DNA of 64,000 bases from Bugula neritina. Taxonomy: Eukaryota; Animalia; Bryozoa. The translations under genes and the position numbers were made by a program. This document shows positions 1 through 64,000 of the stretch, one piece after another. Below the pieces are notes generated by a model. The model saw only the letters and a program-made list of their open reading frames with translations. It searched no databases and was not told the origin of the DNA. Every line of letters begins with the position of its first letter. Positions within the stretch are counted from its first letter, which is position 1. The stretch lies in NCBI GenBank assembly GCA_964035545.1, contig OZ037769.1:9074129-9138128 (forward strand), given 5' to 3'.

Positions 1-745
1 GAGAGAGATCACATAAGGTTTAACCTTGATGTTTACAAAATGTAAACAAAGTAACACATATTGCATGCATGAAAAATTTTTGTAAAAATTCCCTCAATAA
101 ATATTTTCAACCTCACAGTATATACTACTATTGATTGAACAAAATTTATCTTCTAGCACAGTAATCATTCAAGCGCAAAGAAAAAAATTAATGTATAATT
201 AATTACCCCAGCCGTGAGTAAAATGATTTCTCAGTGTGAGTAATGGGGAATATAACACAGGGATGGGGTCCCAAATGCTCCACATATACTACTTATTAGT
301 AAATAAAGCCTATTTTCGAATTTGATATGTATCTATTGGTGTCCGGTAAAAATGACACCGATGAAAATGGCACAGGTAATATATCAGCCAGATAGAAGTT
401 TGTTAGCCTCAATCTCAATTTGCTTTTGGCATACCCCATTCGAGAGAATTATTGTAACTGTTCACATTAATATGTGCTAGCAGTCATGATTCATATAGTA
501 AACTCCGAAAAAAAGCAAAATTCAAGAAGGATTGAAACTGAACTAAATTTTTATCTTACTAAGAGACTAAAAGGCCACATTTACCAGCTCAAAAGGCTGC
601 CAAAAATCAAAAGGCCGCAGGTTGAGCATCGCTGGTTTAGCTCTATATCTTTGTTTCTTGACATCACTAACTTTATAAGTAACAAAATTTACTCACTGAG
701 CTGAGAGTTACACAGTTTGCCAGTCTAAAGTTGTGTGTTTTTTGG

Positions 746-780
746 TATAAAACATCACCATTCTGAAATTTACATCATTC
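746..780 (+). promoter_or_regulatory. TATA box plus initiator upstream of ORF 814
   Basis: TATAAAA at 746-752, TCATTC about 29 nt downstream (775-780); AATAAA near 1359 after the stop. Confidence 0.55.
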
Positions 781-813
781 ATCGTTATATGTTTTGAGCG
801 CAAAGGTTACTCA

Positions 814-1329
814 ATGATGACAGAAGTAGAAAATTTTCCCTTGCAAAATAAAGATCCTATATTTAATGAACAAGATGCAAATATGGCTGAAGACGAGTTA
901 GATGTGGCGAGAAAAGTTGTACATAATCGGAATACACTCATTAATAAAGTTTCGACCGGGAGAGATAATGCAAAGAATGAATGGAGTTTTTCAGAACTAA
1001 AAAAGAAACCTATCGCTATTATCCTCGTAGCCCATTTTTTATCATTGAATGTAATCAACTTAGTTATGAGCGGCAATGGTAGCTTTTCTGGAAAGATGTT
1101 TTCAACTAATTATACTTTAGACAGAATGTTCAATAACTGCACAAAACACTTTGAAATGACTGACAATTTAAAACTAGCTGTTTGCAACACTAAAGTTCAT
1201 GGAGATTTTATAACTATACAATATTCTTTCTTGAATGGTAATATGTCTCAGAGTGATGCGTCTCCACCATCCAAGCTGTTAACAGTTTTGACTGAACACA
1301 TTTTAGAAAATAATTATTACGGAATGTAA
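814..1329 (+). CDS. Maverick accessory protein, 171 aa, unknown function (weak PC4-like C-terminal segment)
   Basis: Open ORF flanked by TATA/Inr and a poly(A) signal; HFEMTDNLKLAVCNTKVHGDFITIQY loosely resembles a PC4-type beta-sheet. Confidence 0.55.
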   Translation: MMTEVENFPLQNKDPIFNEQDANMAEDELDVARKVVHNRNTLINKVSTGRDNAKNEWSFSELKKKPIAIILVAHFLSLNVINLVMSGNGSFSGKMFSTNYTLDRMFNNCTKHFEMTDNLKLAVCNTKVHGDFITIQYSFLNGNMSQSDASPPSKLLTVLTEHILENNYYGM

Positions 1330-1529
1330 TGTTTTTCTGTATACAACTCATAGCCTATAATAAAATGTTATATGGAAACAAAAAAACATGTCTCATGGTC
1401 CAACTCTATTTGCAGCTCCATTTTTAAACTTATAACTTGATAAAAATTTTCTGAAACTCAAAAAGCAGAAAAAAGATAATTAACCTTATGCTAATGATGT
1501 CCGAAACTTTGACAGAGTAAAAATTATTA

Positions 1530-1945
1530 TTAGCAAAAATCAGGAGGTGACACAGCGGTTTCCAATTTAATCAATGGGAAGTAAAACATAATAAAATATG
1601 TATAACCTACGTAAACTGATATACTATCGCCCAGTTATTAAACCCTAGATGGGTGGATTGTTATTAAATTTTAACCACTCAATTCCTCATTATAGTTAGA
1701 AATCGGAAAATTTTTCAGCTAAGATAAATGACACGGCAATTTCTAAATTACGGATGGGAAGTGTCCCAGTTAAAATTTAAATACATATGCAACTGTCAAA
1801 ACACGTATCACCTACGTAAACTGATATAATATTGCTTACGTGAGTAAACCTTAAACCGGCAGATTATATTTAAAATGTTACCACCCAACTCTCTATAATA
1901 AAAAAGAGGTAAACTTTTAGTTAAGATAAATTTCATTTACGTAGG
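1530..1945. repeat. Imperfect ~205-bp tandem duplication carrying CCTACGTAAA motifs
   Basis: ACCTACGTAAACTGATATA at 1605 and 1810; paired ATGGGAAGT and TAAGATAAAT blocks; inverted copy TTTACGTAGG at 1936-1945. Confidence 0.8.
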
Positions 1946-1965
1946 AATAAATTACAAAATCTCAG

Positions 1966-2030
1966 TATATAAAAGCCTCGAAAAACTTCTATGTTTCATC
2001 GCATCTCAAACCATACAGCAAACACCATGG
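1966..2030 (+). promoter_or_regulatory. TATA box, initiator and strong Kozak start
   Basis: TATATAAAAG 1966-1975, TCATC 1996-2000, ACCATGG with ATG at 2027. Confidence 0.65.
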
Positions 2031-3248
2031 GAGATTTAGTAAAGAAGTTAGAAGCTGAACTACTACAACTCAGAAGAAAAGTGGGAAAAACGAGTACTAG
2101 TTCCAGTACAGTTGAACCACTCAAAGCCTTAAAGCCTTCTAAAAGAAAAAAGTAAGTAATAATATATTTCTTTTGGATATCTTACCACTATAACCGGTTA
2201 GAATATTATTAACACGAGAATGATTTTAGTTTACTATAGCGTTAGCTTTCTATAACTATGCTAACCTTTTTTATCAGCTAAAAGTAGTATCTTATTCATT
2301 ACAATAATATTATTTTAGTGAATCAAAGCGTAAGAAACCGGCATCAATTTCAAAGGTGGATGAGTCGACTAGCGAGCCATCTGTATCTACCAGCGTGAGG
2401 TTAGTAGAATATCGTAACTCATCAATCATCTGTAAGACTCACAATTAATTGTATTCACTTGACAAACTATAAACAAATAGAAAGACGTTTGTCGAGTAAT
2501 AAATTATATTACGTAGAATAAGTTACATATTATAAAGCATAGTAATAAATCCCTCTTTTTTAGCGTTACTACCATTCCTTCCTCTATGACGTCGTCTATT
2601 CCATCCGCTAGTTCCTCTACTGCTACAACTGTTACTACAAGTGATGATGCTGCCACTGCTGCTACCGCTGTCGATCAGAGCAAAACAGCTGCAAATGAAG
2701 AAGGTTGCTATCTAGTTCCTCTTAATTATGATCAATCACAATTCTCCTACTACACTGACAATGACAAGATAATACCTACATTTAACCATTCGCGTAAAAA
2801 ATTTTTCAAATCCGATGAATTTAAAGGTGAATTAAAAATTTACGAATGGAAAATTCCCAACAGTGGGCCATGTTTATATGTAAAAAAATCCAAACACCTA
2901 GAACTTTTTAAAACAAAGCTAGCTAAAATTTTTGAAAAAAAAGTTAAATTTTACGGTAAAAGTGAAAACGCAACATTGCTCGGGTGTCATGTTGACGTGG
3001 TCAGAAACATGAAAGATGAGATTTGCGTAAACGCTGTAGTCAACGGACAACCTGTGTTATTAAATGTACAACAACTTTATGGAAAAGTGGGAAAATTAAC
3101 TTGCGTTTTGAGAAGCGGTGTGATAAAAAAAGTAAACGAGGAGTTATTTTGGTCACTAAATGTGACCGAAATTAAAGTAGATGACATATCACCAGATGAA
3201 TATAATTATTTTAAGCGATCGGAGCCAATCATAAAATTTTTAGGCTGA
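2027..3248 (+). CDS. Three-exon Maverick gene (2027-2151, 2319-2399, 2564-3248; 296 aa), putative OB-fold ssDNA-binding protein
   Basis: GTAAGT..TTTTAG and GTTAGT..TTTTTTAG introns, both phase 2, join an open frame: coiled-coil/basic N-terminus, Ser/Thr/Ala linker, globular domain ending KLTCVLRSGVIKKVNEELFWSLNVTEIKV. Confidence 0.75.
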
Positions 3249-3364
3249 CGGACTGACACTGAATTTATAACGATATGAATATGTTGTATTTTTTGGTGAT
3301 GGGGAAATATTTTATGTTGGTGAATGGAATACTTTTATGCGTATTATTGTTTAAAATATTGTTA

Positions 3365-3525
3365 CAATATATCTCAATATATACTCGGTGAAAAGAAATT
3401 CAATTCTAGCACCGCTACTATTGAACACAGAATGTATAAAAGCAAGTTGTTAATATACAACATCTATATACTTCAATCTATTTCAATCTATTTCAATATA
3501 TCTTAATATATACTCGGTGAAAAAG
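3365..3525 (+). repeat. Pair of ~31-bp direct repeats flanking a TATA box upstream of pPolB
   Basis: CAATATATCTYAATATATACTCGGTGAAAA at 3365 and 3494; TATAAAAG at 3435. Confidence 0.75.
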
Positions 3526-3732
3526 TTTAAAACACTGTTCTTCTGGCTCTGATGAAGAGTGTAGTAAACCTGACAATTCTAACTGATAATGCCACTATAT
3601 GTCAAGTATATACATTTAAGAATGTATCTATTTACATATTATTAAACTATCACTCTATTTGAAGTAATTTTCTTTGATCCTTGCATCTCTATCAAGGTGG
3701 TTAAAAGAATAATTTATACTTCAATGTTTTAG

Positions 3733-6700
3733 AAAAATTCAAGTGTCACATATGTGGAAAAAGTTATAACCACAGGCAAAGTTTGAGTAGACACCAAAGT
3801 ATCCACAAAAAAAGATGTGATCAATGTAAACGGTTGTATGCACCGTGGAAAACGAATCACCGATGTCATAACACGGTAATTTATCTACTGAGTGATACGA
3901 TACGATATGAATATGATCATACTACATATACTATCACAACAAACTCAAAGCTAACTAATCAATGGTAATCTTGGTAAATTTTAGAATACAAACTCAAACG
4001 GAGCAGAAAGAAGGTCAAACACAAAGCCTCAAATCACTTTCAGTGATGATATTGAACGCTATCAGTACAAAGGCATTTACGAAGAGGAAACAAATGCTCT
4101 ATTGAGAAAAAACTGGTCAGCTATAAAAACGTACAACAGAAAAGGGAAATATTGTAGTGTCTACAATCGATTGATAAAAGACAATAACATTATTTCTACT
4201 TTAAACAATAAAGAAGTGAAATTAATATTTCATGAACAAACATTGAAATTCAAATGCAATGCTTCAATTGGTTTTATCCTTTTGAATCAAAATGAGGAAA
4301 AGTTGAGATACTTTCATGCTAGCATGGGTGTTGATAAACTTTTTGCCTTGCCAAAGCTAATAGAGAATTTACAAGCTTTCAATCAACTTGTGAAAGAAAT
4401 GACAGAAAAAGATTTCGTGGAGAAAGCAATTCAGAACAGGCCAAACACTTCGTGGAGTGTTCACAAAATAACAAATATTACATTGTATGTATTTCCTATA
4501 CCAGACCACAATATCGGATGCCCTATATCTCCATCTGAGAGAACAAAACAAAACAAAGCAATTATAACAGCTAGCACTAATACAACTGGAAGACTGTATG
4601 AAGACAACTTATGTCTATTTAGAGCTCTAGCTTACTCAAAGGGGCAGCAGAGTACTTTAACACAGTCTACGAAACATTATTATGAAATGTACTTGAATGG
4701 TATGAACAAACTGAATCAAGATTTTAAAGGAGTGCCTTTATCAGACCTCAGATTTGCCGAGAGAATACTAAACTGTTCTATTAATGTGTACACCTTGAAA
4801 TACAATACAGGGAAAGAAGCTAATGCAAAGCTTATGTACAGAGCTACTACCAATTACAAACACAAACTAAACCTACATCTAGAGGAATCACATTTCAGTT
4901 GGATAAAAAACATCTCTCTTTACACAAAGTCATACAAATGTACATTTTGTAACAAGCTAATGAAATCAGTCAGAGCGTTGAATAGTCATAGCACAGTATG
5001 TACAGCTGGTGAAACAAACTTTGTGTATCCCTACGGGGTGTATACTCCGTCTCGATCTATTTTTGAAAAGCTTGAAGATGTTCACATCACAGTTGATGAA
5101 AATAGACGACATTATCCGTACTTTGCTGTGTTTGATTGCGAAACGATTATGTCTTCGATTGATTTATTTGCAAACACAAATACAATACACTATAAAAACA
5201 AACACAAATTGGCTTGTATAAGTCTATGCTCAAACGTATCTGGCTATACACAACCAGTGAATTTCATGAATTCTGGAAATGAATACGAGCTGGTTGTGAA
5301 AATGATGGATTTCCTTACAAAGCTGTCTGAAGTATGCTACCAGAGATTGCTTGTTAGATACAATGATGTGTTTAAACAACTACGTGAAAAAGCTGACGAG
5401 TGTATCAAGAAAGAAATTGAAGCTAGTTGTAATAACAAAGCAGTGAACAATGTCAAAAAAAGTTTGAATCACTAGAAAGTCAACTCCACTGTTATTTGAA
5501 AGACTTGATGGTCTTGTCTTTCAACGGCGCTGTCTATGACATTCCATTGATTCGACAACATATGCTACGGTATCTATTAGAACAAAACCAAAAAGTTTTG
5601 TTTACAGCTAAAAAAGGAAACAAATACGTGTGTATTCAAACGGAAAAATTAAGATTTCTAGACGTGCTCAATTTTCTTGCTCCAGGGTTTTCGTACTCTG
5701 ATTATTTAAAAGCTATGGGAGTTGAAGGGGAAAAATTCTTCTGGCCTTATGACATATTCACATCTATGGAAGTGCTAGACAGAACAGAGTTCCCCGCTCA
5801 TGAAGAGTTTTACAGTAAACTGAAAGGTAAAAACATATTCGTTCAGGAGTATGAAAAATGCAAAGAAATATGGGTACAGAAAGAAATGAAAACATTAAAA
5901 GACTCACTAGAGTACTACAATAACGAAGATGTCAGACACTTTATACCAGCATTATTAGAAAAGCAAAATGAATTTTACAAATCATGCAATCTTGATTTCA
6001 AGTCAGCTATATCTATACCAGGACTAGCGATTCAATATTTATTTCAATTAAAAGACCCAGAAGCGCCAATCTTTCTGTTTGGTGATAAGTTTAAAGACAT
6101 TCACCAACTTATCAAATCAAACATTAGAGGTGGTTTATCAATTGTGTTCTCAAGGTATCAAGAAGCTGGCGCAACAAAGATTAAACCTGAATACTTTGGT
6201 GACCAAACCAAAACTACGCAAACATGTGTAGGATATGATGCGACAAGTTTATATTTGAGTTGCCTAGTGAAAGATGTGCCCACAGGAGCCTTTGTAAGAA
6301 GGCGGAGAGAAAATAGCTTTAGAATAGAAAAAAGCTACTATTCGGGTGAAAAAGCCACAGTATGGCTAAAATACATGTCAAAGCTGCTTGGAGTCAAAAT
6401 TCAACACAAGTTTAACAGCACCGAACGTCAAATAGGTGGACGAAACATACCAGTCAATGGATACGCCCTGGCGAATGATGGTAGTGAACTAGTGTTCAAC
6501 TACTTAGGATGCTGGTTTCACGGACATCTATGCGACTATTGTCCAAATGGAAAGTTTATTAACAAAGAAAAAGATTTACAAAATCAAATAGACACATACA
6601 ATACGCTGAAATATTTCCAAGATTTGGGTTACAGAGTCTACCATACTTGGGAGTGTGAATTTGATAATTTGAAAAAGGAAAACAGTGATGTCAGTGAGTT

Positions 6701-8137
6701 CTGCTCAAATCTGGACTTCATTGTTGATTCAAGATACGTAATATCAGAAAGCAAAATACTGGGAGAAATCAAAAATGGTTCAATGTTTGGAATGGCTGAA
6801 GTTGATATAGAAACACCTGAAGACTTGAAAACAATATTTGCTGAATATCGACCTATACAAAAAAATGTACTGATTTCAAGGGATGACATAGGCCCACACA
6901 TGAAACAATTTGCAGAACGAAATGGTTTACTAAAAAAGCCATCACGTACTTTAATCAGTAGCTATTTCGGGAACAAAATCCTTTTATCCACCCCGCTACT
7001 GCAATGGTACCTACAACACGGCTTAGTGGTTACAAAAGTATATCAAGTAATTCAATACAAGCCATCAAAATGCTTCAAGCTGTTTGGTGAAAAGGTAATG
7101 GAGGCTAGGAGAGCTGGTGACCTCGATTCCTCAAAGAAGATTATATCGGATTCATGCAAACTAATAGGTATTTAGTAAATATTGAAATGTTTAAACATAG
7201 CACTTATTCAATGGTAATTAATATGCAAATCACTTAAGCATCTAGCAAGAGCGATAACTTTTGCATTAATTAATTAATCAATATATTTCAAAATAATCCA
7301 CTTCGCTATATTTCAGGAAACTCCGCGTATGGCCGAACACTAGTCAACCTGGAGAGTCACACTGATATCCTATATTATGATGCTGAAGAGACAAACATTT
7401 CAAGACTGGTAAACAATCCAAGATTTAACAGCTTACAAGAAATTGATTCTCAACTAGTTGAAATTGAATCACGAAAAGCTAAGATTAGACTCAATGTACC
7501 AGTACAAATTGGCTTTCAAGTATTGGAGTATGCAAAGCTAGCCATGTTGAAATTCTATTACGATTTCGTGTTAAAGTTTCTATCTCTAGACAGTTTTGCT
7601 TTGATTCAAATGGACACTGACTCAATGTATTTAGCTCTAAGTGAAAAAACTTTGTACCTAGCGGTTAAAAGTGATATGAGAAATGAATTTGAACAAGAAC
7701 ACACTAGTTGGATGTGTAGAGAATATTGCGATGAACACAAGTCACAGTATTTTCAATGTATGTTTAACGGGCAAACCTGGAATCCATTAGACTGTTGTAA
7801 AGCTAGTGCCAAGTTCCACAAAAGATCTTTGGGGTTGTTTCACTGCGAAAATGTCTCCCGAGGTGTTGTAGCGCTTTGCTCCAAATGTTACTATTGTTTC
7901 GGGGAAGAACCTAAATACAGTTCAAAAGGTGTCAGTAAATTGCACAACAACTATACCGAAAAAGATTACTCCGATGTATTGATAAATCAGAAAATTGCTT
8001 ACGGTACGAACAAGGGTTTTCGAGTAAAAGGTGAAGAAATATTCACGTACGTTCAAAATCGAAAAGCTTTAAATTATTTTTACGGAAAGAGAATTGTATC
8101 ACAAGATCACGTGACAACCAAACCTTCTTTACTGTAA
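3733..8137 (+). pseudogene. polB: Spliced protein-primed family B DNA polymerase (exons 3733-3875, 3985-7167, 7317-8137) with one frameshift at the A7 run 5455-5461
   Basis: Exo I VFDCET, Exo II FNGAVYD, Exo III YYNNEDV, Pol A GYDATSLY, Pol B KLIG^NSAYG restored by splicing 7168-7316, Pol C MDTDS; N-terminal C2H2 finger CHICGKSYNHRQSLSRHQSIH. First exon/start uncertain (candidate ATG 3599 with donor at 3606). Confidence 0.93.
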
Positions 8138-8219
8138 AAAAAACTGTATTCAGTTAGCGCGTTCAGTTAATTGGTATTTCACTGTTCGGTTGATAGGTCG
8201 CAACAATCAATATTCTACG

Positions 8220-8672
8220 ATGGAAAATTTATATCTATTACAGAAAAACGGTTATAATTATATATGGTACAAGCTTTCGAAAATGAGTAGACAACATTAC
8301 GTTAACTATTGTATAACGCAAACCGTTTTGGACATGTACAATAAACATCAAAATTGGAGTGAGGAAGAAATAAATGAATTGGTCGAAATAGCCGAGGATA
8401 TGTACGAGACTAATGGTTACGTTCAGTTTTGTAAAGTGGCAAAAGATTTGACTGATCCAAATATCTCAGCTATTCGCTTAGAAACAAATTTTTTCTTGTG
8501 CGTGCAACTTTGCAAAATGTATATCGAGGCTGGAGAACATTTCGCAGTGAAATATTTTATTCAACAGATCCAATGGAACTTGGGAATAGCTCTCGAGAAA
8601 CAAAACAATGTACAATTGTTTATTTTGTATATAATTGTGTATATTTGCCTAAACTTGCCTAAACATGCCTAA
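8220..8672 (+). CDS. Putative viral Bcl-2-like protein (150 aa from ATG 8220)
   Basis: Helical protein with BH3-like LVEIAEDMYE, BH1-like YVQFCKVAKDLTDPNISAIRLETNFFLCVQLC and a hydrophobic C-terminal tail LFILYIIVYICL; by-eye match only. Confidence 0.55.
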   Translation: MENLYLLQKNGYNYIWYKLSKMSRQHYVNYCITQTVLDMYNKHQNWSEEEINELVEIAEDMYETNGYVQFCKVAKDLTDPNISAIRLETNFFLCVQLCKMYIEAGEHFAVKYFIQQIQWNLGIALEKQNNVQLFILYIIVYICLNLPKHA

Positions 8673-8720
8673 ACTTGCCTAAACATGGCTGAACTTGCCT
8701 AAACATGCCTGAACTTGCCT
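8651..8720. promoter_or_regulatory. Tandem array of 7 p53-family half-sites (RRRCWWGYYY) with zero spacing
   Basis: AAACTTGCCT AAACATGCCT AAACTTGCCT AAACATGGCT GAACTTGCCT AAACATGCCT GAACTTGCCT: six perfect, one with a single mismatch. The repeat is certain; the function is inferred. Confidence 0.7.
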
Positions 8721-8815
8721 AAATCTATTTATACTTTTTTATGCCTATTAATATTTTTGTACATTACTTGATACAATTATTTGGGAATAAACTCTCGGAA
8801 TATACAGTTAACATC

Positions 8816-9466
8816 ATGAGCTTACCTTTCTACCATACATTTTCAGCGATTGTAGCTGGTCCTTCAAGGGCTGGTAAAACTCAGTGGGTAAGGAAATTGA
8901 TTACCAACAGTCATACAATGATATCACCTACACCTGAAAAAATAATATATTGTTATAGTGAGTGGCAGCCACTGTTTAGCTCATACAACAACGTTGAGTT
9001 TCATCAAGGTATTATCGATATACAAGAATTAAACAAAAATATAAAAAACTTGATAATATTTGATGATTTAATGAGTGAAATAGATCAAAATATTGAAAAC
9101 ATATTTACTAAGCACAGTCACCATCGCAACATAAGCGTAATATTTATAACACAGAATCTGTTTCAAGACAACTCTCACATGAGAACAATGTCTCGAAGCG
9201 CTTCGCATGTTGTTGTATTTAAAAACCCTAGAGACGTAAACCAGATATCCTATTTGGCAGGACAAATGTTTTCTAAAAACCAGAGTAATTTTGTTGTTGA
9301 AGCGTTTCGAGACGCAACTTCTGTCCCCTTTGGGTACTTGGTTATAGACTACAGGCAAGAAACAGAAGACTATTTGTGCATTAGAACAGGTGTATTTCCG
9401 GGTGAGAAAACCTATATCTATTTGTCAAACAGAAACGCTATTTCATTACAAAGAAATGCAGCTTGA
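8816..9466 (+). CDS. A32/FtsK-like genome packaging ATPase
   Basis: Walker A GPSRAGKT, Walker B LIIFDDL, HHRNISVIFITQNLF, FKNPRD; likely start ATG 8816. Confidence 0.95.
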   Translation: MSLPFYHTFSAIVAGPSRAGKTQWVRKLITNSHTMISPTPEKIIYCYSEWQPLFSSYNNVEFHQGIIDIQELNKNIKNLIIFDDLMSEIDQNIENIFTKHSHHRNISVIFITQNLFQDNSHMRTMSRSASHVVVFKNPRDVNQISYLAGQMFSKNQSNFVVEAFRDATSVPFGYLVIDYRQETEDYLCIRTGVFPGEKTYIYLSNRNAISLQRNAA

Positions 9467-9480
9467 AGCTGACATAAATC

Positions 9481-9831
9481 ATGACCGCTAGAATTAAAAA
9501 ACACGCCAATACTCTAAGTTATTTAGCTGAATGTGATAAACACAACTGTAAAGCAATCATCAACGCAGCGGGTAGTGAACTGTTGAACTGTTTCTCGGAT
9601 ATTTGCTACAACGTATTAAAAGGCAAGGTGTCATTGTCACCTACTGAAGAAAACAACTTACGTAAATACAAAAATATTTTAAGAAAGATTGCTGATAAAA
9701 AGAGTACACTGAAAACTAAAAAAACACTGGTACAGAAAGGAGGGTTTCTCTCGGCTCTTTTAGGACCACTAATAGGAAGTGTTCTAGCACCACTAGCGAA
9801 AGGAATATTCAGCGGTTTTAGAAAAAGATGA
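9481..9831 (+). CDS. Conserved Polinton/adintovirus virion protein with a protease-releasable amphipathic C-terminal helix (candidate membrane-lytic protein)
   Basis: ICYNVLKG..LRKYKNILRKIAD..QKGG|FLSALLGPLIGSVLAPLAKGIF. Confidence 0.8.
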   Translation: MTARIKKHANTLSYLAECDKHNCKAIINAAGSELLNCFSDICYNVLKGKVSLSPTEENNLRKYKNILRKIADKKSTLKTKKTLVQKGGFLSALLGPLIGSVLAPLAKGIFSGFRKR

Positions 9832-10553
9832 ATTCGCAAAGCGCTAGAAAATTCTTATTAGTGGATGCCGCGGATCTAAAACACAACTCATTTGTAAATG
9901 CTGATGTCAGCAAAAATAATGATTATCAACAAGTCGAGAGAAACAAACCTTTGATTACTAAAGAACTATTTGCCGTAGATAACCTAATGAGTGAAATCTT
10001 AAATGACAACACGCTATCAGAAAATGAGAAAGTAACTGCTTATACCAACGCGTTGACTAATTATCAAGAGTTGAAAACTACTACTTATAAGAAAATAACT
10101 AGCACAAGGCTGCCTACTTTATCAAAGAATAGTGAACCACAACTAAAAGAAACAGAAAGTCTTACATCTTATAACCCACTACTATCTATCCCTCAAAAAT
10201 TTAAAACAAAGGCGAGTCAACTTTGGGATATACTGAAAAAATATGGTAAAGTTTCTGTAAATGATGCGGGGCAGGTAACTATTAACGGCAACCAACTACG
10301 CGGAAGCAATTTATCTGATCTATTAAATCTTGCGGTTAATAGTCAACTGAAAGGTAAAACATTGGAAGGGTGGAAATAATTTAGACAAGTATTAATTGAT
10401 TACAATGTACCCAAACTACTCATTAATCAAAACGTTATTGAAGAGAAATCTAAAAGTAGAAGAGAGTCTAGTAAATTGTCATCAGGCGAGTGGGATCCAT
10501 ACGATGGCAAGGCGAAAACAAAAAAAGCAAAATCCAGACTCCAGCTATACTGA
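9828..10553 (+). pseudogene. Conserved Polinton hypothetical protein with a premature TAA at 10377
   Basis: MSEILND..LSENEKV..Y...L, GSNLSDLL, EGWK*FRQVLIDYNVPKLLIN continues in frame past the stop to TGA at 10551. Confidence 0.7.
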
Positions 10554-11620
10554 TAAACACCTATTTCAATATTTCTAAACCAGCCGGATTTGGTAGTAAA
10601 GCAAAATTATACAAATCATTAAAAGACAAAGTAAGCAAGGGTGTAATTGATAGATGGTTTGAAAAAACTGACAGCTATAACCTACATAAACCTTTGCAAA
10701 AAAACTTTCCCATACGAAAGTATATTGTATCAGGCATTAATGCCATGTGGCAAATTGATTTAACAGATCTCCAACAGTTTTCATTCGAAAATAATGGGTT
10801 CAAGTATATACTATTAAGCAATGACACATTCAGTCGTAAAGCCTACGGTGTACCACTCAAAACTAAATTTGGTTTAGAAATGAGTAGAGCTATGAGGGAG
10901 ATTATAGAAAACGAAAACAAGAATACTCCACCAGAAATGATTTTATCAGATAGAGGCAAAGAATTCTTTAACCCTCAATTTAAAGCAATAATGAAAGAAT
11001 ACAACATAAACCACTTTTCATCTAACAATCAATAAATTAAAGCATCCATGGTTGAAAGACTGCAAAGAACACTAAAGGCTAAATTGTTTAGATATTTTAC
11101 TCATCAAAACAGTCACAGATATCTTGACATTCTCAATGATCTAATATCATCGTACAATAACTCGAAACACTCGGCTCATAACTCAACACCGAACGATGTG
11201 ACAGCTAACAATCAAGAAGAAATTTGGCATAGACTATACACAGATAGTCAGAGTGGTCAAACTAACAAACTAAAATACAATGTTGGAGATCTCGTTAGAA
11301 TATCGAAATATAGTACAGTATTTAAAAAAGGATACCTTCCTTCTTGGAGTGGAGAAATCTTTACCGTAGCAAAAATCCACACTACTAATCCTCCAGTGTA
11401 TTCACTCACGGATGACAGCGGTGATCAGCTAGAAGGAACATGGTATAAACCGGAATTACAAAAAGTAAACACCAAGAGCAACACCTATAAAATAGAGTCA
11501 ATTGTTGGTCAGCGTACTGTAAATGGTAAAAAACAATTTCTTGTAAGGTGGGCTGGATATCCGCCAAGTTTTGACTCGTATGTTGATAAAAGAGATGTAA
11601 TTTTAAACTATAAGAATTAG
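10504..11620 (+). pseudogene. Polinton DDE (rve) integrase with SH3-like domain and C-terminal chromodomain; nonsense at 11033
   Basis: WQIDL, SDRGKEF, NNQ*IKASMVER (DDE triad); VGDLVRISK..FKKGY..WS.EIF; YKIESIV..FLVRWAGYP chromodomain; start uncertain. Confidence 0.93.
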
Positions 11621-11653
11621 ATAATAAACTTATATGTTGTCACTCTTACAAAG

Positions 11654-12424
11654 ATGCGCGTTGTTTTACCTAGTAATGCTTCGTTGAAGCATTTTCCGAA
11701 AAATAGGCTTTCAGTATACACAGTTCAATTGCCTCAAAGTTTAGATTTTACGGATGGCTCTTACGAGATCGGATTGAGTGAGATACAATTTTATAAATCA
11801 TGGTTCAATGTGAAACAGTGCAGCATAACCTTAAAAGTAAATGAAGCTGAAGAAACAGTGCATCTAGATGACGGTTACTACAAATCAGATAGAAAGCTAA
11901 TACAATCTATCAATCAAGCAATAAATGACCAGTGTTGAAATCTGAAAGTAAAATTTAATTTCTATTACAACGACGTCAATAAGAATTTTTATGTCATTGC
12001 TGAAAATGTTAGAGGTTGCTCTATAGACATCACATACTCACCATCTCTTGAGAAAATACTTAATGTACAGGAAGAAAAAATGGAGATAAAATCAATGACC
12101 GATGACACAATTTTGGTCAAGTACAATACTCCAATAAGATTACATACAATATTTAACCTGATGGTGTATACAGATGTAGCAGAATCTAGTATTGTTGGAG
12201 ATACTCAGGCTCAACTACTAAGAGTTGTAGGAGTCGAGGATGGTCATTGGAGGTTGCAGTCCACTAACTTTAACAATGTACAGTACTGCAAAATAAATAA
12301 AACGCATGTTTCGAGTGTATCAATTTATATATACACGGATTACGGTGAAAGAGTACCATTCACGCATGGACGTACAGTGGTAACAATAGATATTCGAAAA
12401 GTTAAACCTATAAACCTAATATGA
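11654..12424 (+). pseudogene. Minor capsid protein (penton), in-frame TGA at 11936
   Basis: VLPSNAS..FPKN..YTVQLP..YEIGLSEI N-terminus; VYTDV..SIVGD..LLRVV and TDYGERVPF C-terminus; both ORF halves in the same frame. Confidence 0.88.
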
Positions 12425-12852
12425 GAATAATTCCATTCGATTGTGATGCCGCATCAAATAGCTATAGACAGTTATATGAACAATCAGGAAATGGAATGAT
12501 TCCAATATTTTCAGGAGAAAAATATCAAACAGGATACGGTTTAGGGAGCATATTTGGTAACATACTCAAAGCAGCATTGCCTGTTGTAAAACAAGGTGTA
12601 AAAAGTTTAGGAAAGACAGCAATAAATACTGGTCTAAACATTGCCAGAGATAGTTTATCCGGTAAACCATTCAGAGAGTCAATCAAAGATAACATCAACA
12701 GAGCGGCTGGAGAGGTTATTACTAAAGGTATTACATACGTCACCAACAGAAATCGAAATAAAAAAAGGAAGCGTCAGACTAACAGAGTTACTTCTTCCAA
12801 GTCTTCAAAGGTGAAAAGACGTAGGGTTACTAAACGCGATATCTTTTCATAG
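12421..12852 (+). CDS. Basic core/virion protein precursor with protease-site-like QxGxG motifs
   Basis: QSGNG, QTGYGLGSIFGNILKAALP, Arg/Lys-rich tail ending RDIFS. Confidence 0.8.
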   Translation: MRIIPFDCDAASNSYRQLYEQSGNGMIPIFSGEKYQTGYGLGSIFGNILKAALPVVKQGVKSLGKTAINTGLNIARDSLSGKPFRESIKDNINRAAGEVITKGITYVTNRNRNKKRKRQTNRVTSSKSSKVKRRRVTKRDIFS

Positions 12853-12863
12853 AATACTATACT

Positions 12864-14167
12864 ATGAGTTTCATAATAGAACATAGCTGCCTCGCTGGCA
12901 AACCCGAATTAAATTTATTTTCTACACTACCTACTTAAGCATCAATCGAAGAAGGATATCACGTAGAACATATGCCCACAACCTCATTGAATGATGAGGG
13001 ACCTATAAAATTCTTAATCTCTGGTGATTCAAACAACTACCTTGACCCCAGTTTAAGCTATCTATTATTAGAGGTGAAAGTAACAAAAGCTGACGGTACC
13101 GATCTCGATGCTCAAGGTGATGCGGCTCCTATAAACCTTTTGGGTCACACATTATTTCAACAAGTAGAAATTATGCTAAATTAATGATGTAGTTATTTCC
13201 AACGCTTCTAATCTCTACCACTGCAGAGCTCTTATAGAAACTTTACTAAGTTACTCCGATGAAGCTAAAAAGTCACAACTATCAATGTCACTCTACTCAA
13301 AGGATACACCCGGAAAAATGGATCATATTGATGGTGATAATGAAGGCTTGGAAGCTAGAAGACGAATTACGGGGCAGAGTAAAACTGTGCAGTTAATTGT
13401 TAGACCACACGCTGACATATTCTTTCAAAGACGATTCATTTTAAACGGAGTAGACATGAAATTAAAGTTTGTGAGGAATCACAACAGCTTAGTGCTAATG
13501 GCTGGTGAAAACTCTACTTGCAAACTAAAAATCCTAAACGCATCTTTTTTCTTTCGAAAAGTTAAAATCAATAGCGGAATACAATTGAAGCACATTGAAA
13601 ATTTAGACAAGAAATTATTGCCCGCCGTTTATCCTATCAGAAGAGTTGATATAAAGTCATTCAATATCGCATTGGGTTCATTGTCTTGGAACGAAGAAAA
13701 TTTATTTCACGGTATTCTGCCTAAGAGGATAGTTATAGGTATTGTAAACGCTGGTGCATTCGAAGGCGCGTACAATTTGAATCCTTTCAACTTTCAGCAC
13801 AAACATTTAAAATATACAAACCTAGTCGTTGACGGGAAACAAGTAGCCTACCTCAGAAGGCATTGGTTTCAGACTACACAAATCATAATACTCTAAGAAA
13901 CTATTTTACGCTCTTGGAATCAACGATGGCGGAATAGATATAGATAGAGAGGAATACGAAAAAGGTTACAGTCTAATGGCCTTTGATTTAACTCCTGACC
14001 TAGATTTGAGCACTTGCTTTCATTTGATGAAGCGAGGAACAATGAGATTAGAGCTAAAGTTTTCTCAGGCTCTTGACACACCCGTTAATGTGATTGTCTA
14101 CTCCGAATTTGACTCTGGTATAAAAATTGATAAGAATAGAGCCGTACTTACAAATTTCTACGCGTGA
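12864..14167 (+). pseudogene. Double jelly-roll major capsid protein (hexon-like), several lesions
   Basis: KPELNLFSTLPT*ASIE, PHADIFFQRRFILNGVD, PKRIVIG, NPFNFQH, AFDLTPD; TAA at 12936, frameshifts near 13180, 13848 and 13922. Confidence 0.92.
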
Positions 14168-14706
14168 TGAATTTTAAAGAAATATATTCCATTCTTGAGA
14201 ACGATGAGTGGGTGAAAAATATGAACTTCATCGGTGTATTTCCAATCGATAGAATACCTAGTAGTAGTTTGACGGATTATCCTTGCTGTGGAGTTGTAAA
14301 CACTAAACCTCAAAATCATCCGGGAGAGCACTGGGTAATGTTTCTAAAGACAGAAAATAACACAGGAGTTTATTTTGACTCTTTTGGAAGTGGTCTTTAC
14401 AACATGCCAGAGGTTGCGGCTATATTTGATTCAGTGGACTCTTGGCAATTTAGTAGCACTCAGGTACAATCTATATTTTCTACAGTTTGCGGACAATATT
14501 GTATTTTTGTGTTAACGCATTTAGCCAGAGGTTTCTCACTAGAACACATTATATCTTTAATAAATGATTGTTGTGATACATACGCAAATGATGCTTTTAT
14601 ATTTAATTACATTAATCAAAAATGTAGTAATTTTCTAAATAAAAAATTGGAAATTGTAGACTTACCTTTTATTTTTGAGCAAGCTTCTTATCCTGTTGAA
14701 ATTTAA
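14167..14706 (+). CDS. Adenain/Ulp1-like (clan CE) cysteine maturation protease
   Basis: GEHW (His), YFDSFG (Asp), QSIFSTVCGQYC (Gln/Cys); AATAAA at 14743 follows. Confidence 0.95.
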   Translation: MNFKEIYSILENDEWVKNMNFIGVFPIDRIPSSSLTDYPCCGVVNTKPQNHPGEHWVMFLKTENNTGVYFDSFGSGLYNMPEVAAIFDSVDSWQFSSTQVQSIFSTVCGQYCIFVLTHLARGFSLEHIISLINDCCDTYANDAFIFNYINQKCSNFLNKKLEIVDLPFIFEQASYPVEI

Positions 14707-16907
14707 AGCTGTATTATTCTATTATGACATTTTTTTCAAGAAAATAAACGCATGGTGAAAAAAAATCTCTTTCTGGTTATTGAATATTATACGAGTGTAG
14801 AATATACCAAAGTGACAACAGTGATATAACGAGGCAAACTAATCATAGATCAATTTTTTAGTACGTGAGACTCTGACTACTTAGTTAGTCAAAAGGTGTA
14901 ATTTGTTCACTGTAAGCTAAATTTAATAGCTACCACCTGTCAACTTTACGGCTTACAATGCTAATTCATCATTAACGAATACAATGCCCACATAGTTAAC
15001 GAGCTGCTAATTTCCATAGCCATAGAGTCTACACTACGTTGACAAATTGGCTGATGCGAGAAGCTTACTTCCATAGCCATAGAGGGCGCTTATTATACTA
15101 CTCAGCAGTGACTCATCTCGACTGCCTGTAAACTATGAAGCTTCAAATCGTATACTGTAGGCCCATGGTCCAACTCTAAAACAATTACACACTCTACATG
15201 AGACAGGATCACTGGTTGTTAGAGGGGATAGGGAGGAGGGAGGGGGGAAGGGAAAACAAAAACGTCTAAATTTAAGAGTAAAGGCGGGTGTACAATGCAA
15301 AGGTCTTTGAGCATCACTGATATTTTCATAATAACTGCAAGGCACAAACTCTTGCTGATGGACAATCAGACAGAAAAACTCTTTCAATTAACCAAACCAA
15401 TATCAACCTGTGTCTGCTTTGTAAAAAACACCAAGAACAGAAATTTAGGAAAGATAACTCCCACCTACTCCTATCTTGCACCCGGTGCTAGTGCAATGAA
15501 ATTGAAAGGATATATTTCATAGTCATATATTCAGCTAGTTCTTCTGAGTAGAAAGAAATAACATTGCCGAAAAAGTTGAAGAGGTGAAGCACTGTAGAAT
15601 TTTGGTAAGTTAAATTATGCATATGTTATTATTTATTTGTCAAAATAATATTATTTTATATTTTCTTCTACTCAGTAGTGCCAACAATGAATATTTTATC
15701 ATTGTTTAATGCAGTCGTGAATCTCAACAATGATTTATAATAATATGCATTGTCAATTTTCGCAAAATTCCAGTCCTCAGTCCTCTAGTTCAAGATTGGC
15801 ATCACTATACACACAAGATTTAAGAAGTTGTGTCATGTCAGCTAACCAGCACAAGAAGTCTACACAGTTTGTTTGCAGACGTTTGCATTTGACATTAGGA
15901 CTAAAGTGTTCACTACATGGAGATTTCAACTTCACTTTTTTCAACTTGTTTTGGATCTACTTGTCACATCTGGTTTGCTCACTCTGATAGGTTTATTTCA
16001 TTAACTTTCTAGAGCAATTTTCCTAACTTTCTGAAGAGTTTGTAGTGATGCAAAATGTTATCAGATATCGCTTGGCAACCTGCCAATACAGTTAAACAAC
16101 TGGAGCTGCGTTACTAATTGTAAGAGAGAGCACAACTGACAAGAACTCAAATTTTAGTAATTGTATGGAAATAATATCAAATATATCCCACCTATGGGTG
16201 AATGCATTATGCACATAAATAATAGTGTGCGTTATATAAAATAGAAAACCTGAGAACTCAGGCAAACCTATGCAAAAATCTTTCAAAAAGGTTAAATCGA
16301 AAAGAGAGTTGAAAGCTGGAAAAAGATTATTAAGGAGTTGAAGTTTTCAAATGTGGAGATGGATCATAGAATGTATAGTTGAAGGCTTGCCATTTTCAAT
16401 AAATACAACTATTATGAATATAAATTCATGAATAACATGAAGCTAATTGAGGAACTTTAATTCATGCAGAGATTTAAAACATTTACAAATATAAATGTAA
16501 AAGCTACATCTTACAAGATTTTTGTTTTAAAAAGTTATAAAATATAATGTATGATTCAGTGCTTCAGTACTAGTGTAAACACTTGTATGATTAATTCATT
16601 AAAATATCCATAAAATACAACATAAACAGTGTAAACGGTCATGGAAAATAAAGAACAGAAAATACTTTAAAAAATATAGACTATACTCAAAACAAAATCT
16701 ACATTTATCAAAAATAAGGTTTAAAAGTTAGTATTATGATCACAGGCAGAAGCGGAGATTGTATAATTTTACCTAAAGTAACTTAGAACCTTCTCATTAA
16801 ACCTCTAGATATTACGCTGCATGGAATGCATGAAGAAAAATTAAAAAATCAAATAATTTCCTAACTTTGGTTGTCAACTTAGAGAGGAGACAGTGTGGGA
16901 TAGAAGG

Positions 16908-19900
16908 CTATGAGAACCTATCCTTGAGGGCACTGAGCACCCCACCCATTAGACTCTTTGTCAACTTTTCCTCCTTGCTAGATACCTTAGTGTATACTTT
17001 GCTCAATATGGGGGCGGAGCTATCAACAGGAAGTACGGTGACATCATCTTTAGAAAACCCTTCAGGAAGATCAAACTCTATAACTACTGGAGAATTTGAT
17101 GGCTTATACCTGAGAGTGCAGGTAGCTGCATTGATGTATGTAGTAGTGCCATCTGTGTACATTCCGTAGCCTGAGAAGTAAATTATTACCAGACATACAT
17201 AAGTAGTATATATAATCTAGTATAGGCATAGGTTTTCTGTAACCCAGCAGTGCTTTTATATCATTGGCAGTGTCTAAGGCTTATTGATTCAACTTCACAT
17301 AATAATATGTGCATCAGAAAAATAAAGCCAATAAAGGCCAAAGGCTATGTAAATGCATTATGTAAGGTTAGAATCTAGATGATAAAGGAGCAAGATTAGG
17401 GGATACTGCGAACATGCCAGGGTTAGTAGTGCTAGTAAACTATTGGTATATCTATCACATGTATGTGAAATTTAGAAGGTGCAAAGCCTCCTTTTATAAT
17501 ATGATTGTAGGATGCACAACACATGGATAAGTGCATGTTTAGCATTACTAGGTTTAAAATCCACTTTAACCAATTTAAACACAAAATTGTTTAAAGTTAT
17601 TGATAAGTAAATGGATTGAAACAATACCAAGGTTACAAGTATATTGCAATGCTAATTATCTAAGTGATAATGATATCATCATAAAACTAGAGCTGTAACT
17701 TTATCATTTGTCTCTACTCATTGTATTAGGTATGAATTGTTGATAAGTTACTGAAATAGCATTGACTATCATAAAAGATGAGTGATTTGTAATGAACCCT
17801 TTTTTTTGTTTCAGTACAAATAAATTTTGAGGTTATTGGTATTTCATAAAATCTAGTGATGTGTGACAATCAGATGTCTACTTATAGGGTTACCAACCTC
17901 TCTTTCAACAGCCTGACAGTACTACTACTAACCTTCATGTATATGTCCAAACAAGTGCACCTTCGGTTTAACTCGCTGAGTGATTGTAGAGTAGAGTTCA
18001 ACACAGCCAGTTCGCTCATCATGTGGAGTTAAGTCCCCTACACCTGTGACAGGGCAGACACTCATATATGATATTATATAACACAGCAAGTAGAAAAGGT
18101 GTTGTCAAGGTGATTAGCAACACACAGCAACACATACCCAGTGGAGGTCCATGCGTCACCACTATATCCGTATCTGTAGGAATTCTATCCCAGATATTCA
18201 GAAGCTCTGCTCCCCTCATGGCATTATATGCCCACCCATGGAAGTATGGAGTCCTAATACATCACAAAACTTTTATATTATGTTGGATAAACAATTCCAA
18301 TGTCTCAAGTCTAAACTATTCTAGGATACAATCAATTTTGTAAACAAACACAATCTATGGGCAGAAGCTCACCATGCTGAGCCCCATATCTTCAGACCAC
18401 ACACAGACACTGAGCTGTTGTCCAAGTATATACATCCTTTGAGCAACTCTTTAGGGTGCGAAATTTTCAATTCACTCAACTAAAATAAATGAATACTAAA
18501 TCAATTTCTGAAATAATTAGGAAAGTTTTGAGTGTAATTAGACATACAGGTAACCCCTTCTAACCCACTGCCCACTGCTACATACACATCTTTTAACCAC
18601 TACCAGACCTGTATGCCAGTAACTAGTGTACAGCTTGAGCTAAAGCTCTCCAAAGCAATATTCATGCTTCTTTACACTTGGCGCTTACAATTAATTAGAA
18701 ATGTCAATAAAACTAAGACGCTATAGAGTGTAGAGGGTTGATGCAATTACATGTCCAACAACCATTACTGACTCTGTGAAATTCAAACCCTGCTGCCAAA
18801 ACAACACCTTTATCCACCACTAGATCTACTACAAAGAAAGTACCTCTAATCTTTAAATCTTTATCCGTATGGTTACAGTGCATAATGCTAGTTATCACTT
18901 CCTTCAAAGCTATGATCACTCAACTTAATAGTATGAATATGTTAGATAAACTACCACTATTTAGCTCTCAGTTACCACCCAATAGTATATACACTGCTGC
19001 TGATTATACACTGTACAGTCAATATAACTGTGTTGACAATTGATATGATTTCATTTCAAGTCACCGAAAGGGGTTTTTACAAGATTTGTAAGAGAAATTA
19101 AAATGATTACATAATAATATGAGCTTGTTTATCTGTTAAGTAAAAGTAATGAGTCACCACCTGTTATAATAAATATGATTGTCAACAATACGATTCACCT
19201 GCAAGGTGCACAGTTATCATACTATAACACACCTTTGCATCAATAGCTTCAGCACCTGACTGCCCACATATTCTCTCCACAGTTGAGGGGTCACAGTAAC
19301 CGTCAGCATATCCTAAGCAGAGCTCGTGGTTACCAGCTATAACCACCTTGTGCTTATGTGGCTGCTTTTCTACAGAACACAAAAAAATGTAGTGCTGCCA
19401 GTTTGAATTTTCCCTAAAGAAAGACAACTAGAACCTGGTATTAAAATCAGCTTCAAATGTACATCACATATTCATTTATCATTGGAAATAGTGGCAGTAA
19501 TCAAGTTTATTATATATTAATGGTGAGAGAACTCTAGGCACAGTGATAGCTGTGAGTTGCAAGTAGACAATATCCTTACTAATAATGAAATTAGTTTGAA
19601 ATCATCTATCTTACAGGAATAGCTTAGAACACTTTTCTAGTTGGCCAACATAACAGGAATAACAATAATATGATTCCCAACAATTTACAGACCTATAAAG
19701 TCAGCAAACTTTTGAACTTCCTCTACACGACCTCGCATAGTGAAGTCTCCTGCATGCAGAAGGATATCACCGTCGGGGATTTTCATCTGACTAGTCTTGC
19801 TGTGAGTGTCAGATATGCATACAACTCTAACCTGCAACAAGCAGACCTTCACAGTAGACCAGCTGCTAGCACACAGAGAGCTAGATCAGTAGATCTTTTC

Positions 19901-20701
19901 TCAGAATGAGGAGATAGCAAGTTGAGAAGAAAGAAACTAAAGAGATGTAACTATACAGCTGTATATTGAGCCTTATATGAAATACACTCTTAATGTAAAT
20001 CAAAGAAGAGGATACATTATAAATTTAAAAACGAAATCTTCTGACAATGATACTGTGTTTTTTAAACATTTCGCACGCAATGAACTTATTGTATGTCTTT
20101 CATGTTATTCATATAGTTACACAAATATGAGAGTGGGTATGCAATCACTCTAAAAACAAGGAAATAATGAGTCAAGTGTTATTGTAGCATGTAAAGTGCT
20201 GCATTTACTCAAAGCTGTTATCAGTAAAACTTAATAGACCTACAAAACAAATAGATTTTAGAAAAAAAAAATTAATTTAGTGCTTCAGTCACATTTGCTA
20301 TTCTGAACAATCGCAACCAAATATTAGTTATAGAAAATTGTAATGTGCTTATTTGCACAGTTCACACAAATAAATATTTCTATCAAAAGTAAATAAATCT
20401 TGTAGTGAGTCAATAAAGTTAGCTAAGGTACCTTGTTGGGAGTTACTGGTTGATCTGGGTTATTTATAGATAATGATTTCAGGTGATCCCATTTCATTGT
20501 GTCATAGGCTTTGCATGGATCATTAGCAAATTTGTGCACACTACAACCACACACACATAGGAATAGACACAAGTTAAGACCAATGAAATTCAGTAAAGAG
20601 TAACACCATTATTCCCACTGCGCAGGTTGTTAGTTAATATCTAGTAGAGTTACTTACTTTATACCATGAGGAGACACATACTCATGTGCAGCTCCGGCCA
20701 T
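16908..20701 (-). CDS. MPPED: Metallophosphoesterase domain-containing protein (MPPED1/2-like), 8 exons
   Basis: Exons encode VCISDTH, LHAGDFT, VIAGNHE, VTHGPP, FGHIHE, YINAATC; GT-AG boundaries (exons near 20658-20701, 20432-20541, 19693-19831, 19233-19369, 18373-18479, 18138-18253, 17933-18043, 16908-17170). Confidence 0.92.
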
Positions 20702-23700
20702 CTTAGTAAAACTGTGTCTGCAACAATTCAGTTTGAGTGTAAAACTCGTCTAATGAATATAAATACATATCTGACAGAGTTACATAGTCTAAACTGCACC
20801 AGCACTCTTATTTTTGAGATAAAACATTTTTAAGTAAAAGACAATTACAATATAAAAGTTACTATGTTTATGGAATGCTCATGGCACATTATGATGAATA
20901 GCAAGTCCAGTGTGATAGCTTATTAAAAAGGCAGTTAACATAAAATGACTGTGCCATCTAAGAAATATAAATAAGGTGATACCTAATATGAAATTTAAAA
21001 CAAAGCTTTTTAAATAAAAAAAACACAGGACATTCTGTTTAAAGTTCATTGTAGCTAAAAAATTTAGAGAAAATATTTAAAACAGTTTATTCTCCTAGAG
21101 TAACAAACTCCATAGAATCACTAAGTTTAATTGAATAAATAGCCCCAAAGTATACTAATAACAACAAAAAATTAACACCATATCTTACAAGCTTATTCCA
21201 AATTTGTATTTCTATAACTACTATGAGCTTTTAAAGATTCCATGCTTTTTGTTCCAGAATGAAACAGGTTCAACCAGTTCCAACTTGCTGTGTTTTACCA
21301 TCACACAAGTCACAAACAGCACCAATATATTAAATAAATCATCACAAATTTCTAAAACTAAAATGACTTTAGTTTGGAAAGTATAGGGATAATAGCGTAC
21401 TCACTCATAAACTTAAAGCATGAACCAATAATATTTCATAAATTCATGAAATTTTGAACAAAATAATTAACATAATAATATTATGATTAATAATTACAAT
21501 GGTTGATCAAATAACAATAATTTAAAACTAAAGCATGTTTTATGAAAATATCTTCTTGATAACAAGAAGATAATGACTAAATAATAAATGGTTTCAGATA
21601 GAACAAAAAAAGTAGGTAGCAGATTAAAATTACCATATATTTTTAAGATTAAAACTATAGTATAAGTATAAGTATAAGCTTTGAGTTTAACACTTGCTTG
21701 AAAATTATTCTAACAAAATAATTTGATATAACATGGGCAGCAGAAATGATTTATGATCTTGAAATTAAGTAAAAGTCATAGAGTATACTTATTGTAAAAT
21801 TTAAACCAACTGCTCTTTTCAAGTTTACATTCAGTTTCACATCAACTTAGAGATCATATTGAATTTGATACTGATATTGATATCCATATTGATATTGAAT
21901 TTCATGTGATAAAACCTTGCTACTAGACATTAGTACAGTGACTTTCATTACTTCTACTAGTCAGTTAATTAGCATCCATTCCTTAATCAAAATGAAAACC
22001 AAGTTGAGCCTTCGGCCGGTTAATAAACTTAAACTAAAACATAATGATAAAGTTATAAAATTTAACTGGAAAATAAAAATAAAGTTCTCGTTAAACAATA
22101 ACAATCACATTCTGATTCTGATTCAAAATGAAAATAATATTGCCATCAATAGCTGTGATGATCTGTTATAATTATTCATTCAATATTGCATCAAACCCAA
22201 TAAAAATGATGAAATACTTGAAGACAAGTTGAAATTAATGCTAACAAATCTACAATTATAAGGTCGAATTATTTCCCTGTAAGCGGAGTTGATTAGAAAT
22301 CGTTTGAAACAGCACTGAGTTGATGGTCACTATCTGAATTGGTTCGGAGATCTCGAAATTGGAATGGAGATGTTTGGAGTTTGAACGGGGCGTGTATAAA
22401 ATACTGTACCAACTCAGTGCTGTTTTTAGCGATATTTGTTTTGTAACCTGCGCTAAAATTGTCTGTTTTGCATACCAGAAACGTTATATGGAACCCAAAG
22501 TTTACTGTTGCGTAGTTTAAGAGATAAACTAAGGTCAATGTCTCACTACTGCTAGCGCATGTTAGGATTTTGCAATCCTTACAAATAGCAAACCAGACCA
22601 TAATAATAATAATAATATATATGTTTTTTGTCATTATTTTGTCACTAAAATTTGAAAAATATATAATAATTGGTTTACAGCAATATAAGAAAGTTTACCA
22701 AGTTCTATAAAGTATGATTGCTGCGGCTAGAATAAAATAATATGATAACTTGGTAATAGCTTTTTTGAGTTATCTCCTCGCTTTCAACCGCTATAACCAC
22801 CCATGTGAACTGAACACCTTCAAGTCACGTATAAAATCTGGATTCTCAAGTTATATAATTGTTATTGGTTTTTATTGATTTACTGAGCTAAATTGTGTGC
22901 AACTGTAGAAAAACTGTTTCCTGTTTATTCTCCATCTATTGCCTCTATATTATATAGCCTTTGAGGGCATTATATTTAATTAGCACTATTACTTTCCAGC
23001 TGTGCTTTTCCGCCCAGTTTTCAAGGGGACGTGGTGTGGGGTGGGAGAGAGGGAAAATATTAATGATTATGTTATAATAGTAGAAGAACACTTTGAGCCA
23101 TTCACTCAAGGTGAATATTTTGCTGAACAAATATCACAAGTTAATTCACTAATGCAATTTTGCATAATATTAGATAATATTTAAATAGCCTAAATTTTAT
23201 GTAAAATGAGTGTAAGAAGTTTTTTATCTGGTAATTTTTACTTATTGGTTTGAAAAAATATATTTTCCAATTATCAATTTACTACTGCATTACTAGAACC
23301 ATTACTGGTTGTGAATTGTAGTTCGATCTGTTTGGGTGACCGTTGAGCTGCAGGCTCCAAGCTCCATTGATAGGTGATATCTTCCAAACATGGACAACTT
23401 TTGACTTGAAGCTCCAACACTTTAGATTAAGTCGTTTCATCATTTGCATTTTTGCTTTCCTCTCTTTTTCTTCCCAGCTGTTTTCCTCTCAGTGCACAAA
23501 ACACATTATCACACTATTGACAATGCCTTGTTCCCATATAATATTTGCAATAGACAGAGACTGCTTTTACTTTTGATTTGCTCCTCGTGTATATGTGTGC
23601 ATTAGCGCGCTCGAGCATGTAAGGAGATTTGTCTCCTCGTTAACACAGCAAGAGTATAGTGGCCATGAAAAAAATTGATTATAAAAAATGATAGATATAT

Positions 23701-24598
23701 TTATTCATCAATGTGATACTTCTGGACAGAGTAGAAGTACAACAAATTAAGACTATTTTTAAGTTATCTTCTAAAGATTATAATTGATATAATTTGACTT
23801 TCTACAAGTTCAAAACTAAATACAAGGTGCATCTCCCCAGAAAACCTGCTGCTAGTGTTTTGTTGCAAAGCATAAAAATTGACTTGATTTGGTTTTGAAA
23901 AAAATGTGCAGCAAAAAGTCGCTTATCAGCAGAGTTTTTCTGCTAAAGTGTTTAAGCTCATGAGGATATATAAAACAATATTGTTACCAGTAACTAATGC
24001 TTATAGGCTTTGCATCTTTCGATCAGTTATTGTGTTCTTCATCAAATGAAAAGTGCAAAGGGCACTATTTTACAATTTCACAAATGCTTCTGGTAATAAA
24101 CAACTATTAAGAAAATATGCTAACGAACTTTTAAAGCTTTATAAATCAAAACTGTTACAAAATATAAGTAAGGTCTATAAGTAAGCAAAACAAATTTATA
24201 TGTTAAGCATAAAATTGTTACATATTTGCGTCAAATAAATGACAATAATAATATGACACTGTGTAGTATAAGTACAGAATAGATTTTTTGTGACATTCAA
24301 TACATCAAGCTTTTATAATTATTTACACTGCAACTCCGCTACTCAATGAAAAGTGCTTACATTCAATAAAATAATAATAAATTTGGAGTTCGACTAGTAG
24401 AATGTATATACCAGAAGATATTGTTTATGGTAGAATCTTGTGCTGCATGTATATTTTATGTAGCAGCTTGCTGAGTGGCTAGAGCTTAACATTTTGAACC
24501 ATTATAGTTGATACTTTTTACCTATTTTTTATGAGTTGCTGAATCAAGAAAGCTGCAACTGCTGCTATTGATTCTAGTAGGTTCATTTCTATAGTTGT

Positions 24599-26091
24599 TC
24601 AGCTCTGCAGTGTGATGTGTATTTTGCTTAGTATTAGAGCCTGAGCTTGAATGACTGGAGCCAAGCAGCAGTTGATAAACTCACTATAAAACCTAAATAC
24701 AGAACAACCATATAGGTAGTATCATAACACAAATTGTATATGGAGCAAAATTACAGTATAGCATTTATACAGAGTAAATTAATTAATTATACATATTTTT
24801 TCAATTTTTTAGTTCTGGTTATTTTATGATTATTGTACTGTTGAAATTTTGCACCAACAACTTCTGTAGATTTTTGTCAAAGCAATCAAGTAGGGAAGTT
24901 CAATAAACTATATATGTAAGTTATACCATCTTACTGTATGTCCTACTTACCTCTGGGCACACTCCATGTTGATCTTCACAACCTTGTAGCAGGGAGTAAT
25001 ATGCCAGATGTGAGTGAAGCTTATACAGGCAAACACACAGCCCCACCACAGGGCCATTGGAATAGCACACACATAAGTTAGTATCATGTAGCATAGTCTT
25101 TTCCCACCTGCAATAAGATAATAGTATATACATCATATGCCCATTTGTTACCCTACACACAACACATAGTTTAATTCACCCTTCACTCTCACCTGTGAAA
25201 CATTTGAAGGCCCATGTCCAGACACAGTCTGCTGAATGAGCCCCTTCAGGCTCCCCGATGACATCATCATATAAAATCTAAAAGTATACAGCATCTCATA
25301 TATTATGTATAATTATAGTTTTGGGTTAGTGGCCAAGGTAAGACAACAACAAACCCTTTATGACACAAAAAATGAATCTCCCTTATTTCAAACTCTCTTT
25401 TGTTTATCCTTAATACTTATATACTATTTTGTAGCATAGTATACATTCTGCAGGTGATCATAGAATAATAAACATTGAACAAAATTTTATTTTTTGGTAG
25501 CATAACATATAATATTGTAGATTTCCTGGCCCTCTCTATATACTAGATCCTAGGACTATGGATTGCATTATGTTAATATTTATGTAATAGCACATAAAGC
25601 AGAAGCATTAAAAATGACTATAATCTTTACTTACTTTTCTATTTGTGCCGTTATTACCGGTGCCATTTTTACTGGACACTGATAGTAATATATTACCTTG
25701 AACTTACCTAGGTGTTGTAATAGCAGGTCTCCTGTATGGAATATTAAAATATTTTTGAGCTTGATTGCTATTTATTAGTTTAACAGAGCTTCTACTATCC
25801 TAAAAGCCCAGTTGACTCAGTACGGTTGCATTGGTTATAAGAAATAAACTTTGCACGTAGATAATATTCAATTCTCATTTGTTAAAATGTTTATAATGTA
25901 ATTAAAACACATTAATGCAAGCGTACAACCAAAACCGAATTGTAACTTGAAAAGAAATTTTACACAACTACACACTATCTCACCTGTAGGTGGGTGTTGA
26001 GGCTCTTAGGGTCTCTGTTTACTAGATCTGCTTCTGCCAGATTTATTCTAGAATCTTCCGATTGGCTCACTGGTATGTACCCTTCTGCCAT
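24599..26091 (-). CDS. CAV: Caveolin paralog A (4 coding exons)
   Basis: DLVNRDPKSLN, signature variant YDDVIGEPEGAHS, intramembrane segment ILTYVCAIPMALWWGCVFACISFTHIWHITPC. Confidence 0.93.
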
Positions 26092-29000
26092 ATTCACACA
26101 CTAATAGGCAACTGGTGCTGCATTGCTAGCCTCATAGCAATTATAATACGTACTGCAAAGTGGCAATCCCAAGAGACTTGGCTAGCAGCAAATAGTCAGA
26201 TTATCTTGTTATTAGACAGTAAACTCATGCACTAAACAAACTTGACATGTTTGCATTAAGACCACATTTAGCACTTTGCAGCTGCTCTCCACTTTTTACC
26301 AAAATCAAGCCCCAACGTGAACAGAATACTACTTGAATAGTTGTACTCAGTTGCATGGGTCACGGTGATTCTAACACATGAAATCAACACAACCACCTGC
26401 CACACAAAACTATATGTGAATATATATATAAATATTTCGAATGTTGTTCACAGCCGCCAGTTGAAATACATTATAGGCTACAGATTAATCATTTGAAAGT
26501 GCAGCCATGATATAGTGATTAGCTCTGGCCTATTATGATGCAGTTCATGGGTTCTCACATGCAGAGATGAGGCTGAACAGGCATGAGTTTTATATAAAGT
26601 AATAATTTCAGGTAATATTTTATAATAAAGTATAAGCAGTTCAATCTATAGTTTATTAGTTTCGTTTTATAAGGTCAACAAATTAGACAAAAATATTTCA
26701 CCAGAGTTTTATACTGTAGGTTATAAATGTATACTGTATCTTGTATTGCTAATTGTATAAATGAAGTATTTATATTATGCAATATGAAGCAAGCAACTAT
26801 TCCTAACTGTATGTAATTGTATTATAAGAACTTTGTATTGCATAAACTCATTGGGTAATAATTTTTCTTGATAGGCTTGATATAAATAAATAAGTTAATA
26901 AACAAAATTAAAATTACCGTTTACACTGATCTATCAATATAGACAAAAACAAACAGTGGTAACTATTATTAAGAAGTTAGTGGCTCATTAAATAATTTCA
27001 GAGAATAAATTAGAGGCTGAATAGGATTTAACATAACACAAAATAAATTTTCTTATGCTTAAACACAAAAAATGACTTAAAACTTATTTTAGAAATATTA
27101 AAATAAAATTTGAAGGCAGAAACATTATAAGCAAAGGTTTGGTAAAAATACATAATTATAATAAACTTTATATAACATGCTTTTTCTAAGGAATTTCACG
27201 TAACAAAAATCACTTGTATATTAAACTAGAAGTTTGGATATGAAGATACCTCAAATTACATGTTACAACACATATATAAAAGCATTATTTTAGAAACAGA
27301 TTACAGTTATGTGTGAGCTTCTTGGGTGTAGCTACATTTCATAGAAAAATATATTTTCCTCCATTGGTTAATATCTCATGGCCACTAGAAGTTAAATTGC
27401 CCAAAAACGAACCAGAATTATTTAATCATGCTGAAATTATCTCCATGCATCACTCCAGGCATTGGTAGTCAATGATATAGCCAAATACTCAATTACTCTT
27501 TTATAACAACACAGCAAAACTATGAAATATTGCATAAAATTGCAAGAAATTAGCAAATTCAAAATATATAAAGAATTTTTGCAAAAATTTTGGATGAAAA
27601 TGCAGCATAAATCCAGAAACATAGCTTCCAGCTGCAACACAAAAATCAGTTAATAATTCTAATTAAATTTTAAAACTCAGTTGTATTTTTCTGCTTCTCA
27701 GTAATATACCCATTGCATGCCATGGCTTTAATTCTGCTGTTGCAATACTCTGAACATGTATTCTATCTCAACATGGCATTTGAAATAATCATGTGTTGCT
27801 TACTATCAAAGTATTATTGAAAAATATCACTGAGCACATGGAAATATTACTGTAATATAGCTTAAATTATTTGTGAAGCGTTACATTACTTTATTATTCT
27901 TACCATGCCATGTTATTATACAAAGGAGTTATGTTATCATGTCATTGTTATATTGAGTTATGTTAACATGTGCACTATAGCGAGTTAAATAAAATCAGCA
28001 CTTCCTCTCAAGCAATCCAACATAAAAAAGGTGGTATTTTGATAGCTTCTACTTTGTAATTTGTATAAATACATTTCAAGGCCAACGTTTGTAATTCTGT
28101 TTTGGTTTGTTTTTATACATGAGTTTGTATAACAACTTAATTTGAACTACTGCTTTAGCGATATCACTGGTCGGCCAAAGATAAATTACTTGTTTCTTTT
28201 TCTAACCCATTACCAATAAACTAACTTCTAAGTGCAATAAATTCAATATACATAACACAGTTGTATTGTTTTATAGTGAACCATATGCACATTGTACAAT
28301 GTTACACAAAACACTTGGTTATCATATTGCACTCATAGTTGTAAAGCTATAAATAATTATTCAGTTATGAAAAATTTAAAACAGGCTAATAAATTAAAAC
28401 TACAACATTTTGTTAATTCATAACAATTATATACATCCTACACTCTAATGTTCTGTATAATCTAATTTATTATTGCACTCTATAATAACTAATATTTTGT
28501 ACTCCATATTAACTAATATATTGCACAATTAGAAAAGTTCAACAAAGTTTTGTTAGACTCCAGAAAATGAAGTGAAAGTTATATATAGCTCAGACTATAA
28601 GTTACAGTGACTACTGAGTACAAGATATGCTCCAATTAATAGGTGTGGCAGACCAAAGCAGGTGGGTGTTGGTCAGTATTAACCTGTAAAATAAAAATGT
28701 ATAGTGAATAACTAATAGACAGTTACTAATAGCAATTGTTTCTAGCATTAGTCCTTTTTTGCATATAGAACCACTCTCTGATTTTACACAAACTGTAAAA
28801 AATGCTTTTACTCAAGGAAATCTTGGCTTAAACAGACTTTGGGAAAAAGTAATATTAGACATTTTTAGAAAGATTAAGAGCATCCAATAAATTTGCAGCC
28901 ACAATTTAACAAACTAGCAAAAACTATAACTGCACTTTTGCCATGTATATTAATCAATTATATATTATAGTGACTGTAGGTACAATAGTGGATAGCAGCT

Positions 29001-29268
29001 ACAGGCTTGGTTCTAGCAAAAGGTAGTACCAGAATGTACTAGAATTGTGTGCCAGACCAACTATGTGTGAGATTAATTTATTCACACTAATTGCTAGATA
29101 AACTTGTTGATAACTTTTTCATAAACCCTAAAATGATAATCTATCAATTACCACACTAGCATTTCCTGTTGAACAGGCATTTAATACATTAACTTGGCCA
29201 AGGCTAATTTGAAAAATGTTAGCCTTGTTACACATAGCAGTTTGGCTGGATGGTCAATAATATCTGCT

Positions 29269-29361
29269 TCTATCTATTTCTACAGCTATGTAGTGTGCAA
29301 TATGTCTATCTATTTCTACAGCTATGTAGTGTGCGATCTGTCCATCTATTTCTACAGCTAT
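29269..29361. repeat. 36-bp minisatellite, about 2.6 copies
   Basis: Unit TCTATCTATTTCTACAGCTATGTAGTGTGCAATATG. Confidence 0.85.
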
Positions 29362-29859
29362 AAAGATTGTAACATGAGGTCTCCTGATTATATTATTGCA
29401 ACAAGTTTTCAGATCCCATATCAATATTAGTTTTTCGTTGTTCAAAATGTAAGCAAAGGTTATACTACATTATAGAAAGGAAGCTTTTCAAAACAATATT
29501 ATTTACAATATGGTGCTAGGTCAGCCCTCATGCAAGAAGCAGGTGTGAGATTGGGGAAAATTTGAAAGGCTTCTGTTTTTATTTTAGATAAATATTCACT
29601 CAAGAGAAGCTACATTCCTGATTTTCGCTTTTCATTTCAAACCAAAATTTCTAGGAATATTCACACAACCACAGTGTTAACATTTCTCTGCATGTAGCTA
29701 TAAATGCAAACAAACCAGTAAATAACAAGCAGTTTTATTACAGACTATTATAACAGAGAGAGTATTAGCCTGCTAATATATTTGATCTATAACATATAAT
29801 ATTTAATACACAATAGTGATCAAATGTTACCTAATTAAAGCAGTTGATGGGTTGTGTTC

Positions 29860-32719
29860 CTATCTCTCATCTTTTATGGTAACGTGTATTCTACTGAATA
29901 TCAGAGCCTGTGCTTCTATGCATGGTACGAGGAAGCAGTTGATGTATGTACTGTAGAACCTGTAATTTATAAAACCAAAGCTACTATTTGCAGTTAATAA
30001 TTTCTGACACCATACTATTGTATAATTAAAAAAAAGCATCCAGATGTACCGCAAGTATGACAGAAAGGTAGATAAAGTGCTACTCTGTATCTCACAGATC
30101 CCATTCTCATAAAATAGAGTAGGTCACTAGAAGGGCTTGAACCCCTGTTTTGTGGCTTATGTATGTGTTTATAGGGCCAAAATCGACTAGTTTAACAGAA
30201 CCGAGACTTAAATCTGATATTCTACTATGTCACGAATTTAGGTTTTGAAACCCGTAGCTTAGTGAGATGTGGAGGGAGCATTGTATCAACAAGCAACTCA
30301 AAACTTCCATGCAGGCAAGAGATTTATGCATTGGGAATACATGAAATAATTTTGTGGATATTTTAATATAGCTTATTAACATATCATAAAAACGTTAGTA
30401 TTTCTTACCTCTGAGCACACTCCATGTTGATCTTCACAACCTTGTAGCAGGGAGTTATATGCCAGATGTGAGTGAAACTGATACAGGCAAACACACAACC
30501 CCACCACAGTGCCATTGGAATAGCACACACATAAGTTAGTATCATATAGCATAGTCTTTTCCCACCTGCAATAAAATAATAGTATATACATCATGTGTCC
30601 ATTTGTTACCCTACATACAATACATAGTTTAATTCATCTTTCACTCTCACCTGTGAAACATTTGAAGGCCCATGTCCAGACACAGTCTGCTGAATGAGCC
30701 CCTTCAGGCTCCCCGATGACGTCATCATATAGTACCTTCAATCAAAGAGAGTTTTATGTCATTCGAATTATTGTACAAGCTTTGTTTCTGCTTTAAATCC
30801 GTATATCAAAATACTATATTTCGTATTTGAAACTTGAAAATGTCTATAATGTTTATAATATTTAAAATTTCAACGTTGTTCTTCAGTATGTTATTAAAAC
30901 TATAACCATGCTTTGGACAAATAAGCTAAGTTTTTCTGTAGCTTTATAAGATATAAATTAACCCCTTTTCAAAACTATTACTTGTTTTTAATTTCTGATT
31001 CCGATTTTGTACTTTCTACAAGCCCAAGACCCAACATTCTCTGTCAATTAACTATTATTATATGTATTACATATATAATGTATAGTATTATATAATGTAC
31101 TTATTACTATAAGTCAATTGGCAAACTAATTGTATATAATATATAAACATATGTTGATTGTAAACACATGTAATTTATATTATTAATACATCATATATTC
31201 ATATATATTACTGTATATTGTACACACACACACACGCACACGCGCGCGCGCACACACACACCCACGCTTTTGTTTAGAAGTGTATTTTGTCAGCTTATTT
31301 TAAAGTGGTAGTAGCGTCTGTGAAGTATTGAAGTAATGCAGTGATGATAGACTAGTGATACTAGCAGATCAATAGAAATGTAGTATTTTGGTAACTTGGT
31401 GACATAATATGATTGCCCAACAGATCTTTACAATATAATAGTGACCAGGTAGAATCACTTTGTTTCCATTGCCTGTTTGGGAACAGTTTGGGAACAGAAT
31501 AAAACCACAACCATAAGTTAATATAGACCCAACTACAAATCCATCAAAGGAGCATTCATACAGATCCAGTGGAAACACAGTGCCTGTGATCATTAAGAAT
31601 TATGTAGTTATTTTGTAGTAATAATAAGCTAGTGCAAGGTAGTGTGGTAGTGTGGTAGTGGTTATCCACAAATTAGCATGTCAAATGCAAGTTTACAAGT
31701 GTGATAATGTAAAGTATCAGTGAATATGAAATAGAAACTTGCATTACGGAATTATATTATATATATGCCTACTATAGGCCTACTGTGTGAATTGTACTGT
31801 GTGAATTATACTGTGTGAATGGTACTGTGTGAATTGTTCATATGGTGTGTATAATTAGCAATTTCCATAGTTGCTTGAATGTTTAAGCTAAATTAGCAGT
31901 TTTACAATGACTACTTTAGCTGTTTAGTGCCCAACACAAACTCCATTATCTGTTTAACTAAATATTTATACTCGGTGACTTATTGTTAATTCACTAAAAA
32001 GCCTGGTGGTGTCTGCCAATGCTTTGTTTACTATGAAGCATGATGCACTCAAGTTAAACATATCACTGAACATATTTATTTGATGCAAAACAATGTTTTT
32101 AAAGCTAAAATAAGATGTAAACAGTTTTTGAGAAAAAGTGAACTATAGATATCCCACCGTTTTGGACAAAATGTGAATTAACACACATATAAGTATATGT
32201 ATGTTAGAGAAGTTGTGAATACAGTACACTTCTACAGCAATAAACTGCAGCAAATTAAGAGTCATGAATCTTGCAAAAACTATAGAACCTTGTTATACAA
32301 GGTAAAGCAGATTATTTTTTCATTAATCTGTTTTCAGTAATCGAATTTGTAATTATATTGCTATTAAAATAGTTCATGTAAGCAAAACCAAGCGTTAATT
32401 TTCTTGCTGTTTAATTTAGCAAATTCACTCCAAACTCTGTAAAACTATGTATATATTTAATAAAAAGTCAGCCAACAATTTGTTATAGTAGGCCTATTAT
32501 TTGCTCATTACGGATGTCAGTGATTCGAATTTCAAAGGACAAAATTGAACTGTCACCCAAAAGCTTTTAAAAATAAACATCATAGATTATATATCAACGA
32601 TTGCTTACAGCGATGTGACCATTTAAATCATTTGGATCCCTGTTGATTAAGTCAATTTGTCCTGGATCTACACCATCTCTTTCAGTTCTATTCACATTCA
32701 TATTTCCATCATCAGCCAT
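29860..32719 (-). CDS. CAV: Caveolin paralog B (4 coding exons; likely non-coding first exon near 33319-33470)
   Basis: DLINRDPNDLNGHIA^VLYDDVIGEPEGAHS; last exon FYSTYINCFLVPCIEAQ. Confidence 0.93.
31221..31262. repeat. (CA)n/(CG)n alternating purine-pyrimidine microsatellite
   Basis: ACACACACACACACGCACACGCGCGCGCGCACACACACA. Confidence 0.9.
31781..31837. repeat. 14-bp tandem repeat x4
   Basis: Unit TACTGTGTGAATTG. Confidence 0.85.
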
Positions 32720-34269
32720 AGTTGAATACTGTTAGCTAAATGCAATAGGCAATGGTCTCATAAATTGGCATCAAGTAATGACAGATTTCCTTATCTCTTT
32801 CTGGTTATGCAGGAAGACAAACTTATTGTACAACAGCAAGTATATTCAGCTATTTTTTAATGACAGTGGTGATCATTGTTAACAGGTGGCCAATTTAGAA
32901 ACTAGTTTTATTATATATTAGCAAATATTTAAACTTAGATTATTACTATACAAAGCTTGGAAAAAAATTGAGTAAATTTTAGTACACATTATCAATACAT
33001 CATATCTGTAGGTCAATTATTTTACACTATAATATTTGTAAATGGTAGACTTGCACCAAATTCTAAACTAATAAAGCATCAGATATAGGTTATGATCATT
33101 CTGCCTAGCATAGCAAATTTGTCTGAAATCTCAAATTACAGTTTCAAGACTCAGAAAGAATGTCGTCCACAAAGCACAAAGTATTGACTATCTAGTGACC
33201 ATGCTTACCATCACAAATGCAATTGTGCATTTCACTGCGACAGCTTAAGTACAATACTATTGCAAATTCTATTTTATCTTAGTAATAGATATATATTTAT
33301 ATTTACAAAAAAACTTACCTGTTCAACAAGGAGTAAGCAGGCGGTAGATAGCTGTGCAAGTAGAGATGTTACTCTACTGACTACAGTGACAGATGACAAT
33401 GATAAGATACCTGATCCTTGTTAGAGCCTCTTCCATTCAGCTTGTTCTCAAATGTTTGCACAAAACAAATAGCTATTCAGATTTCTCCCTATAATAAAGG
33501 GCGGCTAAATTGTTTTGTTGATAGAGCAGTATCTCCACTGTTGTGAGCAAAGTTTGATATGCTCTGTCTTAATGAGATAGAGCATTATCCCACTTGATTA
33601 GAATGTTTAGATTGTGCATTTTCAAAAGTGTTCTGGCGGTATTCATCTCACATTTGTGTCAAAAGACTGGAAGCACTACTTTAACATGTTTAGTACATTT
33701 TTAAATCTCAAGCGTTTTTATGTTGGCTTTCCAAAAAATGAAAATATGTTTTTTATATAATATATAGGTGCTCAAGTGCGTGTGTGTTATAGATAATATA
33801 TATTAGCTAAAAAGTTAAGAGCTTTATGCAGACAAAGTAATGTAGTATTGTAGGCCTTTGATCAATTACAAGATGTTATTAGAAATTTATTTCTCTCTCA
33901 AGCAACTAAAGCGCTACAAAATTGCTTCAATATCATTTCAACAATTTAAAGCTAGCCAAGATATGTGCAGGTTTAAAGATATTATAAGGTTCAATATTAA
34001 TTTGCAATTTTTAAAACCACGTCATAATTAAGCTGTACTCCAAAACAATGAGGGGGGGTAATGTCACAATAGAAGGTAAAGTAACTCCAAAAATATACAT
34101 ATAACATGCTCAGCAGCTGTTGTTCTGCAATGCATATTCACCATCAAATTGTAAACTTGTTGTGATTCAAGATAACTTAGTGACTGACTCAGTGAGTAAT
34201 CTAGAATAAGTGAAGCAGATAGTTGAAACTTGCTAAATTGGTACTAATTGTGATTCAGTACACATATGT

Positions 34270-34462
34270 GCAGTAGCAGTTGCACTAGTAGCAGTAGCAC
34301 TAGCAGTAGCACTAGCAGTAGCACTAGCAGTAGCACTAGCAGTAGCACTAGCAGTAGCACTAGTAGCACTAGCACTAGCAGTTGCACTAGTAGCACTAGC
34401 ACTAGCAGTTGCACTAGTAGCAGTAACACAAGTAGCACTAGCACTAGCAGTAGCACTAGTAA
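34270..34462. repeat. (ACTAGCAGTAGC)n low-complexity tandem repeat
   Basis: 12-bp unit with 6- and 9-bp variants; produces spurious Ser/Thr and Leu/Val ORFs. Confidence 0.9.
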
Positions 34463-34850
34463 TAGTACGCAGGGCAGTAGCTCAAGGGATAACGATGAGT
34501 TTGATTACAGCAGCATATCTTTGCTGTGGTTAGCTAATCTTTTAACCCTTTTGATTCAGTAAAGTTTTACTGAGAGTTGAGAGAGTATATTGATTGTATG
34601 TCATGCATTATTGTTAACGAAAGTAAAACAGAATAAAGCATATATCATAATAGTGAAAATAAGTATACAAAATTTACGAAATAGTGTGAGGTTTTTTTCA
34701 TCACGGATTTATTTTGCAGAGGCATTCATACACTTATTTCTATATCACAAATAAAACGTAGCCTAATCATTCAATACCACAATATCAATAATTATCATGT
34801 CACGTAGTGATCCGTGTACGAAGTCATTGATAAATCTTACTTAGGGCTGG

Positions 34851-37800
34851 TTATGTTAAGTTTTGTACGTTGGAATGAGCCCTAATCAACACTCTAACAC
34901 TTGAGGTAACAAGTATTAAAGCCTTATGCAAAGTAAATCCAGTGGAGAAAACAACTACGCTAAGGATAGCACTGAGATGGCATAATCTCGAGACAGAGTG
35001 ACTGGTTATGTGATTAGACTCCTTGTTAGCTTCATGCTGTCTACTACTCAGCCCATTCCAACCTTTGGCTGTAGAGTGTCTCTGCTTCTCTGCCTCCACA
35101 TTAATGATCACCAGATTCTCTTTCCAGTAGTAGTATGGCTCCAGGGGCAGACCTGTGAAGAATCAGTTCTCTCACAAACAAGGTAATAATGGTTACATTT
35201 TACAAGAACAGAGTTATATTTAAAATTCTAAGATTTGGAACACTGTCATTCCTCCACAGCTATGAGTTTTAGCTATTGATTAATATATTAATATATTGAA
35301 TTACTGATTTACAATTGTACTTGAAATATATTATGAGTATGTATTCATAATAGTCTCACTTGACCATCATCGGGTGACACTCACACAGGTGAAAGCAAAA
35401 TAACATTACCCTTTAGTAAATTACAATGTTTCAACATAATTATTTGCAAGTCTCACATAATAATTAACATGATCTACAACACACTATAAGCTGGTAGCAT
35501 GACATTAACCAGATTGACAAAACAAGTAATAAAGTGGAAAATCGTATTCTATGAATACAGTACATAAGCAACCATAAAGGTTTTCAAATAATTTAAAATA
35601 ATTATTCATATTTTGATATGTTGATTTCTAAAAATTATATCGCAACCATTTAATATTAGTGCATATTTTATATAGTTTAAAACATTTTTAAGCACAGGAA
35701 AGTATTGTTATTTCATCAAATGCATTAAACTCTAATTTTACTACAATATTTCTGAGTTTTACAGAAAAACCCACTCCAATCTTTGAGAGTTTTCAATGAG
35801 CATCACAATTGTTATGTAATGTTTACATAACTGGCCGCCAATAATAAACTTGGGAACTTGAATAATAAACTTGGCATATATGTACTTATACTGAGACTGC
35901 TTGCAGTTAGGAGGCCAAAGTCTCAACTTACCCATGGCTAGCTTCCAGTTAGTGCTCTCATTGGCTGGTGTGTCCCCATAGTTTACATAAGGCCAGTAGT
36001 CTCCCAAGCTTTTCAATACAGCTATAGACAATGGGAAACTTTCTCTTCTTGTGCTGTATGAAATGTTGTGTGTTGTTAAACACTCCTTCTCACACTCTTA
36101 AAATATGAAAAGAAAAATAATTTATTAACAAATAAAAGAGTCGCGTTGAAATATACCCAACATTACAATAGTTAAAGACCACTACGATAGTAAGACCAGC
36201 ATGAGTATTTAAATATCATGGACTTTTTATATCCGAAATGTTTGATCATCTTTTTAAAAAGCAAAACTATTCAACACTTATGCACATGAAACATACAACA
36301 CTACAATAGCTATACCATATGGTAATTAATAGGTATACTATATATGTAAAAATGTGCGAGTGTGTGTGAGTGTGTGTGTGGTTTTTTTTGTATTTTAAAT
36401 ATTCAGTGCTGGAACTCAATAGTAGATCTATTTCTTTCTTTTAGCATATAACTGTATACACTAAAAGTTATTTTAGTGAAAATATTTGTGGGTTCAAAGT
36501 AAGTAAGTTAATTTGGTGACGGAGCTTTACACTGCTATAATCGTAAAGTGTCTCTCACTATATGGCAGTGGTTCCCAACCTGGGGGGATTTCGCCCCTAG
36601 GGGGAAATTTGGACATTTTAGGGGGGGGAATTTGAATTTTGAAAAACTCACGCAATTCGTTGACGGTTTTTGAGCTCTTGCAAGTTACATGTATATGCAA
36701 TTATACATATCTATAAATCTTCATCTTAGTTCATCTATTTAACTAAACCATATTCTGCAATCTCAGTTTACTTCTACATGAATGCGTGTTTATTAATTAC
36801 TCTACCCTCAAAGAGAAAAAAACTGCCTTAACCTACAGAGTGGCTTAAAATGGGCCTGGTCAAACACAGAGCCAGGCTTAAAGGATTGCTCTATCTTAGT
36901 TTATTACAATCACATTATAATTATGAACTATAATCCAATGTGTATGCAAACAATTGTGACTTTGCAAAGGGATATATGCCTAGAAAACAGCTTTTCAAAA
37001 TTCCAATTTTGAGGGAGGTAAAATTTTCAGCCATGAAAAAGAATAGCCTAATACGTGACGTGTGAACGCCAGTAACTATGCTGCACGTGCTAACTATAAC
37101 GCTAGTATTCAAGGTTGCTGAGCGCAACATCAACCAATAACGCTCAAGCAGTTACAGTGCGCTATATAGGTCAGCTTTGGTGTGCCCGTAATATTGCACA
37201 ATCTGACCTAGTTTAGATCGATCGCAGGCATTCATCCTAAAGAATGCATGTTTTTGCAATGCTTTTTTCTATGTTTACAAGCAAAATATGGCCTAATGTT
37301 ATCACATACATGTTATTTAACATGTCAAAAAACTATAGATTGAGATAATTCACATTTGCACTTTTATAAATATACAAATTGCGAGCTGAAAGATCACATC
37401 TCACAGTCATATTTCTATAGTTATTCATTTGTATAGTCACGTGACCAGCAGGAATGCTGGCGCTGTTACGTCACATTTCCCAGCTCATTTCAAAATCGGC
37501 GTTTTGGCTGTTACCAATCTACACCCTCAACTTCAACTAACTTTTTCTACCTTTGGTCAAATGCTTTTTGTCAATGCATGCTTAGAAAAACACAATATTA
37601 TGTGTGTTTGACCTAAATGGCCGTTTATTAGACAAGATAGAGCAATCCTTTAAGCAAGCTGGCACAAAAGTCTCAAATAAAGCCATAACAACTGCTCTGT
37701 GTTTTATAAAATAAAAATAACGATAATATTACTATTATGATAATTATATTATATGCAAATATAAGAGAACAAAATATACATATTACATTGTATCATAATT

Positions 37801-40800
37801 ATATTCTCATTGGTAAGTCATAAAATATTTTTGATCTTTGAAAGGGGGGGGGGAATTAATAGTCAACATTTATGAAAGGGGGGAATAGTATGAAAAAGGT
37901 TGGGAACCACTGCTATATGGTGTCTAATGCTGTACTTGAATCACAATGTATCAAAATGTTCAACAAAAGAATTAAAGAGCTGTCTTTGCATCTTCACCTA
38001 CCTTCACCGTGTCTCAGCTTTACAGGGTCCAGGCAGCGTCTGATAGCCTTGGGTTCACAAATAGGAGTTGGGTCACTGCTCAGCCAATCATAATAGTGAA
38101 CACAGTTGCAAATGCTGACTTGCTTTCTCTTGATACACTCTTGATGACAGGAAGTGTTGACATCAGTAACGGAGACAGCACTATTATAACATTTAACAAT
38201 TTTGTGAACTTGCACATCACTTTGTCTAATACTTTGTAAATAGATATTGGTTTCACTTAATTAGTTGTGTAAAGCTGTTATAATGGGCAGATAACACCCA
38301 TACTAGTTACTTTATGCTACACCACTATTCATTAGTTGTTCGACCAAACACATGCTATAGAGCTGATTATATATACCTAAATTGTACTCAAACTACGCCT
38401 TGCATCATGTAGATTCAAACTAGTTCACATTCACAGCATATGTATGCATATAATAGGATTCTGCTCACAATCTCAGTGAGAAACTTTAGTCTGGAAATAC
38501 AAGATAATTAATTAATCAGTCAATTTGCTGAGTATGTAAGTCCAGAGGTATAAAAACTCTCTGCCAATGATTGATCAATTTGTAGATTGGTCATTTTAGA
38601 CAAGAACGTTTTGCATTATAATTTAGCTAATACATGGTTTAGTACATAAAGATATAAGAATTTTTTTAAAATATAATTTGTATTCTGTACATATATGTCT
38701 ACAATATCCTGCGATGGTATATTGTGTACTATAGGCCTACTCTCTCTTTATAATAATTTACAGCTACCTACTTAATACCAAGAGTAAACAAATCACTTAC
38801 TCCTGCTGCTTTGAAAAGTAAATGTTGTTCTTCCCTAAGCCAGCTTGGTGAACCATATCTCTGTTGATAACTCCAAGTCCATCTCTTTTTGGATCTATTG
38901 TCACCTAATCACAGTATTTAAGTTATTATCAGCAGCACTCTAGATCAGTAGCATTATATATATCAGCCATTTCCTGGGCCTGGTATTATATATCAGGTCA
39001 GGAGAATGGTTCAAGATTTAAGCTGCAAATATTTGTAGTACATCTAAGATCTGCAATATCTTCATGCTTTGCATTCACTGCAAAGTCACATAGGTTTACT
39101 GAACTGAAAGATGCATTTTCTCATATCCACATTAGCTTCATGACTGCAGTGAGAGTGGCTATACCTGACTGTAAATAGCTGAGAGAGGAAAGCTACAGCA
39201 CTGCATATAATTAATACTAGACTTGTGTTGTTTGTTTTTAGTTCTCTGTTGGTACTTTGTGTTTTTAATATATTTTTATATGTTCACTCCACGCTAAAAG
39301 AAGCATTGTACACTCTGTGGCTACCTGGCATAGTGCCAAGAGCACTATTTATCAATAATAATTTGCCTGTGCCTGGAACACCATGCCAATACAAATACTG
39401 GAGTACAAATATCAAAGTCAAATTAACTGCCAGCTCAGCACTCATTTTCACAAAAATAGGGAAAGAATGTTTAGAAATATGTGAAAAATTACTAACACCT
39501 TAACTATTAACTGACGACTTATCTAATTCCAAGTGATTAATCTATTAATTTCTAATCATTCTATTCCACACAATATCTGCACTGTAGCCTTTCTTATTCA
39601 CAGACATTGTGATTAGCTTTATAGTTACAACTTTTTGGTAAATTCATACAGGAAACTAAATGAGTAGAAACTTATGCTTATAACTTATGAGTAGACAAAA
39701 TTAAGTAGACATTGCATTAGTGGCACATCAATTCCTTAGTACAGCACAAAAGAAATAAACATAATGCTATCATAACAAGTATCATGTATTCTATACAAGC
39801 AGCATGTCTATTTATGCTTAAGATACTCACAGTGAAGCCTGCCACTGCAGACGTCTCCTCCAGATAAAGATATTCTTCTTGCTGTGCAGTCAGCCACAGT
39901 TCTAGCTTTTCCGCCTTTCTTCGGGACGGGGCAGTTGTCTTATTAGCAGGTTTGTTGTCAGGAGAAACACACTTGCCTAGGAAATGTAATTACACCATGC
40001 ATTGTGAATATATTTTGTGGTACACATGTGTACCTCAACTGCATATATGCTACTACATCATACTTGAATATTTTAATAACCAATGATATTCGAACTGCAA
40101 AATTTAATTTGATATGTATTCAGAGTGTAGAAGCATGTGCTTAATTTTCAGTGTTGTAGATAAACACTTTATATTACAGACCATGCAACACTAAAGTGGT
40201 AGTTGCATCCTGAACCAGATTGTCACATGCTATGACCGAGAAGGTATAGTAGCAACTGAAAATATTTGCTGCATATTACAATATTATTATTGTGTATTAT
40301 TATCAGGATCACTTGTGTAATACATTTGCCATAACATTTCAATAACATACATTATAAACAGATTATAGTAGGCCTCATTACATTAAAGCATTTTATGAAA
40401 TACAAAGCTATACAATCAACAGTATTATATAATTTGTCAAGTTAGCATGCATGCAGCTTAATGAAATTAAATGTTGTTTTTCCCAGATATAGTTTAATAA
40501 CATACAGAGAAGCACTACAAAGGGATAGTCAGCTCTAAATCTATTTATTGAGATGTTTTCTAAAAAAACAAGATTAAGTCAGGTCATTGCTACTTTTATT
40601 AGACCAATAACATTTTAAGCACAGTATGTTTTGTATGTTCAGCATGTCTTGCTGAAAACCGGCTTCTCAACCAGCATACTGGAGTTTGCCGAGTTGTATG
40701 TGCGACCAAATAAGCATATCCCTTCACATGTAAAATGGCATTCCTCCATCCCTATTACACATCATGGAAAATTTCCAAGCAAACAACATTTTTGTGCTAA

Positions 40801-43215
40801 AAACACAGTCATCTGAGCTTGTCTATCATCATTTTGCACAACCAATTTTAACCACTGCATTATTTGCAGAAATTTGTACCAATGTGGACAGATTTAAATT
40901 GAAACCTTTTTTTTGTTGGATCTATTTTTGTCTGTATGATTTAGGAGTAGTGTTCAATTATATAGCGTAGTTAACATAGCTAATTAATATTGGAAGTTTA
41001 ATAAAATAATATAAGCTTACCAATGTTTTCCTCAAGCACTTTTCTTTGATCTTCCCAAGCATTAAAAATATAGCATAACCCATGATTGGTGAGTGTAGGA
41101 GTGAAGTCTTGCACGCTGCATGGCTCACTCCCAAATGTACACTAAAACACGCAACTGGAGTAAATGAACTCACACTCTCTGTATACCAACATATGGAATC
41201 ATTATAAAGCTCTCAGGCAGATGTGATTGCAGCCTATACAGCATGTTCATTATAAAACAGTAAACTAGCTGTTAAAGGCTGCAATTACCCTCAAGGTTAT
41301 TTAATCAGTTTGAAAATTTTCATAGACTGTCACCTCTGCACATAGCCTACTAAGACCATGCAGAAGAAGAGAGTGGTTTCTTTGGTAACAATTCATACCT
41401 TGACTAGCATAGATTTAAGCCGGTGTTGTGACATAACATAGAAACAGTACCATCCCCAACTATCTATTTCTCCTGCACTTTGAAGCTCTTCCTTTGCCAT
41501 TCTCTCATAACTTTCTATTAACATGGTTTTATATGTTGTAAGATAGATTGAATCCATAATCAGTTCTATATAAAAGTCTCAAAAGAGATTTTACAAAGGC
41601 CATTCACCTTTTAAATTTTTCAGAAAGTTCAATAATATTATTTTCTTTATTCTAATACATCACACACTAAAAATATTTGAAATTTAAACAGATTTAAAGT
41701 TAAATCTTAACCTTCATTGTACAGGCTATCAATAACTAGCTCCATGATCTCATTTGTTGCTGTTTTCATTAGGAAGTTGTTAGAGCAAATGGTCACAGAA
41801 GGAAACTCTGTAGGAGGAGACACCAGAGGGAGTGGCGGGTTCCAAGATATCTCAGTGGACGAGTCATCTGATTGGTTGATTAAGTTTAACCAGTAAGGTG
41901 GCAGTTCATTGGCTGCATGGCTCATATACCTTGCCTAGAAGAGGTTTGCTTCATAATAACGTACACAATATAACAGTCACCACTCGTTACATTTAGCTAC
42001 TATAAATTATGTATAGAAATATATATACGATAAAAAACATGTATTATTATTCATTTACAAATTTTACATGATGTTAATAATATTTTGCTATACGCTATAG
42101 GCTACAGTCATCATATACCCAATCACCCTACTCTATGCGTGTAGCTTTACGTAAAGTCGTGGCTATTACTTCTCATTCAAACTCTGAAAATGAATACAGT
42201 AGTATTTGAAATATCAGTTTGCATGCTTGTTATGTAAAAAAGGTAATAATAAATCGTCTCTCTATATTTATGTATTTCTATGGAAGTTACTAGCCTACAA
42301 TAAAATATATTCCAATTATGAGTAATATAACAATTAGATATTGTAATTGAGATGTATTTCATTAGCAGCATGTTGTTAGTATATGCTGCATTATTCTTTA
42401 TATAATCAAGATTAAAACCATTCCTTTTAATTTAACATCCGTATGGATTCTTCTATCAATGAGACAAGCTTGCTAACTTATTCTGACATTGGTGAAATAA
42501 ATCATGAAATTGCTTTGAGAAATAATTTACGACTGTCACTGTTAACCATGCTTATCTTTATAATAGCCTAATTTTAATCTAGACATTAATTTATGTTAGA
42601 AAGTGGTACCTGCACTAGAAGTAGTAGCAAAAGAGCAATCAGATAGGTTACTGTATGTAAAATGCATGCAGTCTTTCTCCTTTCTCTATTCACAACTCTG
42701 ATTTTATCAATTTCCTCCAAAATTGCTTCAGTTTTTGTGTTTATTAAAAACTTCTGCAGGGTGGGCAGTCCCCCACTCTCACTGCTACTACTAGCTCCTA
42801 AAATGACACACACACTACACTAAAAAAATGAACATGAATTGAGCTGTTCACCTGCATATTATTTCCCAGCAAAGCATATGCAAAGCAAGTTTCCAGTACT
42901 ACAGTTTATTTATTGGAAATAGGTTAAGGTGATAATTTCACATGACATTAAATCATGGTGGTAGAGTGAATGAGATGTGACTTTACAGTGTTAAATAAAG
43001 AGTAACTACTCAAACTATACAGAGTAGGCTAATTGCTCTCACAATCTATAATCAACTGCACAAAACATACCAGAACCTTCATAAGGCTTCAGCTGTGGAA
43101 AGTCTCCATCATATTCTTCAACTAATTTTTTATTTAAATGCTTTGATAGTGAATTTGCATTAAGATCTTTATCAATGATGATCACAGTTCTACATTGAGG
43201 GTGATGTGAATCCAT
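34851..43215 (-). CDS. Divergent DEG/ENaC (ASIC/FaNaC-like) channel subunit, about 10 coding exons
   Basis: TM1 (YLIALLLLLLVQ), EFPSVTICSNN, CTFGSEPCSVQDFTPTLTNHGLCYIFN, Cys-rich thumb CHQECIKRKQVSICNC..C...C..CEKEC, ENLVIINV, TM2-like LSAILSVVVFSTGFT; GCCATGG start with an upstream in-frame stop. Confidence 0.85.
36566..37912. mobile_element. Non-autonomous hAT-type DNA transposon in an intron
   Basis: Perfect 16-bp TIR CAGTGGTTCCCAACCT; 8-bp TSD CTATATGG at 36558-36565 and 37913-37920. Confidence 0.95.
36882..37649. mobile_element. TTAA-targeting MITE (Kolobok-like AGG..CCT ends) nested in the hAT element
   Basis: TIR AGGATTGCTCTATCTT; TTAA TSD on both sides. Confidence 0.88.
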
Positions 43216-44389
43216 GGCTCCTCACCAGTGTTCTGTTTTGGGGCCCTAAATGGGCTTCATCATTGTATTACCTCAAGGGGTTTTTTGCCCCTCTTTAAGC
43301 CTGGGGGATAAAAGCAACTTGACATTTAGAGGAATACTGTTGGTCTTATATTCAATGAGATTATGAGTAGAACAGCAACGTATAAACAAAATATAATCTG
43401 CCACATTGTTATTATGTTAGATGCGAGGTTGTCTGCCAGTGTTTCATATATGCAGGCCTACTATATAACAACTCTTCAGAGTAAATATTTAGAAATGACT
43501 AGTCTATTGCAGTAAGTGATTGCTATATTGATGTATAAGCACATATGTATGCAGCAATTTCTTAATTTGAATTTTTCATACAAGGAGCTATAATAATCTA
43601 CAGGAAACACGCCATCTACAAAAACACACCCTAATACAAACTAGCGCTGCTGAGCACAAACACTAAATTCGTTTATTTATCTACACCACATTTTGCAGTT
43701 TGAGTCTAATTCTATATATGCATGTGTCTATTAATCACTCTACCATAACTGCTACTTGTGCTACTGCAAGGAATAAAGCTGAGAAGTTTTAATTGAAAGC
43801 AACAACCAACAGGAACTTTTAGTAGCCATGCAAGCTAATTTCTATGAACTATATGGTGCATACCTGGTGAATATACCTGCTGCACTAATGAATTTAAACT
43901 TGAAAATGCTTTTAATAGTAATACCAATGCTTCCAGGGTTAAACTGAAATTTTGACCAACATGTGTATATATCAAATAATATGGTACCTTTCCCCACACT
44001 CAATGGATTATTAAAAAGAGCCTGCTCTAGTTATCTCCCAACAAATTTTCCAGCTTCTCTCTTGATAGAGTTTGAATTGCACCCCCTTAAGCTACCTTAA
44101 AGCGAGAAAAAAAATTCAACTTGACCTGCGACCCATTTCAATGCTTTGTTGAACAGATTTCAGATAAGTTCAGGAGGATTTCACTAGGGTGGTTAATCAT
44201 TCTGCAATTTGGAGAATTCTAGGTTTTCACAAACAAACTGTACCCGCACATAGCTAACGAGGCACTAAACATGTCGGTGCCATCTAGCATCACCTACCTA
44301 TGTGAGGTGGGGTTTTATTCAATAAACTTACACAAGTTTATAGTTGTCATTCCTGATGAAAAGGGTTTTTTTGTTAAATTGAGCTAAGG

Positions 44390-44527
44390 ACTTATTTAGA
44401 TGGGGCACAGGAGCAATTATGACTGGATGCTCTTTCTAGCATCACCAATGGCCTTTGTCGGGGTTTGAACCCATGACTTCGTGCTTACTGGGCAAACGCT
44501 CTAACCCCCTAGACCACAGCTGCTTCC
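44390..44527 (-). mobile_element. tRNA-derived SINE
   Basis: Minus strand A-box TGGTCTAGGGG and B-box GGTTCAAACC followed by a non-tRNA body. Confidence 0.7.
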
Positions 44528-44904
44528 ATGCAGTGGGGTACTATTCAATGCTAACCATTAAAAACAAAAACTGCCTTGACCTGCAGAGTGATTTAATATG
44601 TGCCCTGTCAAAATCATAACCAGGCTTTCGCAAGCTGGCACAAAAATGTCAGCTGCAGCCATTGCATTAATAATTAATTGAACTGCTCGGTGTTTTATAC
44701 ATGCCTAATGTAAATATGTAATTATTACTTTCATCATATTATTATCAAATATAGGTTATAGAACAAATTAATAAACTTCATTAAAATAAATTAATAAGAA
44801 GTATTTTTTGTTTACTTAAGTATTTATGTAAATAAATAAAGTAAACTTACGTTCAGAAGATCACTGTAGCCTGGAAATTAAAGGAGTAGTAGATAGTGAA
44901 AAAT

Positions 44905-44985
44905 AATTGCCTCCACCGGGATTCGAACCACAGACCTCCAGCTTGCAAGCAGGCTCGCTAACCAGTCACATGACAGGGGCTGCTG
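44905..44985 (-). repeat. tRNA-like fragment (SINE head or tRNA pseudogene)
   Basis: GTGGTTCGAATCCCGGTGGAGGCA T-arm/B-box on the minus strand; no clean acceptor stem. Confidence 0.5.
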
Positions 44986-47419
44986 GGAAAACTCAACACT
45001 ACAGTGCCAACTAAAGCCTAATTTATGTAATTCAAGATTTTGATGTTCACTGCTAAGTTAGATTTCGTTACCTGTGGTAGCGCACACCTTTCATGTTGGG
45101 ATTTTTTTCCTTGCCAGCTGATTTTGATCTCAGAATGGCAGGAGCTGGATCTCTATATATATACTAATCGAACTTTTTCAAGTAAACCCAATTGTCTCAT
45201 AAAGTAGGTCAACAAGCTTAATAAGATCTACAGCTGAGGTTGTCGCAATTAAGGACTGACAAAACATTAAGTCTTTGCCAGGCGAATACCTATCATACAC
45301 CAATAATAGAAAAATATTAGCTTTATATGTGGAGAAATTAAGTTGCATCAGAAAAATTAGATTCAATAACTTTAGCAATTACACATTCAATATTGCTGCA
45401 TCGTGTAAATGTATCTATTGGAGAACAAAGGGAGAGCTCAAAAAGCTGTGAAACGTTAAAAAAATGGTTGGAAATCAGTGGTCTAAACTTTAGCTGCCTA
45501 GTATGTATGAAACATTAGCTTTGTTTTGTAGTACCCAAAGATTTAAAGTTAATAGATCACGCTGATAGTACCTTGTCATTTGTCACAGATCGTTGTAGCT
45601 GAGTATCTTTGATGAAGAGTTACAGCCTCCTTGCAATATGGCTTCTAAAAAACAGAACGATCAACGCTGCGATCAAAAGTATTTAAATTTACGCGCCATT
45701 TATTTTTAATGTATACCAACGAGCATAGTACAATATCGCGCGAGTTGTTATACGAGGGGGCGGGATACAGAATAATGTTATCAATATTAAATTATGCAAT
45801 GCAAATATACGGTTGCGCATTCATGATTAGTAAGGTTTGCAAAGGTGGTCTGTATACGCTGCAGGTATGATCTATGCTCTATAGATTTAGTGATTTATAA
45901 CAATAAAATACAGTAGAACAGTTTACATTATTAGAATTAACAGTTAACCACTGGGTTGGAAGGTAAACTGAAACTCGGCTGTAATCTAGTACTAGTAGTA
46001 GTAGTGGTACAAACCCTAGCAGTAGCTCAAGCTGTAGTACTAGTTACTCCTACTCATACTCATACTGATACTATAACTATGACTATCAGTATCAGTATGC
46101 AGTATCACTATCAGTGATAGTGGTAGTGATACTGCCTAGTGGTACTGTCACTGGTTTACCGTTTAGCATTTATTGTTTAAGTTTACCTGTTAGTGTCAGT
46201 GTGTGAACCTAAGGCTAAGGATTGGAGTTGAGTTTGAGTTCAAATCTTTTTCTAGACTGGAGAGTTTTGGCAAGGCTGTCGTTTACTACTACTAGTACTA
46301 CTAGTAGTAATAGTACTAGTATCACGACCCTAATTGCTCATCATTATGATCATGATGTTCATTATAATTATAATCGCTGGTATGATTATAATGATAATCG
46401 TAATGATGCCGTGATGGTGTTTGCATTCATGATTGACTTTGATATTTAAAACTTTATTCAATTTTTTAAAAAAAGCTCATGTCTTCAATTGCAAGCATAT
46501 TATTATAATTATACCAAATTTATAGTTATAATATTAAATTTGATTGCTGTTGTGTTGATAGTTTCAATATGATTAATAAGTAAATGATAATATTTATATT
46601 ATTGAATTTAATATACTTATAGTTAATAATAGATAATCCTGTAGAGACAGTGAAACTAAATATGATAGTATTAGTTTATATCATTATACTTATTATCATG
46701 GTTATTTATTGAATTATTTTTATTATTAATGCATTTATGATTAAATTACTTGGATGAATTTATAGATTAAAATGCTGTCTCACTCTCTAAGTCAGATAGT
46801 CATAAAGTATTAAAACATAAAAAAGCCAAAAATATGTAAATATTGTAGTAGTTTTCGGTAACTAGTTCTGAATTGTTTTCTCCTTTTTTTCGTTTTATAA
46901 TAATACTTTCTTATGTCGAGTACTTTCATGTGAGTAGATCATCGGCCGAAGTTTGGCATTTTCGGAGTTCCGGAAGCGCGATCGGCTCGAACATTGGTCA
47001 TTTCGGGCACCGGAACTCTGAGGTTCGGCCAACGATCGGACCAGCTTTTAGAAGGGAATTTTTGCTAATATATAATATATAAGGGGGTGAGCGCAGAGTT
47101 GTTTTTCATCTACTACCAGAGCTCGCCCAGGACACATCTAGAAGAATAATAAAAACGTTATCATTTCATGCTTGAACAACTCTTGTTGTTTACTAGTAAT
47201 ATGCTATGCTCATTGCTTAGTCTATTTCACAACCACGCAAAATACTACAGTATATCACATGGCATGATAGTTGTGTGTTTGGGTAAAAACAACAAAAGTA
47301 AAACACAACAGTCACAATAATAATGTAATGTCACTCCACCATTGAGCATATTAATGAGTTACAGATATAAGATAATATCTGAGCTGTTAAAAGTCAAAGG
47401 ATTGGTTGAATAAACACAA

Positions 47420-48870
47420 ATATCAACACCTTCTCTTATTTCTAGTAACAATGGACAGCGAATTCGGATATTTAAGAGCTGATCACTTTTATAGAACTTA
47501 CATAGGGCCTAATTCTGGTCAATAAATGTAGGGTATATCAATCAGCTAAACAAAGTTTTATCCATCATAAAGTCCCGGTTGAAGTTGTTTGCTCTATGTA
47601 GCCGTTATAAGTAGCATCCGTGCTGTGGTGATAATATCCGGATGGTTGTTTAGTGACATCTTCTTGGTGTAGTGTGTCATGATACTTTGAGCAGCTCATT
47701 CTCATTGGGTATAGGGTGTTACTTGTACCTGGCTAAGGTTTTGATTGACTGTCAGCACCATGTTGTTGAATCTGTTTTAGATACAAGTCTACTCGACTGC
47801 GCCTAAAAATTTTACCAATAGAGTCACTTAATATAGAATATAATCTGCCTTGATGTAATTTCAGGTGGTGCCATCTTATCTTTATGTTGGGTGTTTTTTA
47901 GATAAGTGCATATGATCCAATTGGGAGTGGTCTCAGATATTTAGCAGATTTATTGCAGTTAGTTTGTGTGATCAAATTTTTGGCCAATTTCTTTGAAAGT
48001 TTTTTTATGTTTGCCATTTCTTGTAGGCAATGCAGACCTGGTAGACTTCCAATATTTTTGCAGAGCTAGTGGCCATCCCTGCAGTTAGAGTTTTTCTAAA
48101 TTTCAGTAAAGCTAGGAACTTCTCTTCATCTTTGCTGCTGCTTCAGCGTTGCTCTTTGACTGAGCATGTTCTGGAAAGATTTTAGTCATCAACTTCACAC
48201 TTACAGAAAGTTAATTTTGGGTTTTGGTAATCAAACTATATTCCTATTTTACTCCCAGTGGTTGTCAGTTCATCATGGTGCAATGGTGTTTCTTTTAATT
48301 AGCTGGGGGTAAATAAATTGCTCATGACACACATTGGTGGTTATGTAATGGGATACCATTCTATTTGATTAACTGAGGTCCTTTATAAACTACTTTGTCC
48401 AAAGTTGTATGTTGTCTCAAGAATGACAAAATGATTTGTGATTGTCCAGTACTTTTAATGGTTTTGATTACCAACTTTTCGTGATTATGCACTGAACTGC
48501 TTGCAGTTTTTAGATCAGCAGTAGTTGCTTCTTAATGTCTTAGCTAGTCTGATTGGCGATTGCGATTTCCTGTTTGTGGATTGTTTATGTAGAAGTCAGG
48601 AAATATTTGGAATTACATTTAGATTTTATTTTTCAGTGCATAGTTGAGATAGCATGCATGTCTCCTGTAATCTCCTGAATTCTACGTTTGTACTCAATCT
48701 CTGCTGGATATTTTTTGCTGATCTAGAAACATAAACTGCAGCCTTTTTGGGCTTTCAGTAATGATTTGTTAGGTATAGTTATAGGTGATTCAAAGTCTGT
48801 GTGAATCAATTTGTTGAGATCTCGAGTTTCCAACACATATTAGCAAAAGCAATGACTAGTAACTTAATTT
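47420..48870 (-). mobile_element. Highly degenerate non-LTR retrotransposon remnant
   Basis: Strand-biased composition and residual RT-like peptide SILSDSIGKIF near 47810-47840; many stops. Confidence 0.35.
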
Positions 48871-48881
48871 TATTGGCATGT

Positions 48882-49301
48882 GGGTCATTTTACTTAATTT
48901 AGTATACACTGGAAATCTCCAGCTTTTAGCCATTTTTTACAATATAGCTGCTAATGAACATGGGTTTTTGCCCAAAACTAGTTAAATGTCAATCAACACC
49001 CATAAATAATCAAGGTTCTTTTTAATTTTGATTGATTTTCCATGTTTTTTCCTAACTTTTCAGCTACTTTTGATGGCAGACCATACGAAAAACCCATAAT
49101 GGTCTGCAATCAAAATTAGCTGAAAAGTTAGGAAAAAACATGGAAAATCAATCAAAATTAAAAAGAACCTTGATTATTTATGGGTGTTGATTGACATTTA
49201 ACTAGTTTTGGGCAAAAACCCTTGTTCATTAGCAGCTATATTGCAAAAAATAGCTAAAAACTGGATATTTCCAGTGTGTACTAAATTAAGTAAAATGACC
49301 C
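48882..49301. repeat. Foldback inverted repeat: two ~203-bp arms, 14-nt loop
   Basis: 48882-49084 is the reverse complement of 49099-49301 with few mismatches. Confidence 0.95.
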
Positions 49302-50500
49302 GTGTATTTATTCTTACTTGTAAATAAACTTCTTCCTGTGTTCACCATGGGTTTGCCTTGTCGTGTTAGAGCTGCTTTTAATTTTGCACAAATATATGTT
49401 CATTTATTTAAAGGTATTACCAAGTTGAAAATATTGAGCAGGCTTAAATTCTTATAACTTTTTAATGTAGTTAGAATTTTGTCTCACTTTTTAAGTCAGA
49501 ATGTCTATTAAAATATTATATCAACATGATATGTAAATATATCACGCAACATAATAATTGCGTGTATGAGTATAAACAACAAGAGTAGAATACCCTAAGC
49601 ATGATGTGCGAGTCAAACATCAAACTTGAGCGCTTTCAGATTGTTAATGCATAGCGGTAGTTTTAGGCCCTCCTCAATGATCATTCAGAAACCATTACTT
49701 GGGTAATTACCCAGTCCTGGGTAACTACAGTAGTTTTACTACATTCTTGAAATGGGAGAACAACTAGTGATGGAACATGTAGTTACCCTCAGAATGCATC
49801 AATTTATCAGCTCATGAAAGGCTCTTTGGTGTAGCAAAAGTTCAGTAATTCATGAATTGATCCCAGTAAAATATCCTCCAAATAGCTTACAAATTGTTTT
49901 AAAGACCGTATATTAACAGTTATAATTGTGTGATTGGTTGAATTAAACTCAAATATTTATAATATTTCTTCTTATCCCTAGGTTTAGATTAGTCTTATAG
50001 TTAAAAGTATAGTACATAATGGTAATGGTATAAGTAATGTATCTGGTAGTGATATTACCTATGTAATAGGAAGGGGTTAGTATCACTCTGTGGGCTCTTA
50101 GCTTTTAGTGTAATTTGAAGTCTTGGGTTTGGGTAATTGTATACATGCATGCGTGTGTGTATGTAACTTTAAGCATGTTTATCTAGGTTTTAATTTGCTT
50201 CAGTTCTTCACCTAATAGTAGTACTGGTGAGATCAGTATTAGTAGGCATGGGTATGATACTTGGCTAAAGGAAGAAGCTTGTTGACTCCCATTTATTAAG
50301 ACACTTACTCATTCATTGTGACAGTGAATGCCAGAGACACTCTGACTATGCCATTAACACTATTTTAGCACCAACTCTCAATACAGTGTTGCAATTTATA
50401 TTGTCATTGTGATTGCAGTTTCTAGTTCCTACATGAAAGTAACACCGGTCCTACTTAGTTGGCACCATCAATAGCAATACCGAGACGGAGTGAACTCAAA

Positions 50501-53500
50501 ATGAGACTATACATGTTTTCCATCATACTCTTTCTATCAGAGGTAGCAGAGACAATTGACATAACGTCAGCTACTCAAAGTTCTGCATTTACTGCCAGCG
50601 TAACTCTAAGTCATGGTGGCTCACTGAGAGGACTGACTACTGTATTTCAAAGTGTGCCAGTAGATGTTTTCTTAGGTAAGACTTGTATTCCAAATATGCA
50701 CTCAGCATGTTGTCTTGTAATACTGTTACGGAGTGTGCTTGTCAGTTGTCAATATAACTATGAATATAGTATTAGACATTAATAATGATAAATGTCCACC
50801 TTTTATATGGCTCCTAGTTTTGACAGGCTCTTTTAATTCACTCTATTACTGTTAAAATTGGCTGCGTCTTCATCTCCTTCTTCACAGGCATGTTCAGACC
50901 ACTCTAACCTTCTACACCTCATCACATCTTTCATTAGCATTATTCTCACTTCTAATGTTATTTACTTGTTTATTTAATCTTCCTTTACACCTTTTTTAAT
51001 ATATCTAGCATAATGTTTTTGGACTAGACTGCATTAACATATGCCAATGTAGAATTTTCAAATTGACTAGTATCTTTTCATCACAGTGTGATCGAAAGTG
51101 TAATTTATACCATTTTTTCTTTGCCTCAGTATGTTGAGTTCAACCTCTTTCCCCATCCCCCTCTTGGTGAATAGCCCTGCTGAGATATTTCTACGGAATA
51201 TACCTGAGAATAAATTTCTCTATCTCATAGTTGCACTTCTTTACATCCCGATGTTGCCAACTTCTGCTGTTGTTTGTGAATATTTTAACTTTGTTCTGCT
51301 CAGTTTCAACCTGACTCTCTCTCTATCCTCTCTCTACGCTGCAGAACTCTTTCCCAATATTCTCAACTGTTATAATATAGAACGAAATCTTCCACACTGT
51401 AGGTTCATCTATAGGATCTAGTGAATTCTATTAAGAGTTATTCACAGGTATCTGTCATATTCTACCATTCCATCATATTAGCTATGTCTCTATGTGCTCG
51501 CTATTGCTATTGTCTTCTTTTTAGTCAATTTTTAGGTATTAGATATGCAAAGCCACCCATTGGCGAGTTGAGGTTTAAGAAACCCGAACTGTTTCCTTTT
51601 TGGGAAGGAGTGAAGAATGCCACTAAAATCGGGAATAAGTGTCCTCAGCTTGGACCTGGTAGGTGTTATTGTATAACGTATTCAGCTGTTGGTTATTGAA
51701 GTTCTTCATTTTTCTATTTCTAGTTTTTACTTTTATTGATTTAATTTTCTTGGTCAGACAGTATAGAATAAATTTTTATATTAATATATAGAGCTTCCCA
51801 TTACTACTATTTTGACCTTTCAATCTGTCGTTACATCTGAAATTTGGTTTCTCGTTTACTGGTGTATATATAAATCTGACAATTCTGGAACAAAACTTCG
51901 ATTGAGTAAAATACGATGTTTTATGACTAGTTTGCTTTCATGCACAACTTTGACAATTTTGTTTTCGTGCAACACAAAGTTTTATGTACTGTGAATTTAT
52001 ATTTTGTGATGTAGGCAGGTAAAGATTTTCAAAAGAACAATATTCCATTCACAGATCATACTTCCTATCACCATTGCATTTTCCTGGTGCACATATTAAT
52101 GTATTATGTAATTTTGCTGTTTGAAATTTTCTGTTACCATATAAAACCTTTAATTAAATGTTGCATTTTTGAATCTTGTTTTACTATTTTTCAAATCACT
52201 GCTATAGTTGGTTTTTGCAAGGCATGCTTATAGGACATAGACGGTCTTCACCGTCTAGTCTTTATTCTTGTATTTTTAACTCGCATTGCTTTAAATGTGC
52301 GTATTGTATTAAGGGTCATATTTTTATTAGGCCTTCAACGGTTTCAGGTAATATAATGACTACTTTTTAGGTGGAGTGGACGGAAGTGAAGACTGTCTGT
52401 TTATGGATATTACGGTGCCACGACAAGGGCCACCAGGGGAAAAGAAAGCAGTTATGGTGTGGATACATGGTGGTGCTTTCTCATTCGGTGCTGGCTCTAC
52501 ATTCATTGGTACTCCGTTGGCAGTAATGGGGGATGTTATTATGGTAACATTCAACTACAGATTAGGAATGTTGGGGTTTCTTTACGATGGGCTAGGTATG
52601 TGTAGTTATACTACAACAAATATATATTTTTTGTTGTGGTCACTGGTCAGTAATTTTTTGCAAAGTTTTCTCAAAATTCTGAATTTTTTGCTAAAAAATG
52701 TATTTCTTAGCAAATATTTTATTTTTGATTGAGTAGCTACAGTTTCAATACCTTATCCTTTATTGATATGTACTGCTACTCCTTCATTTACCAAATATAT
52801 GTGGTAGCAGAGTTATGAGCTGTGTGTGTGTGCCTTTAAGTAACCTGATGTTCAGGACAGTGCTATGACTAACAGGAACTGGAAACTATGGTCTCTGGGA
52901 TCAAAGAGCTGCGCTGGTGTGGGTTAAGCAGCATATTGAGAGGTTTGGTGGAGACCCGAACAGAGTGACCATCTTTGGCCAGTCTGCAGGTGGAGGAAGT
53001 GTGTCAGCACAGATTGTGGGTCAGCATAGCGAGGGGCTGTTCAAGAGAGCCATTACTCAGGTAGGAGTAAACTGGTGTTATTTTAATATTCAACTTTATC
53101 TATAAAACTTTGTATTTTTACAGCATATTTTAGCCATGTTTTTCTAGTTGAAACTGCTCAAGTATATAATAATTATAGATACTTTTGCAAAGTATAATTA
53201 CTATCTATTGTTGACCAATATAATTTAAGAGCAAACAATGAAATTTAAAAGTTGAAATTGTCATATAGAAGCACTATTGCCTGGTTTACCAAAAACCCTG
53301 GCAACCTGAAATTATGCATGTGTGTTGTAGTATTCAGCATAAGGATACTAAGATTCAGTTCTAAAATTTATGTGATAACCCTGCCAGGTGCAGCAATGGA
53401 GATATAATTTTGATTTTACTTTGTTTAGATTTATCCTAAACTCTTTTATTAGACTTCAGCTTTGTGTGCTTTAGATGCTGTCAAAACCAATGCTTCAGGC

Positions 53501-56499
53501 AGCGCAGTGTGACTGTTTTCTATACTCGTCTCTCACAGCACGCGATACATTTGAAATTCATTAAGACATAACTTTGCAAAATGTATGCGACATGCTCTAT
53601 TTAGTCAGGCACGCTGTATCAACTTCTACCTCATATGAAGAGTCGGATACAGGAAATGGTGGAGTCAGTAAAGAAACACACTTCCTGTACGTCTGCTAAG
53701 GTGTATGAATGTTTGACTCACATGACTCCCACTCAGCTACTCACCACCATTTCTCTGGATCCCTCCCAGAACTTCTGGCATCCTGTGTCTGACAATGACT
53801 TCTTCACCACTGATGTTGATGACTACAGCTACAAGTTGGGACAGAGGTAAAAGGTCATTAACAAGTCTTATTAAAGCTCGTTGTAAATTCACTAACTGTA
53901 GGTTGAATTTATCTAAATGTATTTTGATCTAGTCTACAATATCAAATTCTCTAATAAATAAATCAAGTACTTACTAAATGCTATTGGAAATCTTATTGAA
54001 TACAACTGTCATTATTAATCAGCACAATCATTCAACTCCAGTATGAAATAAGTTGTTTATACTACATGCAGCCTTTTGGTGTGGTGACAGATCAATTATG
54101 ATACCTGTATGGTGTTTAATTACTGTTTGCTAGCACAGTTACATCGCTATAATATATTTTAATTTTTAGATAGTCTGTTACCAACCATTTCGGAATGGTC
54201 TATATTCTTCATTTTACTGTTTGATATTAAATAATGTACTACAGTGACCGCTTATGAATTTTGCAAATTTTAATCTTGGAGAAATATTTTGCAGATTTGA
54301 TCTAATGTCTGGAATAAATGAACAAGATGGAGGGATTATTTTGGGTACTGACACTACTCCATTTGCTGCTGCTCTAAACATGACTTTAGATGGCGGTATC
54401 AGCTTAGAGTTTGCTCGTCAGTATTTGAACAATCGATGTCCTACTTGGTTCACTCCATTCTCACCAGAACTCTGTACTGAGTTTGTTGTGAATACTTTTG
54501 GTTTGGATTCTACCGATGACGATAAGGAAAGATTAATCCGTTTGGTGGCATTTCTCAGTAAGTTTCAGTGTCAACCAGAACTGGTAGTCCTTATAAACTT
54601 TTGCACACTGTGTTGAATACATCATTATCATTACGTTTCCATGATTCCCATTATTCGAATGGATTTTTTATTCGCCTCATGGAAATAGTTGCATCAAAGC
54701 AAAGCCGCAAGCACAAGTTAATGCAAACTGCAAACACAAATTAATACGTTCAGGCATTTATCCGCATAATATGCACGTTATGGAAATGCCGTAAATATGT
54801 GTTTGCGTGTGTAGTGTGCTCACACGTGCCTGTGTGTGTGGGCGCGCAAATGCGTGTGTATGTAACGTAACTATTCAGTGAAGCAGCATTCAATACCTCA
54901 ACGTTGTTACACTCTGCTATCCAGATGAAGCTTTCTTCAATGCTGATACTCTCAATCAGCTGGAGCAACATAGTGGGGGAGATAAGTCTACATATGCCTA
55001 CTACTTTACTGAGCTGCTACCCTCTGTACAGGCTTTCTGGAAGGTCCCTGATTGGCTTAAAGTGGCTGCAGATCATGGTGATGAGTTGGAATTCTTATTT
55101 GGAGGAGTATATTATAAAGAGGAAAACAACTCCCTTTGGAACTGTGAGTATTTCAGCTGCAATAAACTTGGTGAATAGTAGACACCACAGCAACATTTGA
55201 GTTATATAGAACAAGTTTCAGTCACATGTAAAGTATTGATTCCAGTAGAATTTACTGATATTTCTTGGTGGGTATTTTCCATACCCATACTTATAGCACT
55301 TTTTGAATAGCATGTAACTGGTTTTACAGCTATACCACTCTTATGTCTCAAGACAATATATTGTGAATTAGAGAATACTGTGGTCATAATCAGTATTTTA
55401 TTTCTCCTTTTTTATGTTAACAGCAATCATGGATGCAGATCCACTAATGAAATTACTAATAGTTGGTTCCACGGGTGAATCTGACAAACCACTTATTAGA
55501 AAGGTTATGACAATGTGGACAAACTTTGCCAAGACAGGGTGAGGTTCTTTCATTTATGTTTTAAAATAAAGTCAATCCAAGTAGATAATATATCAGCTTT
55601 TTAAGCTAGCCTGGAAGAATCAGAAACGGTCTCAGTGATTTTTAGTTTCTATCATAGCTTTTTTCTAGTTTTTAATAATTCTTGTCAATAGAAATTTACA
55701 CAGACATAATATGCTAAATATGGAGTTTATACAGCTATAAAATGAAGTTAGTTTTGACCTTGTTTCCCTCCCATGCTCCTATCCCCTTGCTCTTTCACTT
55801 TTAAACTTCACTCGCTGAGATTATTTTGTTGTCATTGCCTACAGATGTGGATTATCTATTAACTTGAAACTGTTTAGTGCTGGATGACCAGCCAGAATAT
55901 TATTGTGATTGTTGTAGTCAGGATACCAAAGAGTGTTTAATCTATGTATTTACTGTTTAGAAATCCTAATAAGCCAGTAGAATTCTCTGGAAATGATGTG
56001 GAATGGCCTCAGTTTGCAACTCAAGCTAGTAGCTTCTTGGAGATAAACAGTGAAAGTATGCGAGTAATCACAGCCCCAAATAGAGAGAGACTTCACAAAA
56101 TAAGAACACATTTATTTTCTGCTAGGAGGAGGCAGTTTTCTGTAGATATTCCTGCAAAGCAAGGTGAGAACATGGGCATAGAGTTATATTGAACATGTTT
56201 GATAAATTCAAGTGAAGTGAATGTGCAGATTCTTTTTTAATATTTCACTTTAATACCACGGAGTAAATACTTATAGGCAATTAGGGTAAAATAGCCAACT
56301 TTGTTACACATTTTGTGGCATATTTGCTGTATTTTATTTTATGTGGCCTATAAAAGAAGCTAGTTGTGGATCTGGCATATAGCTCTGCTAAAACTCTGCC
56401 TGGTACAATTTCTAGGAATGTTGTGTTATTCAGTTTCTTTTTCTCCCAGCAGATAATATCAAAGGGAAAAGTAAGAATATGAAGCATGAAGAGCTGTGA
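50501..56499 (+). CDS. Type-B carboxylesterase (carboxyl/cholinesterase family), signal peptide and C-terminal HEEL, 10 exons
   Basis: [70 protein letters not shown]^NPN; last exon ..MKHEEL*. Confidence 0.93.
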
Positions 56500-57771
56500 T
56501 CTGTTGCTCAGCATGCAGGTGCTGTTATACAGCCTGCAGTTGTTTAATTAACTTTTAGCTCTGTGCAAACATAATATTAACACTAAAATTGTACTAAATG
56601 TGAAAATTTAAAGGTTACAGCATCTCTATAAAATGATTTACCGATTTTAGTGCTCTTTTAAATATAGTACAGATTTTACTCTTTGATGGGGACTAGAATT
56701 TATGCATAATAGTTGTCGTGAAAGCTAAAAATTGTTTTCTAACACCATGAAAAATCTTTATTGAAATTTTTTTACAATACATTCATATAAATTGCTCATG
56801 TATAAGGTTCATTTTTTTATGATATTTCTAAATATGTTAATGCCTTTCTTGTAAACCTCAACATTAACAACTAATCTAATCCACACTGTATTTTTAAATG
56901 GTACCTTTTATTAATAGAAATATATACAAATTTGAAATTACTACAAAATACTCGCAGTGTTTGCTGTTGCAACTGTAACATTCATAACTTATTTTTCAGT
57001 TGAAATGCTAAAATGCGTTAGTAGTAGGTGCACCTAACCTATCGCTTTAACTGTAATTTATTGAATTGTTGTATTCAGCCTTTTCACTCCCTTAAGTTTT
57101 CAATATATACCTAAAGGCTAGTTCAAATTAATTATGGATCAGTTAATATGCCAAAAGTCTTAAAAACATAATGGGATTCAGTTGATGCAGAATTAAATAT
57201 CATTCCTAGCAGTTGCAGTCATATGCATATCCATAGAAGATTAGGAGTTATCTACCTCATTTCAACAGGAGGTTTTTATTGTTCCAACTGTTCAGCATAG
57301 CTGGACACTGGCAACTTGGGACTAACAACTAATTACAAACTATTTATAGTGGACAAATTTAGTCATTGTTCATCTCCAATATAAACCAATGCTAGGTGTC
57401 TAGCAGCACAATTAATAAAATAACAACCAAGGGCAGGTGTTCGCACTGCTCTCAATCTCACAGCTGTCTCTTTATTTCCATCAGTAAATACCAACAACAC
57501 CAAAAAATATATTTTAATAAAAAGAAAGTACACTAAAATAAAAAATTTACAGACTATGTTTTCCATTAGCCTAGACCATCTTCAAGTAGCATTTTCAGAA
57601 AAATAGCATATGACTTGAAATTGTAGCACCCAATGTCAAAACCACGCTAAAACTTCAAAGTTAAGGATATATATAGTAAAATGCCAGAAAATAAACATGG
57701 CTGTACTTACATGTATTGTTAAAAAACTTAACTAATTATTAGAAGATTTTATTATACACATTAATTAATAC

Positions 57772-59601
57772 CTAACTATTTACAACTTTTTTCTCGCTCT
57801 CTCTCTTTCTCTCTTGCTTCCAAAGCCACTGGTGATACAGATTGAGCTTGTGGTCTTTAGGTAACACCTAGTACAAGAGCAATAATCAACTAAAACATCA
57901 CTGGTTTTTAAGTTGTCAGTTAAGCAGCTACAAAACTTAATTCTCAGAAACTTTCATGTTCCAAATCTTTGTTAAGCTTGTTAGCTAATATAACAATAGG
58001 TGTTCAATGTCTTAATTAAAGTTCCATGTTACTGAATTTATACTAATGAAGTCAGACCTATCAATTTACTTTAATTTCATAGAAAATCAAGCTTATATTA
58101 TACTACATTTAATACTTTCCCAAATGATAAATAACATGCTAACAAGTAAGTAGTGGAAGCATAAATTATTGTAAAGAAACATATAGTAAACATCAACTGG
58201 TCAAGTCAGGACAACAGCCCTGTAATCTACAAGTGTAATAGTAAGCCTAACCTCTCTCCATTCATTGACACAAAATATTCTGTAAGAATCATTGCCGTAT
58301 TTGCCAATACCATAAAGTTCAATAGGATATCTCCACTTCTTCACAAGATATTCTTCTGAAATAATTTTAGAAAGTTTAAAAACATTCAAGTAACTTATAA
58401 GAATTAAAGGAGTGACTATGGGGTTTAACCTAACCCCCCCCCCCCCCCCCCCGTCACTCCTGTATGGAGATGATAAACATGCATGTTAAACATGCATGTT
58501 TATCATCTTTAATACCTAAATTGTTTAGCATGGCTTAAGAGCTAAATCACTACCGATGGAGTTCAGCTGACATTAGCTAACGAAATAATTATCGGTTTAG
58601 GTAATTTAATGCGGCCAATGGGTAGCTTTTCATTTTCTGCTAATAGACAGTTATTTAAATAAAGTTTGAGGGAAAAATTTCCAGTTTCCATATTAAAAGT
58701 TGAAACAGCCTATATAACAACAATTTTTATTTGCTACCTTCAAAGCCATCCTATTTAGAGGTTGGTAGCAGTCAATCAAGGACGATTTTAAGTTAGTATT
58801 GCTAACGTGAACGTATGCCATGTATTTCAGCAGGCTACTTACTTGAAAACCGTATTAGAGAATTGGCTCTTAATCTGTTCAAACCCAAGGGCTGTAGTAA
58901 CTCAATAATCAATTGAACCTTTTCTTCCACAACACTTTGAGCATTTGGAAACTGCTCAAAGAAATCCCATAGCGTAGGTAATGCACGAGTACCTAAACTC
59001 AAGAAAACATACAAAAGTTAAACCAATATAACAATAAATCATCAAGTTATAATAGCTGAAAACAAAAACAAAGAATACTCAATAATGCAGTTTATATATT
59101 ATACATATTGATTATTGGTGCAAAATAAAAAAAAAATTCACAATCGTATTATTAATTTCTATATCAAATTAGATTTAATACTTCACCTCCTGTTCTGTTT
59201 AGAAAAATAGTAGCCACTAGAAGCTTCCAAGGGTCATGAAAAAGTGTCTCTTGTATTAAATTGTAAGGAGACTTTGGAGGTATCCACTTCTGTTGCTGAT
59301 TTATCAGTTTCAACGGTTGTAGAGAAGAAGAATCATTATCCATTGAAAAAGAGGAATTGCTAGTAACTGGAGAGGCATTCTGTAAACTGTCACAACTGCT
59401 AAACTCTTCACCATACTTGAATACGCCAAGTGTCCTTTTGGTATTTGCTTTCAGATTTTCACAACTTCTCGATTTCTTATTTTCTGAATCTCCTGGTTTT
59501 TGAACTGTAGTCAAGTAACCAGAATCTGGACGCTTATTAAACTGTCTTGATCGACTTGGAAGATTGTAGTGGCATTGTGTGGAATGACACTCACCATACA
59601 T
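57772..59601 (-). CDS. MBD4: MBD4-like HhH-GPD thymine/uracil DNA glycosylase (4 exons seen; start tentative)
   Basis: [79 protein letters not shown]. Confidence 0.92.
58408..58508. repeat. Poly-C stem-loop plus 41-bp palindrome (collapsed TTAA-MITE ends) in an MBD4 intron
   Basis: AGGAGTGAC..C-run..GTCACTCCT, then AGATGATAAACATGCATGTT-A-AACATGCATGTTTATCATCT; TTAA on both outer sides. Confidence 0.75.
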
Positions 59602-60098
59602 GTCATGTTATGTTCTGCCTGCTTCCAACTTTTACCTGGTCCTGACTATTCGCCCTGTAATGTAAAGCCTGAATATTTATTTGAAGGTCTTTACTGCATA
59701 GCGCAGCATTTTAAACTCATTATGGAATACAAATTGTTACAAAAGTTTTTAATTCATGCTTTCAGAAAATATGTGCAGTAACTAATATACTCGAATATTA
59801 CATAAGTGTTCTGTAGCTCTAGCTCATAAAGTCTAAAGCCTAAATATAACGCAGCTAGACCTCTCAACTGGAAACAAACATACCAATTAAAAAAGGTGAC
59901 AACTCCAGCCAAACATTTATTACTAACCATTAGAATTGAACAATCTAACTCCTTAAATATTATAAATATTTTAGAACACAAATCTGCCATTTAACACTTC
60001 CACTCAATACTCATGGAATCCAGGACACTGTGGGTTTATGAATGAATAAAATATTCACATATATCTTAGCTATCATCTACTAACTGTTTAAACTTTAA

Positions 60099-60353
60099 AG
60101 GTTGTATGCCTAAACAATATTGTTGTACAACAAATTTTGTGCAAACAGATAAAGTTTCAAGTTAAAAGTTTGAACTTTAAACTTTCAAGCCAGCTCAGTG
60201 TTGTGTTGTGTTGCATGAGAGCATGCGATGAAAGTTAGCAATAACTAGTATTAGTTTTATAGCCCCTGGACTCTAGAGCCAATAGAAAAAGTCACTTGCA
60301 AGCAATCAGAAATCCCAACAAAAATAAAAACAATTAATTGGGCATACAATCCT
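60099..60353. mobile_element. Degenerate TTAA-type MITE
   Basis: TTAA-AGGTTGTATGCC ... GGCATACAATCCT imperfect TIRs. Confidence 0.5.
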
Positions 60354-60639
60354 CAAACAGCCTGCAGATGATAACTAATCTTAAAAGAAAACATAAGAAA
60401 AAATGAAGGGTATGATGTGGTGATCAAGAACTGAAGCAAAACCTGAGCTCTGTAATCCAGAAGATAAATACACATAGCATCAGTGCAAGAAAAAAAACAG
60501 AAAAGAGTGCTTATAACAACCAAAGCATTTACAAAGAAATGTAAACATTACAACTCCAGCAGCACCAGACATGGAGGGGTAAAGGAAGGGTAAAGGTTAC
60601 AGAATCGGATTCGGATAAGAGGCTAAAGGAGGTAGAGCG

Positions 60640-61645
60640 AGTAAAGGCTGCCGTGTTTTTGTCAGAAGAGAAGGGAATGGCTATTTCTGATACATTTGAT
60701 ATCTATATTGATGACTTACAATATGGATACCTCATCACCAAGTTCAAAGCGCATTTCTATGGCGGAAAAAATAAGCCTATCTTGAGACACATATCTTTGA
60801 ATTTAGACAACAGCAGGGAGAGAAACTCTCGGAGTTCACACGGCAGGTCATCAAAAACTCCCATTCTTGTAAGAACACCGGCAGTTTGTATGCTTCTCAG
60901 GGTGGAGAGGTGGACGGCAGAATTCATCACAGCTGACATCCGATAGAGAAGGAGGAGTGGCAAACCTAGGCTTTACATCACACCAGAAGCACCTCAAAAC
61001 CTTCCATGTACACTGGAGATATTACTATTTACTACTTGACTTATTTTTTGTGAATCAGGATGGGAAAGTGCAGAAAGTTCAAATAGTAAACCAAAAAAAC
61101 GTTGGGATGATGCCAAGCCTTTAGCCCTACAGGTACCAAAAAAGCTACCAATTTGCCTGAGAGAAGCATACTACATAAAGGATACCAGGGAATAGAAAAG
61201 TGCAGCCGATGTGCCAAAGAATGCAGGTGGTGGCCAGAGATTAAAGCAAACATTATACAATTTGTAAACAACTGCAACCATTGTATCCAGACCCAACCTA
61301 TAAACAACTACCTGCTGAAAACCCAAAATACCATACCATAAGGCTGGAATGGACTTGTTTGAGTACATAAGTAAGGATTATTTACTTTTAGTTGACTACC
61401 TCTCTAGATGGATAGAGTGCTATAAGTTGTCAATAAAACATCGAAGTCGGTCATCAAGAAAATGAAGTGTGCTTGCACGTTTTGGCATTCCTTAAAAGTT
61501 AAGGTCGGCCAATGGGCCTTGTTTAGCTCCAGATATCTTTAAAAACTTTGTAAAAGAGCAGAAAATACAGCACGAGACAAGTAGTTTGCACCATCCAGAA
61601 GGCAATGGACTAGTTAAAAGGATTTTTCAAACCGTGAAAGGCAGG
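60640..61645 (+). mobile_element. Decayed Ty3/gypsy pol fragment (RNase H to integrase)
   Basis: LHKGYQGIEKCSRCAKECRWWPEIKANIIQFVNNCNHC zinc-binding domain; GMDLFE..YLLLVDY.SRWIE integrase core; many stops. Confidence 0.85.
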
Positions 61646-61647
61646 TG

Positions 61648-64000
61648 TGTAATGTTTTAGTAATTAAATAGATCAGGGCATGAAACCTGTTTTGTTATCT
61701 GTATTGTTATTTTACCCCTGTTACAAGAGTTATGTCAGGTCAACAACAGAATATAATATGATTTAATATATTTTTATGTCCACTGATAAAATTAAACAAA
61801 ATAAATCAGTTTAGATCTGTGTCACAAACTACAAAGACAGTCCCTTGCTGCTCCTATCATAAAATATATTAACATTAAAATTGGCGACAAAGATAATAAA
61901 GCAGGATAATTTGATGCTCTTTTTGGAAGGGGATTGTGGTTTCTATACAAGGTTAGCAGTATTATAATGACTGCTGGTGGTAATAAAAGTGTACCAGACT
62001 GCCAGTATTTAGTAGTAAAATTGAGACTTATTTGGAAAGGTTAGAAAGCTACTTTGAGTTTCACAGCACTTCTGAAGGAAAATGAAAACATGTTCCTATA
62101 ATGGGACTCTCAAAAGCCAAAGGAAAAGGACTACAATGTTGGTGACATTTTTAGAGTCTCGCTTTGATAAGGCGACCAACAATATGGTCGAGAGGGTCAG
62201 GTTTCGTAGAGTGAAGAGAACAGAGAGCCAGAGTGTTACCAATTATGAGGCTTATTTACGAACTCAACCTAGAACATGTGAGTTTGGTACTATGCTAAAT
62301 GGAAACCTGCTTGAACAGTTGCACATTGGTGTAAATAGCAAGGCTGTTCAATATCGTGTTGCTGCTATGGCCACAGAGCCAAAGAATGACTTGAAAGAAG
62401 TTATAAAGGTAGCCCTTTGAGGGGAAATTGATAAGAAAATTGACAAGTTCTCCATTAATGATCTGCCAGAGACAGTTAGAACTGTTTCGCATGCTCAAAC
62501 AAAGGTCAAGTCAAATCACCAAAAGTGTTTCTGCTGAAATAAGTTTGGACATTTGAGCTCTAGTTGTAACAAGTGTAAAAAGAAAGGACACTATGCTGGC
62601 TCATAATATTGCAACAAAAAATCATTTAAAGCCAATGTGAATATTGTTGGAACCCCAACTAAAACTCACAGCAAGGAATGACAACTCCATAACTTATTCA
62701 CTGTAGAGCAGATTAATGCAAAAATGCCAGAATGCAAGCTATCTATGCTCGGTGAGACTGTACAATTTATTATAGACACTGGTGCTTGTACAAATATCAT
62801 AAATAATAAAACATAGAAAGTTTAAGCAAACAGGCGAAATAACTCTTGAAAATGTAGATCAACACAATTTATTAGCTTATGCTAATGTAAAGCCACTAGA
62901 TATTTAGGGTAAGTTTTACATAGATGTTGATTGTAACAGCAAGCATGCTAAAACTGAATTTTATGTCATTAATAGCATGGCAAAATGATTGCTTAGTTGT
63001 AAAACTGCCACAAGTCTTTCTTTGATATTATGTAGTGAGAATGGTGTGTGCAGTGATTTACCTTAGACTGCAAATAAAATTATGAACAATTTTCCGGAAG
63101 CTTTTCAAGGTCTGGGAAAGCCTAGGGGTACACTGTCAAGTTTTACATTGACAAAAATATTCAGCTAGTAGCAAAGTCAGTCTGTCGACTACCAATAGGT
63201 TTGAGAGATAAAGTCCATGCTAGGGATAGTTTAGTGAAAAAAGTTGTATAGTTTGGTGGAAAAATGATGTTATAAAACGGGCAATAGGAGTTGGCTCGAA
63301 ATGAGTTAGCTCAATTGTTTGTGTTCTTAAAGATAACGGAGACATAAGTAAAAAAATTGATATGCGGTAAGCTAACAAAGCAATAATTCGCGAACACCAT
63401 TTCTTGCCCACCACCAAGGAAATGTTAGCTAATTTAGAAGGAGAAAAACAATCTCTAGCTACAGTACATATGAATCAAGGATTTCATCGAGTCGGAATTG
63501 ATGACGGTTCACGGGCTATTACCACATTTTCAACACCATTGGGTTTACACAGATATAAACACTTGACCATTGGGGTAAATGCAAGTCCTGAAAATTTTCA
63601 GTATGTAATTCAAAAGGTATGCATTGGCAGGCCTTGATGAGGTCCAGAATATGACTCACGACATCATGCTGCATGCAAGTTCAGTAGAAGGAGCACGAAA
63701 AAAGGTTAATTGCATTTTAACTAGGAGAAAAGATTTGGGTATTACTCTCAATCCAATTAAGTGTAGTTTCAGATTGAAATCTGTGAGGTTTCTGGGTCTT
63801 GTAGTGTCAGATAAAGGTGAGTCCCCTGACTCTCAAGAAGTTGCTTCCAGTCTAAATTTCCAAGCCTCTGTGAGTGCCGCAGAGTGTAGGGGTTTTATGG
63901 GATTGGTTGATTTCGTGGGCAGATTTATACCTGACCTAGCTACTGTATCTAAGCCAATCAGAAAATTAATGCATAAAAATGCAGAGTTTAATTGGAGTAA
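61648..64000 (+). mobile_element. Second decayed Ty3/gypsy element: 5' LTR (about 61648-61874), PBS, gag, protease, RT; runs off the window
   Basis: TG..CA LTR with AATAAA, PBS TGGCGAC at 61882, gag ERVRFRRVKR..CEFG, CCHC knuckle CNKCKKKGH, protease FIIDTGA, RT GFHRV..ITTFSTPLGLHRY. Confidence 0.88.

Follow-up and report, generated by a model that had tools for sequence, protein, structure and literature searches.

A lineage-restricted, near-perfect p53-type half-site array beside a gene with a predicted Bcl-2 fold in a decayed Maverick

Introduction

p53-family tetramers bind two zero-spaced half-sites, and half-sites clustered in tandem repeats are capable of driving strong transcription that depends on p53. 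Some viruses appear to exploit this pathway: reactivation of KSHV is reportedly assisted by p53, and p63 is said to act at EBV BARF1. In bacteria, SOS induction of prophages works by repressor cleavage. A natural half-site cluster, specific to the species, has been described at mouse Rbl2, where seven half-sites, six of them perfect, are bound and activated by p53 (PMC3386156; here and below, sources are cited for excerpts of their text). p53 elements are also known from mobile DNA, including the endogenous retroviral repeats LTR10/MER61 (PMC5580475), retrotransposons (PMC7498329) and the zebrafish element EnSpmN6_DR (PMC3485254), and p53 and DNA damage have been implicated in EBV reactivation (PMC5531659).

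For Mavericks, the trigger that has been proposed is co-infection by a giant virus, and particles had not been observed as of 2021 (PMC8097293); none of the sources consulted here names a tested trigger in animals. The initial annotation of the locus described here knew of no p53 array in a Maverick, and our search of the full-text literature, whose coverage leaves out most subscription journals and supplements, agrees in finding no description of p53 sites in these elements. In the excerpted text of PMC10680173, Mavericks and p53 belong to separate talks, and the one paper found to pair adintoviruses with p53 mentions p53 only for an E4orf6-like gene. A p53/p63 gene is expected for an animal host (PMC7498329, PMC1964547), and a canonical element is bound by lysates of the invertebrate Nematostella, whose p63 (nvp63) shares the same consensus (PMC1964547). 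Here, we describe a tandem array of p53-type half-sites that lies directly ahead of the virion and integrase genes of a Maverick.

Results

The stretch of DNA analysed, referred to below as the window, is 64 kb long and contains a Maverick with every gene in plus-strand orientation. The initial assignment to this class is borne out by Pfam, which recognizes a retroviral-type integrase (rve, 2.3e-11), a chromodomain (Chromo, 8.4e-7) and an IVa2-type ATPase. The gene for protein-primed DNA polymerase B (pPolB; 4324..8137, +) is broken into at least three frames that are 43-58% identical to relatives by tblastn; its pieces had no Pfam match, and the DxxSLY and DTDS motifs visible in the broken frames are what we take to be polymerase motifs. 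The packaging ATPase (8816..9466, +; Pfam Adeno_IVa2, 6.2e-5, above cut-off) is the first gene of the virion and integrase block. A search at E 1e-20 or better gave 1219 homologues of it; the majority of the close ones start from the methionine equivalent to 8816, and another in-frame ATG is present at 8741. Downstream are two small Maverick genes conserved in relatives (9481..10379, +), the integrase with its chromodomain in two frames (10745..11620, +), and the likely minor and major capsid genes with a small gene between them (11654..14167, +). The capsid labels follow the usual Maverick gene order; both capsid genes are in pieces without a Pfam match, and their order is conserved in relatives at 25-59% identity. 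The block continues with a likely adenain-type protease (14167..14706, +), whose Pfam match to Peptidase_C5 (E 0.003) falls below the curated cut-off and whose place in the order is conserved in relatives. Mavericks typically have terminal inverted repeats with (AGT)2/(ACT)2 ends and are flanked by a 6-bp target duplication. An ACTACT at 15097..15102 (+) probably marks the right end of the element, as it corresponds to the (ACT)2 end motif in the excerpted text of PMC8097293; no left inverted repeat matching this end was found within the 64-kb window. As pPolB, the integrase and both capsid genes are interrupted, the copy is decayed and therefore cannot itself be an intact switch.

Several other features of the window were recorded. 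TACGT/ACGTA words are concentrated at 1500-2050 (8 counts versus 1.2 in shuffles, palindromes counting twice), upstream of a TATATAA at 1966; the words resemble bZIP or HIF sites, and the cluster is possibly an early promoter of the same Maverick. A 203-bp inverted repeat with 96% complementarity and a 14-bp loop (48882-49301) is probably a MITE. Exon-like host pieces at 52403-52732 (+; carboxylesterase, Pfam 1.5e-18) and at 18019-18219 (-; to our eye resembling a metallophosphoesterase) are consistent with an intron-rich animal genome.

The array occupies 8651..8720 (no strand assigned) in the intergenic region that precedes the ATPase (8619..8815, +). As the initial annotation had stated, it consists of seven contiguous decamers: these zero-spaced RAACWTGCCT units fit RRRCWWGYYY perfectly in six cases of seven, while unit 4 (8681-8690) carries a single off-consensus base. 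A p53-family response element takes at least two RRRCWWGYYY half-sites with zero spacer, and the array provides them. In the window copy, the cores alternate between CTTG and CATG, and position 1 is A or G. Zero-spacer 20-mers with at most one mismatch occur six times in the 64 kb, all inside the array, against 0.12 expected, and none of 100 shuffles reached six such matches, which overlap and so are not independent. TRF delimits the repeat at 8645-8723, with a period of 10 and 7.9 copies. On either flank, the repeat tails off into a partial unit in which the core C is missing, and expansion was therefore confined to the form that fits the consensus. At the composition found here, the probability that a random 10-mer unit fits the consensus in at least one register is 0.15-0.19%, close to the earlier estimate of 10/4096.

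The array had also been placed at the junction of the replication and virion genes, about 95 bp ahead of the ATPase start. The second half of that description stands, with 95 bases counted between the array and the ATG at 8816; on the other side, pPolB does not abut the array, the two being separated by a gene (8220-~8618) whose product is predicted to have a Bcl-2 fold.

To determine how the array varies, we aligned sibling contigs from four sequencing runs (of 20 listed), representing two studies, over 8100-9500. The array is present in contigs of all four runs with a variable number of units, and the off-consensus base of unit 4 reads on-consensus in contigs of three of them. Among the differences listed, all five substitution positions within the array are inside the consensus in siblings, those other than the unit 4 base falling at core position 5 or at position 1 and each preserving the consensus; 43 further differences, beyond those listed, are distributed over the whole 8100-9500 stretch. 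Insertion-deletion differences amount to a 10-bp deletion in one run and a 20-bp deletion in another, both removing whole units. The listed variation among sibling copies thus preserves the consensus, and it comes down to just two independent kinds of variant, one at core position 5 and one at position 1; the chance that two random substitutions would both be tolerated by the consensus is 7-19%. The core position 5 variant yields CATG, which human p53 prefers over all other cores (PMC4323202). Little separates the sibling contigs from the window copy, most aligning at 90% or more, so retention of the array in them may reflect simple descent.

The same comparison settles the repeat unit. The initial annotation had taken a 20-mer to be the true unit, and the alternation of cores in the window copy is indeed as it described; because the siblings vary by 10-bp and 20-bp unit deletions and by A/T swaps at core position 5, however, we rejected the 20-mer in favour of a slipping decamer. 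This tandem repeat, 10 bp in period and conforming to the p53 consensus, is non-coding in sibling copies, as the upstream frames of two of them (P0121 and P0122) stop at the same residue, before the array.

Loose ends in the sibling alignments lead to similar sequence elsewhere. Those of runs X2 and X4, at window positions 8650 and 8682, belong to a second locus, in which similar units abut a different consensus-fitting decamer. In run X1, loose ends at 8679 and 8713 belong to a third locus, which has a similar decamer run and further half-sites nearby. In both loci the flanks differ from those of the window array and the runs are extended by other half-sites that fit the consensus; each locus could be another mobile element or a p53 target of the host.

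The gene between pPolB and the array (8220..8618, +) has a window frame that continues into the array, to 8672; sibling proteins stop earlier. A BH1-like stretch in this gene prompted structure prediction. The model of its own product (pLDDT 82) gave weak Bcl-2 rows, with a Foldseek TM of up to 0.58 and a VIA Z of 7.9. A Bcl-2 helical fold emerges mainly from the model of a homologue in another Maverick locus, L003, which is 26% identical to the 8220 product (pLDDT 84): Foldseek returned Bcl-2-family chains in all listed rows (probability about 1.0, best E 0.017), and in VIA, the 33 highest-ranked of 50 rows were Bcl-2-family folds (Z up to 11.3, with an rmsd of 4.2 over 133 aligned positions), whereas the best row outside that family reached Z 5.7. 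Among 18 family members, 6 had a Pfam Bcl-2 match at E no higher than 0.1, the lowest being 2.2e-5. For the 8220 gene, Pfam (with the gene alone), Atlas, a PDB sequence search and viral Foldseek gave nothing clear, and a PDB profile search ranked weak Bcl-2 rows below unrelated ones. Separately, the L083 fragment had no Atlas match. We conclude that the 8220 product is predicted to adopt a Bcl-2-type fold, from which it may act by blocking apoptosis. The poxviral proteins A46, A49, A52 and N1L share the fold with the L003 homologue model, and some of them act on other pathways.

The proteins P0128-P0145 form a small Bcl-2-fold family (20 representatives), most of them without a C-terminal membrane anchor and a few distant members with a hydrophobic tail. 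Bcl2 homologues have already been noted in adintoviruses (PMC8502044), and the gene maps of that paper may already show Bcl2 genes at the same position.

We examined more distant relatives through a metagenome scan (15 of 64 parts), which supplied the best 80 of at least 433 confirmed loci, their ATPases being 44-62% identical to the one studied here; it may have overlooked closer relatives. Three or more tandem half-sites were found in none of these 80 related Maverick loci. Dereplication left 60 families, 46 of them with over 200 bp upstream of the ATPase, and none of the 46 had three or more tandem half-sites in that upstream region. Perfect half-sites were likewise not enriched there (6 observed versus 4.2 in shuffles across the 46 families). 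A conserved array between pPolB and the ATPase of related Mavericks, for which the initial annotation had proposed a search, was accordingly not seen, and we rejected the idea of a general Maverick feature: the array is restricted to one lineage. This comparison covers the loci at 44-62% identity, relatives at 64-72% being seen as proteins only, and IMG/VR contained no relative of the ATPase.

Within the same best 80 of at least 433 loci, a clear member of the Bcl-2-like family occurs in one, L003. This locus shares the gene order and encodes the Bcl-2-like protein yet lacks the array, so array and gene do not form an obligate module. The only hint of p53 sites among these relatives is in locus L081, where two zero-spacer p53-like 20-mers with two mismatches each lie 353 and 206 bp upstream of the ATPase; at up to three mismatches, all upstream regions together held two sites against 0.2 expected, both in L081. 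Period-10 arrays of unrelated sequence were present upstream of the ATPase in 3 of the 80 loci. We also observed long tandem arrays containing CGTCA, which is CRE half-site-like, about 400-900 bp upstream of the ATPase in two loci (L072:1719-2006 and L073; 20 and 15 copies within 600 bp). Either repeats arise readily in this region or different lineages recruit different host factors there.

The absence of the array from all 80 relatives, L003 included, and the period-10 arrays in three of them favour a neutral origin, in which a minisatellite generated by slippage in a repeat-prone intergenic region would fit the p53 consensus by chance and might bind p53 without having been selected for it. 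The polymorphic unit number is as expected on this account, and the scan of about 250,000 windows from which the locus came makes rare coincidences likelier. Chance arrays, moreover, exist. Five perfect RRRCWTGYYY units in a row occurred in 20 cases in 596 Gb of genomes from prokaryotes, which to our knowledge lack p53, and in IMG/VR the p53 pattern had 2 matches versus 3 for a core-swapped control, showing that such arrays do arise by chance. The four-unit alternating CATG pattern had no IMG/VR match, and a two-unit pattern search returned only two isolated 20-mers, with no array. Arrays in L084/L086 and L085 were treated as chance, being uniform repeats in non-animal-looking viruses.

Other results speak against the neutral account. 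The prokaryote arrays were internally uniform in 19 of 20 cases, with one of the 20 mixed and two containing CATG, and the second sibling locus extends similar units with a different consensus-fitting decamer. Taking the frequency of period-10 arrays, the fit of a random unit and the tolerance of the two variant types together, (3/80) x 0.002 x (0.07-0.19), we estimate that such an array arises by chance in roughly 1 in 100,000 elements, giving 0.01-0.1 expected cases for an assumed 1,000-10,000 Mavericks scanned. A chance origin of the array is therefore disfavoured, and we consider the neutral minisatellite a rather unlikely, if serious, competitor.

One of the two IMG/VR matches is of a different kind. 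A gammaherpesvirus (L107; IMGVR_UViG_2974661529_000001), recognizable by its FGARAT tegument, BALF1 and ssDNA-binding genes, carries at positions 2107-2288 an array of 15 p53-type half-sites, 11 of them perfect, that is mixed and partly built of an alternating 20-mer; it lies ~2 kb upstream of the FGARAT gene.

The intergenic region surrounding the Maverick array contains three motifs that we label, on general grounds, as TATA boxes and a polyadenylation signal: a TATATAA at 8628 (+), TATTTATA at 8726, whose minus-strand reading is TATAAATA, and the AATAAA found at 8786. The better TATA box is downstream of the array and points away from the ATPase, making the direction of a putative promoter ambiguous, and the AATAAA may place the array in the 3' end of an upstream transcript. 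Tracts rich in TGTA/TGTGTATAT precede AATAAA in this intergenic region, both in the window (8620-8650) and in L047, L079 and L003; they resemble polyadenylation upstream elements.

This geometry leaves room for an array that is bound by p53 or p63 with another outcome: germline or epithelial expression through a p63-like protein, antisense or upstream transcription, silencing by the host, or titration of p53 by replicating copies that serve as a decoy. Two points count against this reading: p53 usually activates where it binds directly, and a handle that served repression alone is something a virus should shed rather than expand. It draws on the same sequence evidence as the activating one, and the canonical TATAAATA beside the array on the minus strand would suit it, as would the ability of p53 to suppress retroelement transcription (PMC7498329) and the expression of nvp63 in germ cells (PMC1964547). 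On balance, we regard it as unlikely.

The repeats could instead be bound, once per helical turn, by a protein that the virus encodes, in the manner of iterons or packaging signals; they could be recognized by another host factor, such as a forkhead protein, or they could act in RNA, at the 3' end of the upstream transcript. The 10-bp phasing and the adjoining IVa2-type ATPase gene would fit the first of these, the AATAAA downstream the last, and a loose TAAACA, present three times, the second. That loose motif was the only match when 14 other consensus motifs were compared with the array; there was no strict forkhead match and none to 12 others. A packaging or replication signal should be conserved, yet the array is absent from the 80 relatives; its fold is negligible (-4.9 kcal/mol), and its variation tracks the p53 consensus. 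We consider this group of explanations quite improbable.

Discussion

Our data reveal a genuine, near-perfect array of p53-type sites that is specific to one family and suggestively placed, next to a predicted viral Bcl-2. The explanation that we tentatively prefer, and to which we give slightly less than an even chance, is that of a p53/p63-responsive enhancer. A host p53- or p63-family protein, as predicted from the consensus match, would occupy the array; once bound, the array would activate rather than silence; its target would be the late block of ATPase, integrase and capsid genes; and under genotoxic stress such as DNA damage it would act as a responsive enhancer, while the adjoining predicted Bcl-2-like protein would keep the cell alive in the meantime by blocking apoptosis and so delaying death.

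In support of an enhancer, six units are perfect, unit 4 is restored in three of four runs, the variants stay in the consensus and the indels remove whole units. Only the consensus-fitting form has expanded, and at other loci it is extended by a different consensus-fitting decamer, while null arrays in prokaryotes are rarely mixed or CATG-containing. By analogy, the mixed array of the L107 gammaherpesvirus, the functional Rbl2 cluster of the mouse and the Bcl-2-fold neighbour may point the same way. Against it stand the 0 of 80 relatives with an array, the lack of half-site enrichment and the array-less L003, as well as the repeat-prone nature of the region and the fact that the herpesvirus is a single case; the minus-strand TATAAATA downstream and the AATAAA at 8786 would also be awkward for it. 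Poor conservation does not exclude function, because the mouse Rbl2 cluster is functional yet species-specific. Also against the enhancer, p53 occupies fewer than 8% of its in-silico sites in mammals and is able to suppress retroelements (PMC7498329).

A fuller version would have the array confer an SOS-like life cycle, switching on the integrase and virion genes upon genome damage while the Bcl-2-like gene holds off death; judged from sequence features, we find this possible but doubtful. Either way, the position of the array ahead of the virion genes suggests, for animal Mavericks, a trigger that can be tested and a tissue in which to look for it, namely damaged or germline cells. If the proposal is true, an animal Maverick would have its first identified host trigger, the reading of the p53 pathway known from retroviruses and herpesviruses would extend to endogenous DNA viruses, the gammaherpesvirus array would be a convergent case, and the adjoining Bcl-2-like gene would explain how the virus survives the p53 signal. 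If it is false, the locus is a clean example of repeat slippage producing perfect p53 sites.

Compared with known systems, the element itself is conventional: Mavericks, Polintons and adintoviruses have pPolB, integrase, ATPase, protease, a capsid block and the ACTACT end found here (PMC8097293, PMC8502044). For published Mavericks and adintoviruses, the excerpted sources give no promoter element or trigger of this kind, and the words 'p53' and 'promoter' appear 0 times in the main text of PMC8502044. The array resembles the fuzzy tandem repeats of mouse Rbl2, Ncoa1 and Klhl26 in its origin by tandem duplication and its lineage-specificity (PMC3386156). It differs in that the mouse clusters belong to host genes, contain spacers and have demonstrated binding and activation, whereas for the Maverick array, which has zero spacers and lies in a DNA virus-like element, both are proposed.

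Among mobile elements, a subtelomeric LTR10b/MER61 element with five half-sites is, like this Maverick, mobile DNA with p53 consensus sites. LTR10/MER61 and EnSpmN6_DR are, respectively, retroelements and a non-autonomous DNA transposon, and in the excerpted literature are studied mostly for their effects on host genes; unlike them, the Maverick array is internal, with virion and integrase genes following it and a predicted Bcl-2-like gene as its neighbour. SOS prophages are also integrated viruses that read host DNA-damage signalling, but in the Maverick a host activator would bind directly, and the likeness is one of analogy only. Gammaherpesviruses are latent animal DNA viruses whose lytic programme is coupled to the p53/DNA-damage pathway and which encode viral Bcl-2 homologues (BALF1 in L107); they differ in being episomal and in using immediate-early activators, and L107 has a tandem perfect array though none is described for EBV in the excerpted text of PMC5531659. 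p53 sites in retroelements and in clustered repeats were thus already known, and what we add is a p53-type array in a Maverick together with a neighbour of predicted Bcl-2 fold.
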